Shown here piece after piece: positions 1-64,000 of a stretch of DNA of 64,000 nt; position 1 is the stretch's first letter; every line of letters begins with the position of its first letter. The notes under the pieces are model-generated. The model saw only the letters and a program-made list of their open reading frames with translations. It was not told where the DNA came from and ran no database searches. Location: contig NC_042998.1 of the NCBI RefSeq assembly GCF_006345805.1, positions 191,394,001 to 191,458,000 on the forward strand, given 5' to 3'. The DNA is from Octopus sinensis. Lineage: Eukaryota. Both the position numbers and the translations under genes were made by a program.

Positions 1-18
1 ATGTGTGTCTGTATATAA

Positions 19-49
<31 letters not shown>

Positions 50-240
50 GTATGTATATATACATACATATACATATACATACATATGCTCACAGATATA
101 TTATATATTTTTTTTATATATATATGTATATATAAATATATATATATATGTATATTTATATATATATACCTGCATATATACGCGTCTGTGGTTGCTGTGT
201 GTATGTTTACGTTTATACATATACACGTGCACTCTCACAG
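1..240. repeat. (TA)n/(CA)n degenerate microsatellite
   Basis: Directly visible dinucleotide runs; ORFs 3..281 and 5..319 are IY/YI artefacts. Confidence 0.95.
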
Positions 241-1999
241 ACTCACTGGCAGTCATACATCACTCCATAACTTCAACGTAAAAAGCAAATTATCAAACAC
301 TGTAAATTTTAAAGTTTGAGAAATAGTTTCCTTAACTTAATGACTTATCCCAAACATGTAATTTGAACTTTACAGAATCTTCTGTTCCCATAGGTTATGT
401 GTATTTACATAGAAATGAGATGACAAAATATAGAAAAAATAAGTAAACTGCGTGCACATTTGAAGTTTTCTGAAGTTTATCGATTAAAACAAAAGTTTAT
501 TTTTGTTCTTGATTTGCCTCGCTTTTGTCATAAATATATATAATATTTACTTTACATATAGATGTTACTGAAAGAATTGTACATAGGTATGTTAACAGTT
601 GTATCCAGTATTTAATTACAAATGGTAAATAAACTTAGTTGTTCTTCGAAACTACCTGATAATATTGTCTTCACAAAAATGTACATGTATTGCAAGTCAC
701 CGTTAAATTATTTTATAATTTTATTTGAATATATTTTACATAAGAAATAAAGTTGTATGAGTTTGCATTAGGTATGGAATTCAACAAATTTCCGGTTTAA
801 AAAGTTCAATTTAGTCAAAAATTTAATTAAAATACTATATTGAAAATATATCGATACGAAAATGATCAGGATTAATTGATGCTTCATTGTGTAAAAAGAA
901 ATAAAAATAAAAATGGATTTTTATTTAAAAAAAAAAAATTTGAAAATATACAAGTGTATACACAAAACGCTCGAACGGAAATTATTTTAATTATAATATT
1001 ATAATTGGGAGGTAAGTATGTATTTGTACGTGTGTTATTGGGTATGTGTTCTTGTAAACCTGCTGATTAGTGCCATAAACACTATTCGTACGCCTGCGCG
1101 CGTGTATTCGACGGGCAGAGTTCCATGTGTAAATCAGTATAAGCATGTACGTGTCTATAGATTATATGACCATATCAATTTAGGGAAGAAAATATTGCTA
1201 CTTAACTTTCGAGGAATGTATGCGTCGACTCTGCGGGCAAAGAGGCTACCCACAGGTAGGGGTCCAGTACGTTTTCGTGGAACCTTCTTTTCACCATTCT
1301 TCTAACATAGTCCAAACGTGATTTGCTGTTTGGGCTCCAATACAAGACATAAACATAGCCATATGACCTATAATGCCTTAGCTGATTGGCTGAAAAGTAC
1401 TTGCATGTATTTTTGTGTAATTATTTCTCTTGGAAAGAGAATAGTAAAAGTAGGAAGTGTAGAGAAAGAAAGAACAGAAAAGAGAGGAACTGAAACAATA
1501 GTGTGAACTTGAAGAAAAATCAAAGAAAAATATCATTGGATTGACAGAAAGGTTGGAAGAACTGAAAAACTGGTTTGTTGAAAATTACATTTCTGCTCCC
1601 CTACAACTGGACAATTATCTGCGGGAAAGAATTGGAAAATTATTGGCAAACAATTGATTTTACTTGATGTAGTATTTCTTTATCAGTTAATAAAATGGTT
1701 CAGAAAATGAAAAACGATTTCAAAATGCGAGGAATAATTAAAAAATAACTTTTAACCGAAAAGATTTTGAAGGGGAGTAAATGAATCGATTAAACTCAAT
1801 TTACAAAAAAAGGAAGAAAAAAGTTTAAGAAAATAAATATCATTCTATATATTTAAATGGGCTATATCTCTTCCTGCCAATGACTACTATTATTTGTAAG
1901 GGTTTTATAGATATTTTAATTGTAGCCTTCGCTACATAATTATATAACAACATTGAAAAGTTAATGATGTTAATTTTAAGCTGGGGCTACGCAGCAATA

Positions 2000-2055
2000 C
2001 ATATATACTATAATGATTGTATATATATATATGTGTGTGTGTATGTGTGTGTGCG

Positions 2056-2103
<48 letters not shown>

Positions 2104-2120
2104 AATTATATATATATATA

Positions 2121-2153
<33 letters not shown>

Positions 2154-2206
2154 ATATATATATATATATTATATATATATATAATATATATATATATATG
2201 TATATA

Positions 2207-2245
<39 letters not shown>

Positions 2246-2270
2246 ATATATACACTATATTACGTATATG
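2000..2270. repeat. (TA)n microsatellite
   Basis: Long interrupted TA run. Confidence 0.95.
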
Positions 2271-3276
2271 ATTGCATATATAAAGGGGAAGACTATATAA
2301 AGAGGACTTATGTATATAATGACTAAATTTTACAAACACTAGACTTTATTAGCTGAGATAAACATACACCTATTTTCCGTCAATATTATTTTACGTGAAA
2401 ATATTGGATAAATTGATATAGTTTTCTTACTTTTACTCACATAATACATTTTGGTTCATAGCTTGATAGAACAAATGTTTCTGAAGTGATAAGACGTCGA
2501 TTAATCTTTATAGGGACATACAGGAATATACCTAACGTGTCTTTCCTCGAAAAGTGCTATACTCACACACAAAGAAGATATTCGAATTTAGAGAATTTAG
2601 AAGGGAAAAATAGTTTGGTAGTGATTATGCCAGAGAGAAGGAACGAATGAAGAAGAAAACGAAAACATGAAATTTCAAAAATAGCAATCATAGAATAAAG
2701 TAAAATCTAAGAGAATTGGAGTATGAGAACTACAGAAATAAATTGATAAATACATAAATAAATAGAAAATATTTTAACTGAAGAGATAAGGCATTTAACT
2801 TTAATTCTGTATTATTTTGGCAATTTGCTCGTTAGCTTCTTGATTCTGCGAGGTGAGTAGAACATTAAATACATTTCTTTACTTCATCCTCAAATAAATT
2901 CTCTTTACTCTCAGTGTTTTCAACCTCCTTCGTCTATGGGTTGCTGGCACAGCTGATGTTTCACATTATAATTCTAACATACTTACAGAGAACCATAGAA
3001 TCCACTATGCTGCCCAAATGTATGTAACCACACCACATTCGGATAGTCTAGGCTCTACTGGCTTCTTTTCTCCTTCTCCTTCAAAACATACCTAATTAGA
3101 TAAACTGCTACTGCAAACGTTGCGAATCAAATATTCGATTAATTCTCTATTATCGAATGACTTTTATAAAGGTTTCAAAAACACACCAAAATACAATGAG
3201 GAACTTTTCATGCAACAATCTCTTTGAATTATAAATACCCTTCTCCAAAACTATCATTAGGTTTTGCCTGATTTTC

Positions 3277-3277
3277 T

Positions 3278-3349
<72 letters not shown>

Positions 3350-3430
3350 GCTGCTGCTGCTGCTTCTACTGCTGCTGCTACTGCAACTGCTCCTGCTGTT
3401 GCAACTTCGACTGCAATTATTACTACTACC
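3277..3430. repeat. Compound (ACT)n-(GCT)n trinucleotide repeat
   Basis: actact... grading into gctgct...; source of the poly-T/A/L ORF 3264..3551. Confidence 0.95.
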
Positions 3431-3927
3431 GAAAATAATGATAGTAATCGTTGTTGTAGTGGTGATAATGGATAGAAGTGTTAATGATCTTGGTTCAAAT
3501 GCTGATCATCATGATGCTGATGATGGTGGTGGGTGGACGTGTGGAGTCTAGTGTTTTTGTTATTTTTGTTCGATAATATTTGGTAGGAGAGGGGGACCAT
3601 TGAAAAGAGAAAAGTGATCTAGAATTTGCCAATTTCTCTTTCTATGTTTCTGCTCTCCCCATATTTTTTTGTTATGCTATGTCTGCGATCGTCGTTGGTA
3701 GTAATCGTCTAAAAAATTGTGATTATTAATGTTACAGAGACAATGAATGAACGACATATATTTGGAGCTGACGCGGACGTTGCTCGTTAGCAAAATGCAA
3801 AGGAAGCAAACGTAGTGGCACCCACTGAAATTATTGTCATTACTAAAGATGGCAGAAAGTCAATCATTTACCTAGATAAACAAAGGAGAATGATATAACA
3901 GCTTTAAAACAACACTTAAAATAGAAA

Positions 3928-4340
3928 TCTCTATCTCTCTCTTGTGTCATGGCATAGTCATGCCGTCGACGAATCATGGTTTGTTCCTCCTCCATTTATT
4001 TCTGTCTCTCGCAACATCATCCAGGGCTTTCTCGCTCTGCACGTTCATTCTCTTCTTCATCTTGTCGAACATCTTCATTCTCTGCCTTCCTCTCGCTCTC
4101 CTTCCCCCCTGCTCAGTCTCCACAATATAACTCTCTATTCCGTCAACCTCTCTAAGAAAATGACCAACAAATCTCAATTGTCTCTCTCTGATAGTATCCA
4201 TCAACTGTTTCTCAATTTTCACCTCCTTCAACACTTCCACATTCGTCACCCTTTGTATCCAGGAGATTCTAAGCATTTTTCTGTAAAACCACATTTCTGT
4301 AGCTTTGAGTCTCTCCTCCATAACTGAGCTCATTTCCATT
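3928..4340 (-). mobile_element. 5'-truncated RTE-clade LINE, 3' end (C-terminus of ORF2 plus short UTR)
   Basis: ORF 3974..4339 encodes EMWFYRKMLRISWIQRVTNVEVL...RQLRFVGH...GRRARGRQRMK...ARDRNKWR, typical of the RTE post-RT C-terminus; followed by a GGCAT-gact-ATGCC stem-loop and a GA-rich tail. Confidence 0.88.
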
Positions 4341-7300
4341 GCTTAAAACTCAATAGACCCTGTAATTCAATTGTAAGAGCTACTGTATGAGACTAGAAAA
4401 CTAAAAACAAACCATAAGTACTCATCCGCTGTATCTTCCTCAAGAAAAACAAGTAGACTTAAGACTAAAACATGGAGCAAACGATTTGCAATGACAGCGG
4501 CGTGACACGTGTAAAAATGTGTAACGTTATCATTGGATAACTGAGTAAAATTGTTGTGAATAATTAAATATATTATATTACAGATTAAAATGATTATATC
4601 ACAGATTAAAAGTTTAGATGACTTTTACAGGCTATTAGACTCGTGTGTTTCTGCAACCAGAGAGTATTGTATCAAGCCACATGAAGTAAGATATAAGCTG
4701 AGAATTTTAATATGTACGCTTCATGAGGTTTTGCATATTTGAAATGTTCCTTTCTCGTCAAGCTTCATCTCTTTCAGAATTCTGTTATAGTTATACAGCT
4801 GATTTTACAACCAGAGGTGTGATAAGGTGAGTCTTTATATTTGCGCACGCTTACTATGTTCAATGTTGAAATTATTAATCGCTAAATGTTTGTCTACATC
4901 TTCTACGTTGAGTATTCAATATTTTGCGTCTATGTCTATACTTAAAGGATATATATATAACTGATATACACTAACCAGTCATGATATCACAAATCACACA
5001 CACAGACACACACACACACACACATACACGGACACGCACGCACACACTACGTATACACACATGCACTTACGTCTGCACAAGTACACGCGCACTTATGCAC
5101 ACACTCACACGCATGAACACACACATACACATGCACGTGAGTACGTATGAATCTATGCATATGTTTATAGGTATTCATGATCCTGAATAATTTTGTATAT
5201 AAATATATACACTTTCCGATTTGTACGTATGTGCGTGTGTGTTTGTATGTGTGTTTGTATATGTGTGTGTGTGTGTGTGTGCCCATGATGTGTGCGCGTG
5301 TGCCGTTGTGTATGACTGATAACATGACAAGCTAGTGTGTATCAATTTATATGTATAGAGCGAAAGCGAAACCTAAGTCAACCGACCGTTCTAAAGATAT
5401 TTATGACACCAGCCTTATTTACTAGCGTCGGAGAAACAAGTTTATTTGAGGTGACACAAAAAAATTATCTAATGTATATTTCCAGTGTAACAGTTTCTCT
5501 AAAATAAAAAAAAAAAAACTATTGCAATCAATCGTTGCAAATAGATCTTGATTTATCTTTCTATCATCTAATCTATACTTACAGTCCTCCATAATCAATA
5601 CTGATGTATTGACGAAATATATCTCATATAACGACAAATGATGACGGAGTAGACGTAAGGTAAGGAAAAGAGAGAAAGATTTATAAAAAGAAAACCGTAT
5701 TGAAATAAGAATTCTTAGAAATGGAACATTGTGAAGTTGTCAGCGACTATAAAGGATTAGAACACTATTGCATATTAGCCATTTTACAACGCTCTGGTAA
5801 GACATCATATGACCAGTTTCTTTCCTCTTTGAATGAAACAAAATCCTTGAAAACGTTATTATTGAGATCGATATACAATAGTTTATCTCAATTGCTTGAA
5901 CCAATAGTAAATATATTACAGCAATAACAATAATATAACTTTTGTAATATAAAATCCGCAAAAGATGCAATTTAACAAACTACCGTTGATTTCGTATCCT
6001 ATTATCTATGGAGAAAAGTGTGTTTCCTATAAAAGAAATATAATAATTTAACTCCGAAATAACGACACAAATTCATGTTTGTATTCATTAAATATTATCT
6101 GTTTCCCGAACGACTACGTAATCTCGAATTTTTTTCATAGAAATTCTCTTCAGACAATCATTCCTATATATTACCATTAAAGAAAACCAGTAGAAATACC
6201 TAAATTGTAATGATAAATTGACTTTATATGTTTATACAGTTATCTTTCTCTTAGTAGCAATTCCTAAAGCAGGTATCTATGCAATTTGATATCCATATAT
6301 CTTTAAATTTTCAATGCTGAGCTTCTTACAAACTATCAATCCAATGTCAATCTCTTAATTTCTTTCTTTATTTATTTTCCAGATCAGAAAAAAATCTTTC
6401 GTTTCTTTCCTATCACGATTCGATTTCTTTCATAGATTTGCTCATACTTTTTCCGCGTTCTTAGCACGTACGTTAAAAAAAATCTCCCCTTCCTTTCCAT
6501 AGAGACGTCTTTTCTGTCTCACTTCCTTCTTCAACTGCTCTTTTTTAAACTTCTACCTTATTTTATTTCCTCTCTTTATCAAGGGTTTTCTCTCTTTTTC
6601 TTTCATCCTCAGAGTATCTAGTGTATCATTTTTCTTCCGCATTTCTTTCTCTGCTCGTTAAATCGCACTTTCTGTCTTTATCCTTGAAACTGATATTCTA
6701 TCTTTTCTGATCCAAACTTTACTGTCATTTCATTCCTTACAATATGAAATTCGTCACGTTTAATACCCCCATCTACCATTTTCACTGCACATTAACCTTT
6801 TTCACTCTCCTAGTAGGCATTTTTCTAGATAGCTGAGAACATTCTATTCATTTTACTATAAAACACGTACATTTTTTGCCCGGCAAAATTATAGATGAAA
6901 TATATTGTAAAACTGACACTGATCAATAATTGTAGCAATAAATGGCTGAATACTCTGAACGAGAGCTTGGATGATCTTTGATGAGTAATTCTTTAACATA
7001 ATATTGAAGATCAAATCAACGCCGCCATTCATCTTGACATGCAAACTGTGAATACAATTTGATGCTCACATACATAGATTTACGTGAAAAAACCAAAAGG
7101 TGCACAACTATTTACCAGTGACTTACACATACACAATCATAAAGGAGAGAATTAATAAATTCATTGAAATATATTTAAATAATTTCTGATGAAAAAATGC
7201 GAACCCCTGCACGTATTAGAACAGTTTTCATTTCAGAAGATATGAATATAGTTTGCTGAAAAATTAAAAGGAACACCATACAGGACGTAATACGTGCATA

Positions 7301-7619
7301 TGTGTATTATATATGCAATAGCATTTTCAAAGAACTATTGAAGTAATTTTGAGGTTCGGAAAATTCTGTTTATTATTTTCTTTAGGAACGAAATAAAAAA
7401 AAAGGAGCAAGAAATATCGGAGTCCGAAGTCAGCAAGATCTGAGAGATAATCTATTGAATGATTACGGTAAGAGCAAAACGGAAATAGAAATGGTTTACA
7501 AAACGGTATTTCAAAACTCTTCAAACCAAACTTTGGATATATCGATTGATATATCAATGATTCCCCAATGAATGAATATCAAATTAATCTATTCGGTAAA
7601 CGTAGCTATGTGCATGCAC

Positions 7620-7749
7620 AGTAAATACACACACACATATATGTACATACATACACACACATACACATAGACACACATACGTATGTATGTCCATATATCG
7701 ATATATGTATATACACAATTATTATGGATACATGTGTGTGTATAAATAA

Positions 7750-7786
<37 letters not shown>

Positions 7787-8099
7787 TCCATATATATATC
7801 CTTGTCTATCAATATGTGCATGTATGTATGAATGTATGCATATATGTATGTATGTATATATATATATATGCCTAATAAATATATACTGCATTATTATAAA
7901 TCTTGATATATACATAAATATTTGCATATACATGTATACATACACACGCCCTTATATATATATATATAATATATATATATATGTGAAGGTATATGTACGT
8001 GTCTGTATATATATATATATATATAATATATATGTAGAGAATTCACAAAAAATATATGTATATATATGTATACATATGTATATAGCTAAAAAGATAGAT

Positions 8100-8134
<35 letters not shown>

Positions 8135-8270
8135 GAAAGAGATAGAGATAGATATGTAAAAATGTAAAAATACTTATATAGGTGTTTATGTGTACTCATT
8201 CAAATATGTATTACGTATAGCATGCATATATTTCATATGTATATATATATATATATATACATATGCATAC
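7620..8270. repeat. Compound (TA)/(CA)/(TATG)/(GA) microsatellite region
   Basis: Visible simple repeats. Confidence 0.9.
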
Positions 8271-10017
8271 ACATACCTACACGCAGATTCTCATTCCTCG
8301 ATGTGCCTATATGTGTTTTTGCATGTGCACGCGCGAGCATATCTTCGCCTACATGGAGAATATTATGTTAACGACACAGAAATATAAAACATTTATCCTT
8401 TCTCTATACAAATGCACATAAATACATATTATCACCAATAATTTAGCATTCAACATTTCTGCTGTATATTCCTCATTTACCCATCATATTAGTCACACCT
8501 CATATAACCTTTAAATACTTCAAATATATATCATGTTTTCTTTGCAAATCTAATAAAGCAGATATTCATGCACAAAATATGCATGAGATACACTGAATTC
8601 TAAATTGTAATATATACCCGTCCTTGAATACAATAACAAACATTTAGAACAATCCTTATAAATGTATTCACATTGAAACCAATTTACCGCGATGCAGTAC
8701 CACAATGGATAATCAGTGCAATATTTGGAAAATTTGAACGGGATTTTGGAGACGTGCTTTTAATATAGATAATCTATGAATGAGTAGTTCTTGAATTAAA
8801 GAGGCATCCACCATCTAGTGCTTCAACGTATTAACAATACTTACCAACATAAACTCTCAACCCAATCTTATAAAGGAACACATTGCTTAATATAGTTTTG
8901 TGTGTTTTGTTTCGTAACGATGATAGATTGTTAAGTCTAGAACAGTAAGTCTGCTCGGTAATAAAACGAGATGGGAATAAATAACAACAGCCAAATCTCC
9001 TCCACATTACACCCTATTATCTTGCAACACAAAGATTGTATTGAATATGAAAGACCTACATACACTTTTCTGAATAATCCCAGAACGTTGTTTTCTTTTT
9101 GCGGTAAATCTTGGTGGGACTGATTTGCATCTATATACATAATTGTCTAAAACAATCTTAACGATATATTTAGAATGAAAGGAGAAATTCCACGTATAAT
9201 GTACTCAACAGCTATTTCAGAGCATAAACATGGTTATTTTCATAATTGCGTAATTGCGATACATAATTTTTCACATGATGTGGCACACTTCTATTTATTT
9301 GTGTATAACTTCTGGATGAGTTACCTCGGTCCTATATAGTCTTAACAAAATATGAAGTAGACCGACATGTAATTTTGAAAAGGTATCGTTGTTCATTGAA
9401 AAAAGCTCATATCCATTCAGAAAAGGGTCCCCTACAAAGGGACATAATTTGACATGCAAATAATGTGTTTAAGAGGTCTTCTTATAACCAGAAGTGGTAA
9501 AATGCAAGGATTACATAAGTACTGGAAGCGTTTTCTTGACAAAGGGTTCAACGACGAGAAGAAGGGAGAACAATATCCAGGTAATCAAAACCATTGTCTA
9601 CTGACGCAATGCACTTTATGACAATATATTCAACTAGAGTACAACATACTGAAAAGCATTGGCGGAAGAATCTGGTGTTACTACTTTTAAAGAGTACTCG
9701 GACATAATGGAGATTATATGCAATGAGAAAAACGAGAATCTGGAGGGTATACTTTCTGCGTGGCGCCAACCTACCTATGCGTAAGTGGATTGATCAATTG
9801 TAAAGTGAATCATGTTTTTAGATATTGTGTTAGTCAATGATATTTCTTACAGCATCTTTTAGAAATATTAACTCGTGCTCTATTCTCTGTACAATGACAT
9901 TGGCACCATCACCCATCGCCATTATTTAAAGTGTTAACCCCACACATTACCATGACTATGAAGTATATAGCGTTGCTATATAAATACACCAACGATATGA
10001 ATTAGGAAATTATTTTG

Positions 10018-10215
10018 AAGGCGACGAGCCGGCAGAATCGTTTCTGCAGCGAATAAAATGCTTAGTGGCTTTTCTTTTTGAGTTTAAATGTCGCCAAAGA
10101 TGACTTTACCTTTCATCCTTTTGAAGTCGATAAAATAAGTATGAGTTAAGTACTTGTATAGAGGTAATCGATACCCCGGTCTCCTCAAAAACTGCGAGCC
10201 CACTTCCAAAAACCA
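10018..10215 (+). mobile_element. Degenerate tRNA-derived SINE, family A
   Basis: ggcgacgagccggcagaatcg...aaatgcttag...gactttacctttcatcc...gtcgataaaataagta aligns with the intact copy at 63671-63900. Confidence 0.7.
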
Positions 10216-10830
10216 AATATAAAGACGACACACACCAAAACACCTCAAATTGTCACAAATCAACATATGCACCAAAACAACACCATGAATAACAAAAACA
10301 ACAAACCATAAAAACCGTAATTACAACAACCAAACCCCCAGTGTAACCCCTACAACAAGAAAAATACGAGCACAATAACTAAAAAAAACACCTACACAAC
10401 AACAAGAAAGATCACAAGCACAACAAGAAGAAGAAAACACACAAACAACAACAGCAAAATCATCAAAAGTAACAATGAAACACTCAATTAGAAAACTGAA
10501 TTTCACCTTGATAGACAGAAACAACAAGAAATTAATGGACTACATAGAAAACATCACAAATACGAAACCGAAATAGATGGGGAAGAATTTGAAAAACTCA
10601 TCCCCCAAACACCTGAAGAGAGAAACCTAATAAAAACATCATGTCAGATTTGTCACACTCTCTTGAATAACTTCGTAGGGAGTGTGGGGCTTTCAAAAAC
10701 CATTAAATAGACCTTTATTACAAGGGTCTTTCAAGAGACACCCACCCCAAAAGAACAGGCCATCTGCCACTGGAAGTGAATCAAAGCGACGCCGGTTTAG
10801 TAAACTCTCTCGGTATTTTCTTCAATAAAT

Positions 10831-13320
10831 ACGGTGGCACTCAGAGTAGGATGTATCAATGTATGTGGTCTGGGATCAGCTTGGACACAAGGCCACTAAC
10901 TCAGTGACCTCAGATCACTTGACTTAGACGAGCTACCCATTGCTGAAAGCAGACTTTCTGGGACACACGCACTGAGCCTAATACTGCACAACTACAAGAC
11001 GTACTTAGTTTGTAGTCTGACAGAATCGGACGGTGGAGTAGCAGTGCTTTTCTGAGAAGAATTGGGATTAGAGATGCAGATGATCTCTTTGGATTCGGCA
11101 GGTAAGCTGGTGGTACTAGATGTGAGTGACAGTAAAGGCAGTCCTTCGGACTGGGGCTGGACGGCCATATTTCTTCTTTCCTTCCTAGGAACATCACTCT
11201 CTTTAGTTCTAGTTGGTGATTGGAATGGTAGTTTGGACGCACGTCGGGATTTTGTAAGGTTAACACATAAAAGGCTATGCAAAAACTTCGAAACCATGCT
11301 CAGATGTCTCCAACTGTCTGGCAGGCATTAGATCTCCCAGATGTGCCAATGTAGACTTGGAATAACTACAATGTGTCTTCCAGATCATGACAACGTTGAT
11401 TTAAGTTAACTGACAAAGATATGTTAGGGTGCCCACAATTGAAACTGACCGGCTACACATATAAATTTCTGATCTTCACTGTCGCCTTAGATAGGACTCA
11501 TAGACAGGGACACGGCCACAGTAGGTTGAACGCGAGTTCCCCAGCGCAATCAGGCCCAAAAGAGACTTGATTAGATAGCTAGTTAAGAGACATCTAATGG
11601 GGGCAATAGTCAATAATAGTTGGCGATGAACTCTGAAGAGGGCAATTAGATTTGAGTCAATAGCATTTAGTAAGGAGCAAATGGTAGAAAGAAAGGAGCA
11701 AATGGTAGGAAGAGGCAATTAGAAGTGACATCGCGACCAACGTGCTAGCAGCAAGGATGGCCCTTGACAATTTCTCGTGTTAAAACAAGGATGAATGGAG
11801 GCCATCAAGTGGTCTCGGGTAGTGGAGTCTTCGCGAGGTAACAAAAGCACAATTCAGTTTTTGACAGCTCAGGATAGGTACGTACTGCGATGAACTACAG
11901 AGACTTAGAGATTTTAGTACCTACTTCGGCAGCTTACCTCAACCCTCGGAAGAAGAGGTTAGGCGTTTTGAAAGGCCAATAATAGCAACTGAGATACGAG
12001 ATGAATTGAATAATTACGCAGGGGACAGATCGGCTGGTTTGGATGATTTGTCCTATGAATTTTATGGTTATATGCCAGGGTTATTTAGTGACTTCTTGGC
12101 AAACGCATATGACAACTGGCAGCATAAAGGGAGAAATTCCCAGGTCTGTGAGCCGAGGTGCGTTAACTTTGTTGAGAAAGGAAGTCAATACAGGGTGATA
12201 TTATACGCAATTCCCAGCCTATAACCATTCCAACTAAATTTAAATCTTTAGGGTAAAGAGTTTGGCGCATGTCTATGACAGTTCTCCCCTCATGCGTAGC
12301 ATCATAGAGGGAATGGATAGCAACTCCGGTATCAGAGTGGTTGTGAATAATTTGAATCAATTCAAAGCATTTCATTTGGTCGACCATCACTGCCTGATAG
12401 CAGTCTGAAAAGTAGCCCAATTCAGAGCCATCTTCAGTGGCTGCATCGCATCAATGCACACTGGCGCTTGCTCAGTGGTAAAAGTAAACGGCCGCTTCAG
12501 AACCGCTAACTATCTCGAGCTCAATCCGTTAGAGGGTCCTACCTCATCTCTTGCATATGTTCTGTCGCTCGAGCCTTTGCTGCAAGATCTCTTGAGAGAC
12601 GTCCCTTTCGAGCAGGCGGGAGAGCTGTGTCGGTAGATGAGATCACGTTCAAGTCCGAGTATTGCTGACTTATGGAATTATATCCAATCGCTGTTATCAC
12701 GTGTGAGACGAAACCGACTATCGGCCGAATTCATCATCGTGAGTATCGCTCAACCATCCATATTTAACAAAGCCAAGCAGGTAGTGCTCCCTGTCTAGTG
12801 ACTATGGCGGAAGAGTTTGTGTGGTGGACGAAGCTGAAAGGTTTGACTAAAGATACCTCCCACTTTGATCAAACTGTCATCGACTTTTTAAGTTCCAGTT
12901 GGAAAAGAAAGAAGCGAGGGTGGAGAGGAAAGTGCTACCTCCCACTGAACTTGCGAAAAGATGAGAGCCTATGGCAAAAATGGTTTGAGAGAATGGCCCT
13001 ACTCTATGAATGTGTCTCTAAATTGGAGAGCAGGAGAGAGGGCTCCTACTTTGGTGGGTTATTTGATTAACTCAGTTGGAGTTTCCCATGTTTCTGTGGT
13101 TTCTTTGATTGACTCAGCTGGAGTTACCCATGTTTCAGGTGGACTGTATCATTCAAGTTATCACATACTTTGCATACTATGTACACTTTTATCGCATTTA
13201 ACTTTCCTTTTCGTTTCTTTCTCCCCATCTTCTATATAAACCTCTACACAAACAACTGTCCGTCTTTGTGATGTTCCTCTCAATTATGTCCCTGTGGCTA
13301 ATTGAGGAAATTAATTAACT
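10831..13320 (+). mobile_element. Decayed Tx1/L1-clade LINE ORF2 (AP endonuclease + RT) with 3' UTR
   Basis: VALRVGCINVCGL...GGVAVLF...LVLVGDWNGSLD are APE motifs; SAGLDDLSYEFY corresponds to SPGxDGLxxEFY; VKVNG and YVLSLEPLL are L1/Tx1 RT motifs. Many stops and frameshifts. The A-rich segment ~10230-10700 may be ORF1 debris. Confidence 0.85.
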
Positions 13321-13325
13321 AGTAT

Positions 13326-13366
<41 letters not shown>

Positions 13367-13647
13367 GTATTTTTTTTTCTTCTTCTTTCAAATTTGCTTC
13401 CATTTCTTGCCGAGTGTCTTCCCGACTCCTAGGGCAAAGAAACTCATAGTATACATTGGTAGGCCATGAAAACTAAACTCACTAGTTCGTTCTTTTTATT
13501 ATTATTATTATTATTATTATTGTGTTTTTTTTTCTTCTTCTTTCAAATTTGCTTCCATTTCTTGCCGAGTTTCTTCCCGACTCCTAGGGCAAAGAAACTC
13601 ATAGTATACATTGGTAGGCCATGAAAACTAAACTCACTAGTTCGTTC

Positions 13648-13652
<5 letters not shown>
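13367..13652 (-). mobile_element. Two tandem ~130-bp copies of a retroelement 3' end (probably Dong/R4-type) embedded in (ATT)n
   Basis: 13367-13497 and 13522-13652 are near identical (period 155 bp). In element sense they end ...cctaggagtcgggaagacactcgg...aaaatacaataataat, flanked by (TAA)n. Confidence 0.65.
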
Positions 13653-14775
<1,123 letters not shown>

Positions 14776-15184
14776 TTTATGTTTTGCTTTTGCCTTGCAT
14801 TTATACAAATTGGTTCCAAGTCTCACCCAGAAACCTCAAGAGACAACAAGTTAGAAGTTCATGTTGGTGTTATGCCTAGGGTGTCATATATTTGGTTTTG
14901 CATATAGTGTTGTTCTAGAGAATGTTTAAGAAACCATAAGAAAATTACGAGTTTGTTTTAATATTTGAGATTACACAGACAGTATTGTACGTAGGATATT
15001 GGCAGTTCCCATGCGCACTAGCTTTTGAATTTCTGCCATTTTGGGTTTCCTGGTATCTGAGCTAGGTAGCAATCCGCCCCTTTTGCTATGATTCCTAGGG
15101 CAACTATGACAACAGGTACTGTTTTAGTCTTGCGGTTCCACATTTTGCCAATTTCTATTTCAAGATCTTTATAGTTTCTCAGTA

Positions 15185-15185
<1 letters not shown>
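14776..15185 (-). mobile_element. R4/Dong-clade LINE 3' fragment (end of RLE domain plus 3' UTR)
   Basis: YKDLEIEIGKMWNRKTKTVPVVIVALGII; nucleotide match to 28385-28490; (TAA)n on both sides in element sense. Confidence 0.88.
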
Positions 15186-15221
<36 letters not shown>

Positions 15222-15244
15222 TATTATTATTATTATTATTATTA

Positions 15245-15484
15245 TTTGCCGTTCATCTTTTCGAGGTAGATAAAACAAGTACCAGTCAAGTGCTGGGGTC
15301 GATAAAATTGACTATTCTTCTCCGCTAAGGTTTCGTCCCTTGTGTCTATAGAAGAAAGGAATATTCTTCTTATTGGCGGCGAGCTGACAAAAACTTTACC
15401 GCGCCGGGCAAAGGTTAGTACTAGCTGACCACTGAGGTCGGTGAGACCGACTAGCATCCTCCTCCAAATTTTAGTTCTTGTACC

Positions 15485-15485
<1 letters not shown>
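15245..15485 (+). mobile_element. SINE family A fragments
   Basis: tttgccgttcatcttttcgagg...aagtaccagtcaagtgctggggtcgat, plus a second head ggcggcgagctgacaaaa at ~15375. Confidence 0.65.
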
Positions 15486-15543
<58 letters not shown>

Positions 15544-18500
15544 GCTGTTGTTGTTGTGTTATTATTATTATTTGATTAGGGTACTAATAACAATGTTACT
15601 TTTAATAGCATTAATACTAACTGCACCACCGTTCAAATGCAAATAAACTTCGTAGGAGGTGGGGTAATATTCTCTTTGCAAATTCCAGAATATGAAAATA
15701 TATTACGAGTAGATGTTAAACATCTCAAAGGACAACATTCAGAAGTAAAATATATCTAAAATAAACGTACGAGGTGTGTTTTTTCCTTATTTTCTCTTTT
15801 TTGTTTAAAATTCTATATTCGATGCTTAGTATTGGTTTTGTTTATTTCATTTTCAGAGAATTTTCATAGTTATTTCGTTTTTTTTTTATTTTGTTGCCAA
15901 ACAAAAATATAATTACAGTCCCTGATGCATATATCATATATCTTGTTAATTTATAGCAGGGCAGATTTCAACCGCTTCTGTATGAAATTCCTTCCGATAC
16001 TTTATTTCTTCCTTTAAGATTTACTAGTACACTTAATGTTAAATTATCTCATTATATTTTACGTATTTAAATTCCCTCAAAGTAAATATACTTTCCTGTA
16101 TCTGCTACAGACCACACAAGTAGCTTCCAAGAGAAAATATTTTTAAGAGCATATGTATAATTCGATCAACAGAACAGTATTATAACAATTTTACTTTACT
16201 GGTTATTTGCTATATTAGAAACAATACACAAGACTCTGTAGGAAAACAAACAATCTAGATAAAGTCATCAAGAATAACATAATTATATTATAGTGCACTA
16301 ATACAAAATCCTGCAACTTGAAAGAGAGCATGATTTACAGATATGACAAGACCTATTCGTCAAAATGTCTATGTATATCAAAATATAAGAAGTGATGTAT
16401 GTATTAGTAAACAAATAAAAATATATTCTATCGATAAATTCTGATAGCATTCTAAGGGAAGTATGAAAATTAGTTGTTCTGAGATGGCTAAAATATAGTC
16501 GGTGTCACCATTAGAAAATTAGCTGTGAAGCTGAGGGCTGTTACCTTTAAGAATACGGGTGATTTATAAGGGATAATTATACTCACAGGAATACCGAATT
16601 GCCACAAGCTACATGCAAATATACGGCTTACTTCAAGCGAACAAATCTTACCTAAAAGGAGAGAAAAAATACGTTAATAAGTTTAAATTTGAATTAAAAA
16701 AAGGACAGTAAAAGTTAATATATTAAAATAAGATATTCAGTTAACATTGAATCACTGTTTGACTAGATGATGTAATATACAGTATTATTTCATATTCAAT
16801 AGAACGTCACTTATTACTGTTTATATAAATTTGTATCATAGAAATTAGTTACAAAATATAATGGTAGGGCGCTATGCATGACTGTACTCAACAAAATAAC
16901 AGGTGTTTTTGATGAATTTCTTTGTTAAATTTCAAGAATTTTCACAGAATCAAACGAAGGTATTGATGAAATATTCCACACCAATGTTCATGATAATAGC
17001 AAATGAAGGTTCAAGTGGAATATTTTTCTAACATGCAGCTCTTTTCTGCATGACTCAGTCAACCACAATCTTCTTTTATAAATTGGTAACTAAATTGGTA
17101 ACTATATCTTAAAACTTTTGTATTTGGAAATATTTTACTGTTAGAATTTACTAATGAACAGATCGAAAATGATGATTTGATACTATATTGTAGTCTACTA
17201 TGCAAACTACTAAAAAAATAGTAAGAAGTATAAATTTTAACGTTACGTATATACATATAATGGCTTGGTGATAAATTAATGGACAAACTGTACACTGTTA
17301 AATGTTGTTCGAAAGTCAAACTTAGTTTTGGTTATTTCGCTTGATCTGTTGCATTTCATTTACGACAGCATATAATACCATGCTTCAATAATTTCGATAC
17401 GAATAATCAAAGGGTCCTTTTCTTTACAGATGATTATGTAACTCATGAAGCTTTAAGATGACAAAATCTGCATTTTCATAGGAACATGTATTTTAATACA
17501 CACAAATTATATTATTTCCATCATATTTAGATGCTTAACTTGACGCATATAATTAGCACTATCAAAATATATCGAGCACTTCTGTGACGTTAACAATCAT
17601 ACATCAATAAATTTATCACAGTATACAGTAATATACGTTATACTGACAAAAGGGGGTCCAGTTGCACATTCAGAAATTGAGCTGCAATAAAGTTTGGAAA
17701 GGTTTTCAAAAGGGAAGTTTGACTAAAACAAGAGTTGTGTATTTTCTTACTCATGCGAAAGCTTACTATGAGTCCCATTAATTGTATGTGGCTCAAAGCA
17801 CCTGCATTTGTTACATATATTTATCTTGATAGTATAGGTTTACGTTTGCTACTCGGCATGAAACTTCAGCAAATAATAGAACACTGATAGTGTGCGACTG
17901 ATATATTGGAAACATGAATGCATTGAAAAAAGAGAGATCGATATAATTCTTAAAGTTCGATTAAATAAAACCCGTCCACATTTATTTTCACGTGAAGGTG
18001 ACTATATGATGTAGCTTCCCTGGTTCATTCCCTGCGACTAGGTCTTCATATGCGTGCTTACTCTCACATCTTGTGGCTTAACGCCAAGCCCCTCCTGGTT
18101 CAGTCTATATAGTATTATAAACGTTCAAACCGTGCTCAGAACCGTCTTTATCTATATCTAGGTCTATATTGTTTTTAAATATTACCTTCGGTTTTTAAGG
18201 CTTTAAAATGTTCATTTCAAGGAATTTAGCTGCCGTTGCTTGTCCATACTGTTAGCATATATATACTTCCGCTTTACATTTTGTAGATTGTCACGCATAT
18301 GTTTATTTAATGAATAACATCACTCACAGAAATGTGGTACTTGCTTTAAACTAATACACTTGCGCTTTGCAATTTAGCTATTAACCTTAATGCATGATTA
18401 GCTTTAATGATTGAACGATAGATGTCAATTAGAATTGTTGTTTCTATGTATATATGTATGTTTATGCATGTCACGTAACTGCAATGATCCTAACCTTAAA

Positions 18501-18619
18501 CATACAAACTAAATCACAGAATATTGTTGAAGGGAGCGTAAAATTGCTGTGATAGGAGTATTACATAGATGTTCGCATCCACTCTCGCACAAACTCAGAA
18601 ATCCTAACAAATATAAATG

Positions 18620-19248
18620 GGGTCTTTACCTTTTGACCTACAGATTTAAACAATAATTTGTTGTAACTAAACACTTTAAAACTTCGGACAGTGGTAAAAT
18701 GTGTCATAGAAAACATCTTTTACGCTTAGCATATTTACGAAGTTATTTCACGTTATAGTTCTCGTATTTCGGTAATTTCAACAAATCAATGACGTTTATT
18801 CAGTTGAATAAAATTACTGCCCTTTTTTGTTAACAACAACTATCGGTGGTTAATTTTTCGTTTGTCACTGTTAATTATGACATCGTTCGTGCGTTTGTAC
18901 TGGTTTTTAAGGTTTTAGAGTTAGGGTTTCAGGGTTAGGGTAAGGGTTTTAGGGTTAGGGTTAAGGTTTTAGGGTTAGGGTTACAGTTTTAGGGTTAGAG
19001 TTGCCATAACAGTGACAAACAAAATATACACCGTCGGAAGTTCTTGTTGACAAACAACAGCAGTAATTTTATTCAGCTGTATAAACGTCATTGATTGGTT
19101 GAAATTACCGAATTAGGACAACTTTAACGTGAAAATCCTAAGAGTAAAAGTTGTTTTTGTATTACACATTCTACCAGTATTCGAAGTTTGAAAGTGTTTA
19201 GTTACAAAAAATAATTTTTTAAATCTGTCGGTCAAAAGGTAAAGATCC
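18620..19248. mobile_element. Non-autonomous fold-back DNA transposon (Merlin- or Mutator-like MITE) with internal telomeric-type repeats
   Basis: ~250-bp inverted arms (gggtctttaccttttgacc... / ...ggtcaaaaggtaaagatcc); GG..CC termini; perfect 8-bp TSD TATAAATG at 18612-18619 and 19249-19256; TTAGGG array in the spacer. Confidence 0.9.
18907..19002 (+). repeat. Interstitial telomere-like array (TTAGGG variants, ~20-nt higher-order unit)
   Basis: 7 perfect TTAGGG hexamers in units like TTTTAGGG-TTAGGG-TTAAGG. Confidence 0.9.
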
Positions 19249-19810
19249 TATAAATGCACTTGCCTATTCATTTTCGCATACAACTGTCTATTTAAATAGT
19301 CACAGTTGGCAAGGAGGTACTCAATTACAAGTGGAAATGCGTCTTGTTTTGAAAATTCTGAATTACCCAGTTTTCTTAAAAGAAAACAAAGTAACCGTTT
19401 CTTCGCATTTTCGCTCCAACTCATAATAATCACATATTAATTCGTTAACAATTTGTTCCGGATACGAATTTCAGTACAACTGTACCTAAATTAGTCGTCT
19501 AAATATATTTCAGTTACTTCCCTTGGTCCACAATGTGTTATTGAGCAGCCATCTAAGATATTTCTCACGTCCAATTTATACGTGTGAATCGAGCAGGCTT
19601 GATAAGTTTACACTTCACAGATGAGATCTAATAAATCCTAAACATGTCCATAACTATCTTCTTGCAAGTTGCCAAAGACCACTTTATTATTCAAGGTATA
19701 AAAAAATTCAATTTCTGTAATAACTAATTCATAAATTTTTGAATTATCTATCCATTCCCGTTCTCTTAAAACTACATACATACACACACACACATATATA
19801 TATATATTAC

Positions 19811-19883
<73 letters not shown>

Positions 19884-19970
19884 AATTATTGTATACAGTG
19901 CTCAGGTGCACCAGAACTTGTACAAATGTAATGTACAAATGTCTGGAAAGTGAACAGTATATGAGTCAGA
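19811..19970 (-). mobile_element. Probable retroposon 3' end with (ATT)n tail
   Basis: Element sense ...gtgc-acctga-gcac stem-loop, then tgtatacaataatttc followed directly by (ATT)n; no coding remnant seen. Confidence 0.4.
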
Positions 19971-20929
19971 TAAATACACATATGTATGTATATATGATGT
20001 GCAACCGTGTGTTCGATCTCGTATATTAATTTTACCTCATGCATTTCTTTCATATATATACCTCTGTACCGATAAGATAATAATTAACCGTAGAGAAAAT
20101 ATATACAAACTCCTTTGAAATTGTGCTGTAATATCTTTTAAAATGCAAGAAAACATAGGCCACTATTCGAAGAAGAAGACGTTTTTCTTCTTCGGATTTC
20201 TAGTTTGAATGGACCAGAGCCTTAACTTGAAAGATATGCCGATTTAATTAACATAAACAGTCTAAGTAACCAAATGGCCTGCTAGAGGGGAAAAAACGCC
20301 CTCAAAAATAACTTTCAAAAAGATCGTAGATGCACAGAAAGTCTAGATAGCCAGATATGGCAAGCCTTTGGTCCTAGATCTACTAGGTCATAATTGGTTA
20401 AGCTTTAAAAACTATAAAACCCAATAATTCAATTCTAAAAGCCCGAGTGTTTTGAGTCTCCTGCAGTAACTAAAAATATATTTTCTACCAATAGTAATTA
20501 TTGAGTTCGACCTCGATTCGTATTGATGCAAGGTATCTTTGAGAGATTCATATGACAGAAGTGAAATACCTTTTAGATATGTATCACAAATAACATGTGT
20601 TAGGTGAAATATATACGTGATTATAGTATGGTCTTGTTAGGTAGTCAGGAGAGAGAAAGAAAGAGAGATAGGGAAGAGAGAGAGGGGAAGAGAGAGAGAG
20701 AGAAGAAGTGGGACAGGAAGAGACAGAGAGGAACACTCACAGACAGAGAGCAACCATGACATGGTATTATAAATCGAATGAAAAGGAACATATTTTGCGG
20801 GCTTTAAAATATCTATTTACGAATCTGCTTCGAGGAACACATAAAATACATGTTAAACACAGTAACTCGCATATATCAATATACACTTATATGCACACAC
20901 GAACACATAACGATATGTATAGATTTATG

Positions 20930-21781
<852 letters not shown>

Positions 21782-22790
21782 CATACGTACCCTTTGCTAA
21801 ACACCCACCCATATATCTTATAATTGCCTTCTGCTGAAATTCAATGATCTGAATATGGGTGCGTTCATGTTAGTGGCTGTGTCTGAACGTGTTTTGGCGT
21901 ACATCTCTGCGTATCTATTTACTAGTGAACAACTGCGACTATGATCTGCGTCCTGGTATCTATTAGATTTATATTGCGCCTGCGCGCATGTTTGAATATG
22001 CATGTTATTATATAAGTAGAGGCAGTTATAGAAAGCAAACTACATTTATCTGTGTTATGCATAGAGCATTTCCTTTCCTTTTAGTCACAATTTTTAGTAA
22101 AACGTTGAATATCATAACTGTTCCTTTTACAGTTGGTTCTCGATTATACATAATTATAGTAATTATGCGCGATCATTTTCATTAAAACTACCTAGTGTAA
22201 TGGTGCAATTATAAGTATTTGGCGCACTATTTTCTATCACTGTCTACTTTGCAGAAGATGTTGTATCCTAGTATATGACTATTTCTGCATTGTATACACT
22301 ATCTATTTACATGAATCGTTCTTTCCCAGTACACTTTTTGTTGGATTCAAACACATTCTCAGTTGGAGAGTTTGCTTTTTTTCATTTTGTACATGTCTCA
22401 TTGCTTTGTAGATGGAAACCATTATTTGCACTCAGATGTGTACACACTACAGGCAACCTTTTAGGACAAATGTCATTAAAGTTACTTATTTAGTATATTT
22501 ATCGTAAATATTATTATAAATATTTTTTCTGTATTATCATCATCTGTGTGGATATTACTGTGATTGATGTCATTACTTTGATTGTTATCATAATTATTGT
22601 CGTCATTATTGTTGTTATCATTATTGTTGCTGAGGGTCGCCTTCTATTTCTGCCCCTGTGGTCAATAAAAGAAATCATTATTATCTTGTAAGTCATGTTT
22701 TGTGATAACATAATTTATTACGAGTTTTCTTTAGTTCTTGAAGGAGTTTGTCTTGCTGCTGTTGAAAGATTACGGGATAATGTGGTTATG

Positions 22791-23235
22791 TTTTTTTTCT
22801 TCTCTAGTTTCTGCTCAGAGCTGTGGTCATGCTGGTGCACCGCCGTTTTGCTACACTGTTATTACTAAGAGCCTCCTCTAATATGTGGCACTTGGTGAAG
22901 CATGGAGTTTGATATAGCTACTCTCATTTGCACCTCTTGCCGTGAGGTAAGTTCATCTAGGACTCTCGACAGGAAGAGGTCCAGCTTTGATTTAAAAAAC
23001 CCTACATCTACTTTGTGCAAGTTCCTCAGACTCTTTGGAAGAATAATAAAAATATATGGGCCCTTGAAACCCAGGCTGTTGCAGTAAGTGGTCCTGAAGC
23101 GTGTGGCTTTGTGGATTTTGATATTCTAGGGGAAAATATTACGGAGACCAGCTTTTGAGCTAGTATTAAAGTTGGTGACCCAAACATTTTGGGCACACCG
23201 ATGTTGCATTTTCTACTTTGTACACATGACACAGC
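22791..23235 (-). mobile_element. CR1/L2-group LINE 3' fragment
   Basis: Minus-strand translation RFRTTYCNSLGFKGP..ILPKSLRNLHKVDVGFFKSKLDLFLSRVLDE...SNSMLHQ fits the CR1-type N.LP...FK..LD C-terminus; 3' stem-loop and A-rich tail. Confidence 0.8.
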
Positions 23236-23869
23236 GCACAAGGCGTCGTGCGAGAAAAGAGATTCTCAACGGTTTGATGCGTCTCTAGTAATCAAGACGA
23301 GACGACCACAGGAAATAACAGCACATTAGATGAGTCTGTGTGGAGGCAGATAATAGGCTGATGATGTCGAGATCTCTGGTTTGGAAACACTGAAAAGGCC
23401 ATCTTATGCGCCATATAAACTTTATTGCCAATGCGGGATCTTCAGCTGAGTATGACGAGCATATTTACTCCCGAAACTTTGGCATTATTAGACGTTAATG
23501 GAGATTCCTTCGTGTGAAGAGTATATTTTTAATGACGTACCATTTCATTTCCCAAGTGACATATCGTTTTATTTCACCCATCAAATTGCACAAAGGTTAG
23601 ATTCTAGTTTTATACTTCGCTGATAACATTCTAAATGTAAAAATCATCTACGAAACTTATGTATTTCATGACAATTTTTGTGATGCAGTTCATGCCAAAT
23701 ATGAACAAATATAAACTCAAGTTTATAGTGCATCGGAGGATAGAGCTAAATCATGCTTGCTGGGCTTGAATATATTTCATTGAACGCAATATCCTGGCTT
23801 TCATTAGAAGAAAACATATTCAGCATTATGTTTGTATACGTATTTTATGAAAATTGTAAAAAATCTTTG

Positions 23870-24060
23870 TACAAGGTCAGCTTTTATAGGGGAGAGGTTT
23901 AGACGATTACATAGAACTTAGTGCTTGAGTGGTCCCTCACATTATTGACCCCCGAAGGGATGAAAAGCGAAGTTGTCACCGGTATTTGAATTCAAAATGT
24001 AAAGAGCCAGATGAATGGAAGCTGAACATTTTATCTGACGTGGGATAAACGATTCCGCTG
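23870..24060 (-). mobile_element. Highly degenerate SINE family A
   Basis: ttattgacccccgaagggatgaaaagcgaagttgtcaccggtatttgaattcaaaatgta resembles the family A reverse complement. Confidence 0.55.
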
Positions 24061-25915
24061 CAGATAATACGATAATATTGTACAGCTAGTGCATATTGCT
24101 CTATATCAGCAATAAGTTTCAGTCTACGCGACTCACACACACACACCGAGGTGTGTGTGTGTGTGTGTGTGAATGTGCGTGCGTAAATATGTGTGTGTAT
24201 ATGTGTGTGTGTGTGCGTAAGCATGTATATTCATCAGAAATAATGGTAAGACCATTTCAGGAGTGATGAACTTCTTGCTTTTATAAAATCTGTCTACCTG
24301 GAGAGCAATATTCTGTTGAATAAGAAAAGAAGCTGAATATCATTTAGATGGAAGCTGAATAACTGAACGACACGTTTTAAGAAATGATAGTAGTCGTTAA
24401 ATTTCCACCACATAAATCTTACACACACATACACACACACGCGTGCACATTTACACACATAAACATGCATACATATAAATACAGAAACAAATATATAAGT
24501 CGATATATAGGCAAATCCTTGGACTTAACGATATAGTAATAATCATCAGTAACTCAAATTATGGTACATTAAAAGTAAAAAGAAGTGAAACCTTTTTTTG
24601 TTTAGATAGTTATCAAGCAGTCATAGCTATCGGTCAAACTCAGCGATGGTTTACTTATTAAATCTACCTGAAAGCAAAGAGCAGCAAACTAGAAAATTGA
24701 AGCATAAAAAGTGCATATATATATACAAAAAGTGCATCTATAAAACAGTATATGCGTCTATAAAAAAATGTATATTGCGACACGGTATATAAAAGGCTCA
24801 CAGCAGAAAAAATACAAATATATATTTCATTAAATGTGTAAATAATTAGTTGGACATTGTGACTCAGAAATTACAGAGTGTCGAAAAGAGCAGGTAAACA
24901 TGAATATTATGATGTTTATTCAATAGGATACCGTTCGGAGACAATTGCATGCTTCGTTTAATACGTCGCGCACGGTGAATTCCGTCTCTCACTTACGCAT
25001 ACATTTTATCCCCTGCTCTCCCTTCAGCGTATTTGTTTATGATATAAGCATATGTACACGCAAACATTCATATATTCATACATGTGCATATACTTTTTAA
25101 ACACAAACACGTACTAACACGTATATACCTACATAGACACCCACTTGATACTCACAGTCGTATATAAATACATACGCATACATATACATACGCACACCTA
25201 TATATACCCATATAAGTATATATGCACGTATTAAACTATACATATAAACACATACACACATATAGCTATACATATACATATATATATGTGTATATGTGTG
25301 TGTATACATGAACGCACTCTCATACATATTTACAGATACACGATATATATCCGTACATATATGTGCGTTTGTGCGTGTATATTTATTCGTTTATGCATGT
25401 ATATTACATACCACAGAATTCATCGTTAACACGTATTAGAAGCACGCTCTCCAGTGATTACAAGAAACGAGACTTCAATACTGGAGATGGATAACGAAAG
25501 AACCGTGTCTGTGTATGCTCATAGGTGACCTGTTTTCTCTCAACACTTGAATTTCTGTCTTTGGCTGAAGAATAACTTATGGCAGCAATATAGCTTCTCA
25601 AAATCCGATTACGGTGCTATTGATATACACATGCTGCGTTACATTTAGTCACGCGCTCTCTCTTTCTCCTCTTCTTCAATATGATAATGATGATGATGAT
25701 CATAGTAATGATGATGATCATCATCATCATCTTTTACCGTTTCTTCGTTTTCGTTTTCTTTTAGCGAACTCTTCTTCGTCTTAATTTCTTTGTCTCTGCC
25801 TCTGTTTCTCTTTCTGCCAGTCTAACGTTAATCCAGTTTATATTTGCAACTGAATAGCAAGTTAAGCTGCATAAACTGTTTGACAACAGTTGAACATGGT
25901 AATAACGATGGTGAA

Positions 25916-25952
<37 letters not shown>

Positions 25953-25974
25953 TAATAATAATAATGATAATTGT

Positions 25975-26090
25975 TGAACGAGGCGAGCAATTTCGAGTTC
26001 TGGTGTAAGTCGATTACATCGATTCCAGCATTCAACTGGTACATACTTTATCGACTCCGAAAAGATGAAAGGTAAAGTCGACCTTGGAAT
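25975..26090 (-). mobile_element. SINE family A 3' half between (TAA)n tracts
   Basis: aagtcgattacatcg...actggtac...tttatcgactccgaaaagatgaaaggtaaagtcgacc. Confidence 0.7.
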
Positions 26091-26092
26091 AA

Positions 26093-26147
<55 letters not shown>

Positions 26148-26744
26148 TCCAGCCCCACGCTGAATAAGATAGCCCCGGGCTGAACAGATAGCCCCGCACT
26201 GAATAACAACATGGATGTACTCCACATTCAAAAACAAATCTAATCTAATAACATCGATGTAATCGGATAAAGAAACCTGTGGAAGACTTGTAGGAAGCGG
26301 TCTTCTAACGAAAATAATAAAATAAGAACAAAATTTTACTGCTATACAAAGTACAGTTTCTGCTATGCACGATACACACGCGAAATCAACACCGGAAAGT
26401 TTACAAATTATAAAATAGCAATGGAACTAAACAGTAAGTACATAATTTCGCATACATTCCAATGTCCACACACTCATATATACATTGTGATGCACATAGG
26501 ACTACACATACATCTCAATGTTTACACAACTATGTGAAATTTACAGGGCATACATTCATGCATATGAAAACACGAGTCACAAACGAAGCGAAAACAAAAA
26601 CAAAGCTATTTGTTTTTATTTTTCGAACTAATACAGAGTGAACAATTGATAATTTTAAGAACACCACAAAAAATTATGCTCGGAGATAAATCTATCAACG
26701 CAAAAAAATACAGAAGAATGCAGATCTGTTAGCCTGAAACGCTA

Positions 26745-28495
26745 ACATTTGTCCTGACTAAATATAGTTTTTTCATAGAAAGTGGCATATTCCCTAATGA
26801 GCAAACATGATGTAAACGTGTATCCCATTGTTGTAATGATCAGCTACTCATCAATAAGATGATCTTGTAAGATTGTCACAAACGACACAAAAACGTGTCA
26901 ATAGCCTAGATAGACTATAAAAAAACGTTTGATAGCCTACCACATAGCTGGATTAAGAAATACCTGGAAATGTATAAAATAGCTCCTACTTTTTGTCTGT
27001 AAGTATGAGATCATGGAGACTTTGAACAGTGACAATGGATCTCTTAATGCTGGAGATGAAAGAATTTCATGTGGCATTTTCCACGGTAACTCACTCCTCT
27101 GTTGTCTAGCCTTAATACCTCTCTCGAAATTGCTGAATGATGTACAGTACGGTTATAAAATAATTGATAAAAATATAAATCATCTCATTTACACGGATGA
27201 TTTAAAGCTCTTTTCAAAAACGACCAACAACTCAAGGGCTTATTTGCAATTGTGAAACAATTCAGTGATGACACCAGGATGCAATTTGGCCACGATAAAT
27301 TAAAGGAAAAATGACAGAAACATCTAACGTTGACCTTGACCAGCAGAATGTCATAAGAGAGTTAGAACCAGCGGAGAGCTATAAAAACCTAGGGGTATTT
27401 GATGGGGACGGAATCAAAATTCAGTGATGAGGGAAAGGATTGGAAGAGAATGTTATCGCAGGGTGAGAGCAATACTGAATGCAAGGAACAGGATCGAAGC
27501 GATCAATATTTTAGCCATACCAGTCCTGACTTACAGTTTCAATATCATTAACTGGTCAATTATTGAAATATGTAATCTTGTCAGAAAAATAAGAAAATTG
27601 TTAACAAAGCATACAATGCTGCATCCAAAGACTCATATAGAACAACTTCATCTGCCAAGAAAAGAGGGAGGCCGTAGACAACTGGCCGTAGACAACTGGC
27701 CGTAGACAACTAGCATTATCAATGAAGTTTGCCACAAGTGGCCTAGACACCTACCTGAAAGACTCTGAGGACTGGATGTTAAAACTGCTAACATTGCTGC
27801 TTTAAATATTCTGACTGATAAATGGCAAGAAAAACCTCTCAATGACAAATACCCAAAGAGAGTGAATAATGCCGATGTTGACAAAGCCCTGACCCATCAA
27901 TGGCTAATGGCATCTGGCTTAAAATCAGAAACAGAAGGGTTTATCACAGTAGCCCAAGATCAATACCTACCTACAAAGAACTACCTGGCCAACATATTAA
28001 AGAACAGCAGCTCCCCAATATGTCGTGTATGTCAACAACAAAATGAAGCCATTGATCATGTTGTCTCCATGTGCAGTCTTCTTGCGCCTACAGAGTATCT
28101 CAACAGGCATGATAGAGCTGCGCAATATATTCACTGGGTCATTTGCAAAAACCTGGACTTGCCCCATGATGAAAACTGGTGGGAACACAAACCACCTCCA
28201 GTGCTTGAAAATAATCACATCTCTCTCCTCTGGAACTTCACCATTCAAACTGACAGAAACATAGATGCAAATAGGCCAGATATCATATTGAAAGACTTCA
28301 GACAAAAAACCATGCCTCCTCATTGATATGACTGTCCCAATCGATATAAAAATATCTGTCAAAACCTAGCAAAAACTGAGCAAGTATAAAAATCTTGAAA
28401 TAGAAATTGGCAAAATGTAGGACCTCAAGACTAAAACAATACCTGTTGTCATAGGTGCCCTAGAAATGATAGCAAAAGGGGTTAAATGCTACATC
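26745..28495 (+). mobile_element. R4/Dong-clade non-LTR retrotransposon pseudogene (RT + CCHC zinc knuckle + restriction-like endonuclease)
   Basis: DQLLINKMIL, IDYKKTFDSLPHSWI, GIFHGNSL, YTDDLKLF (RT); LPRKEGGR; KSETEGFITVAQDQ; CRVCQQQNEAIDHVVSMC (zinc knuckle); RHDRAA; NRPDIILKD; KYKNLEIEIGKM (RLE). Disrupted by stops and frameshifts; 3' end missing. Confidence 0.93.
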
Positions 28496-28754
28496 TAGAA
28501 TGTAGCCATACTGATGACGACAGATCTGGATATTTGTCGCACCGACGAACTCCAATTCAGCTTCTATCAATGTAGTTTCGCTCAAAAGGCTTCGTCTGAC
28601 ATAAGGTACCTGTCCAAAACAACATAATGTATGTGCATTGTTACAATTGCAGCAATATAAAAACGTGCGAATGTATGTGTATGCGACTATATATTTACAC
28701 ATGTATGCCCGTCTGTGAGTCTGTGTATGTGAATGAGTGTGTGTATGTGTGTGT

Positions 28755-28799
<45 letters not shown>

Positions 28800-29021
28800 C
28801 GGGCATACATACTCGTATTTCTATGTATGTAACACTCATGTCACTATAAGACTGTAGATGAGTACCTCATGCGAATGATCTGACGGCAATAAACAACGTC
28901 ATGAGCATTGTTTTTATCAGGCAAACTCTTACAAGGAGTATTCAAAGCTTTAGACATATAGTCTGAGCAACGAACTATTTGAAAATGTAATTCTACACAT
29001 ATATGAATACACATGCGTGTT

Positions 29022-29327
29022 ATTTCTTTATTGCCCACAAGGGGCTAAACAGAGAGGGGACAAACAAAGACAGACAAACGGATTAAGTCGTTTATATCGA
29101 CCCCAGTGCGTAAATGGTACTTATTTAATCGACCCGGAAAGGATGAAAGACAAAGTCGATCGACGGAATTTAAAGTCAGAGCGTAACGGCAGACGAAATA
29201 CCTATTTCTTTACTACCCACACGGGCAAAGTCGACCTCGGCGGAATTTGAACACAGAACGTAACGGCAGACGAAATACTGCTACGCATTTCGCCCGGCGT
29301 GCTAACGTTTCTGCCACCTCGCCGACC
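29022..29327 (-). mobile_element. Composite (dimeric) SINE family A
   Basis: Two partial family A units joined at gacgaaatac|ctatttctttactaccc; imperfect ~21-bp TSD atatgaata..acatgcgtgtt at 29001-29021 and 29333-29355. Confidence 0.85.
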
Positions 29328-29402
29328 TTTGAATATGAATATATACATGCGTGTTTGTGTGCATGTGTGAATTTGTGCGTGAGTGTGTGTGCATAAGTAA
29401 AT

Positions 29403-29457
<55 letters not shown>

Positions 29458-31038
29458 GTATGTATGTATAAAGCTACTTCAGATTATCTGTATTCCTTTA
29501 GCTCCGTTGTAATATTGCCAATCTTTTGAAATTATAGGAATTATATCGCTTAATATAACATTGTAATTTCTGTCAGTTTTAAATGGAATTTGAAAAGAAA
29601 AATATATTTTGAAACTCGCATTTATAGCGTTATAACACCAGACCTAAAATGAAACTTATTCTTCGCATTTTCTACTAGGTTTCTTATCAAAGGCGTCATA
29701 CAGCGATGGTCATTTGTTGGAGTAATCTAAAGTAAAGTGTTCATAGCATTCAGCACTTTTCACAGCAGGTAGACGGATGAACAAATTCTTATATTACTAT
29801 TATATTCGATTTCTGATGGTAAAAGGAAATGACGTTCTGAAAATCAAATAACGTTATTCGAGGTGTTCTTGAAAATTCTAGTATGTAAATCTAAGAGATC
29901 ACTCATTTTCTATGTTCTAAAATTGGTATTGATGAACACTGGAATCTGACTGTTTACATTTTTGGTTTAGCTGATAACTTTCAGATTTCTCATTTCCTCT
30001 TTTAATAATTATCATACAAAATTTACATGTATATAGACCGACGTGCCCTTCTTCAAATGTAAAATTTAACATATATAAAATGTTAATTAAGAACGTATAA
30101 AGCTGTCTGAAATAGTGTTGTTATGTGATTAACATAAATGAAGTAGAAAGTCGTATTTCTCATTGCTAACAAATCTTACGTTCGATTTGATAAACAGTCA
30201 TTCTATTTGAAAGGTGCAGCACGTTTAAGTAAACGATATACAGAAAATACGTGTCATTGAATAAAGCATAAATATTGCCTTGATAAGCAAATATAACAAT
30301 AGTAAATCTTGTAAATGCTAGGCAACGGATTGGGAAATATAAATCATGTAACTCCACATACCTGACATAAAGCAATTACAATCTATTATTGTGAGAAAAA
30401 ACGGTTTGTTGCTTTCAGGTACACAATTCTCTGTGTGAGGGTTCAAGCTGATATAATATGTAAAGCTTGCAATATACGCGACAACGTGCGGAATGGAGCA
30501 TATTTTGTAGATAAAACAATATTATCTTGTTACTACCAAACATTTTCTACAATACAATATAGGTACTAAAACCCATCAACGAATGACAGAGCACAATCAA
30601 AGCTAGACTCAAAACGTGACAATACTCTATAGATGTAATGTTGAGTCTACAGGCATCATGTGTACATATTCGAACGATAAGTTTTTCAGACCTGGTCTCC
30701 TATGCAAGGTCTTCCTAAAATATTTGTTGGAAAAACGATGTTGATATAGTGCGCTGTTAAACCCAGGTATTTGTAAAAGAGTGGGTCAGTTAATAAAAGC
30801 AATAAAGCCATACTCATCTCATCCCATGCAGCTACAATGTATGTAAGCCTATATTGATCACAGGTGAAACAGGTGAAACTTTAAATCCTACTGAAAACGA
30901 AAGATATAATAGATTATGATATAACTTTCTGTATTACGGCTCCCCATCTGTAAATGTTATGGTTTTATACTTAAAACAGCTTTGAGTCATAAACCCAATT
31001 AAACATTGTCTAAATATTGCATAATTGCCAAGGATATA

Positions 31039-31076
<38 letters not shown>

Positions 31077-31629
31077 TAAAAATGGTAAGATAACAAAAGA
31101 AAGAAAGAGACCTCAAGAGGAAACTCTTCAATAAACACAATTTAAAAATTGGTTTTAGTTCAACTACCAATTTAAAAAATATAATCACACATAAACTACA
31201 ACAAGAAAACAGGTGTTCATGCAGGAATAAACTATATATTCCTAGGTGACAAGTGATCCAACCTTAAAAAGGTGATAATTGAACTAACCTTACAAATTCA
31301 TTTAGTTGTCAGAAAAGAATTTTTCATTTGAAAGGAAAGCGAATAATATATTCGTCACGAAAAATGACTGTCATATTCGTCGCTAGGCACTTAACGACTA
31401 CTTTATGCAAATAAGGCATCACAAGACAGAAAATAAAAGTCTTCTGTCAAAGATGAGTGTTTTATACTGGAAGCCGTCGATGTTAATAATTAAAAAGTCA
31501 AGAATTGTTTTTTATATGAGGGAAATGAACTGACATTATCTCTTCGCTGCTGCATTCAATGTATGGTCCCTAAACAGAAAGGAAGAAACACGTTTTTGCA
31601 CACACATACGCATATATATGTGTCAGTGC

Positions 31630-31795
31630 GTGTATGTATATATGTATATATGTATGTATGTATGTACTTACGTATGTATGTATGTATGTATGTATGTATG
31701 TATGTATGTATGTATGTATGTATGTATGTATGTGTATGTATGTATGGATGTATGTATGTATGTATGTATTTATGTATGTATTTATGTATGTATGC
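31630..31795. repeat. (TATG)n tetranucleotide repeat
   Basis: Visible. Confidence 0.95.
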
Positions 31796-32265
31796 ATATA
31801 CGCATATGTATGACACAAAATATCAATTTAGAAATTATTTTTCACATCCTTTGTGAAGAAAAATGTAAGAAAATTTATGTTAAAAAATATATTAGAAAAA
31901 AAAAATTCGGAATGAAAACTGAAGAGTCTTCTAGATTGACAGAAGGGATTGGGGGAAAATCTATATATAGAGTTCATTACAAGTAGAGTGATTTTTTTTT
32001 ACCACATAGCGAATGTCTCGTGAAATAGTTTTTATTATTTATCTTTAATTATTTTTTATTTCATTATACTTTTCACTTCGTTTCATTATTATTTCACTAA
32101 AGATATTTACAAACAAAACAAATATACAAATAAAAAGACCTAACATACAAAACAGCTGCAAGAATATTGGTGATGATACTGATGATAATGATGGTGATGT
32201 TGATGATATAATAATAATAATAATGATAATGATAATAATGATAATAATAATAACGATAATAATAA

Positions 32266-32402
32266 TAGAGTATTTCAACACACATGATAGAGCTGCACAA
32301 TGTATTCACTGGGTAATTTGCGAAAGCCTGGATCAGCCCCATGATAAAATCTAGTGGGAACAAAAACCTCTTCCATTGCTTGAAAATGATCACATCTCAC
32401 TC
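32266..32402 (+). mobile_element. Dong/R4 internal fragment (same family as 26745-28495)
   Basis: Nucleotide match to ~28092-28225 (EYLNRHDRAAQYIHWVICK...ENNHISL region); bounded by (TAA)-like tracts. Confidence 0.85.
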
Positions 32403-32469
32403 AAACATAAAATAATAATAACAATAATGATAATAATATTAATAATAGTAATACTAAAATGATAATAAT

Positions 32470-32752
32470 AAGGTATAGAAAAAAAAAGCAAATTTCCTAA
32501 CCATTGAATTACAGAGAGTATGGAAAGTGCGGGTAAAATACATCCCAGTATTTATAGGTGCATTAGGAACTATCCCCAAAGATTTAAACAGATGTATAGA
32601 GGAAATAGGTATAAAACCCAATTTAATACAGCCCCAAGAAGCAGTTTAATTAGGGACATCTTGAATACTTAGGAGCGTTCTTGGCAGCTAAGATTACTTG
32701 TTGGCCGATCTTAGGAATTTTTCTTTTCTATCAGTCTAATCCGTTCTGTGTA
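32470..32752 (+). mobile_element. Dong/R4 3' fragment, second family
   Basis: LTIELQRVWKVRVKYIPVFIGALGTIPKDL...LGT..ILRSVL, then UTR and (TAA)n. Confidence 0.85.
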
Positions 32753-32760
32753 TAATAATA

Positions 32761-32863
<103 letters not shown>

Positions 32864-32881
32864 TATTATTATTATTATAAT

Positions 32882-33632
32882 AAACCAGAGAATGAAGGAT
32901 TTTTAATTGCAGCACAAGACCAATGCCTCCTCACCAGAAATGACCAAAACAGCATGTAATGAAAAGAAATATAACAACTATCTGCAAAATATGTAGAGAT
33001 GTACAAGAAACAATAAATCGTAGCGTCTCTGGCTGCCCATCCCAAGCTAAGAAGGAATATATTCACAGGCACAGGTGGGATCTATATACGCTGGAAGCTG
33101 TGCCAACACTATGGAATAACAACAGAAAAAATATGTTATAGCCACACCCCAGAGAAGGTCACTGAAAATGGGAAAGCAACAATACTCTGGGATATGCCAA
33201 TACACACAGATAGAGAAATTACGACCAATAGGCCAGATATTGTCAGAGATCACGAAGAAAATATTTTCTAATTAATGTATCAATACCAAAATATGACAAA
33301 GTTTCTCTAAAAGAAACAGAGAAACTTTCAAAATAGAAAGACCTGGAAACAGAGGTAACTCGAATGTGGAATCTAATAACAGAAACAATTCTATCATAGT
33401 GGGCGCATTAGGTATGATAAAAAAATATTCAGACAAACACATGACAGAACCACCAGGACGAGCAAGTGTATATAACATACAAAAAATAGTACTACCAGAC
33501 ACCACACACATCGTACGTAAAACACCTTCAATACAGTAAAAATGAGAGCATCACAACAAACCACAGCACACACCCAAGGCATACAGAACTGTGACCGCTA
33601 GTGTACTGAAAGAACGTAAAACAAAGACTACT
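32882..33632 (+). mobile_element. Dong/R4 3' fragment, third family
   Basis: ENEGFLIAAQDQ, CKICRDVQETINRSVSGC, WDMPIHTDREITTNRPDI, KDLETEVTRMW, IIVGALG; ends in (TAA)n. Confidence 0.9.
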
Positions 33633-33687
33633 AAATAATAATAATAGTAATAGTAATAATAATAATAATAAAGACAATAATAATAAT

Positions 33688-33740
<53 letters not shown>

Positions 33741-33741
<1 letters not shown>

Positions 33742-33814
33742 CACAGCACATACCCAAGGCACACAGAGCTGCGCTCGGTAGTGAAGTGAAAGCACGCTAT
33801 AAAAAATAAAACTA

Positions 33815-33820
<6 letters not shown>
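33741..33820 (+). mobile_element. Very short 3'-UTR-only copy of the third Dong family
   Basis: cacagcacatacccaaggcacacagagctg...actactgaataat matches 33562-33632; (TAA)n on both sides. Confidence 0.8.
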
Positions 33821-33850
<30 letters not shown>

Positions 33851-33852
<2 letters not shown>

Positions 33853-34680
33853 AAAAAGGACATGAAGAAGAATTACGCAAGAAGGAATTACACAATCAAT
33901 TCCATGTAGCCACAACAGAAGTTGCTGGGAAAAATTATGTGGGATTGGCTGATGAAATGAACCCTAAAAATAGAGACTGGCAGAGAAAGACCAAGCTTTG
34001 GCCACGAACTGGAGGGACAACCTGAGGTATAAGCAAGTGTCTCTGCTGCGCCGCATCTGCAATAGAGTGGTTTGCCCCAAACCACTACAAGTTGTGGCGA
34101 CATGACGAAGTACGAATGTGCTACATTGGAGACTGTGCAAAACGTGGGGACTAGAGAGAGGCAAGACGTGATATGAGCACAAATCAGAGAGAGTGGTGGA
34201 GTCGGAGACTAGCAAAAATCTTTTGGGATTTCCCAATCGAAATACAGCAGGTGCTAGAGCATAAGAAACCGGACATAGTGGTGGTGGACAAGGTGAACCA
34301 CATGCTGTATAGGAGGTTCCATGCTCCTTTGACCACGAATAGTTAAGAAGGAAGACGTAAAGAAACATAAATACAACCTTCTTAAGTACGAAATAACCAG
34401 GCTATGGAAAATGAAGAAGGTGAAGATAGTGCTAATTATTGTTCGGGCCTTGGGAATTATCAGATGGCATTAAGAGGCATATAAAGGAAATTGGAATACA
34501 GTGCCCAATAGGATTGTTACAAACGTTTATGCCTCTTTGGCATGGCTAGAATAAACAGGGAAGTATTAGATAACTGAAAAGAACGAATAGCATGGTACCG
34601 TAGTAGGCTGCAAGTAATAAGCCTGTTACGTATGCAAGACTCCAGGAGCTCTCTCAAAAGCTGTGATAAAGAGAAAATAA
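33851..34680 (+). mobile_element. Dong/R4 3' fragment, fourth family
   Basis: Degenerate WDWL, DQALATNW, RHD, VLHWRLCK, WYEH-like, KPDIVVVDK and KYEITRLWKMKKVKIVLIIV.ALG motifs; ends in (AAC/AAT)n. Confidence 0.8.
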
Positions 34681-34704
34681 CAACAACAACAATAATACCT
34701 GTAA

Positions 34705-34854
34705 CAAGAAGATGAAGAAGACGACGACGACGACGACGACGACGAAGAAGAAGAAGAAGAAGAAGAAGAAGAAGACGACGAAGTCGAAGAAGAAGAAGAA
34801 GAAGACGACGACGACGTCGACGACGAAGAGGAAGAGGAAGAAGAAGACGACGAC

Positions 34855-34886
<32 letters not shown>

Positions 34887-35050
34887 AGAAGAAGAAGACG
34901 ACGACGACGACGAAGAGGAAGCAGAAGAAGAAGGAGAAGAAGAAGACGACGACGAAGAAGAGAAGAAGAAGAAGAGAAGAAGAAGAAGAAGAAGAAGAAG
35001 AAGAAGAAGAAGAAGAAGAAGAAGAAGAAGAAGAAGAAGAAGAAGAAGAA
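34705..35050. repeat. (GAA)n/(GAC)n trinucleotide repeat
   Basis: Visible; source of the poly-K/E/S ORFs. Confidence 0.95.
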
Positions 35051-35509
35051 TTCTAATGACTTTTTGATTTGTTCTAAACCATTGAAAACTTGTAGACGGA
35101 GATGCAGGAGGGAGGATGCACTTGTATTTAACTTTATGGTTGTTATTGTGAAGCATTAAAATAACTAAACTAAATAAATATTTTATAAAAAAACAAACAT
35201 CGTTTGCAATGCAAGCTTGAAAAGTGTAAGAGTTTCAGCAGGAAATATGTGAGGCTTTTAAGCCGATGAGATCCTCACAATACACGTCACCGAGTTAATG
35301 ATCAGCTGCTCTTATACTTTCCCTGAGAATAGAGTGAAATTTATGCATTTGATCTACATACAATCGTAGCTGAATATATGGATTTGCATATAAATTTCAT
35401 ATGAATGTTATTCAGTGCGTATGCATGTATTTACTCATTTATTTTTGCTCTCGCTCGTTCACTCTCACTCTCACTCACTCACTCACTCACTCACTCTCTC
35501 TCTCTCCCC

Positions 35510-35541
<32 letters not shown>

Positions 35542-35543
<2 letters not shown>

Positions 35544-35652
35544 CACCGTGACCGACCAGGCTATCAGATGTTGCTACACATCGCTGGTCACAATGCGCTT
35601 CGCATTATTTTAGCCTTCAAATGACGCCACCCCGCTGGCTAGGCGGGAAGGC
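35542..35652 (-). mobile_element. Retroposon 3'-end fragment inserted in (TA)n
   Basis: Reverse complement gcgcattgtgaccagcgatgtgtagcaacatctgatagcctggtcggtcacggtga is homologous to 47635-47688 (+). Confidence 0.6.
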
Positions 35653-35668
35653 CTATATATATATATAT

Positions 35669-35724
<56 letters not shown>

Positions 35725-35936
35725 AGCATTTACTACCTTGATTTTTTCCATACATATAAACTCGTGGGTTCCTTTTCAACCTTTCTATATATATAATATA
35801 TATATATATATAGTATATACACATCCACGCACACACAGAGAGAGGCATACACACACTTATTTTCAACTAGAGTACAATATAACGAACTACTCCAAATCCG
35901 TTTTAGTATTTCATCAGCTGTTTCCTTAATATCTTC

Positions 35937-35994
<58 letters not shown>

Positions 35995-36419
35995 GGAAAA
36001 TGCATTTTGGGACACTCTTGTTTCAGCATGTTGTGTCTGGTCATCCTGAAGCACCTCCAGACCAGCAAATCTAAGATTTACTGATCCGTGCTGATATCTG
36101 CCTAACGATTTAAAAAATCGTCATTAAATGATCTTTCGTTTGTAAATGTTTCAGTACGAACTCGTACTCATCACCATATTACAGTGGAACAGTTAATGTC
36201 AATAAATTTCAAACTGCCATAGATCGAACTTTAAAGATGTCATAAATATGTTCCTCTGGTCGTTCACATTTTTGAAGACAGTGCTGCCATTATGTCAAAC
36301 TTAAAGTCAGAAATAAAAGAGAAACTCATAAAGAAATTCGCTAGGAATTATTGTTAATATTTTGCAAGAGGGTATATCGTTTATAAATTTGTATCCCTGT
36401 TACAGAGATAATAAATATT

Positions 36420-36820
36420 CTTTTCTACTCTAGGCACATAGTCCGAAATTTTTGGAGAGGGAGAGGGCACTCGATTAGATCAACCACAGTACCCAATTGG
36501 TACTTAATTTATTGACCCTCGGAAGGATGAAAGGCAAAGTCGACCCCTTTAGAATTTAAACTCAGAACATAAAGAGAGACGAAATACCTATTTCTTTACT
36601 ACCCATAAGGGGCTAAACACAGAGAGGACAAACAAGGACAGACAAACGGATTAAATCGATTATATCACCCCAGTGCGTAACTGGTACTTATTTAATCGAC
36701 CCCGAAAAGATGAAAGGCAAAGTCGACCTCGGCGGAATTTGAACTCAGAACATAGCGGCAGACGATATACTGCTCAGCATTTCGCCCGGCGTGCTAACAT
36801 TTCTGCCAGCTCGTCGCCTT
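36420..36820 (-). mobile_element. Composite (dimeric) SINE family A
   Basis: Full unit followed by a second head-less unit with a different tail; same junction as 29022-29327; TSD agataataaatatt at 36406-36419 and 36825-36838. Confidence 0.88.
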
Positions 36821-37643
36821 AGAAAGATAATAAATATTGTTTCAGAATTATGCAGAATTACATTGATATCTTTCGAGTAACCGATAAGGTGAGTAGTTTG
36901 TCTTCCAGGCAGCGTTATATATTGACTCTCAAGGAATAAATGTCCCATTAGGCAAATTAAGATGTGTCTTATGACATATATGTCAAGTTACTAGATTAAT
37001 CTCTCCTAAATATTATATATGGATTTCTATAACTGACTAGCTTTCCGAGTCCTGCACACTGGATGTATATTTTCTTATTACGGTAAGAATATTTTCTGTT
37101 GTATAAAAATAAGATTGCAATTTTTACTTTAACATTTGTTACATTAGTAAACTCAAACTTTCATGGCCGACTGCTGTTTTTCGTGAACATGCCTCCTCTT
37201 TTAACATCTGCTGAAAACGTGAAAAGGAGTTGAATCCACAAAATGTATATTTACATTTATGGTTATATTTGAGATTCGGTCTTTGTATTTTTATTCAGTG
37301 AGGTACTAAGTTGTCATAACCCCAATGAATTAGAATTATTTAGTGAATGCTCTCATTGAATTAGACAAATTAGACAAATTAAAGTGTGCCTTCTGAGGTC
37401 ATAAGCGTCGAATTACCTACCGCACACACAGACATGCATGCACACACACACATACTTTCTCATATACTGATACACGTTTCTCTATTTTGTTCTCTCTTTC
37501 CTTTTTATTAAAGCAGAAACGCCCAGCAATACTTATATGTTTATATTTGTAAATGTCTCCCATTCTTTATGTATACGTTTATATGAATGTACATACATGT
37601 GTTATATGCGTGTGCGTGTAGACATGTAAATCTTTCTCTCTCT

Positions 37644-37684
<41 letters not shown>

Positions 37685-37769
37685 TGCGTGTTGCATTCGT
37701 CTAAATTACGCGAAAACTACGAAAACACTACGATATATTTACCAAAATTACATAAAAATATCTTGAAAT

Positions 37770-37896
37770 ACTAAAGAGTAAATTTATTCAATAAAATCGT
37801 AATTGGCTTCAACCACAGCCTCCAAACGACTTCGGAATCTCCTGCAACTCTTGCTGCATGCTGCCATAAACCCTTGTTTTCATTTCATCCTTCGAG
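37770..37896 (-). mobile_element. Tc1/mariner transposase C-terminal relic
   Basis: Minus-strand translation ...KSCRRFRSRLEAVVEANYDFIE*, matching the typical ..RL.AV..A.G..IE end of DD(E/D) transposases. Confidence 0.65.
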
Positions 37897-38184
37897 TTTT
37901 GCGAATGCATCTGGTGTCGCTGAGATGCCGATCCTCTTCTAACAGCACCATATGACACGCCTTGACCAATAACAGCCCGTTTTCCATCTTGGACTTATTG
38001 TGTTTAGCCATTTGGTAACCTGAGCCTTAACGAGATGTTTTCTATCACAAGCCTGCGTAACAGGTATGGAGCTGAATCAAAGTGCTTTAAACTGCAGCAA
38101 CAACAAATGATAATAACACCACTACCACCACCAATAATAATAATAATGATACGCGCACACACACGCACATATACATACATACAT

Positions 38185-38239
<55 letters not shown>

Positions 38240-38335
38240 ATACTACTAGTATAGGATGAAGTTTTTTACAGACAAAAAATTCATCAAAAAAGTGGCAGCA
38301 TATTAAAATACCTTTAAAGTTAAATTATAAACAAC

Positions 38336-38462
38336 TTATAAACAAGGGCAAAGGAAAATTATTTCTATGCCAATATGCTGGATATAATAATATGTGGATA
38401 TTGACGATTTAAATGTCTGTTATCAGAATATTGGCATAGAAATAATTTTCTTTTGCCCATGT

Positions 38463-38468
<6 letters not shown>
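38336..38468. mobile_element. Small fold-back MITE-like palindrome
   Basis: ~45-bp inverted arms ttataaacaagggcaaaggaaaattatttctatgccaatat / atattggcatagaaataattttcttttgcccatgtttataa; abuts (TA)n. Confidence 0.7.
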
Positions 38469-38509
<41 letters not shown>

Positions 38510-38604
38510 TATATATATATTAGTCATAAAATACATCGTACATTTAAACACATGAGGAATCCACTTGTGGGATTCAACACGCTAGAAAGAACATAGTATA
38601 TATA

Positions 38605-38666
<62 letters not shown>

Positions 38667-39722
38667 AAGCACACAAACACATGTACACATACATACACAT
38701 ACATATTTTCATCGTAGTTGTATACGTGTTAGTATTCTCACTTTCTTGGTTGTATTTGATATTTTTCTCTTCAGAGATTTATTAGCTATTGTCAAAAGAT
38801 TATTATTTGCAGTAGATATTAACCATAAATACGTAGACACATTACAATTTCGATAGTATAATATTTTTTACAATATTTCTCGTTTATTTTCATTAAAGAT
38901 CAAAAACATTTGAGAGTATTTAAATACAAATAGTTGTCAATTTTGAATCACGCTTCATATCGTATAAATTGTAATAATTTGATTATGATATTAAACGCCA
39001 TGCTTTATCAAATTATATAATAAAATTTAATCGAAATTGGATTCATTTTTGTAATGCTCAAGCTAGTTTTAATTAATGCATTTCACGCCTTCTCGTTTAA
39101 ATGACATTATACAGCTAATTTCAACACTTATGGCAATGGATTTACAAGTCAATAAAAAAAATTAAACAATTTCGAAATGAATACATTTTTTTTTATATCA
39201 AAGTAATTCTGTATCCAAGTAATGCAATTATTAAGCAATTATTAAACGGGGAACTCATTGTCACGGACACATAGAACTGTGTTAACCGACACTAGTATAT
39301 TACTGGTATATGTATTTAATTTACAAATCCAATTGTATAGAAAAGGAATGCCACCCCATTCTCCATTAGCTTTTGAATTCAGGACTTACAAAGTTTTAAT
39401 AAATTACTAACGATTTCCTGTTTCGTAAATTCACCTAGAAAACACCGAAGAACACATACGCAGTTACTGTAACAGAAAGGAAAGTATCATCATATGGGTA
39501 CTGTTATGTCGCTTATTACAATGAGACCAGCAGTTTTGATTGAATTTCCCAAGTATTCTGTATTGTGTAGGGTAGGCATGTTTTTCATGTACACAATTTT
39601 TTGCAGTTCCATGAAAATTTACTACAAATACCCAGCGTTAGATTTCAAAGATTAAAGAGTGCCTTCTGAGGTTATATTCCCCCTAATTACTACACGAACG
39701 CATACAAGATACACGACTCCCA

Positions 39723-39788
<66 letters not shown>

Positions 39789-39980
39789 TCTCTCTGATTT
39801 TGCTCTCAAGTCCTTACAAAGGCGGCCCATCATAACCAAGGCGCTACCAGCTTCCTGTTCAAAGAATTCTTTTTGCAAAGGCATCTAGTGTCGCTGAGAT
39901 GCCGATGCTCTTCTAACAGCACCATATGACACGCCTTGACCAATAACAGCCCGTTTGGACACACAAACGCACACTCACGA

Positions 39981-40011
<31 letters not shown>

Positions 40012-40191
40012 ATATACACAAGCACAAAAAATCACACACACAGTCTCACATACACTAATACATGTGTTTCTATTTTGCTGGACTTATAGAGAAGAGACAG
40101 TTAATTGCGATGTCTATGAGCAAGAAATATCTCAACGATGCATTCGTGTTTTTGGCATATTTCTTGTAATAAATGAGAGAGAGCAAGTTAC

Positions 40192-40586
40192 CTCTTTTAC
40201 CACTTTTACTTGTTTCAGTCATTTGACTGTGTCCATTCTGGAGCACCGCCTTTAGTCGAGCAAATCGACGCCAGGACTTATTCTTTGTAAGCCTAGTACT
40301 TATTCTATCGGTCTCTTTTTGCTGAACCGCTAAGTTACGGGGACGTAAACACACCAGCATCGGTTGTCAAGCGATGTTGGGGGGACAAACAGAGATACAC
40401 AAACATATACACACATATATATATATATATATACCTATATATACGACGGGCTTTTTTCAGTTTCCGTCTACCAAATTCACTCACAAGGCTTTGGTCGGCC
40501 CGAGGCTATAGTAGAAGACACTTGCCCAAGGTGAACCCGGAACCATATGGTTCCTAAGCAAGCTACTTACCACACGGCCACTCCTA
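40192..40586 (-). mobile_element. tRNA-derived SINE family B
   Basis: Reverse complement of 51182-51593 including the internal TA/CA tract and the (gtaaaaga)-type tail. Confidence 0.9.
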
Positions 40587-42662
40587 TAGGTTACTATAAA
40601 TTAAAAATTTCATGACAAAATTGTAGAATACAAGAATTTTTCTTGTATTGGTGCAAGGCCGCACCTATTTAGTGAAAGTAATATAGCTGAGGAATGGTTT
40701 TCAAACCAAACAATATATTATATGACAATGAATCTAGCACCCAAACATTTCTGCCATTTCAATACCCTTTGGTATACCAATAACAGTACATTGAAAATCT
40801 ATTGAAGAATAAAGCTACAAATCCTCTCCGAGCACGCTATATTTCTATAATGAAGTAAACGAAAATCAACTCAACGTCTAATACTTCCAATCAAATATTA
40901 AATGTTTCTATAATTAATACAATACAAAGGATGTAACAGTATAAATCGATTATTTACAAATTCATAAAACCTTCATATAAAAATGAATGAAAAGTTCACC
41001 ATTAATTTCTCAAACAAGGAGAAAATAAATTGTGGGTTAATAAATTATATTGTATCAGATGTTATTTCTATCGCTGAAGATAATGATGAACAAGAATATA
41101 GCATGCAAAACGACGTTTTCATGCAACATCAGCTAAAACGTCAAAACGTATTTCAGATTTATAAACTGATATAATTGAGATTTCAATCTCACTGATTTAG
41201 AAGTGTAATTTTCATACTCACACACAATCTTGTCGAAAATAATAACACGCATTCTATATATATATATATATATATATGAAGAAATATATATGAGTTGGCA
41301 TGAAATCTTTTAATATTTTACTTTCGTCTACATAAGCTATTTCAGTACTATAAGTGCACATATGAACCACATCATGATTATTATTAAATTTTAAATATAG
41401 AGCGTACTTTTAACTCATTGACGTTGTATTTATTATGACGCACAGACTATTCCATTGTAAGATCTGCTTCATATCTTCTTTACTATTTACTTAAACATCT
41501 TAAATATAAGATATTCTTTCAATAGTATCAGACGAACAACCGTAACAACAAGAATAGTAATATTTATAATATGAATAAATATATAAATATCCATATTTAT
41601 ATTATACATTTGTGTTTATATATATGTGTGTGTATATTACAAGTGTTAAGGGCACATTAAAAAAAAGGGATAACGTGATGTTGCTTGAATTATTAGATAC
41701 AGGGAGTAGAAGAAATCACTCCGTACCACTTTATAAATAGAAGAGCACAGCTTACTAAATGAAAGGTAATCAGGATTTAATTATCGGTATCTTTTATGCA
41801 CGTTATTGTCATTAATATTTACAAACAAAATTTTTAAAAAATATTGTTTCTCTAAAGCATTTTTGAAGATGATACAGAATTTAATTATTGCTCTCCATAT
41901 GCACAGCATTAATAGCTCTGATTATCGCAAGTTAACCATAATGTACTGAGTGTAAGATCCCACCTTTTGTGGGTTGCAATGTTGAGGAATTAAAGAAAAT
42001 ATAAATACAAGAATATGACCGGGTTGCATCCAAAGTTTTTTTGCAAACTTTGATCCACTTAATATATCTTTATATTTTGTTAATGAATATTCCGTTTATT
42101 AGAGGGTAATTTCTGAAGAGTTTAGAGCAATATTTTTATATATTTGCCATAAACATTGAACGCGTAAATATAAACATTCAAGAACCAAGCAATTTTAAAA
42201 CCTGTTTAAATAACTGATTCACTCTATCAGATTTCTATCAGCAATTTCATTTACGTTATTTATTGATGTAATCTGCAATACAGAGAGATACCTTAAACTA
42301 TAACAGGTTAATCTGAGAAATATATTCGTATAAAAATAATGGAAGCTTACTTGGGAAAGACGGACAATTATTTTTATTACCAGAATCAATTTAAACATTG
42401 ATTATCTCCTTAATTAATGATTCAATCGATTCTAGTTCTCTCTTAATCTTTTTGTGCTTCTTCAGTTAAGTGAAGAGGTTTTGTTTATTTTATCCTATAT
42501 CGCATCAGAGAAGATTCTGACGTACCAATCCCATTTCAGACGAAGGCAATGTCATGTACCTCCTGAATTTCATTTCCCACTAAAGTTTATATGTTTTGCT
42601 GATACACATCAGCGAAAGCTACGAACATTCACACGTGTATGTACACAAATACATACACAACA

Positions 42663-43046
42663 GGTGGAGGCGCAATGGCCCAGTGGTTAGGGCAGCGGAC
42701 TCGCGGTCTTAGGATCGTGGTTTCGATTCCCAGACCGGGCGTTGTGAGTGTTTATTGAGCGAAAACACCTAAAGCTCCACGAGGCTCCGGCAGGGGGTGG
42801 TGGTGATCCCTGCTGTACTCTTTCACCATAACTCTCTCTCTCTCTTACTTCCTGTTTATGTTGTACCTGTATTTCAAAGGGCCGGTCTTGTCACTCTCTG
42901 TGTCACGCTGAATATCCCCGAGAACTACGTTAAGTGTACCCGTGTCTGTGGAGTGCTCAGCCACTTACACGTTAATTTCACGAGCAGGCTGTTCCGTTGA
43001 TCGGATCAACCGGAACCCTCGTCGTCGTAACCGACGGAGTGCTTCC
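42663..43046 (+). mobile_element. tRNA-derived SINE family C, full length
   Basis: A box TGGCCCAGTGG and B box GGTTTCGATTCC; 12-bp TSD acatacacaaca at 42651-42662 and 43047-43058. Confidence 0.92.
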
Positions 43047-43552
43047 ACATACACAACAAGCTTTTTCACAGTTTGCATTTGAAATTTCCACTCTACTTAG
43101 GGTTTACGTTAGAACTAACTTTTCTAATGTGTCACGACGTAGGATCAAATCAGGAATCATGTGGTTGTCAAGTGAACATCATACCAACATCCAATTTATA
43201 AAGTTTGAGTGGATGTCATTGGATGAACGTATGCCCGTGTAGCCTATGTTCTTTACTTTAAAACAATCTTGTATATAAATAAGTATGATGAATGTTGCGT
43301 CACGTAATAAAATTGAATGTCGGCTTCCAAGAGGCAAAATTAAAGTAAATTTGCTTCTCACACCGCATTGTAGTGTAACTGTATGAATAAATTACTGAAT
43401 AATTTAGAGCCTAGAAATATAACAATTAAAGACTCTATTAACTCTTAGATCTACAACAAATAACTAATGTCTGTAATTTTCATGGCACCAAACATTCGTG
43501 AGTTCATGTTAAAGCAAATACCCTCTTTCCTTAGTGCACAATACATAAAGTT

Positions 43553-43750
43553 AGGTGGAGATGCGTGGTTCAGTGGTTACGGTGTTGGATTCATGATCGT
43601 AAGATCATGGTTTCGATTCCGGGACACGCGTTGTGTTCTTGAACAAAACACTTCATTTCAAGTTGCTTCAGTTCGCTCATCTGGGAAAAAATCAGTAATC
43701 CTGTGACGCATTCCCATTCAAGTGGGGAATATATACCGGCCCTATGAGTC
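43553..43750 (+). mobile_element. Degenerate SINE (family D-like); duplicated at ~44631-44828
   Basis: tRNA-like head tggttcagtggtta...ggtttcgattcc; body aaaacacttcatttc...aatcctgtgacg...gtggggaatatata resembles 47025-47285. Confidence 0.7.
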
Positions 43751-43754
43751 TATA

Positions 43755-44123
43755 GGTGGAGGCGCAATGGCTCAGGCGTTAGGGCAGTGGACTCGCGGTT
43801 TCGATTCCAGACCGGGCGTTGTGAGTGTTTATTGAGCGAAAACACCTAAAGCTCCACGAGGCTCCGGCAGGGGGTGGTGGTGATCCCTGCTGTACTCTTT
43901 CACCATAACTCTCTCTCTCTCTTACTTCCTGTTTATGTTGTACCTGTATTTCAAAGGGCCGGTCTTGTCACTCTCTGTGTCACGCTGAATATCCCCGAGA
44001 ACTACGTTAAGTGTACCCGTGTCTGTGGAGTGCTCAGCCACTTACACGTTAATTTCACGAGCAGGCTGTTCCGTTGATCGGATCAACCGGAACCCTCGTC
44101 GTCGTAACCGACGGAGTGCTTCC
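43755..44123 (+). mobile_element. SINE family C, chimeric junction copy
   Basis: Head variant of the 44833 copy joined to the body of the 42663 copy. Confidence 0.88.
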
Positions 44124-44832
44124 ACATACACAACAAGCTTTTTCACAGTTTGCATTTGAAATTTCCACTCTACTTAGGGTTTACGTTAGAACTAACTTTT
44201 CCAATGTGTCACGACGTAGGATCAAATCAGGAATCATGTGGTTGTCAAGTGAACATCATACCAACATCCACTTTATAAAGTTTGAGTGGATGTCATTGGA
44301 TGAACGTATGCCCGTGTAGCCTATGTTCTTTACTTTAAAACAATCTTGTATATAAATAAGTATGATGAATGTTGCGTCACGTAATAAAATTGAATGTCGG
44401 CTTCCAAGAGGCAAAATTAAAGTAAATTTGCTTCTCACACCGCATTGTAGTGTAACTGTATGAATAAATTACTGAATAATTTAGAGCCTAGAAATATAAC
44501 AATTAAAGACTCTATTAACTCTTAGATCTACAACAAATAACTAATGTCTGTAATTTTCATGGCACCAAACATTCGTGAGTTCATGTTAAAGCAAATACCC
44601 TCTTTCCTTTAGTGCACAATACATAAAGTTAGGTGGAGATGCGTGGTTCAGTGGTTACGGTGTTGGATTCATGATCGTAAGATCATGGTTTCGATTCCGG
44701 GACACGCGTTGTGTTCTTGAACAAAACACTTCATTTCAAGTTGCTTCAGTTCGCTCATCTGGGAAAAAATCAGTAATCCTGTGACGCATTCCCATTCAAG
44801 TGGGGAATATATACCGGCCCTATGAGTCTATA

Positions 44833-44985
44833 GGTGGAGGCGCAATGGCTCAGGCGTTAGGGCAGTGGACTCGCGGTTTCGATTCCCAGACCGGGCGTTG
44901 TGTGTGTTTATTGAGCAAAAACACCATAGAAACTGGGAAACCATGAGGCTGGCTAGGCTTGAAAAAGGGCGCATAAATAAAATAA
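44833..44985 (+). mobile_element. Short SINE with family C head and a different tail
   Basis: ggtggaggcgcaatggctcagg...gagcaaaaacacc, then atagaaactgggaaacc...aaataaaataaa. Confidence 0.75.
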
Positions 44986-45482
44986 ATGTGTCTGTATACT
45001 ACATAATGCTACATAAAATGATGGAAAATATAAATAAACAGTAAAAATCAAGAGAATGTGACCAAATGAACCGCAATTTGTAAAAGTATTACATAAAAAC
45101 CTATCGTAGTGAAATTAGGGAAATTATAGTGGGGCAACTTAGAATAAAGTTCATAACAGTACGTGGCGATGTTATTTATGAATTGGCTCTCCTTTCCATC
45201 TTAAACTGTCAGCTACTGTAGATGAAGGTCACTTTTTAAAATGCAATTTTAAAAATTATGTATTTTTGTATAAAAGTATTTCAATAACGATAACTGTTTG
45301 ACAGCCAGGCAAAAATTGTTAAAATAGCGATCCAATGTAAAATATGAGTAAATCATAAGGACTTTATCTCAATATATTTCGTCTCGTCATGAAGTAAGCT
45401 ACATTTGGGTTTCCCAAAAGCTGAATGTCTAACTGATCTGTCCGGTTTCACTGTTCATCAACTTTCATTGTAGTTATATTTC

Positions 45483-45714
45483 TATTTCTTTACTACCTAC
45501 AAGGGGCTAAACACAGAGAGGACAAAGAAGGACAGACAAACGGATTAAGTCGATTATATCAACCCCAGTGCGTAACTGGTACTTATTTAATCGACCCCGA
45601 AATGATAAAAGGCAAAGTGGACCTCAGCGGAATTTGAACTCAGAACGTAACGGCAGACGAAAATACGGCTACCTATTTCGCCCGGCGTGCTAACGTTTCT
45701 ACCAGCTCGCCGCC
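45483..45714 (-). mobile_element. SINE family A, full length
   Basis: 19-bp TSD ttcattgtagttatatttc at 45464-45482 and 45715-45733. Confidence 0.95.
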
Positions 45715-47024
45715 TTCATTGTAGTTATATTTCACTGCGATGGAACGTTTGTATGCTTAATATAATTGGTTTTAAAGTTCTTTAGAGACTATGGCACAAA
45801 AACTATCGCAAGAATTCAGCGTTTTAATTCTCTTACATCCTAAATTAACAATCTTGGAAAAGTTAGTACAATTTAACTTCAATATATAAACCATGCAAAT
45901 ACATATATTTTTGTGGCACTCTGCCTATTGTGTAAAAAACATTACTTATGCAGTAAATTATATTGTCTGACTTGTAGACATGTCTTTACAGTAGAGCATT
46001 GTATTGGCAGTTGTTTGCTGCCATAGGATATATGTAATAAATTGCAATCTAAAAGATGCTACTTTGGCGTACAATTTTGTCTGTGGTATTCCATAGGTGT
46101 AGCATTATAATAAATTTAATATAATGTGAAAATAATATGTAATGCCTTAAAGTTAGAGGAATTACTATTCATCCGTTTTTATTTTTGGACAGTCAATGAG
46201 GATGAAACTTTTTTTCGGAGTCTAAATTTATTCCACTTATACTTGACATTAAAGCTATGAGGGAAAGTACGACTTGAATTATAAGAACAATTTTGGCAAT
46301 GGTTTCTCTTCTGCTAACTAATTGAATATATTACTTGTTAAGGTTATCACTACGTATATTCTATAGAAAATATAGTCAGCACTGATTTTTGTTACGACGT
46401 TACAAGTTATTAGTAATTGAATATAATCTTATATTTAATATATTTCAACGTTGGGATGCTGGAAATTGCTGACACATCTCATTGTTGATTCTAAAAGGGC
46501 GAATAATCTTCTTCCCGAATCTCGTTCATTGATTCAATGACAGTAAACCCCTAATTCAATTTAAAACTAGAGGAATTTTGTAATGTGTTGCTTCAGATAT
46601 TCAGCATCGAACTGTCACATAACGTTTGAGTATAAGTATTAAATACCTCTAAGTATAACTGAAACGGTGGAGTGCTTGCAGTAAGTTATGAAGAAGTATA
46701 TATAAAATGATTTCTTACAAAGAAAGTGGAACACACTACAAGGGTTGTGTAACTATTATGATTAGTCTCCAGGAATTGAGGTTTGGTTATTAGAAATGCA
46801 ATGTTTTCCCCAATAATAGACATTCTGGAAAACAAACAATAGAACATCCATAGTAGGAAATCATTAATGTCAATAGGTGGTATGTAGTAGTCATATGTTT
46901 TCGTGACATTTTTTTATACACGTGTATATCTCCCCACCACACACGCACACTCACACGTACTCACACACATGTCGATATATGTATGTGCGTGTGTAAGCAC
47001 TAAAACTATTTTCATTATTTACTG

Positions 47025-47285
47025 AAGTAGATGCGCCTGGCTTAGTGGTTAGGGTGCTGTTCACATAGTTGTACAATTGTGGTTTCGACCCCTGGACCGG
47101 ACAACGCATTGTAGTTTTGAGCAAAACACTTCATTTCACGTTGCTCGAGTCCACTCACCTAGCAAAAATGAGGAATCCTGCGACGGATCGGCGTCCCATC
47201 AAGGTGGGGAAAATATACGCCATAGAAACAGAGAAACCTGACTTATTATTTGTCTTGACTCGAGAAGGTAACTTTATCTTTACTT
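47025..47285 (+). mobile_element. tRNA-derived SINE (family D-like)
   Basis: A box TGGCTTAGTGG, B box GGTTTCGACCC; cctgcgacggatcggcgtcccatcaaggtggggaa domain shared with 60122-60406. Confidence 0.8.
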
Positions 47286-47554
47286 AACATTATTCACTGT
47301 CATCGAATTTAGTTACCTCAAGTTTCACATTGTTTCACCTTCATAAATATTTATAACAACGAGCCAAAGAGATAACTTTTGCATGGTTGCTGGTTGTATT
47401 GAAGTAACAGCCATATCTCATTCAAATCATATCCAACCGTTTTTAATAAGGGTAAAATGCTGCAATTCTGCTGATTACAGGTTTGTATGATCAGAATTGA
47501 TTTGACACTGAACAACAAAAACAACAGCAACACACGTACTTGTACATATATCGG

Positions 47555-47695
47555 TTAGCACTCCAGGGGCAATGTTTCCCTACTCGCCTATCCAGAGGGG
47601 TATCATTATTCGAACGCTACAATAATACGAGGAAGCGCATTGTCACCAGCGGTGTATAACAAAATCCGATAGTCTGGTCGTACAGTGATAGAGTG
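47555..47695 (+). mobile_element. Degenerate retroposon 3' end (same family as 35542-35652)
   Basis: gaagcgcattgtcaccagcggtgtataacaaaatccgatagtctggtcg. Confidence 0.55.
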
Positions 47696-48136
47696 ATATG
47701 AAATTTTGGCCTAAAGAAAACCCGTCTGATTACAACTCAATATATTTATGTTTTCATAAGCACTCAGTAAGATGCAGCGTTGTATCACTGTAAACGTCCT
47801 TCCTTCATGAACATCTAGACAATTCCCTTCTTCTCCATCTCCCTCTTCCTCTTTCTCTCTCTCCCTCCCGCTCACCCTTTCTCTTTCTTTCTCACTATCT
47901 CTCTCTCTCTCTCCACACACACACACATAGATATATATACATATAAAAAATAATGGTGTCAGGTAATGCTGAATAGTTTCAATAGACAGAACATAATTAA
48001 GTTCCAGATTCGGTAATATTGCGAATAAAGGGTTCAATGTTGGTTCTATGTCAGCGTGTGTATATAAGAATTTTTTTACGTAATACGATAAAAAAAACCA
48101 AGGCTGTATAGAAATTAGATCATTTATATATAGAAG

Positions 48137-48188
48137 GTCTTACAGCTGTTTCTAGGATATTAATTAATAGTATCCCTTCATCGGAGAC
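48137..48188 (-). ncRNA. Penelope-type minimal hammerhead ribozyme motif (core variant CCGAUGA)
   Basis: Minus strand: gtct-CcGATGA-agggata..tatcct-aGAAAC-AGCT-GTA-agac. Stem I gtct/agac, stem II, palindromic stem III ACAGCTGT, GUA cleavage triplet. Confidence 0.6.
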
Positions 48189-48224
48189 GGTGAATTCTTA
48201 TATATACAGATGCATATAACTATA

Positions 48225-48458
48225 TATTTCTTTACTACCCACAATGGGCTAAATATAGAGGGGACAAACAAGGACATACATAGGCATTAAGTCGATTACA
48301 TCGACCCCAGTGCGAAACTGGTACTTTATTATTTATCGACCCCGAAAGGATGAAAGGCAAAGTCGACCTCGGCGGAATTTGAACTCAAAACGTAACGACA
48401 GACGAAATACCGCTAAGCATTTCGTCCGGCGCGCTAACGTTTCTGCCAGTTCGCCGCC
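48225..48458 (-). mobile_element. SINE family A, full length
   Basis: Matches the 63671 copy; ~14-bp TSD tgcatataa(c/a)tata at 48211-48224 and 48461-48474. Confidence 0.93.
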
Positions 48459-49245
48459 TTTGCATATAAATATAGCTATGGAAAACGTGTAAAGTGGTGA
48501 TGTACATACGCAGAATTTTATGTAATTGAAATTTACCCCTTTGTTGGAGAAAGAAGACACATTCTAGGTTTTAGTGACCTTCAAAAATAATTAATAATTA
48601 ATCAGTTAATGTTAATTTCCTTGCATATAAACTAACAACAGGAAAGCAATGTTTTTTAACTCTAATATTTATCTATCCAAATACCTGCAATTGGTCCATT
48701 AATGTTTTTTATTACTTCATTTCAATTCCCTGACAACGTAGAAATCTGTGCCTATTGCAGCACTTGAAGTCTTTTTAAGCAACAGCTAACATATGTGGTT
48801 TCTTAAACATATGATATTATCAAAACAAAGAAAAAAAAATCCATGATTATCCATAAACATCGCAATCGCATCCGAACAGTCTGTTCTGGCCATGCATTGA
48901 AGAAATATCAAAGTGCATGTATATCAGATTTGATATTCATATCTAGGGGAAATATGTATTAAATTATTCCTACAGTGCTATTGTCACTGTATTTATCCCT
49001 CTCTACCCATGGTTTATATTTAGCATGCTTCCGAGTGCTTTATCCTCGAACCATAAATCATGAAAGAAACTAGCTCTCTACGTTTTTTGTTTCTCTAACA
49101 GGCAGTCCCACATGCGGTCGTTCTCGTATAATATCAGCTGTATCGATTTCTGTAGGCTCGGAAGGTCTGCAATATACCACGGGCAGAATCATCTCTTGAT
49201 GTTTCTTTTAAATGGTTTCAAAATATGTCAAAATATATATGTAAA

Positions 49246-49741
49246 CTAGCAGTATCGCCCGGCGTTGCTCGGGTTTGTAAGGGAAATAACTATAAAGCAC
49301 ATTTAGAGAGTTATAGCCAAAAAATAGCAAAAAATGCATTAAAAATGGAAAACAAATTATGGTAAATTTTTTTAAAAATCGTTGACTCATCGTAGACATT
49401 TTTAGAGAGTTACTTCCCTATATAATAGCGAAAAATGCATTAAAAATGGAAAACAAATTATGGTAAATTTTTTTAAAAATCGTTGACTCATCGTAGACAT
49501 TTTTAGAGAGTTACTTCCCTTATATAATAGCGAAAAATGCATTAAAAATGGAAAAAATTATGGTAAATTATTTTTAAAATCGTAGACTCATCGTAGACGC
49601 GCGCTAATACCCAGAAGGGCTCGATATGAATCACGACTATAAGCTACCCGGTTTTGGTTAAACTGCATCGCAAAATGTGGGAGTAGTTAGGAATCTAAAT
49701 CGGAGTAGACAGACACACAACCTTTCTTTTATATATAAAGA
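49246..49741 (-). mobile_element. Non-autonomous Helitron with internal ~101-bp minisatellite
   Basis: Element sense begins A^TCTTTATATATAAAA and ends with the cccgagcaacgccggg hairpin + CTAG^T; no TSD; ~2.7 tandem copies of a 101-102-bp unit at ~49300-49600. Confidence 0.88.
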
Positions 49742-49871
49742 TATAGTGCACTAATACGGAATGCAGAATACGTTGTCAATATTTTGACTGAACAACACCG
49801 TCATTTATCATTCCCGTCTATCTGAGTTTACTAAGAGTATGGGTGCAAACTGGCTTAACAAGTGTGGATAT

Positions 49872-49907
<36 letters not shown>

Positions 49908-50326
49908 ACACACACACTTACACACACACACACACACACCACACACACACACAAACACGCACACACACGTACACACACACACGGGCACATGCACACAATA
50001 CGATGGTGGTTTACAAGCTGAAGGTTAGAAATGTCCTTGTTAATAGTACTCCTGTTAAAGAAGGATATATATACATACATGCACAGACACACGCACACAC
50101 ATATATACATGTACATATATACATATGTATACATATTCATGTGTGTGTGCGTGCATGTCTTTGTGTGTATGCTTGCATGTATGTATGAATGCATGTAAGT
50201 ACCCTTATATATACATACATATATACACATATATATACATACATAAAAAAATATATGTATGTATGTATATATATATATGTGTGTATATATATATATGTAT
50301 TTATATATATAAATATAGTGGCTTAA

Positions 50327-50960
50327 AGGCGCAGAACTAGTTGTGTGGTAAGAAGCTTGCTTCCTAACCACATGGTCCCAGGTTCTGTGACACCTATGTG
50401 ACACCTTGGGCAAGTGTCTTCTACTATAGCCCCGAGACAACCAAAACCCCGTGAGTGGATGTGGTAGACAGAAACTGAAAGAAGCTCGTCATATATATAT
50501 ATATATATATATAAAGTTAATCCAAACAAGAAAACAAAAACAAAAACACAACAACGCAAGGACGTGGAACAAATAAAGTATTATTGGACGCTCAGGAAAG
50601 AAGGGAAGAAGGCCGGCTTGACATTTCGAGCGGAGCTCTTCGTCGGAAACATAGGAGAAGGAAAGATCCCGAGAAGGGAAGACAGGGGAAAAAAATCGCT
50701 AGTGATACAGAGAGGTCACATATATACATATGGATGGATGGATATATGTATGTATGTGTCTGTGTTTTTTCCTCCACCATCGCTTGATAACCGATGCTGG
50801 TGTGTTTACTTTCCCGCAACTTAGGGGTTCGGCAAAAGAAGCAGATGGAATAAGTACTAAGCTTACAAAGAATAAATCCAGGGGTCGATTTGTTCGACTA
50901 AAGACAGTGCTCCAGCATAGACGCAGTCAAATGACTGAAACAAGTAAAAGAATAAAAGAA
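50327..50960 (+). mobile_element. SINE family B interrupted in its TA tract by a ~200-bp Penelope-like insert (~50513-50720)
   Basis: 5' and 3' halves match 51182-51593; the insert carries a hammerhead-like motif. Confidence 0.85.
50617..50650 (-). ncRNA. Degenerate minimal hammerhead motif
   Basis: Minus strand: gttt-CcGACGA-agagc-tcc-gctc-GAAA-tGTC-aagc; gaaatgtc may be CpG-decayed gaaacgtc. Confidence 0.45.
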
Positions 50961-51181
50961 TATATTACATATCTGTAAACGGACAATACGTAACAGGAGT
51001 CTGTATCCAGTTAGAACTATCAAAGCACCTGTCGCAGAAAAGTTATGAAGAAAATATAATTTTGACATTTACAAACACTGGAATGCAAATACCAGCTATA
51101 ATGACTCCTGTTACTGATTTAATAAAAATATAATGAACTGAAAAGTAGAACAATATCATGAACTGCAATCATGAACAAATA

Positions 51182-51593
51182 GGCGCAGGAGTGGCTGTGT
51201 GGTAAGTAGCTTGCTAACCAACCACATGGTTCCGGGTTCAGTTCCACTGCGTGGCATCTTGGGCGAGTGTCTTCTGCTATAGCCCCGGGCCGACCAATGC
51301 CTTGTGAGTGGATTTGGTAGACGGAAACTGAAAGAAGCCTGTCGTATATATGTATATATATGTATGTGTATGTGTTTGTGTGTCTGTGTTTGTCCCCCTA
51401 GCATTGCTTGACAACCGATGCTGGTGTGTTTACGTCCCCCTTACTTAGCGGTTCGGCAAAAGAGACCTATAGAATAAGTACTGAGCTTACAAAGAATAAG
51501 TTCCGGGGTCGATTTGCTCGACTAAAGGCGGTGCTCCAGCATGGCCGCAGTCAAATGACTTGAAACATGTAAAAGAGTAAAAGAGTAAAAGAG
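51182..51593 (+). mobile_element. tRNA-derived SINE family B, full length
   Basis: A box TGGCTGTGTGG, B box GGTTCAGTTCC; central ttgggcgagtgtcttctgctatagc domain; internal TA/TG tract; 3' stem-loop and (gtaaaaga)3 tail. Confidence 0.93.
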
Positions 51594-53043
51594 TCTAGTA
51601 AATAACAATACTACTTAATGAAAACTTTTTCTCTTTCTGTCTCTCTGTCTGTCTCCCCCTCTCTCCATCTCTCTCTCTCTCTCACACACACACAAACACA
51701 TACCCACTCTCATACACACGCACACAAACACACCACAAATACGCACACACTGTTACATACATACAAACACACATACACATGCATCCACACAGCCCACTTG
51801 AATTCGATCAATGCTAAACACCGTAAACAATATTAAACAGAGCAAACCAGCATTGAAATTAGATACACTACAATAATACCAATATGAAAATGACATTCCT
51901 GTAGTTACTTGATATACTAAAAGAAACAAAAAAAAACAAGCAATAAAGGGTTATGATAATATCAATGCTTCACGCGATAGCAAGAAACCCTACTGCTTCA
52001 TTGCCCTTTATCTTTTTTCAAAATTGAAAATACATATTGATAACAAACAGGATGATACGGTTGATGTTGCAACCATTGCTAATTATGGTGGTTATAAAGA
52101 TAACGATAATGATTTTGATGGACAGTGTATAATAAAAATGTCTAAAATAGGCACATATCTGCAGGTCTTTAAAGTATGCTACATTCGATAAATTCCTCTA
52201 AATTACAACATTGAACATAATCGACGGTTGAATTCATCCATCAGATTTCTCATTCTCAATATCATTTTTTTTTTTTAAATAAGAGGTTTCATTCTGTCCG
52301 ATTGGCAAAGATTACAGAACTGGCCAATTAATCTAATAACCTTTCTGACAACGGAAGTCGTCACATTGTTAGTACTATCCACCATAAGTTCAGATGAAAC
52401 AACATTATCTTCTGTCACGCATTAAAAACTAGAGAGAAGGATAATGAGGATTTTCAACCTTATTGAAATAATCAAGCTCTCGATGCTTCTTTTTCTTTCA
52501 TAAATCTCGTCATCTAAAACAATCTCATAGGAAGCCTATGGAGACAAAACATAGGCTTCCTGTGGGATTTTTTAAAAAATGGATGAGGACATTAACTCAG
52601 GTTTAGCTTCGCTTAAATATTGCCTACAAATCTCTGCTGAGGGACCACTTGCACTAATCTTGTCCCCTGGAAGATAATTTTTACTATGATCGTATTCTTT
52701 TCTAATCAAATATATCGATATTATATTAGTAAAAGTGTGAATATTCCAAGAAGAATCAAAATCAGTTCCCTAAGCATATTTTTGCTCAGTAGTTAATATG
52801 ATAATTTTTACATCTGTAAAACTTTAGATATCTTCTCGAAGGATGTGGTAGGATCAATTGTAATGGGGTAGTAAATATTTTATAGGCCCCAGAGCAATGG
52901 AGTGTAAATTCCATGGAAGTTAGAACTAAATTATTTAGAAAGTACCACTTTTTACCCCATTCCGTAGCATCATCTATCTTTCTGTATCGAGTAGCATGCA
53001 AAAGTTGTAGGTACTGCACTTACCCCCTTGACACAATAAGTAA

Positions 53044-53057
53044 ACACACGCACACAA

Positions 53058-53090
<33 letters not shown>

Positions 53091-53225
53091 TACATACACA
53101 CACATACACACACACATACACACAAACAAACACACACGCATCACACACGCACGCATCACGCACACACACATCACACACGGACGCACAGACTTACGCACGT
53201 ATCACGCACGCACACACGCACACAA

Positions 53226-53258
<33 letters not shown>

Positions 53259-53450
53259 TACATACACACACATACACACACACATACACACAAACAAACA
53301 CACACGCATCACACACGCACGCATCACGCACACACACATCACACACGGACGCACAGACTTACGCACGTATCACGCACGCACACACGCACACACACACGTA
53401 TGTATGTATGTATGTATGTATGTATGTATGTATGTATGTATGTGTGTATG
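53044..53450. repeat. CA-rich block duplicated with a 168-bp period, followed by (TATG)n
   Basis: ggacgcacagacttacgcacgtatc occurs at 53179 and 53347. Confidence 0.9.
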
Positions 53451-55224
53451 TAATTATATTTCAAGTAGCGTTATGAAACGAGCTGCTGGAACCTGTTGCC
53501 CCTACGTATCTTGATTAGTTCTAAGCAGCTACTGTATTCTTCGTATCATTGAAGGGAAACTCTTGCTTATCAAAAAAAAAAAAAAATGATTTCACTTTTT
53601 AAGTATGTTAGCACTGACTTAATCTATTTACTTTCTATGAAGGTCGTTTCCCTTGGTAATTTCTCCTCGGCATTTATACTATAGGGTTAAAGTTTACTTC
53701 GCTAAAGTCATCCAGCAAGAGGCAAGCTTTTCACAAGCTGAGACGGTTATTTGAACTTACATAGGCTGATTATATTCAGAAGATGCATAAACAAGCCGTC
53801 ATTCATTCCCTAAAAACCTAGGGAATATTCAAAAGAAACCAATATTATTATTGCTTCTGTATAGTTTTCTATTAAAGAATAGCAGAAATATGTTTAAGAT
53901 AACATCATATTATTTTATACAGACGCTAAGGAGATTTTGAATTTAATTCAATTCCCTTTTCTTCATTTGGTAACCATATTGGTTCTACATCAGAAACCAC
54001 AGAATCAATTCTTAGATATTCACAAAACAAATCTAAGTAAAACATAACAATAACTGTCTTATTGATTAATGCTTTAAGGAATATATAGAAAAACATCTGC
54101 AGCCTGTAATTTTCACTTTGTAATACTAAATAATGTACATTTCTATAGGAAATCCTTTAGAAATATCCATTTGTGATGCTCCAAAAGATGACACCAATGT
54201 TAGCCAATTACAATGGATATAACAATACATTACTGTTCGCTACTTCTAACTGTAACGGTTGAAATGTGTATCCTGGTTTCTCGCTAAAAACTATCATATA
54301 TGCGGGAAATCTGAAAAGAGAAATAAGGTATTACCATTCTAAGAAAATATAATCAATAGAAAGGCATGTTTTGGAGCGTATCTTTTCTACTCTCATCAAG
54401 CGACACACGTCAATGCATTTTCCTTCGTTTCTGAACGGAGCTTTGATATATACTTTTCTATGAATGATCGTAAGAGTCTTCTAAAGCAGCTACTTTTCAA
54501 TGAGAAAGTACATTTCGAGATAGTGCATTAGTTCGGATAGTTATCATCTTATATAGGAATATTAAATCTCAGCCAAACCAAACCTATCTTATTCTTTCGG
54601 GTTGAAGTACTAAAGAAACTCATGTCGACACATTAATATTTAAGATGTTGATCTTCAAACAGAAACCAAAGAATCCGGAAGATGTATAGGTTCGAATTTC
54701 ATAGAAAATATAAAGAGAAGAAGTTGATTTCGCTGGTAATGGTTTTCAATTCAGTAAATATCTGACTGAAGTTTTAGGGCGAAGAAATAATATATTCATT
54801 GTCCTGTTGAAAGCTTAGAAACCAATTTCGTAAACGGTGAATACATATAATACATTTTGTGCGACTATATAATTCATTATTTATTATGGCGAATACTTAG
54901 AAATGATTAATCTGCATTGTACAATGCTGAAATTATGACTGTACGGTAACATTTCTTTTTTTGCTTTTTGTATGAAAATCTTTATACGAAAAACAACAAC
55001 TAGAAAATCCGTTACCACAGACTACTTGACTATATATTCTTTATGTACAAGGCATCCCTGGGGAATTTTGACATGCTACTATTTCAGATTGTCTAACGAT
55101 GGATTTTATTTTTAACACTCAATCTTATATATTCTATCAGTCATTCTAAGATTTCTGAATTGCATATAATTTTAATTGTTTAAGCATTTAATTCTTTCAT
55201 GAATTTCAAACTACTTAACTAACT

Positions 55225-56083
55225 AACTATGAGGCAGAAGAAATAGCAACAGGACTCAATGGACGACCGAGAGTGCGGAAGCATATGGGGGCACCGGAAA
55301 ACCCCTTCAGGCCAGGCTTCACAAGTCCTCATTCAACATCCCAGAGAGCACAACCCTAGCTAAGTACGTCTGGAAATTGAAAGAAAGCGCCACGGAGTAC
55401 AGCATAAAGTAGAAGATCCCAGAAAGATGCAAACTCTACTTCAGCAGCAACAAGAAGTGATTATGTCTGGTTGGGAAGAGAGCGATTTTCAAAGGTACTT
55501 AACACACGGATGTTTACCTGAATAGCAGGAGTGAATTGCATAATTCTTGCCCGCATGAAAGGAAGTACATGCTATCGTACCTATGCCCCCCACATGACTG
55601 CAACCACAGGTCCCCTGCCTCGACCTTCGGCAAACGATCTTTCTCCTATGCCCTTGGGCCCGGCAAAATGAGTTTAACCAAAGCACACACTAAGGAACCC
55701 ATGTACACACACGCACACATCCCTATAAGGCGGACACCCTACAAAATAAACTGTCTCCCCGAACACATATACCTTCACATAAATAGTACCCCCATATATA
55801 CACAGATCCCCGCACACATATTACACACCGTACGCTAACTTAAACCACGACTCCACGACTTAATCATTTACAGAAAGAAAACGGACCAACGAACACAGCT
55901 ATATATACCTACACACCCGGAAAAAATTATTCATATGACACCGCTACACATACCACACACCCCATCCTTGTCAGCCGTTAGAAAACAACTCTCACGTGGC
56001 TAAGAATTCTTTTGACTCATATTCCAAGCAATGCTGGCACTTACTAGCGGCCTCAGTCACTTTAGTGACGACTGTACTTATGG

Positions 56084-56085
<2 letters not shown>
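55225..56085 (+). mobile_element. Penelope-like element relic (GIY-YIG endonuclease C-terminal region plus downstream UTR)
   Basis: HKSSFNIPE..STTLAKYVWKLKE..YSIK.KI...LCL...LNSRSELHNSCPHERKY, characteristic of PLE GIY-YIG tails; the extent of the UTR is uncertain. Confidence 0.8.
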
Positions 56086-56173
<88 letters not shown>

Positions 56174-56198
56174 GTCTATCTGACTGTCTGTCTGCCTG

Positions 56199-56280
<82 letters not shown>

Positions 56281-56281
56281 A

Positions 56282-56327
<46 letters not shown>
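56086..56327. repeat. (CTAT)n tetranucleotide repeat
   Basis: Visible. Confidence 0.97.
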
Positions 56328-59300
56328 GCACACACATATATATACATACACATAAATACACACACACACATATATATATACACAAAGACACGTGTGTGCG
56401 CTCGTCTTTACAAGATAGCTATAAAACTGAATTTTGCAACTCTTTTGTGACGGTCTCCTTTCCAAACTGATTAGGCTCTGCATCATTTTACGAAACAACG
56501 TGCACCTATTATTGCCTTTCAATCTGACAATAATAAGCTAACAATTTTGATAGTTATCTTTCTAATACTCTTAACACAAATTAATAATTAATTAACTTGA
56601 GATAAAATTCCAATTTATTTTTGCCATTAGTTGGCAAAAGAGTATTTAAAATCATGATCTAACTTAATTAGAAGGCATATCATAACTTCAAGTAGTGTCA
56701 GTTTTTTTCTCGTATCCTTTGTTAATAGATACATCACTGTGCAAATCTTACACACATTAATTTCAATAGATTATCTTAGAAATCTATTTATTGGGCATTA
56801 CTCAAATATTACATATTGTTTTCTTTTGTAGTTTATCAGTGTTAGTAGGTGTAAGCATTGTATAGTAAATTGACAAGTCTATTTGGTGTTATTACTTTTT
56901 ATTGACTAAGAGAAAGTAGCGTCAGTTTGACGATGGCAGTGAAATTCAAACTGAAATAGAAAAGCTTAGCACTGCTGTTATGCTCCGTACATCTCTTCTA
57001 AACATGCATATATTGATTATCTCATCATTCATCCCTTCTATGTATGTTGATATCTGTAGAGTATATATATCATAAAACGGTATACGTGGTAAACGAATTA
57101 GAAATGTTATTAACATGAAATAATGAAATAATATTCTGTTATTGGTTTCTCACTTTGCGGTCGTACCAGAAACAACGCATCCAATGGCTTTCTCGATTAT
57201 ATCTACACAGTATTTTGCATACTACTTTAAAACAAAGTTGTAAGGCAAAAACCTTTGCGTAATGAGTCGTAACGTTTTTCAAAATCGAATTCTGCAAAGT
57301 AATTTTGCTCGTCGCACCGATTATTCAATTCCAGACTGACACACACACATACACACACGTCCGCACCCTGACAGACATATACACACGCACACATACTCTG
57401 TGCACAATTTACGTATAGTAAAGTTAAATAACCTGTTCACGTTACGGCGAAGCGCAATCAAAACTAGTGCCGTGTGGCTATGATTCGAGCGCCTTAAACA
57501 TAAACTCATTTACTAATATATTTAATGTGGAAAACATTGATTCCTCTATCAATCTATAAACAATGTCATCTATTTAACGTTTTTGATTGAGGTATTATTT
57601 GATTATTTTCACGCCAGTACTTGACTAATTCTTATTTTATAACTACCGAGGGAATGAAACACAGTCATCTCTTGTACCATTTCAACTCAGGAAATAAAGG
57701 GAAATACCCAAATACTGAAAAACCTCTTTTTTTCCCCCCAGTTCTCAACTGTTTTTCCTAATGGCTGATCTAAACGAAATAATACTACTATAAAAACATT
57801 GCTGTTTATGAATATCATTAGTGAATCACAATATTATTAGAAATCACGAAACTAAAGTTTATTGTGAAACTGAATTTATGTTAAACAGAAATACACGGAA
57901 AATAATTTATTTACAAATATATAAAAGATTGAAGTTAAAGTGGAATCTGTATATTTTAACAGTAGCATACAAAGATTTCTGAAATATTCTGATCAAATCA
58001 TGTGTCATTAAAATAAAGCATTGTTCTAAGTTTCTCTGTAATCAAATGCTCAATAACAGTAGCTAATATCTGATTTTCATTGAAGATATTCACCTTGTCT
58101 CGCATGATCACACTTCAGATTTATAGAAGGTTAACATGCATTATTGTACATCATCGATATCGGGATTAAATCAATCATTCATAAATTGTGTATATTTATT
58201 GAATCATTTTAAAACATAATTTTTCTTTAGATGTTTGAAATTTTGAACAGTTCAAAGTCGTTACAAAAGAATATATTAAAAAGGCCTTTGTATTGCACGA
58301 GTGCAATTAAAGTACATTAAGATAAAATTTATCACATCGATCTATTCCTTTTAAACGTTTTATCATTTGTCCATTATCCGAACGACAAGTACTAATTTAT
58401 ATTCATATAGAAGTCAGCTATTTCCTTCACGTGCATTTCTTTGTCAACCATGTCGAATATATATATCCATTAAAATATTGTTTCACCTTTATTTCTATAT
58501 AATAATAAGCCAATTATTCTTCCGGTGACAATGAATTCATTCTTCGTTCTGAGTTTGCATATAAGAGTTTTGCATTAAATGTATGTTGAGTAAATGTGTA
58601 ATTTATTGATGGAAACGACATCTAATTTATATATACTCATTCATCTTTCATTGCTGTCCTTTTATATTTCTCTTCTTTTGATGCAATATTTTTTATTCAT
58701 TATTAAGATTATTTTTTTTAATTTTACCACTAATATGGGTGCGGTTGGCTTTAGCAGAAATCTCGACGACTTAATTAATTAGTGTGCTGTAATTAATTGA
58801 TAGTGCAGTGTGTAGCGCTTTTGAATAACTTTAAATATGATGTATAATTCTTTTTAATAAATATAATTTTAGCGTCCACGTGAAAATAATATATAAAAAA
58901 ACTGGCAACAGTATAGGTTTTAACTCTCCATAGTTTGACAAATATAAAATCTTCTGAGATCTTCATCAGAAAAAAGAACCGCCACCTTGTACCCATGGAT
59001 TGTTTAGTAGACTTTAGTCCTTTATAATGTATACAAACTTCAACTCATCTTAAGGAGACTGACAGATGTGTACAAAAGTGCATGAACTCACAACATCTGT
59101 TAATTAAAGCTTGGTGCCAAAGGTAAGGATTTCAAGAAGAACCAAATTTCAAGTATAAATTTTAAATTTTTTCTTAGTGCGGCTAAGAATGTATGCTAAT
59201 GTTAAATACGCAATAGATATTTAGTTTGTGTGCACTATAACATCTAATAATCTCTTCGTGGACATTCTTTGGATAGACAGTCTTTGACTGGTGGGGGTTC

Positions 59301-59904
59301 AAGAAGGCGAGTAATTTATAATTTTTATCCCAAAGGAATGAAGCCTATGTGTGTCATTCAGCTTACTTTTTCAGAGTGAGGTTAAAAAACTATAATTTTA
59401 TTGAAGAAAAATATCTATAAATAAAATTACATTTCTAATTAGAGATACTCACAAATTATAGGAAGTATGATCCTGAAAGGAGAATTCGAATTCAAAGGTA
59501 AGAATACAAATGATGTAGGTGAGTCATTTGGTTCACGAAACCAATGTAAAGATCCACAAACACTCCCCACGAAGTAATCAATACTTATACACGCTATGGT
59601 AATAGAGAATATAGTATTTTCATCGTTTCTCATTTGGAAATATTTTCATTTCAGTGTAAACAACAGCTGCGTGAATATATACCTTCCTAAAATCCCGAAT
59701 TATATTAGAAGACTCATACAAAGCTTCAAAACCTCGCCCAGAGAGAAAATTTGATGTCCAACTTTTACAATGTTAAAGCTTACAATACACTGCTAAGCAG
59801 TACATACACACACGTATACATTATCTAAAGATATAAATGATTATAACAAGGTCAACTTATAAAGATCACAATTAATTTTGTGAAATGAAACATTCTAATA
59901 AATA

Positions 59905-61084
59905 AGAGGAGGTACCCAAAAGAAACCGGAATTTTGCAATATTATTTTATTGACTTTTATTACATGTATATACTTTTACCACCTTGAAAATGTTTTCTAT
60001 TTGAAGCAATACATCGATCCAGACATGTTTTAACACTGTTGGAAGCAGTGCGAAGTGATGTTTTTAACGCCTACGTTGTTTTTGTTTTCATCTCTTCCAC
60101 ACCAGCAAACTGTGTAGCACCTTCCTTCTCGAGCCATACCTGGCTCATAAGAGCCGGTTTCCCGTTTCCTTGGCGTATAGGTTCCCCACCTGGACGGGAC
60201 GCCGGGCCGTCGCAGGTGCGCTGCAAGATGCAGGAGGAAAGAGTGAGAGAAAGTTGTGGCAAAAGAGTCAGCAGAGGTTTCGCAGAGAGCCGCGTGGAGC
60301 TTAGGTATTTCGCTCATAAGCACACACATCGCCCGGTCTGAGATTCGAACCCGCGATCCCTCGACCGCGGATCCACTGCGCTAACCACTAGGCCACGTGC
60401 CTCCACAAACTGTGTAGCACCAGCTTTCGTCACCAGAGTGATGACATTAGGAAAAAAGGCCGGATGAAATTTCAGCAGTTCTTTCAGTTCACGATACGCA
60501 TCCAGTTGTGATTACTTTTGATTTTCTGTGAGCAAGCGAGGTACAAATTTTGCTGCAGTACATTTCATTCACAATTCCCCGTTCAAAATTCGTTGGCTGG
60601 TGCTCTAGGACACATCAATCATATCAACAAGTTCGCCAGTTGTCCGGTGACGGTCCTCCAAATCAGCTCATAAATTTTCATGATGATTTCATTCGTTCAG
60701 GAGTACCTGAATGAGGTTGGACCTCAAGCGACAAGTGACCATCCCTAAAGCATAAAAACCATTCGTAAACCTGCTTTTTGCTCATGACAGCGGCTTTGCA
60801 AGTTGTTTGAAGCATGACAACTGTTTCAGCTGCTGTTTTCCACAGCAGAACATAGAATTTCACGGAAGCACGCTGTTTCTTCGCTTCAGCCATCGCAAAA
60901 ATCGACGAACACGGGAGTACCACTGCAAAACAAAGACGTACCACGCGGCTGTATGACCTTGGAAAACGCAGATCGGCAGAGTGATGCCTGAGGGTCGTAT
61001 CGATTGGTTTCTAGTGGCGGAAGCCTGAACTACTACGGCTTGTTCCACAAAGAAAGTTTCCGGTTACTTTTGGGTACCCTCTCG
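59905..61084 (-). mobile_element. Internally deleted mariner DNA transposon
   Basis: TIRs gaggaggtacccaaaagaaaccggaa / ttccggttacttttgggtaccctctcg; transposase N-terminus from ATG at 60893, MAEAKKQRASVKF...TAAETVVMLQ...VYEWF..FRDG..SLE.QPHSG.P; C-terminal FQQC relic near 60030. Confidence 0.9.
60122..60406 (-). mobile_element. tRNA-derived SINE family D nested in the mariner
   Basis: Head gtggaggcacgtggcctagtggttagcg...gggttcgaatc; 15-bp TSD aaactgtgtagcacc at 60107-60121 and 60407-60421. Confidence 0.93.
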
Positions 61085-61269
61085 TTTAAGAATTATTCGT
61101 GTATAAAGGAGACAATGGAAGTATCTTCTATTTAGATCTATGTACACAGCTAAATATATCTCGCTCTTTCATTCATTATGATCCATCTCTCTCTCTATCT
61201 CTGATTGTTTGTCTCTCTATATATACAAGAAGATAGCTGCATATGCATATACACACACATATATCTAGA

Positions 61270-61270
61270 C

Positions 61271-61325
<55 letters not shown>

Positions 61326-61381
61326 TATATATATACATATATACGTATATACATACATACATATATATATATATATAATAT

Positions 61382-61444
<63 letters not shown>

Positions 61445-61499
61445 CAGGTAGATAGATGGTTATATGCGTATATATAAATATATATAAATATATAAATAT

Positions 61500-61530
<31 letters not shown>

Positions 61531-62527
61531 TATGCATGTATGCACATGTGTGTGTTTGTGTGTCTGTGTGTGTGTCTGTCTGTCTGTCTCTGTGCATGTT
61601 TGTGTATATATCTTGGTAGAAATATATATGAGAAATTAGTATAATGGTTACCTAGGCAAAAGAGAAATAACATAAGAATATTTTTTTATAAGGAGATTAT
61701 TACTGAAATACGCATTTGCGCAAATCCTAGGTAATTTTTTTTAAATCTCTATTTGCCATACTTGTTTGCTATTTTTCAACATCTTGTAATTTTTCTTATC
61801 GAAATTTGCACGAAATCGACGTCATATAATCTGACCTTTTTTTTTATTTTAGGGCACATTATATACATATGACCTAAGTACCAAAATAATTCCACAATAA
61901 GATTTAGATACAAAACAAAATTATCTACCAGATATGTGATTGAAGAAAATTTCATCGTTCGCAATCCAGCCTCGATCACTAATAAAGAATTAACGAACAC
62001 ATAACATGCTATATGCTAGCTTCTGGAAAGTTGTAGTAAAGGTGAAAAGCGAAAATATCTCTTTATCTGTATCAGCAGCACTCAAATAAAGCATATGGCG
62101 TACATATGTACGAGGTAAATAATGAATATTTTATGTACGTAAGACATTTTAGATAAATTACTTAAAGTTAGGGAATGTGAAATAAAGCGTCGGAAAATAA
62201 TATTATAGAACTTCCATTATATAGCATCGGCAATATATCAACTACGGTGCATTCAAACTCTAATATACACCCAGGTATACTTAAATATACATGTATATAC
62301 ATGCACAACCATAGCCACACACTTACACACGCACTAACACGGATATGTATATACATACACACAAATATAAATATATATATATGAGTGTGTGTGTATATAT
62401 ATATAAGTGTGTGTGTGTGTGTATACATATGTATTAATGTATATCTATGTACATATACAGGCACATATATATATACTCTCTCTCACACACACTCACATAC
62501 ACACATATATATATATATATGTATTTA

Positions 62528-62575
<48 letters not shown>

Positions 62576-62680
62576 TGTATATATACGCATACGTACATAC
62601 ACTCTCGCATCTATTCATATATCACTATATGTATGTTTATGTGCGTGTACATTTACATATACACACAAACACACACACAT
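61270..62680. repeat. (TA)n/(TG)n tracts (61270-61600, 62385-62680)
   Basis: Visible. Confidence 0.9.
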
Positions 62681-63430
62681 ATAATGCTCAGTCATGTAAC
62701 CGTGTATGTATATATGGATAAAAACAAGAAAAAATGTACACACCTAATGCCAGATGTTAAGCTCATGAGATTTCTAATTATTATAGACTAGATATGGTCG
62801 TAATCAAATAATTACTTTTTAGTTGAGCTTGGTACATCAGTTGTCAAGTTAATTAGTGTTTTAGTTGGGCAAGCGGCTTAATCAATAGTCAATGTTGGCT
62901 GATGTTTTTCAGCTCGTGGCCAATGTTTGATAAGTTGAAAGATATTCATAAGAAAGATGAGGAGGTGTTTAACTCTGGTAAAACTAATAATTGTAGTTGA
63001 ATTTAAACAGTTTGGCTGGCTGTATTCGCTATGTGTTTAGTTAATGTTGATTTCTGATTATTTATTAAGCTGTGCGTGATAAATAAAATAAATACACCTT
63101 CACTGTATCGTTATGTTGCCCTTGAGGCCTGAGGTTCTTCACTTTACTACTTTGCTTTAACCATCTGCATTCAGAGTTGAATATTTTATGTATTTTCGTG
63201 TTGCTTCGGTTTATTACCTGTTGCTTTCGGTTCAATATAAAAAGAACACCTCTAACTCGTGGCTCATCAAATTGAGGTGATGTAGTCAACTTTCTCAGTG
63301 CTAGGGCTTTTACTATACGGCATTTAGAGAGATACTTAAAAAACGAGTGGTGAAATCTGAGAGTACATCCCCGTCCCGTTGTTTTCTCATATGCCAAAGT
63401 TCGCAACAAGGCCTTCGAGAATCGTACATA

Positions 63431-63475
<45 letters not shown>

Positions 63476-63670
63476 AATAACACACACAGACAATGGCTGT
63501 CCTTATCGTCAGTATGTAGAGGAACAGTGATGTTATGTGCGGAAGCATTTGCGATAATGATGTTCTTAACTTCATAATTTTTCCATTCTACAATCTCCCT
63601 AGTTAGTAGATAAGGCCTGGCCTGCTAAGTGGTCAGAGTTGTGAGATGTCAGATATATTTAAACCAGGAA

Positions 63671-63900
63671 AGGCGGCGAGCTGGCAGAAACGTTAGCGCG
63701 CCGGGCGAAATGCTTAGCCGTATTTCGTCTGTGGTTACGTTCTGAGTTCAAATTCCGCCGAGGTCGACTTTGTCTTTCATCCTCTCGGGGTCGATAAATA
63801 AAGTACCAGTTTCGCACTGGGTCGATGTAATCGACTTAATCCGTTTGTCTGTTCTTGTTTGTCCCCTCTATGTTTAGCCCATTATGGGTAGTAAAGAAAT
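63671..63900 (+). mobile_element. SINE family A, full length
   Basis: ggcggcgagctggcagaa head, GAGTTCAAATTCC B box; 18-bp TSD atatatttaaaccaggaa at 63653-63670 and 63901-63918. Confidence 0.95.
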
Positions 63901-64000
63901 ATATATTTAAACCAGGAATATTCATAAAGTAAATATCAGTTCGTGTAAATGTTCTTTGTACCCAGTCACGTATTGCAAGAAACCAACTGAAGAGGAGTTC

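What the first reader, a model, noticed from the sequence alone, without database searches (positions are those of the whole stretch)
18612..19256. Fold-back transposon carrying a telomeric TTAGGG array
Seen: a 629-bp element with ~250-bp inverted arms, GG...CC ends and a perfect 8-bp TSD (TATAAATG). Its spacer is mostly a ~95-bp TTAGGG-variant array with a ~20-nt higher-order unit. Established: 8-9-bp TSDs with GG termini fit the Merlin superfamily (Mutator is the alternative), and TTAGGG is the mollusc telomere repeat. Inference: a cut-and-paste family is dispersing interstitial telomeric sequence. It could recruit telomere-binding proteins, form a G-quadruplex in the loop of a long hairpin, seed telomere healing, or provide a long dsRNA substrate for ADAR if transcribed. 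This is the best candidate for an undescribed system in the window.
Basis: partly seen in the sequence, partly recalled or inferred. Interest (0 to 1): 0.75.

Follow-up and report, generated by a model that had tools for sequence, protein, structure and literature searches.

The report
Mini-transposons scatter telomere-like repeats
This is one of thousands of copies of a small gene-less jumping-DNA clan, likely of the Merlin type and likely in an octopus; its members carry a short run of the telomere repeat TTAGGG and make up most of the short internal telomere-like sites sampled, but no function of the run is shown.

Summary
In detail: a 629-bp element with 85%-identical inverted arms, an exact 8-bp TSD and a 96-nt TTAGGG/TTTTAGGG array.

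It is an old copy of a dispersed non-autonomous family (1,105 exact TIR ends). Sister families with related arms add 16,884 exact ends. The array is a family trait, 18-328 nt long between fixed junctions. Sister families B and C carry their own TTAGGG tracts in flanks that do not align. Clan elements hold 21 of the first 25 (TTAGGG)3 sites on contig C1, so transposition is likely the main source of short interstitial telomere-like DNA here.

Merlin is likely (GG ends, near-invariant 8-bp TSD, target bias like resident Merlins). No autonomous partner was found among about 75 Merlin and 40 MULE loci.

The proposed functions lack support. None of 9 long pure arrays borders a clan element, the arrays lose their G runs freely, and editing could not be tested. 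The best reading is a hitchhiking tract that expands by slippage; its presence in three unrelated contexts is unexplained.

The scan noted a similar family before in another genome (e1-9814440, unreviewed).

The parts
18612..18619 (+). left target-site duplication TATAAATG
18620..18882 (+). left inverted arm; pairs with the right arm to 18873, and the family arm runs to about 18882; the terminal ~19 nt are the family TIR with one change at position 3
18883..18906 (+). short unique linker, conserved in family A (a 30-mer over it has 232 exact matches in the genome)
18907..19002 (+). degenerate TTAGGG/TTTTAGGG array, 7 perfect hexamers, copy-specific length
18924..18946 (+). canonical four-G-run quadruplex motif (predicted only)
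19007..19248 (-). right inverted arm ending in the family TIR
19249..19256 (+). right target-site duplication TATAAATG

Best explanation
This is a decayed copy of a high-copy, gene-less fold-back DNA transposon, likely moved in trans by a Merlin-type transposase, whose short TTAGGG tract likely rides along as a passenger. Shown: TIRs, 8-bp TSDs, genome-wide dispersal, and a deletion series from ~1-kb to ~600-bp forms that keeps the tract. Also shown: tract length varies between fixed junctions, and the two arms of a copy are more alike than arms of different copies. Inferred: the transposase binds the terminal ~20-25 bp and makes an 8-bp staggered cut (Merlin about 70%). A seed of two or three repeats entered the master elements, perhaps more than once and perhaps as telomerase additions at breaks during gap repair (about 40%). 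The seed then grew or shrank copy by copy through replication slippage, and the arms exchange sequence through hairpin pairing. The result is that transposition, not one-off repair, supplies most short interstitial telomere-like sites in this genome.
For: Copy number: 1,105 exact family-A TIR ends, control 0; 16,884 sister-family ends, control 0; 192 exact array-to-arm junctions spread along chromosomes. TSD: of 97 two-ended elements, 51 have a perfect 8-bp TSD, 1 a 10-bp and 45 none. Target bias A2/T7 is 0.64 in 48 clan TSDs, 0.54 in 12 resident Merlin TSDs and 0.33 in background. Tract retention: in a TIR-chosen sample of 26 elements, 12 of 12 that keep the arm-spacer junction carry the array; 48 of 48 family-B copies have at least one hexamer and 41 at least two. 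Array 18-328 nt, median 69, in 36 of 38 copies parsed. Deletion series. Clan elements hold 21 of the first 25 (TTAGGG)3 places on C1. Passenger behaviour: 23 of 84 internal hexamers carry one change (about 4.6% per base, close to the 6-7% arm divergence), and 18 of the 23 hit a G. TTTTAGGG is 88 units against 156 TTAGGG in the element arrays but 0-9 per 328-921 hexamers in kilobase arrays. Own-arm distance 0.082 against 0.104 between copies, 0 of 5000 permutations (two outlier copies dropped).
Against: No transposase gene lies between clan TIRs in about 75 Merlin loci or 40 MULE loci. Only 150 of 690 Merlin candidates were scored. TIR-to-TIR similarity did not pick a partner; the best of 45 comparisons split between a MULE arm and a Merlin-family MITE. 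A plain passenger does not explain why three lineages carry the tract in unrelated flanks and in two orientations, while 0 of 10 other Merlin elements or their MITEs carry one. 4 of 16 resident Merlin TSDs read as 9 bp and were left out of the bias comparison. The ITS sample covers only the first 27 Mb of one contig.
Confidence: 0.68

Rival explanations
1. The tract is a selected cis-element: it binds a host telomere-repeat (Myb-domain) protein that helps synapsis of the ends or shields the element from silencing, so tract-bearing masters outcompeted tract-less ones.
For: Families A, B/C2 and C all carry a tract 237-317 nt from an end, in flanks that do not align (6 of 6 comparisons p>0.2) and in two orientations. 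No amplified tract-less subfamily was seen; the 3 of 11 two-ended copies without it have different central deletions.
Against: Resident Merlins and their MITEs spread without a tract (0 of 10). 7 of 48 family-B copies have a single hexamer. There are no binding or transposition data.
Confidence: 0.13
2. The clan belongs to another 8-bp-TSD superfamily (Mutator, hAT, Zisupton, Novosib), not Merlin.
For: Animal MULEs have TIRs over 100 bp and 8-9-bp TSDs (PMC5225508, passages). MULE transposases are present (88 matches). Zisupton and Novosib are reported in cephalopods (PMC10294476, passage); their 8-bp TSD is recalled.
Against: The TSD is nearly always exactly 8 bp, whereas Muta1 gives 8 or 9. 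The arms have no subterminal tandem repeats, which 10 of 12 long-TIR Aedes families have. No clan TIR brackets any of 40 MULE loci. The hAT-like T2/A7 bias (recalled) is depleted, 0.18 against 0.32. hAT, Zisupton and Novosib transposases were not searched.
Confidence: 0.22
3. The tract never came from a telomere or telomerase. It is a microsatellite that arose by slippage from a chance G/T-rich seed and only resembles the telomere repeat.
For: The units are mixed and the perfect runs are short. The shortest copies hold only 18-26 nt. Family B's tract runs into a plain G-rich stretch.
Against: The same hexamer in three unrelated contexts is unlikely by chance seeding. TTAGGG is the one measured cephalopod telomere motif (PMC13218726, passage), and kilobase arrays of it exist in this genome.
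Confidence: 0.25
4. The elements seed telomere healing or grow into long interstitial arrays.
For: Arrays reach 328 nt, and thousands of sites exist.
Against: None of the 9 places with (TTAGGG)10 that were examined has a clan element at a visible array border; one has a copy about 2 kb away across an assembly gap. Only the first 100 of 174 matches were listed, and for some arrays only one border was fetched.
Confidence: 0.05

Closest known systems
Merlin superfamily and its non-autonomous derivatives (PMC8101967; passages and S1 Table part 1 read)
   Same: GG termini, 8-bp TSD, TIR within the 24-462 bp range; internal tandem repeats are common in Repbase Merlins and are proposed to spread by transposition.
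   Different: The repeat here is the host telomere motif, held in three contexts. The S1 Table gives periods but not units and lists no cephalopod family. No transposase link is shown here.
MITEs with hitchhiking simple repeats (lepidopteran (GTCY)n MITEs; Xenopus MITE tandem repeats; titles only, in the reference list of PMC9659126)
   Same: A non-autonomous TIR element carries a variable-length repeat around the genome.
   Different: The repeat is telomeric, and the arms are long fold-back arms.
Short interstitial telomeric sequences of vertebrates (PMC6410037, section 2.1 read)
   Same: Thousands of short TTAGGG tracts inside chromosomes.
   Different: Those are ascribed mostly to one-off NHEJ/telomerase insertions, and transposition is named only as a possibility for large blocks. 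Here 21 of 25 sampled sites sit inside transposon copies.
Aedes Muta1-type MULE / Foldback elements (PMC5225508, passages)
   Same: Long TIRs, 8-bp TSD possible, many non-autonomous derivatives.
   Different: No subterminal tandem repeats in these arms, and the TSD length is nearly invariant.
Telomere-repeat-bearing transposons recalled from memory, no call: ciliate TBE elements, C. elegans Helitron-linked TTAGGC repeats, Arabidopsis ATREP18, some fish non-autonomous TIR elements with GGTTAG cores
   Same: A mobile element carries the host's telomere motif.
   Different: Other superfamilies or positions (TBE has the repeats at its tips). Unverified here; these precedents lower novelty if the recall is right.

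Membership tests
Merlin | TIR begins with GG | tested here: met
   criterion from PMC8101967
Merlin | 8- or 9-bp TSD | tested here: met
   51 of 52 perfect TSDs are 8 bp and one is 10 bp, among 97 elements
Merlin | TIR length 24-462 bp | tested here: met
   arms about 250-280 bp in family A and about 370 bp in C2
Merlin | autonomous member with a DDE_Tnp_IS1595 transposase sharing the TIR | tested here: inconclusive
   none in about 75 loci examined; 150 of 690 candidates scored; TIR comparison undecided
Merlin | target-site bias like resident Merlins (supporting, not defining) | tested here: met
   A2/T7 0.64 (n=48) against 0.54 (n=12) and background 0.33
Mutator (MULE) | long TIR over 100 bp and 8-10-bp TSD | tested here: met
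   criterion from PMC5225508
Mutator (MULE) | subterminal tandem repeats in the TIR (usual in animal Muta-type families) | tested here: not met
   TRF and the repeat finder report no repeat in the arms
Mutator (MULE) | MULE transposase between these TIRs | tested here: inconclusive
   none in 40 of 88 matched loci examined
hAT | T at target position 2 and A at 7; non-GG termini (both recalled) | tested here: not met
   T2/A7 0.18 against background 0.32; hAT transposases not searched
Zisupton / Novosib | own transposase between the TIRs | not tested
   not searched
MITE / non-autonomous TIR element | short, non-coding, TIR plus TSD, high copy number | tested here: met
   no ORF of 90 aa or more overlaps it
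Repair-derived short ITS | one-off insertion of telomere repeats into unique DNA | tested here: not met
   same junctions at 192 and 232 exact sites
Already catalogued family (Repbase/Dfam) | entry with this TIR and core | not testable with these tools
   no repeat library on hand; no such family in the supplements searched

The most novel reading that the evidence does not exclude
A Merlin-type transposon clan picked up the host telomere repeat three separate times, as telomerase patches at broken ends during gap repair, and kept it because host telomere-binding proteins aid its spread. It thereby placed on the order of ten thousand telomere-protein docking sites inside the chromosomes.
Probability: 0.12. 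Interest if true: 0.75.

Novelty: new variant of a known kind. Interest (0 to 1): 0.42.

Why it matters
Short interstitial telomeric sequences are usually read as repair scars or fusion relics. Here a sample suggests that about five in six are transposon cargo. TTAGGG FISH signals, k-mer telomere estimates and telomere-guided scaffolding in such genomes need this caveat. The three unrelated tract contexts give a testable case for whether telomerase leaves marks when MITEs are born, or whether a transposon can use host telomere proteins. If neither holds, it is an ordinary hitchhiking microsatellite in an abundant MITE clan.

Tried and rejected
Autonomous partner: PF12762 and PF10551 searches plus flank inspection found none. 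Clan pieces near Merlin genes were separate insertions, as expected from their density. Longer internal variants end at about 1 kb with no coding remnant. A search for new C2/B centres returned only known forms in 30 of 335 matches read. Candidate 2.5-3.7-kb TIR pairs were tandem or nested short copies. Metagenome scan for the TIR: 0 hits. Viral scan: 1 hit, which did not continue into arm sequence and was taken as chance. TIR alignment against shuffles was undecided.

RNA: no RNA holder was listed. Two runs guessed to be RNA covered only the repeat, not its flanks; this is no evidence either way. The single A>G place also appears in both DNA holders. ADAR editing remains open. Both DNA holders run from each flank into the element, and no listed joint skips it, so no empty allele was seen (15 joints not shown). 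No host gene was recognised in the window's ORF list; it was not Pfam-scanned.

The family-B numbers were discarded because they mixed orientations; they were redone.

Literature: ten searches listed no paper on a TTAGGG-bearing MITE in cephalopods. Most hits were seen only as listings. Supplements not seen: the .aln files of PMC8101967 and 17 of 33 files of PMC10294476.

Full report
Observation. The element spans 18620-19248 (629 bp) between two copies of TATAAATG. Its arms align at 206 of 241 positions, and the strand folds as one long hairpin, z -35.8 against 20 shuffles. The 133-nt loop holds a 24-nt linker and a 96-nt array of TTAGGG and TTTTAGGG units. A canonical four-G-run motif starts at 18924; my G4Hunter-style score averages 0.96 over the array, against 1.5 for a pure run. 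There is no second copy in the window and no ORF of 90 aa or more over it. The host is likely an octopus. This rests on earlier AI notes, large contigs numbered up to C30, and 2n=60 in octopods (abstract listing); I did not test it directly.

Family A. A search with the left arm gave 2,702 candidates, 40 scored, at 84-89% identity. The 19-nt TIR has 1,105 exact matches and the reversed control has none. In the 30 best loci, the window's own included, 29 carry the tract after the arm. That query included part of the linker, so I also took the first 30 TIR matches on C1, which are 26 elements. All 12 that keep the arm-spacer junction carry the array. Of 11 with both ends found, 8 carry it and 3 have lost the centre by different deletions. 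The array runs 18-328 nt between fixed junctions in 36 of 38 copies parsed; 16 of the 36 have a canonical G4 motif. Arms are 6-7% from their majority sequence, so the family is old. Longer forms of 805 to about 1,100 bp keep the tract about 40 nt inside the left arm, followed by 150-300 nt of extra sequence. The window's form is an internal deletion of these.

The clan. Related arms define families B (~420 bp), C (~865 bp) and C2 (a 720-770-bp near-perfect palindrome from which B likely derives). Together they have 16,884 exact TIR ends. All 48 family-B copies from loci not chosen by TTAGGG have the hexamer, 41 have two or more, and they are 4.0% from their majority. The 70 nt on each side of the tract do not align between A, B and C (6 comparisons, p 0.21-0.91). 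The G-strand points inward from the near end in long A and outward in B and C. This suggests separate acquisitions or eroded homology. Ten other Merlin elements or Merlin MITEs from this genome carry no tract.

Share of interstitial telomere-like DNA. (TTAGGG)3 has 12,929 overlapping matches. The first 30 are 25 places on C1, and 21 lie in clan elements: 16 B/C2, 4 A and 1 C (tracts masked in the library). The sample is small and from one region. Long pure arrays are different. The first 100 of 174 (TTAGGG)10 matches fall at 9 places, 7 of them kilobase-long and several beside gaps, and none has a clan element at a visible border. They almost lack the TTTTAGGG unit that makes up about a third of the perfect units in family-A arrays. 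TTAGGG is the only measured cephalopod telomere motif (PMC13218726, passage).

Superfamily. Of 97 two-ended elements, 51 have a perfect 8-bp TSD, one a 10-bp and 45 none (this set includes loci chosen by TTAGGG). Target sites favour A at position 2 and T at 7, as do resident Merlins (4 of 16 Merlin TSDs read as 9 bp were left out). Merlin transposases are abundant and many are intact, with GG ends and 8-bp TSDs, but under other TIRs. About 75 Merlin and 40 MULE loci showed none bracketed by clan TIRs. TIR comparison was undecided. The clan works like a Merlin MITE; membership is likely but unproven.

Arm evolution. In 36 family-A copies (two outliers dropped), a copy's own arms are closer (0.082) than arms of different copies (0.104), reached by 0 of 5000 permutations. 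Variants found in exactly two arms fall in one copy 8 times of 77, against 1.1 expected. This fits arm-to-arm exchange in masters or after insertion; subfamily structure accounts for part of it. The window's copy is the least homogenised, at 0.158.

Function. Nothing shows one. Among 84 internal hexamers, 23 have one change and 18 of those hit a G; the G runs are not spared. Telomere healing has no support in 9 long arrays. Protein binding and editing are untested. The best-supported reading is a passenger tract that changes length by slippage. Its origin by telomerase addition at a break during gap repair is an inference from the mechanism described for short ITS (PMC6410037, section 2.1).

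Known and new. Tandem repeats inside Merlin elements, and their spread by transposition, are in print (PMC8101967). Transposition is named as a possible source of ITS blocks. Ten searches listed no paper on this clan; Repbase and Dfam could not be checked, and I recall telomere-motif-bearing elements in other lineages. An unreviewed note of this scan describes a similar family in another genome. Verdict: new variant of a known kind, interest 0.42.

Noticed in passing
L149, L150, L151, L152 (G000 C5:62.82 Mb, C18:28.0 Mb, C4:59.17 Mb, C18:14.98 Mb): Merlin elements with two transposase frames pointing away from each other; three of them have GG TIRs and a perfect 8-bp TSD around the pair: whole-element fold-backs of coding Merlins.
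   Followed up: no
L348+L331, L349+L333, L350+L332: An 8.7-kb Merlin with an intact 308-aa frame carries an endonuclease/RT LINE inside. Three copies are about 99.5% identical with different 8-bp TSDs, so it moved recently with its cargo.
   Followed up: partly
L334, L335, L339: Long Merlin-like frames (319-323 aa) without detectable TIRs; L334 and L335 are 79% alike over 1.9 kb including upstream DNA. Candidate domesticated Merlin genes.
   Followed up: no
L041, L044-L047: A Merlin family with several ~315-bp tandem units on each side of the gene, inverted between the sides.
   Followed up: no
L092, L102, L104: A single family-A end with nearly the same flank at three places: a TIR fragment carried by another repeat.
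   Followed up: no
L144 (G000 C2:171.18 Mb): At least five clan elements of families A and B packed in 8 kb around a hAT-like transposase fragment.
   Followed up: no
window 19085-19098 and the matching part of all clan arms: A CRE-like motif next to a CCAAT box about 150-200 nt from each end, reading inward; possibly the old transposase promoter (seen in the sequence, untested).
   Followed up: no
window ~42,700-45,000: Identical contexts recur about 1,080 bp apart (43097/44174, 43779/44857): a local tandem duplication.
   Followed up: no
L141:1776-2300 (-): A frame that looks like a chitinase (GH18) exon lies between two family-A copies (by eye, not scanned).
   Followed up: no
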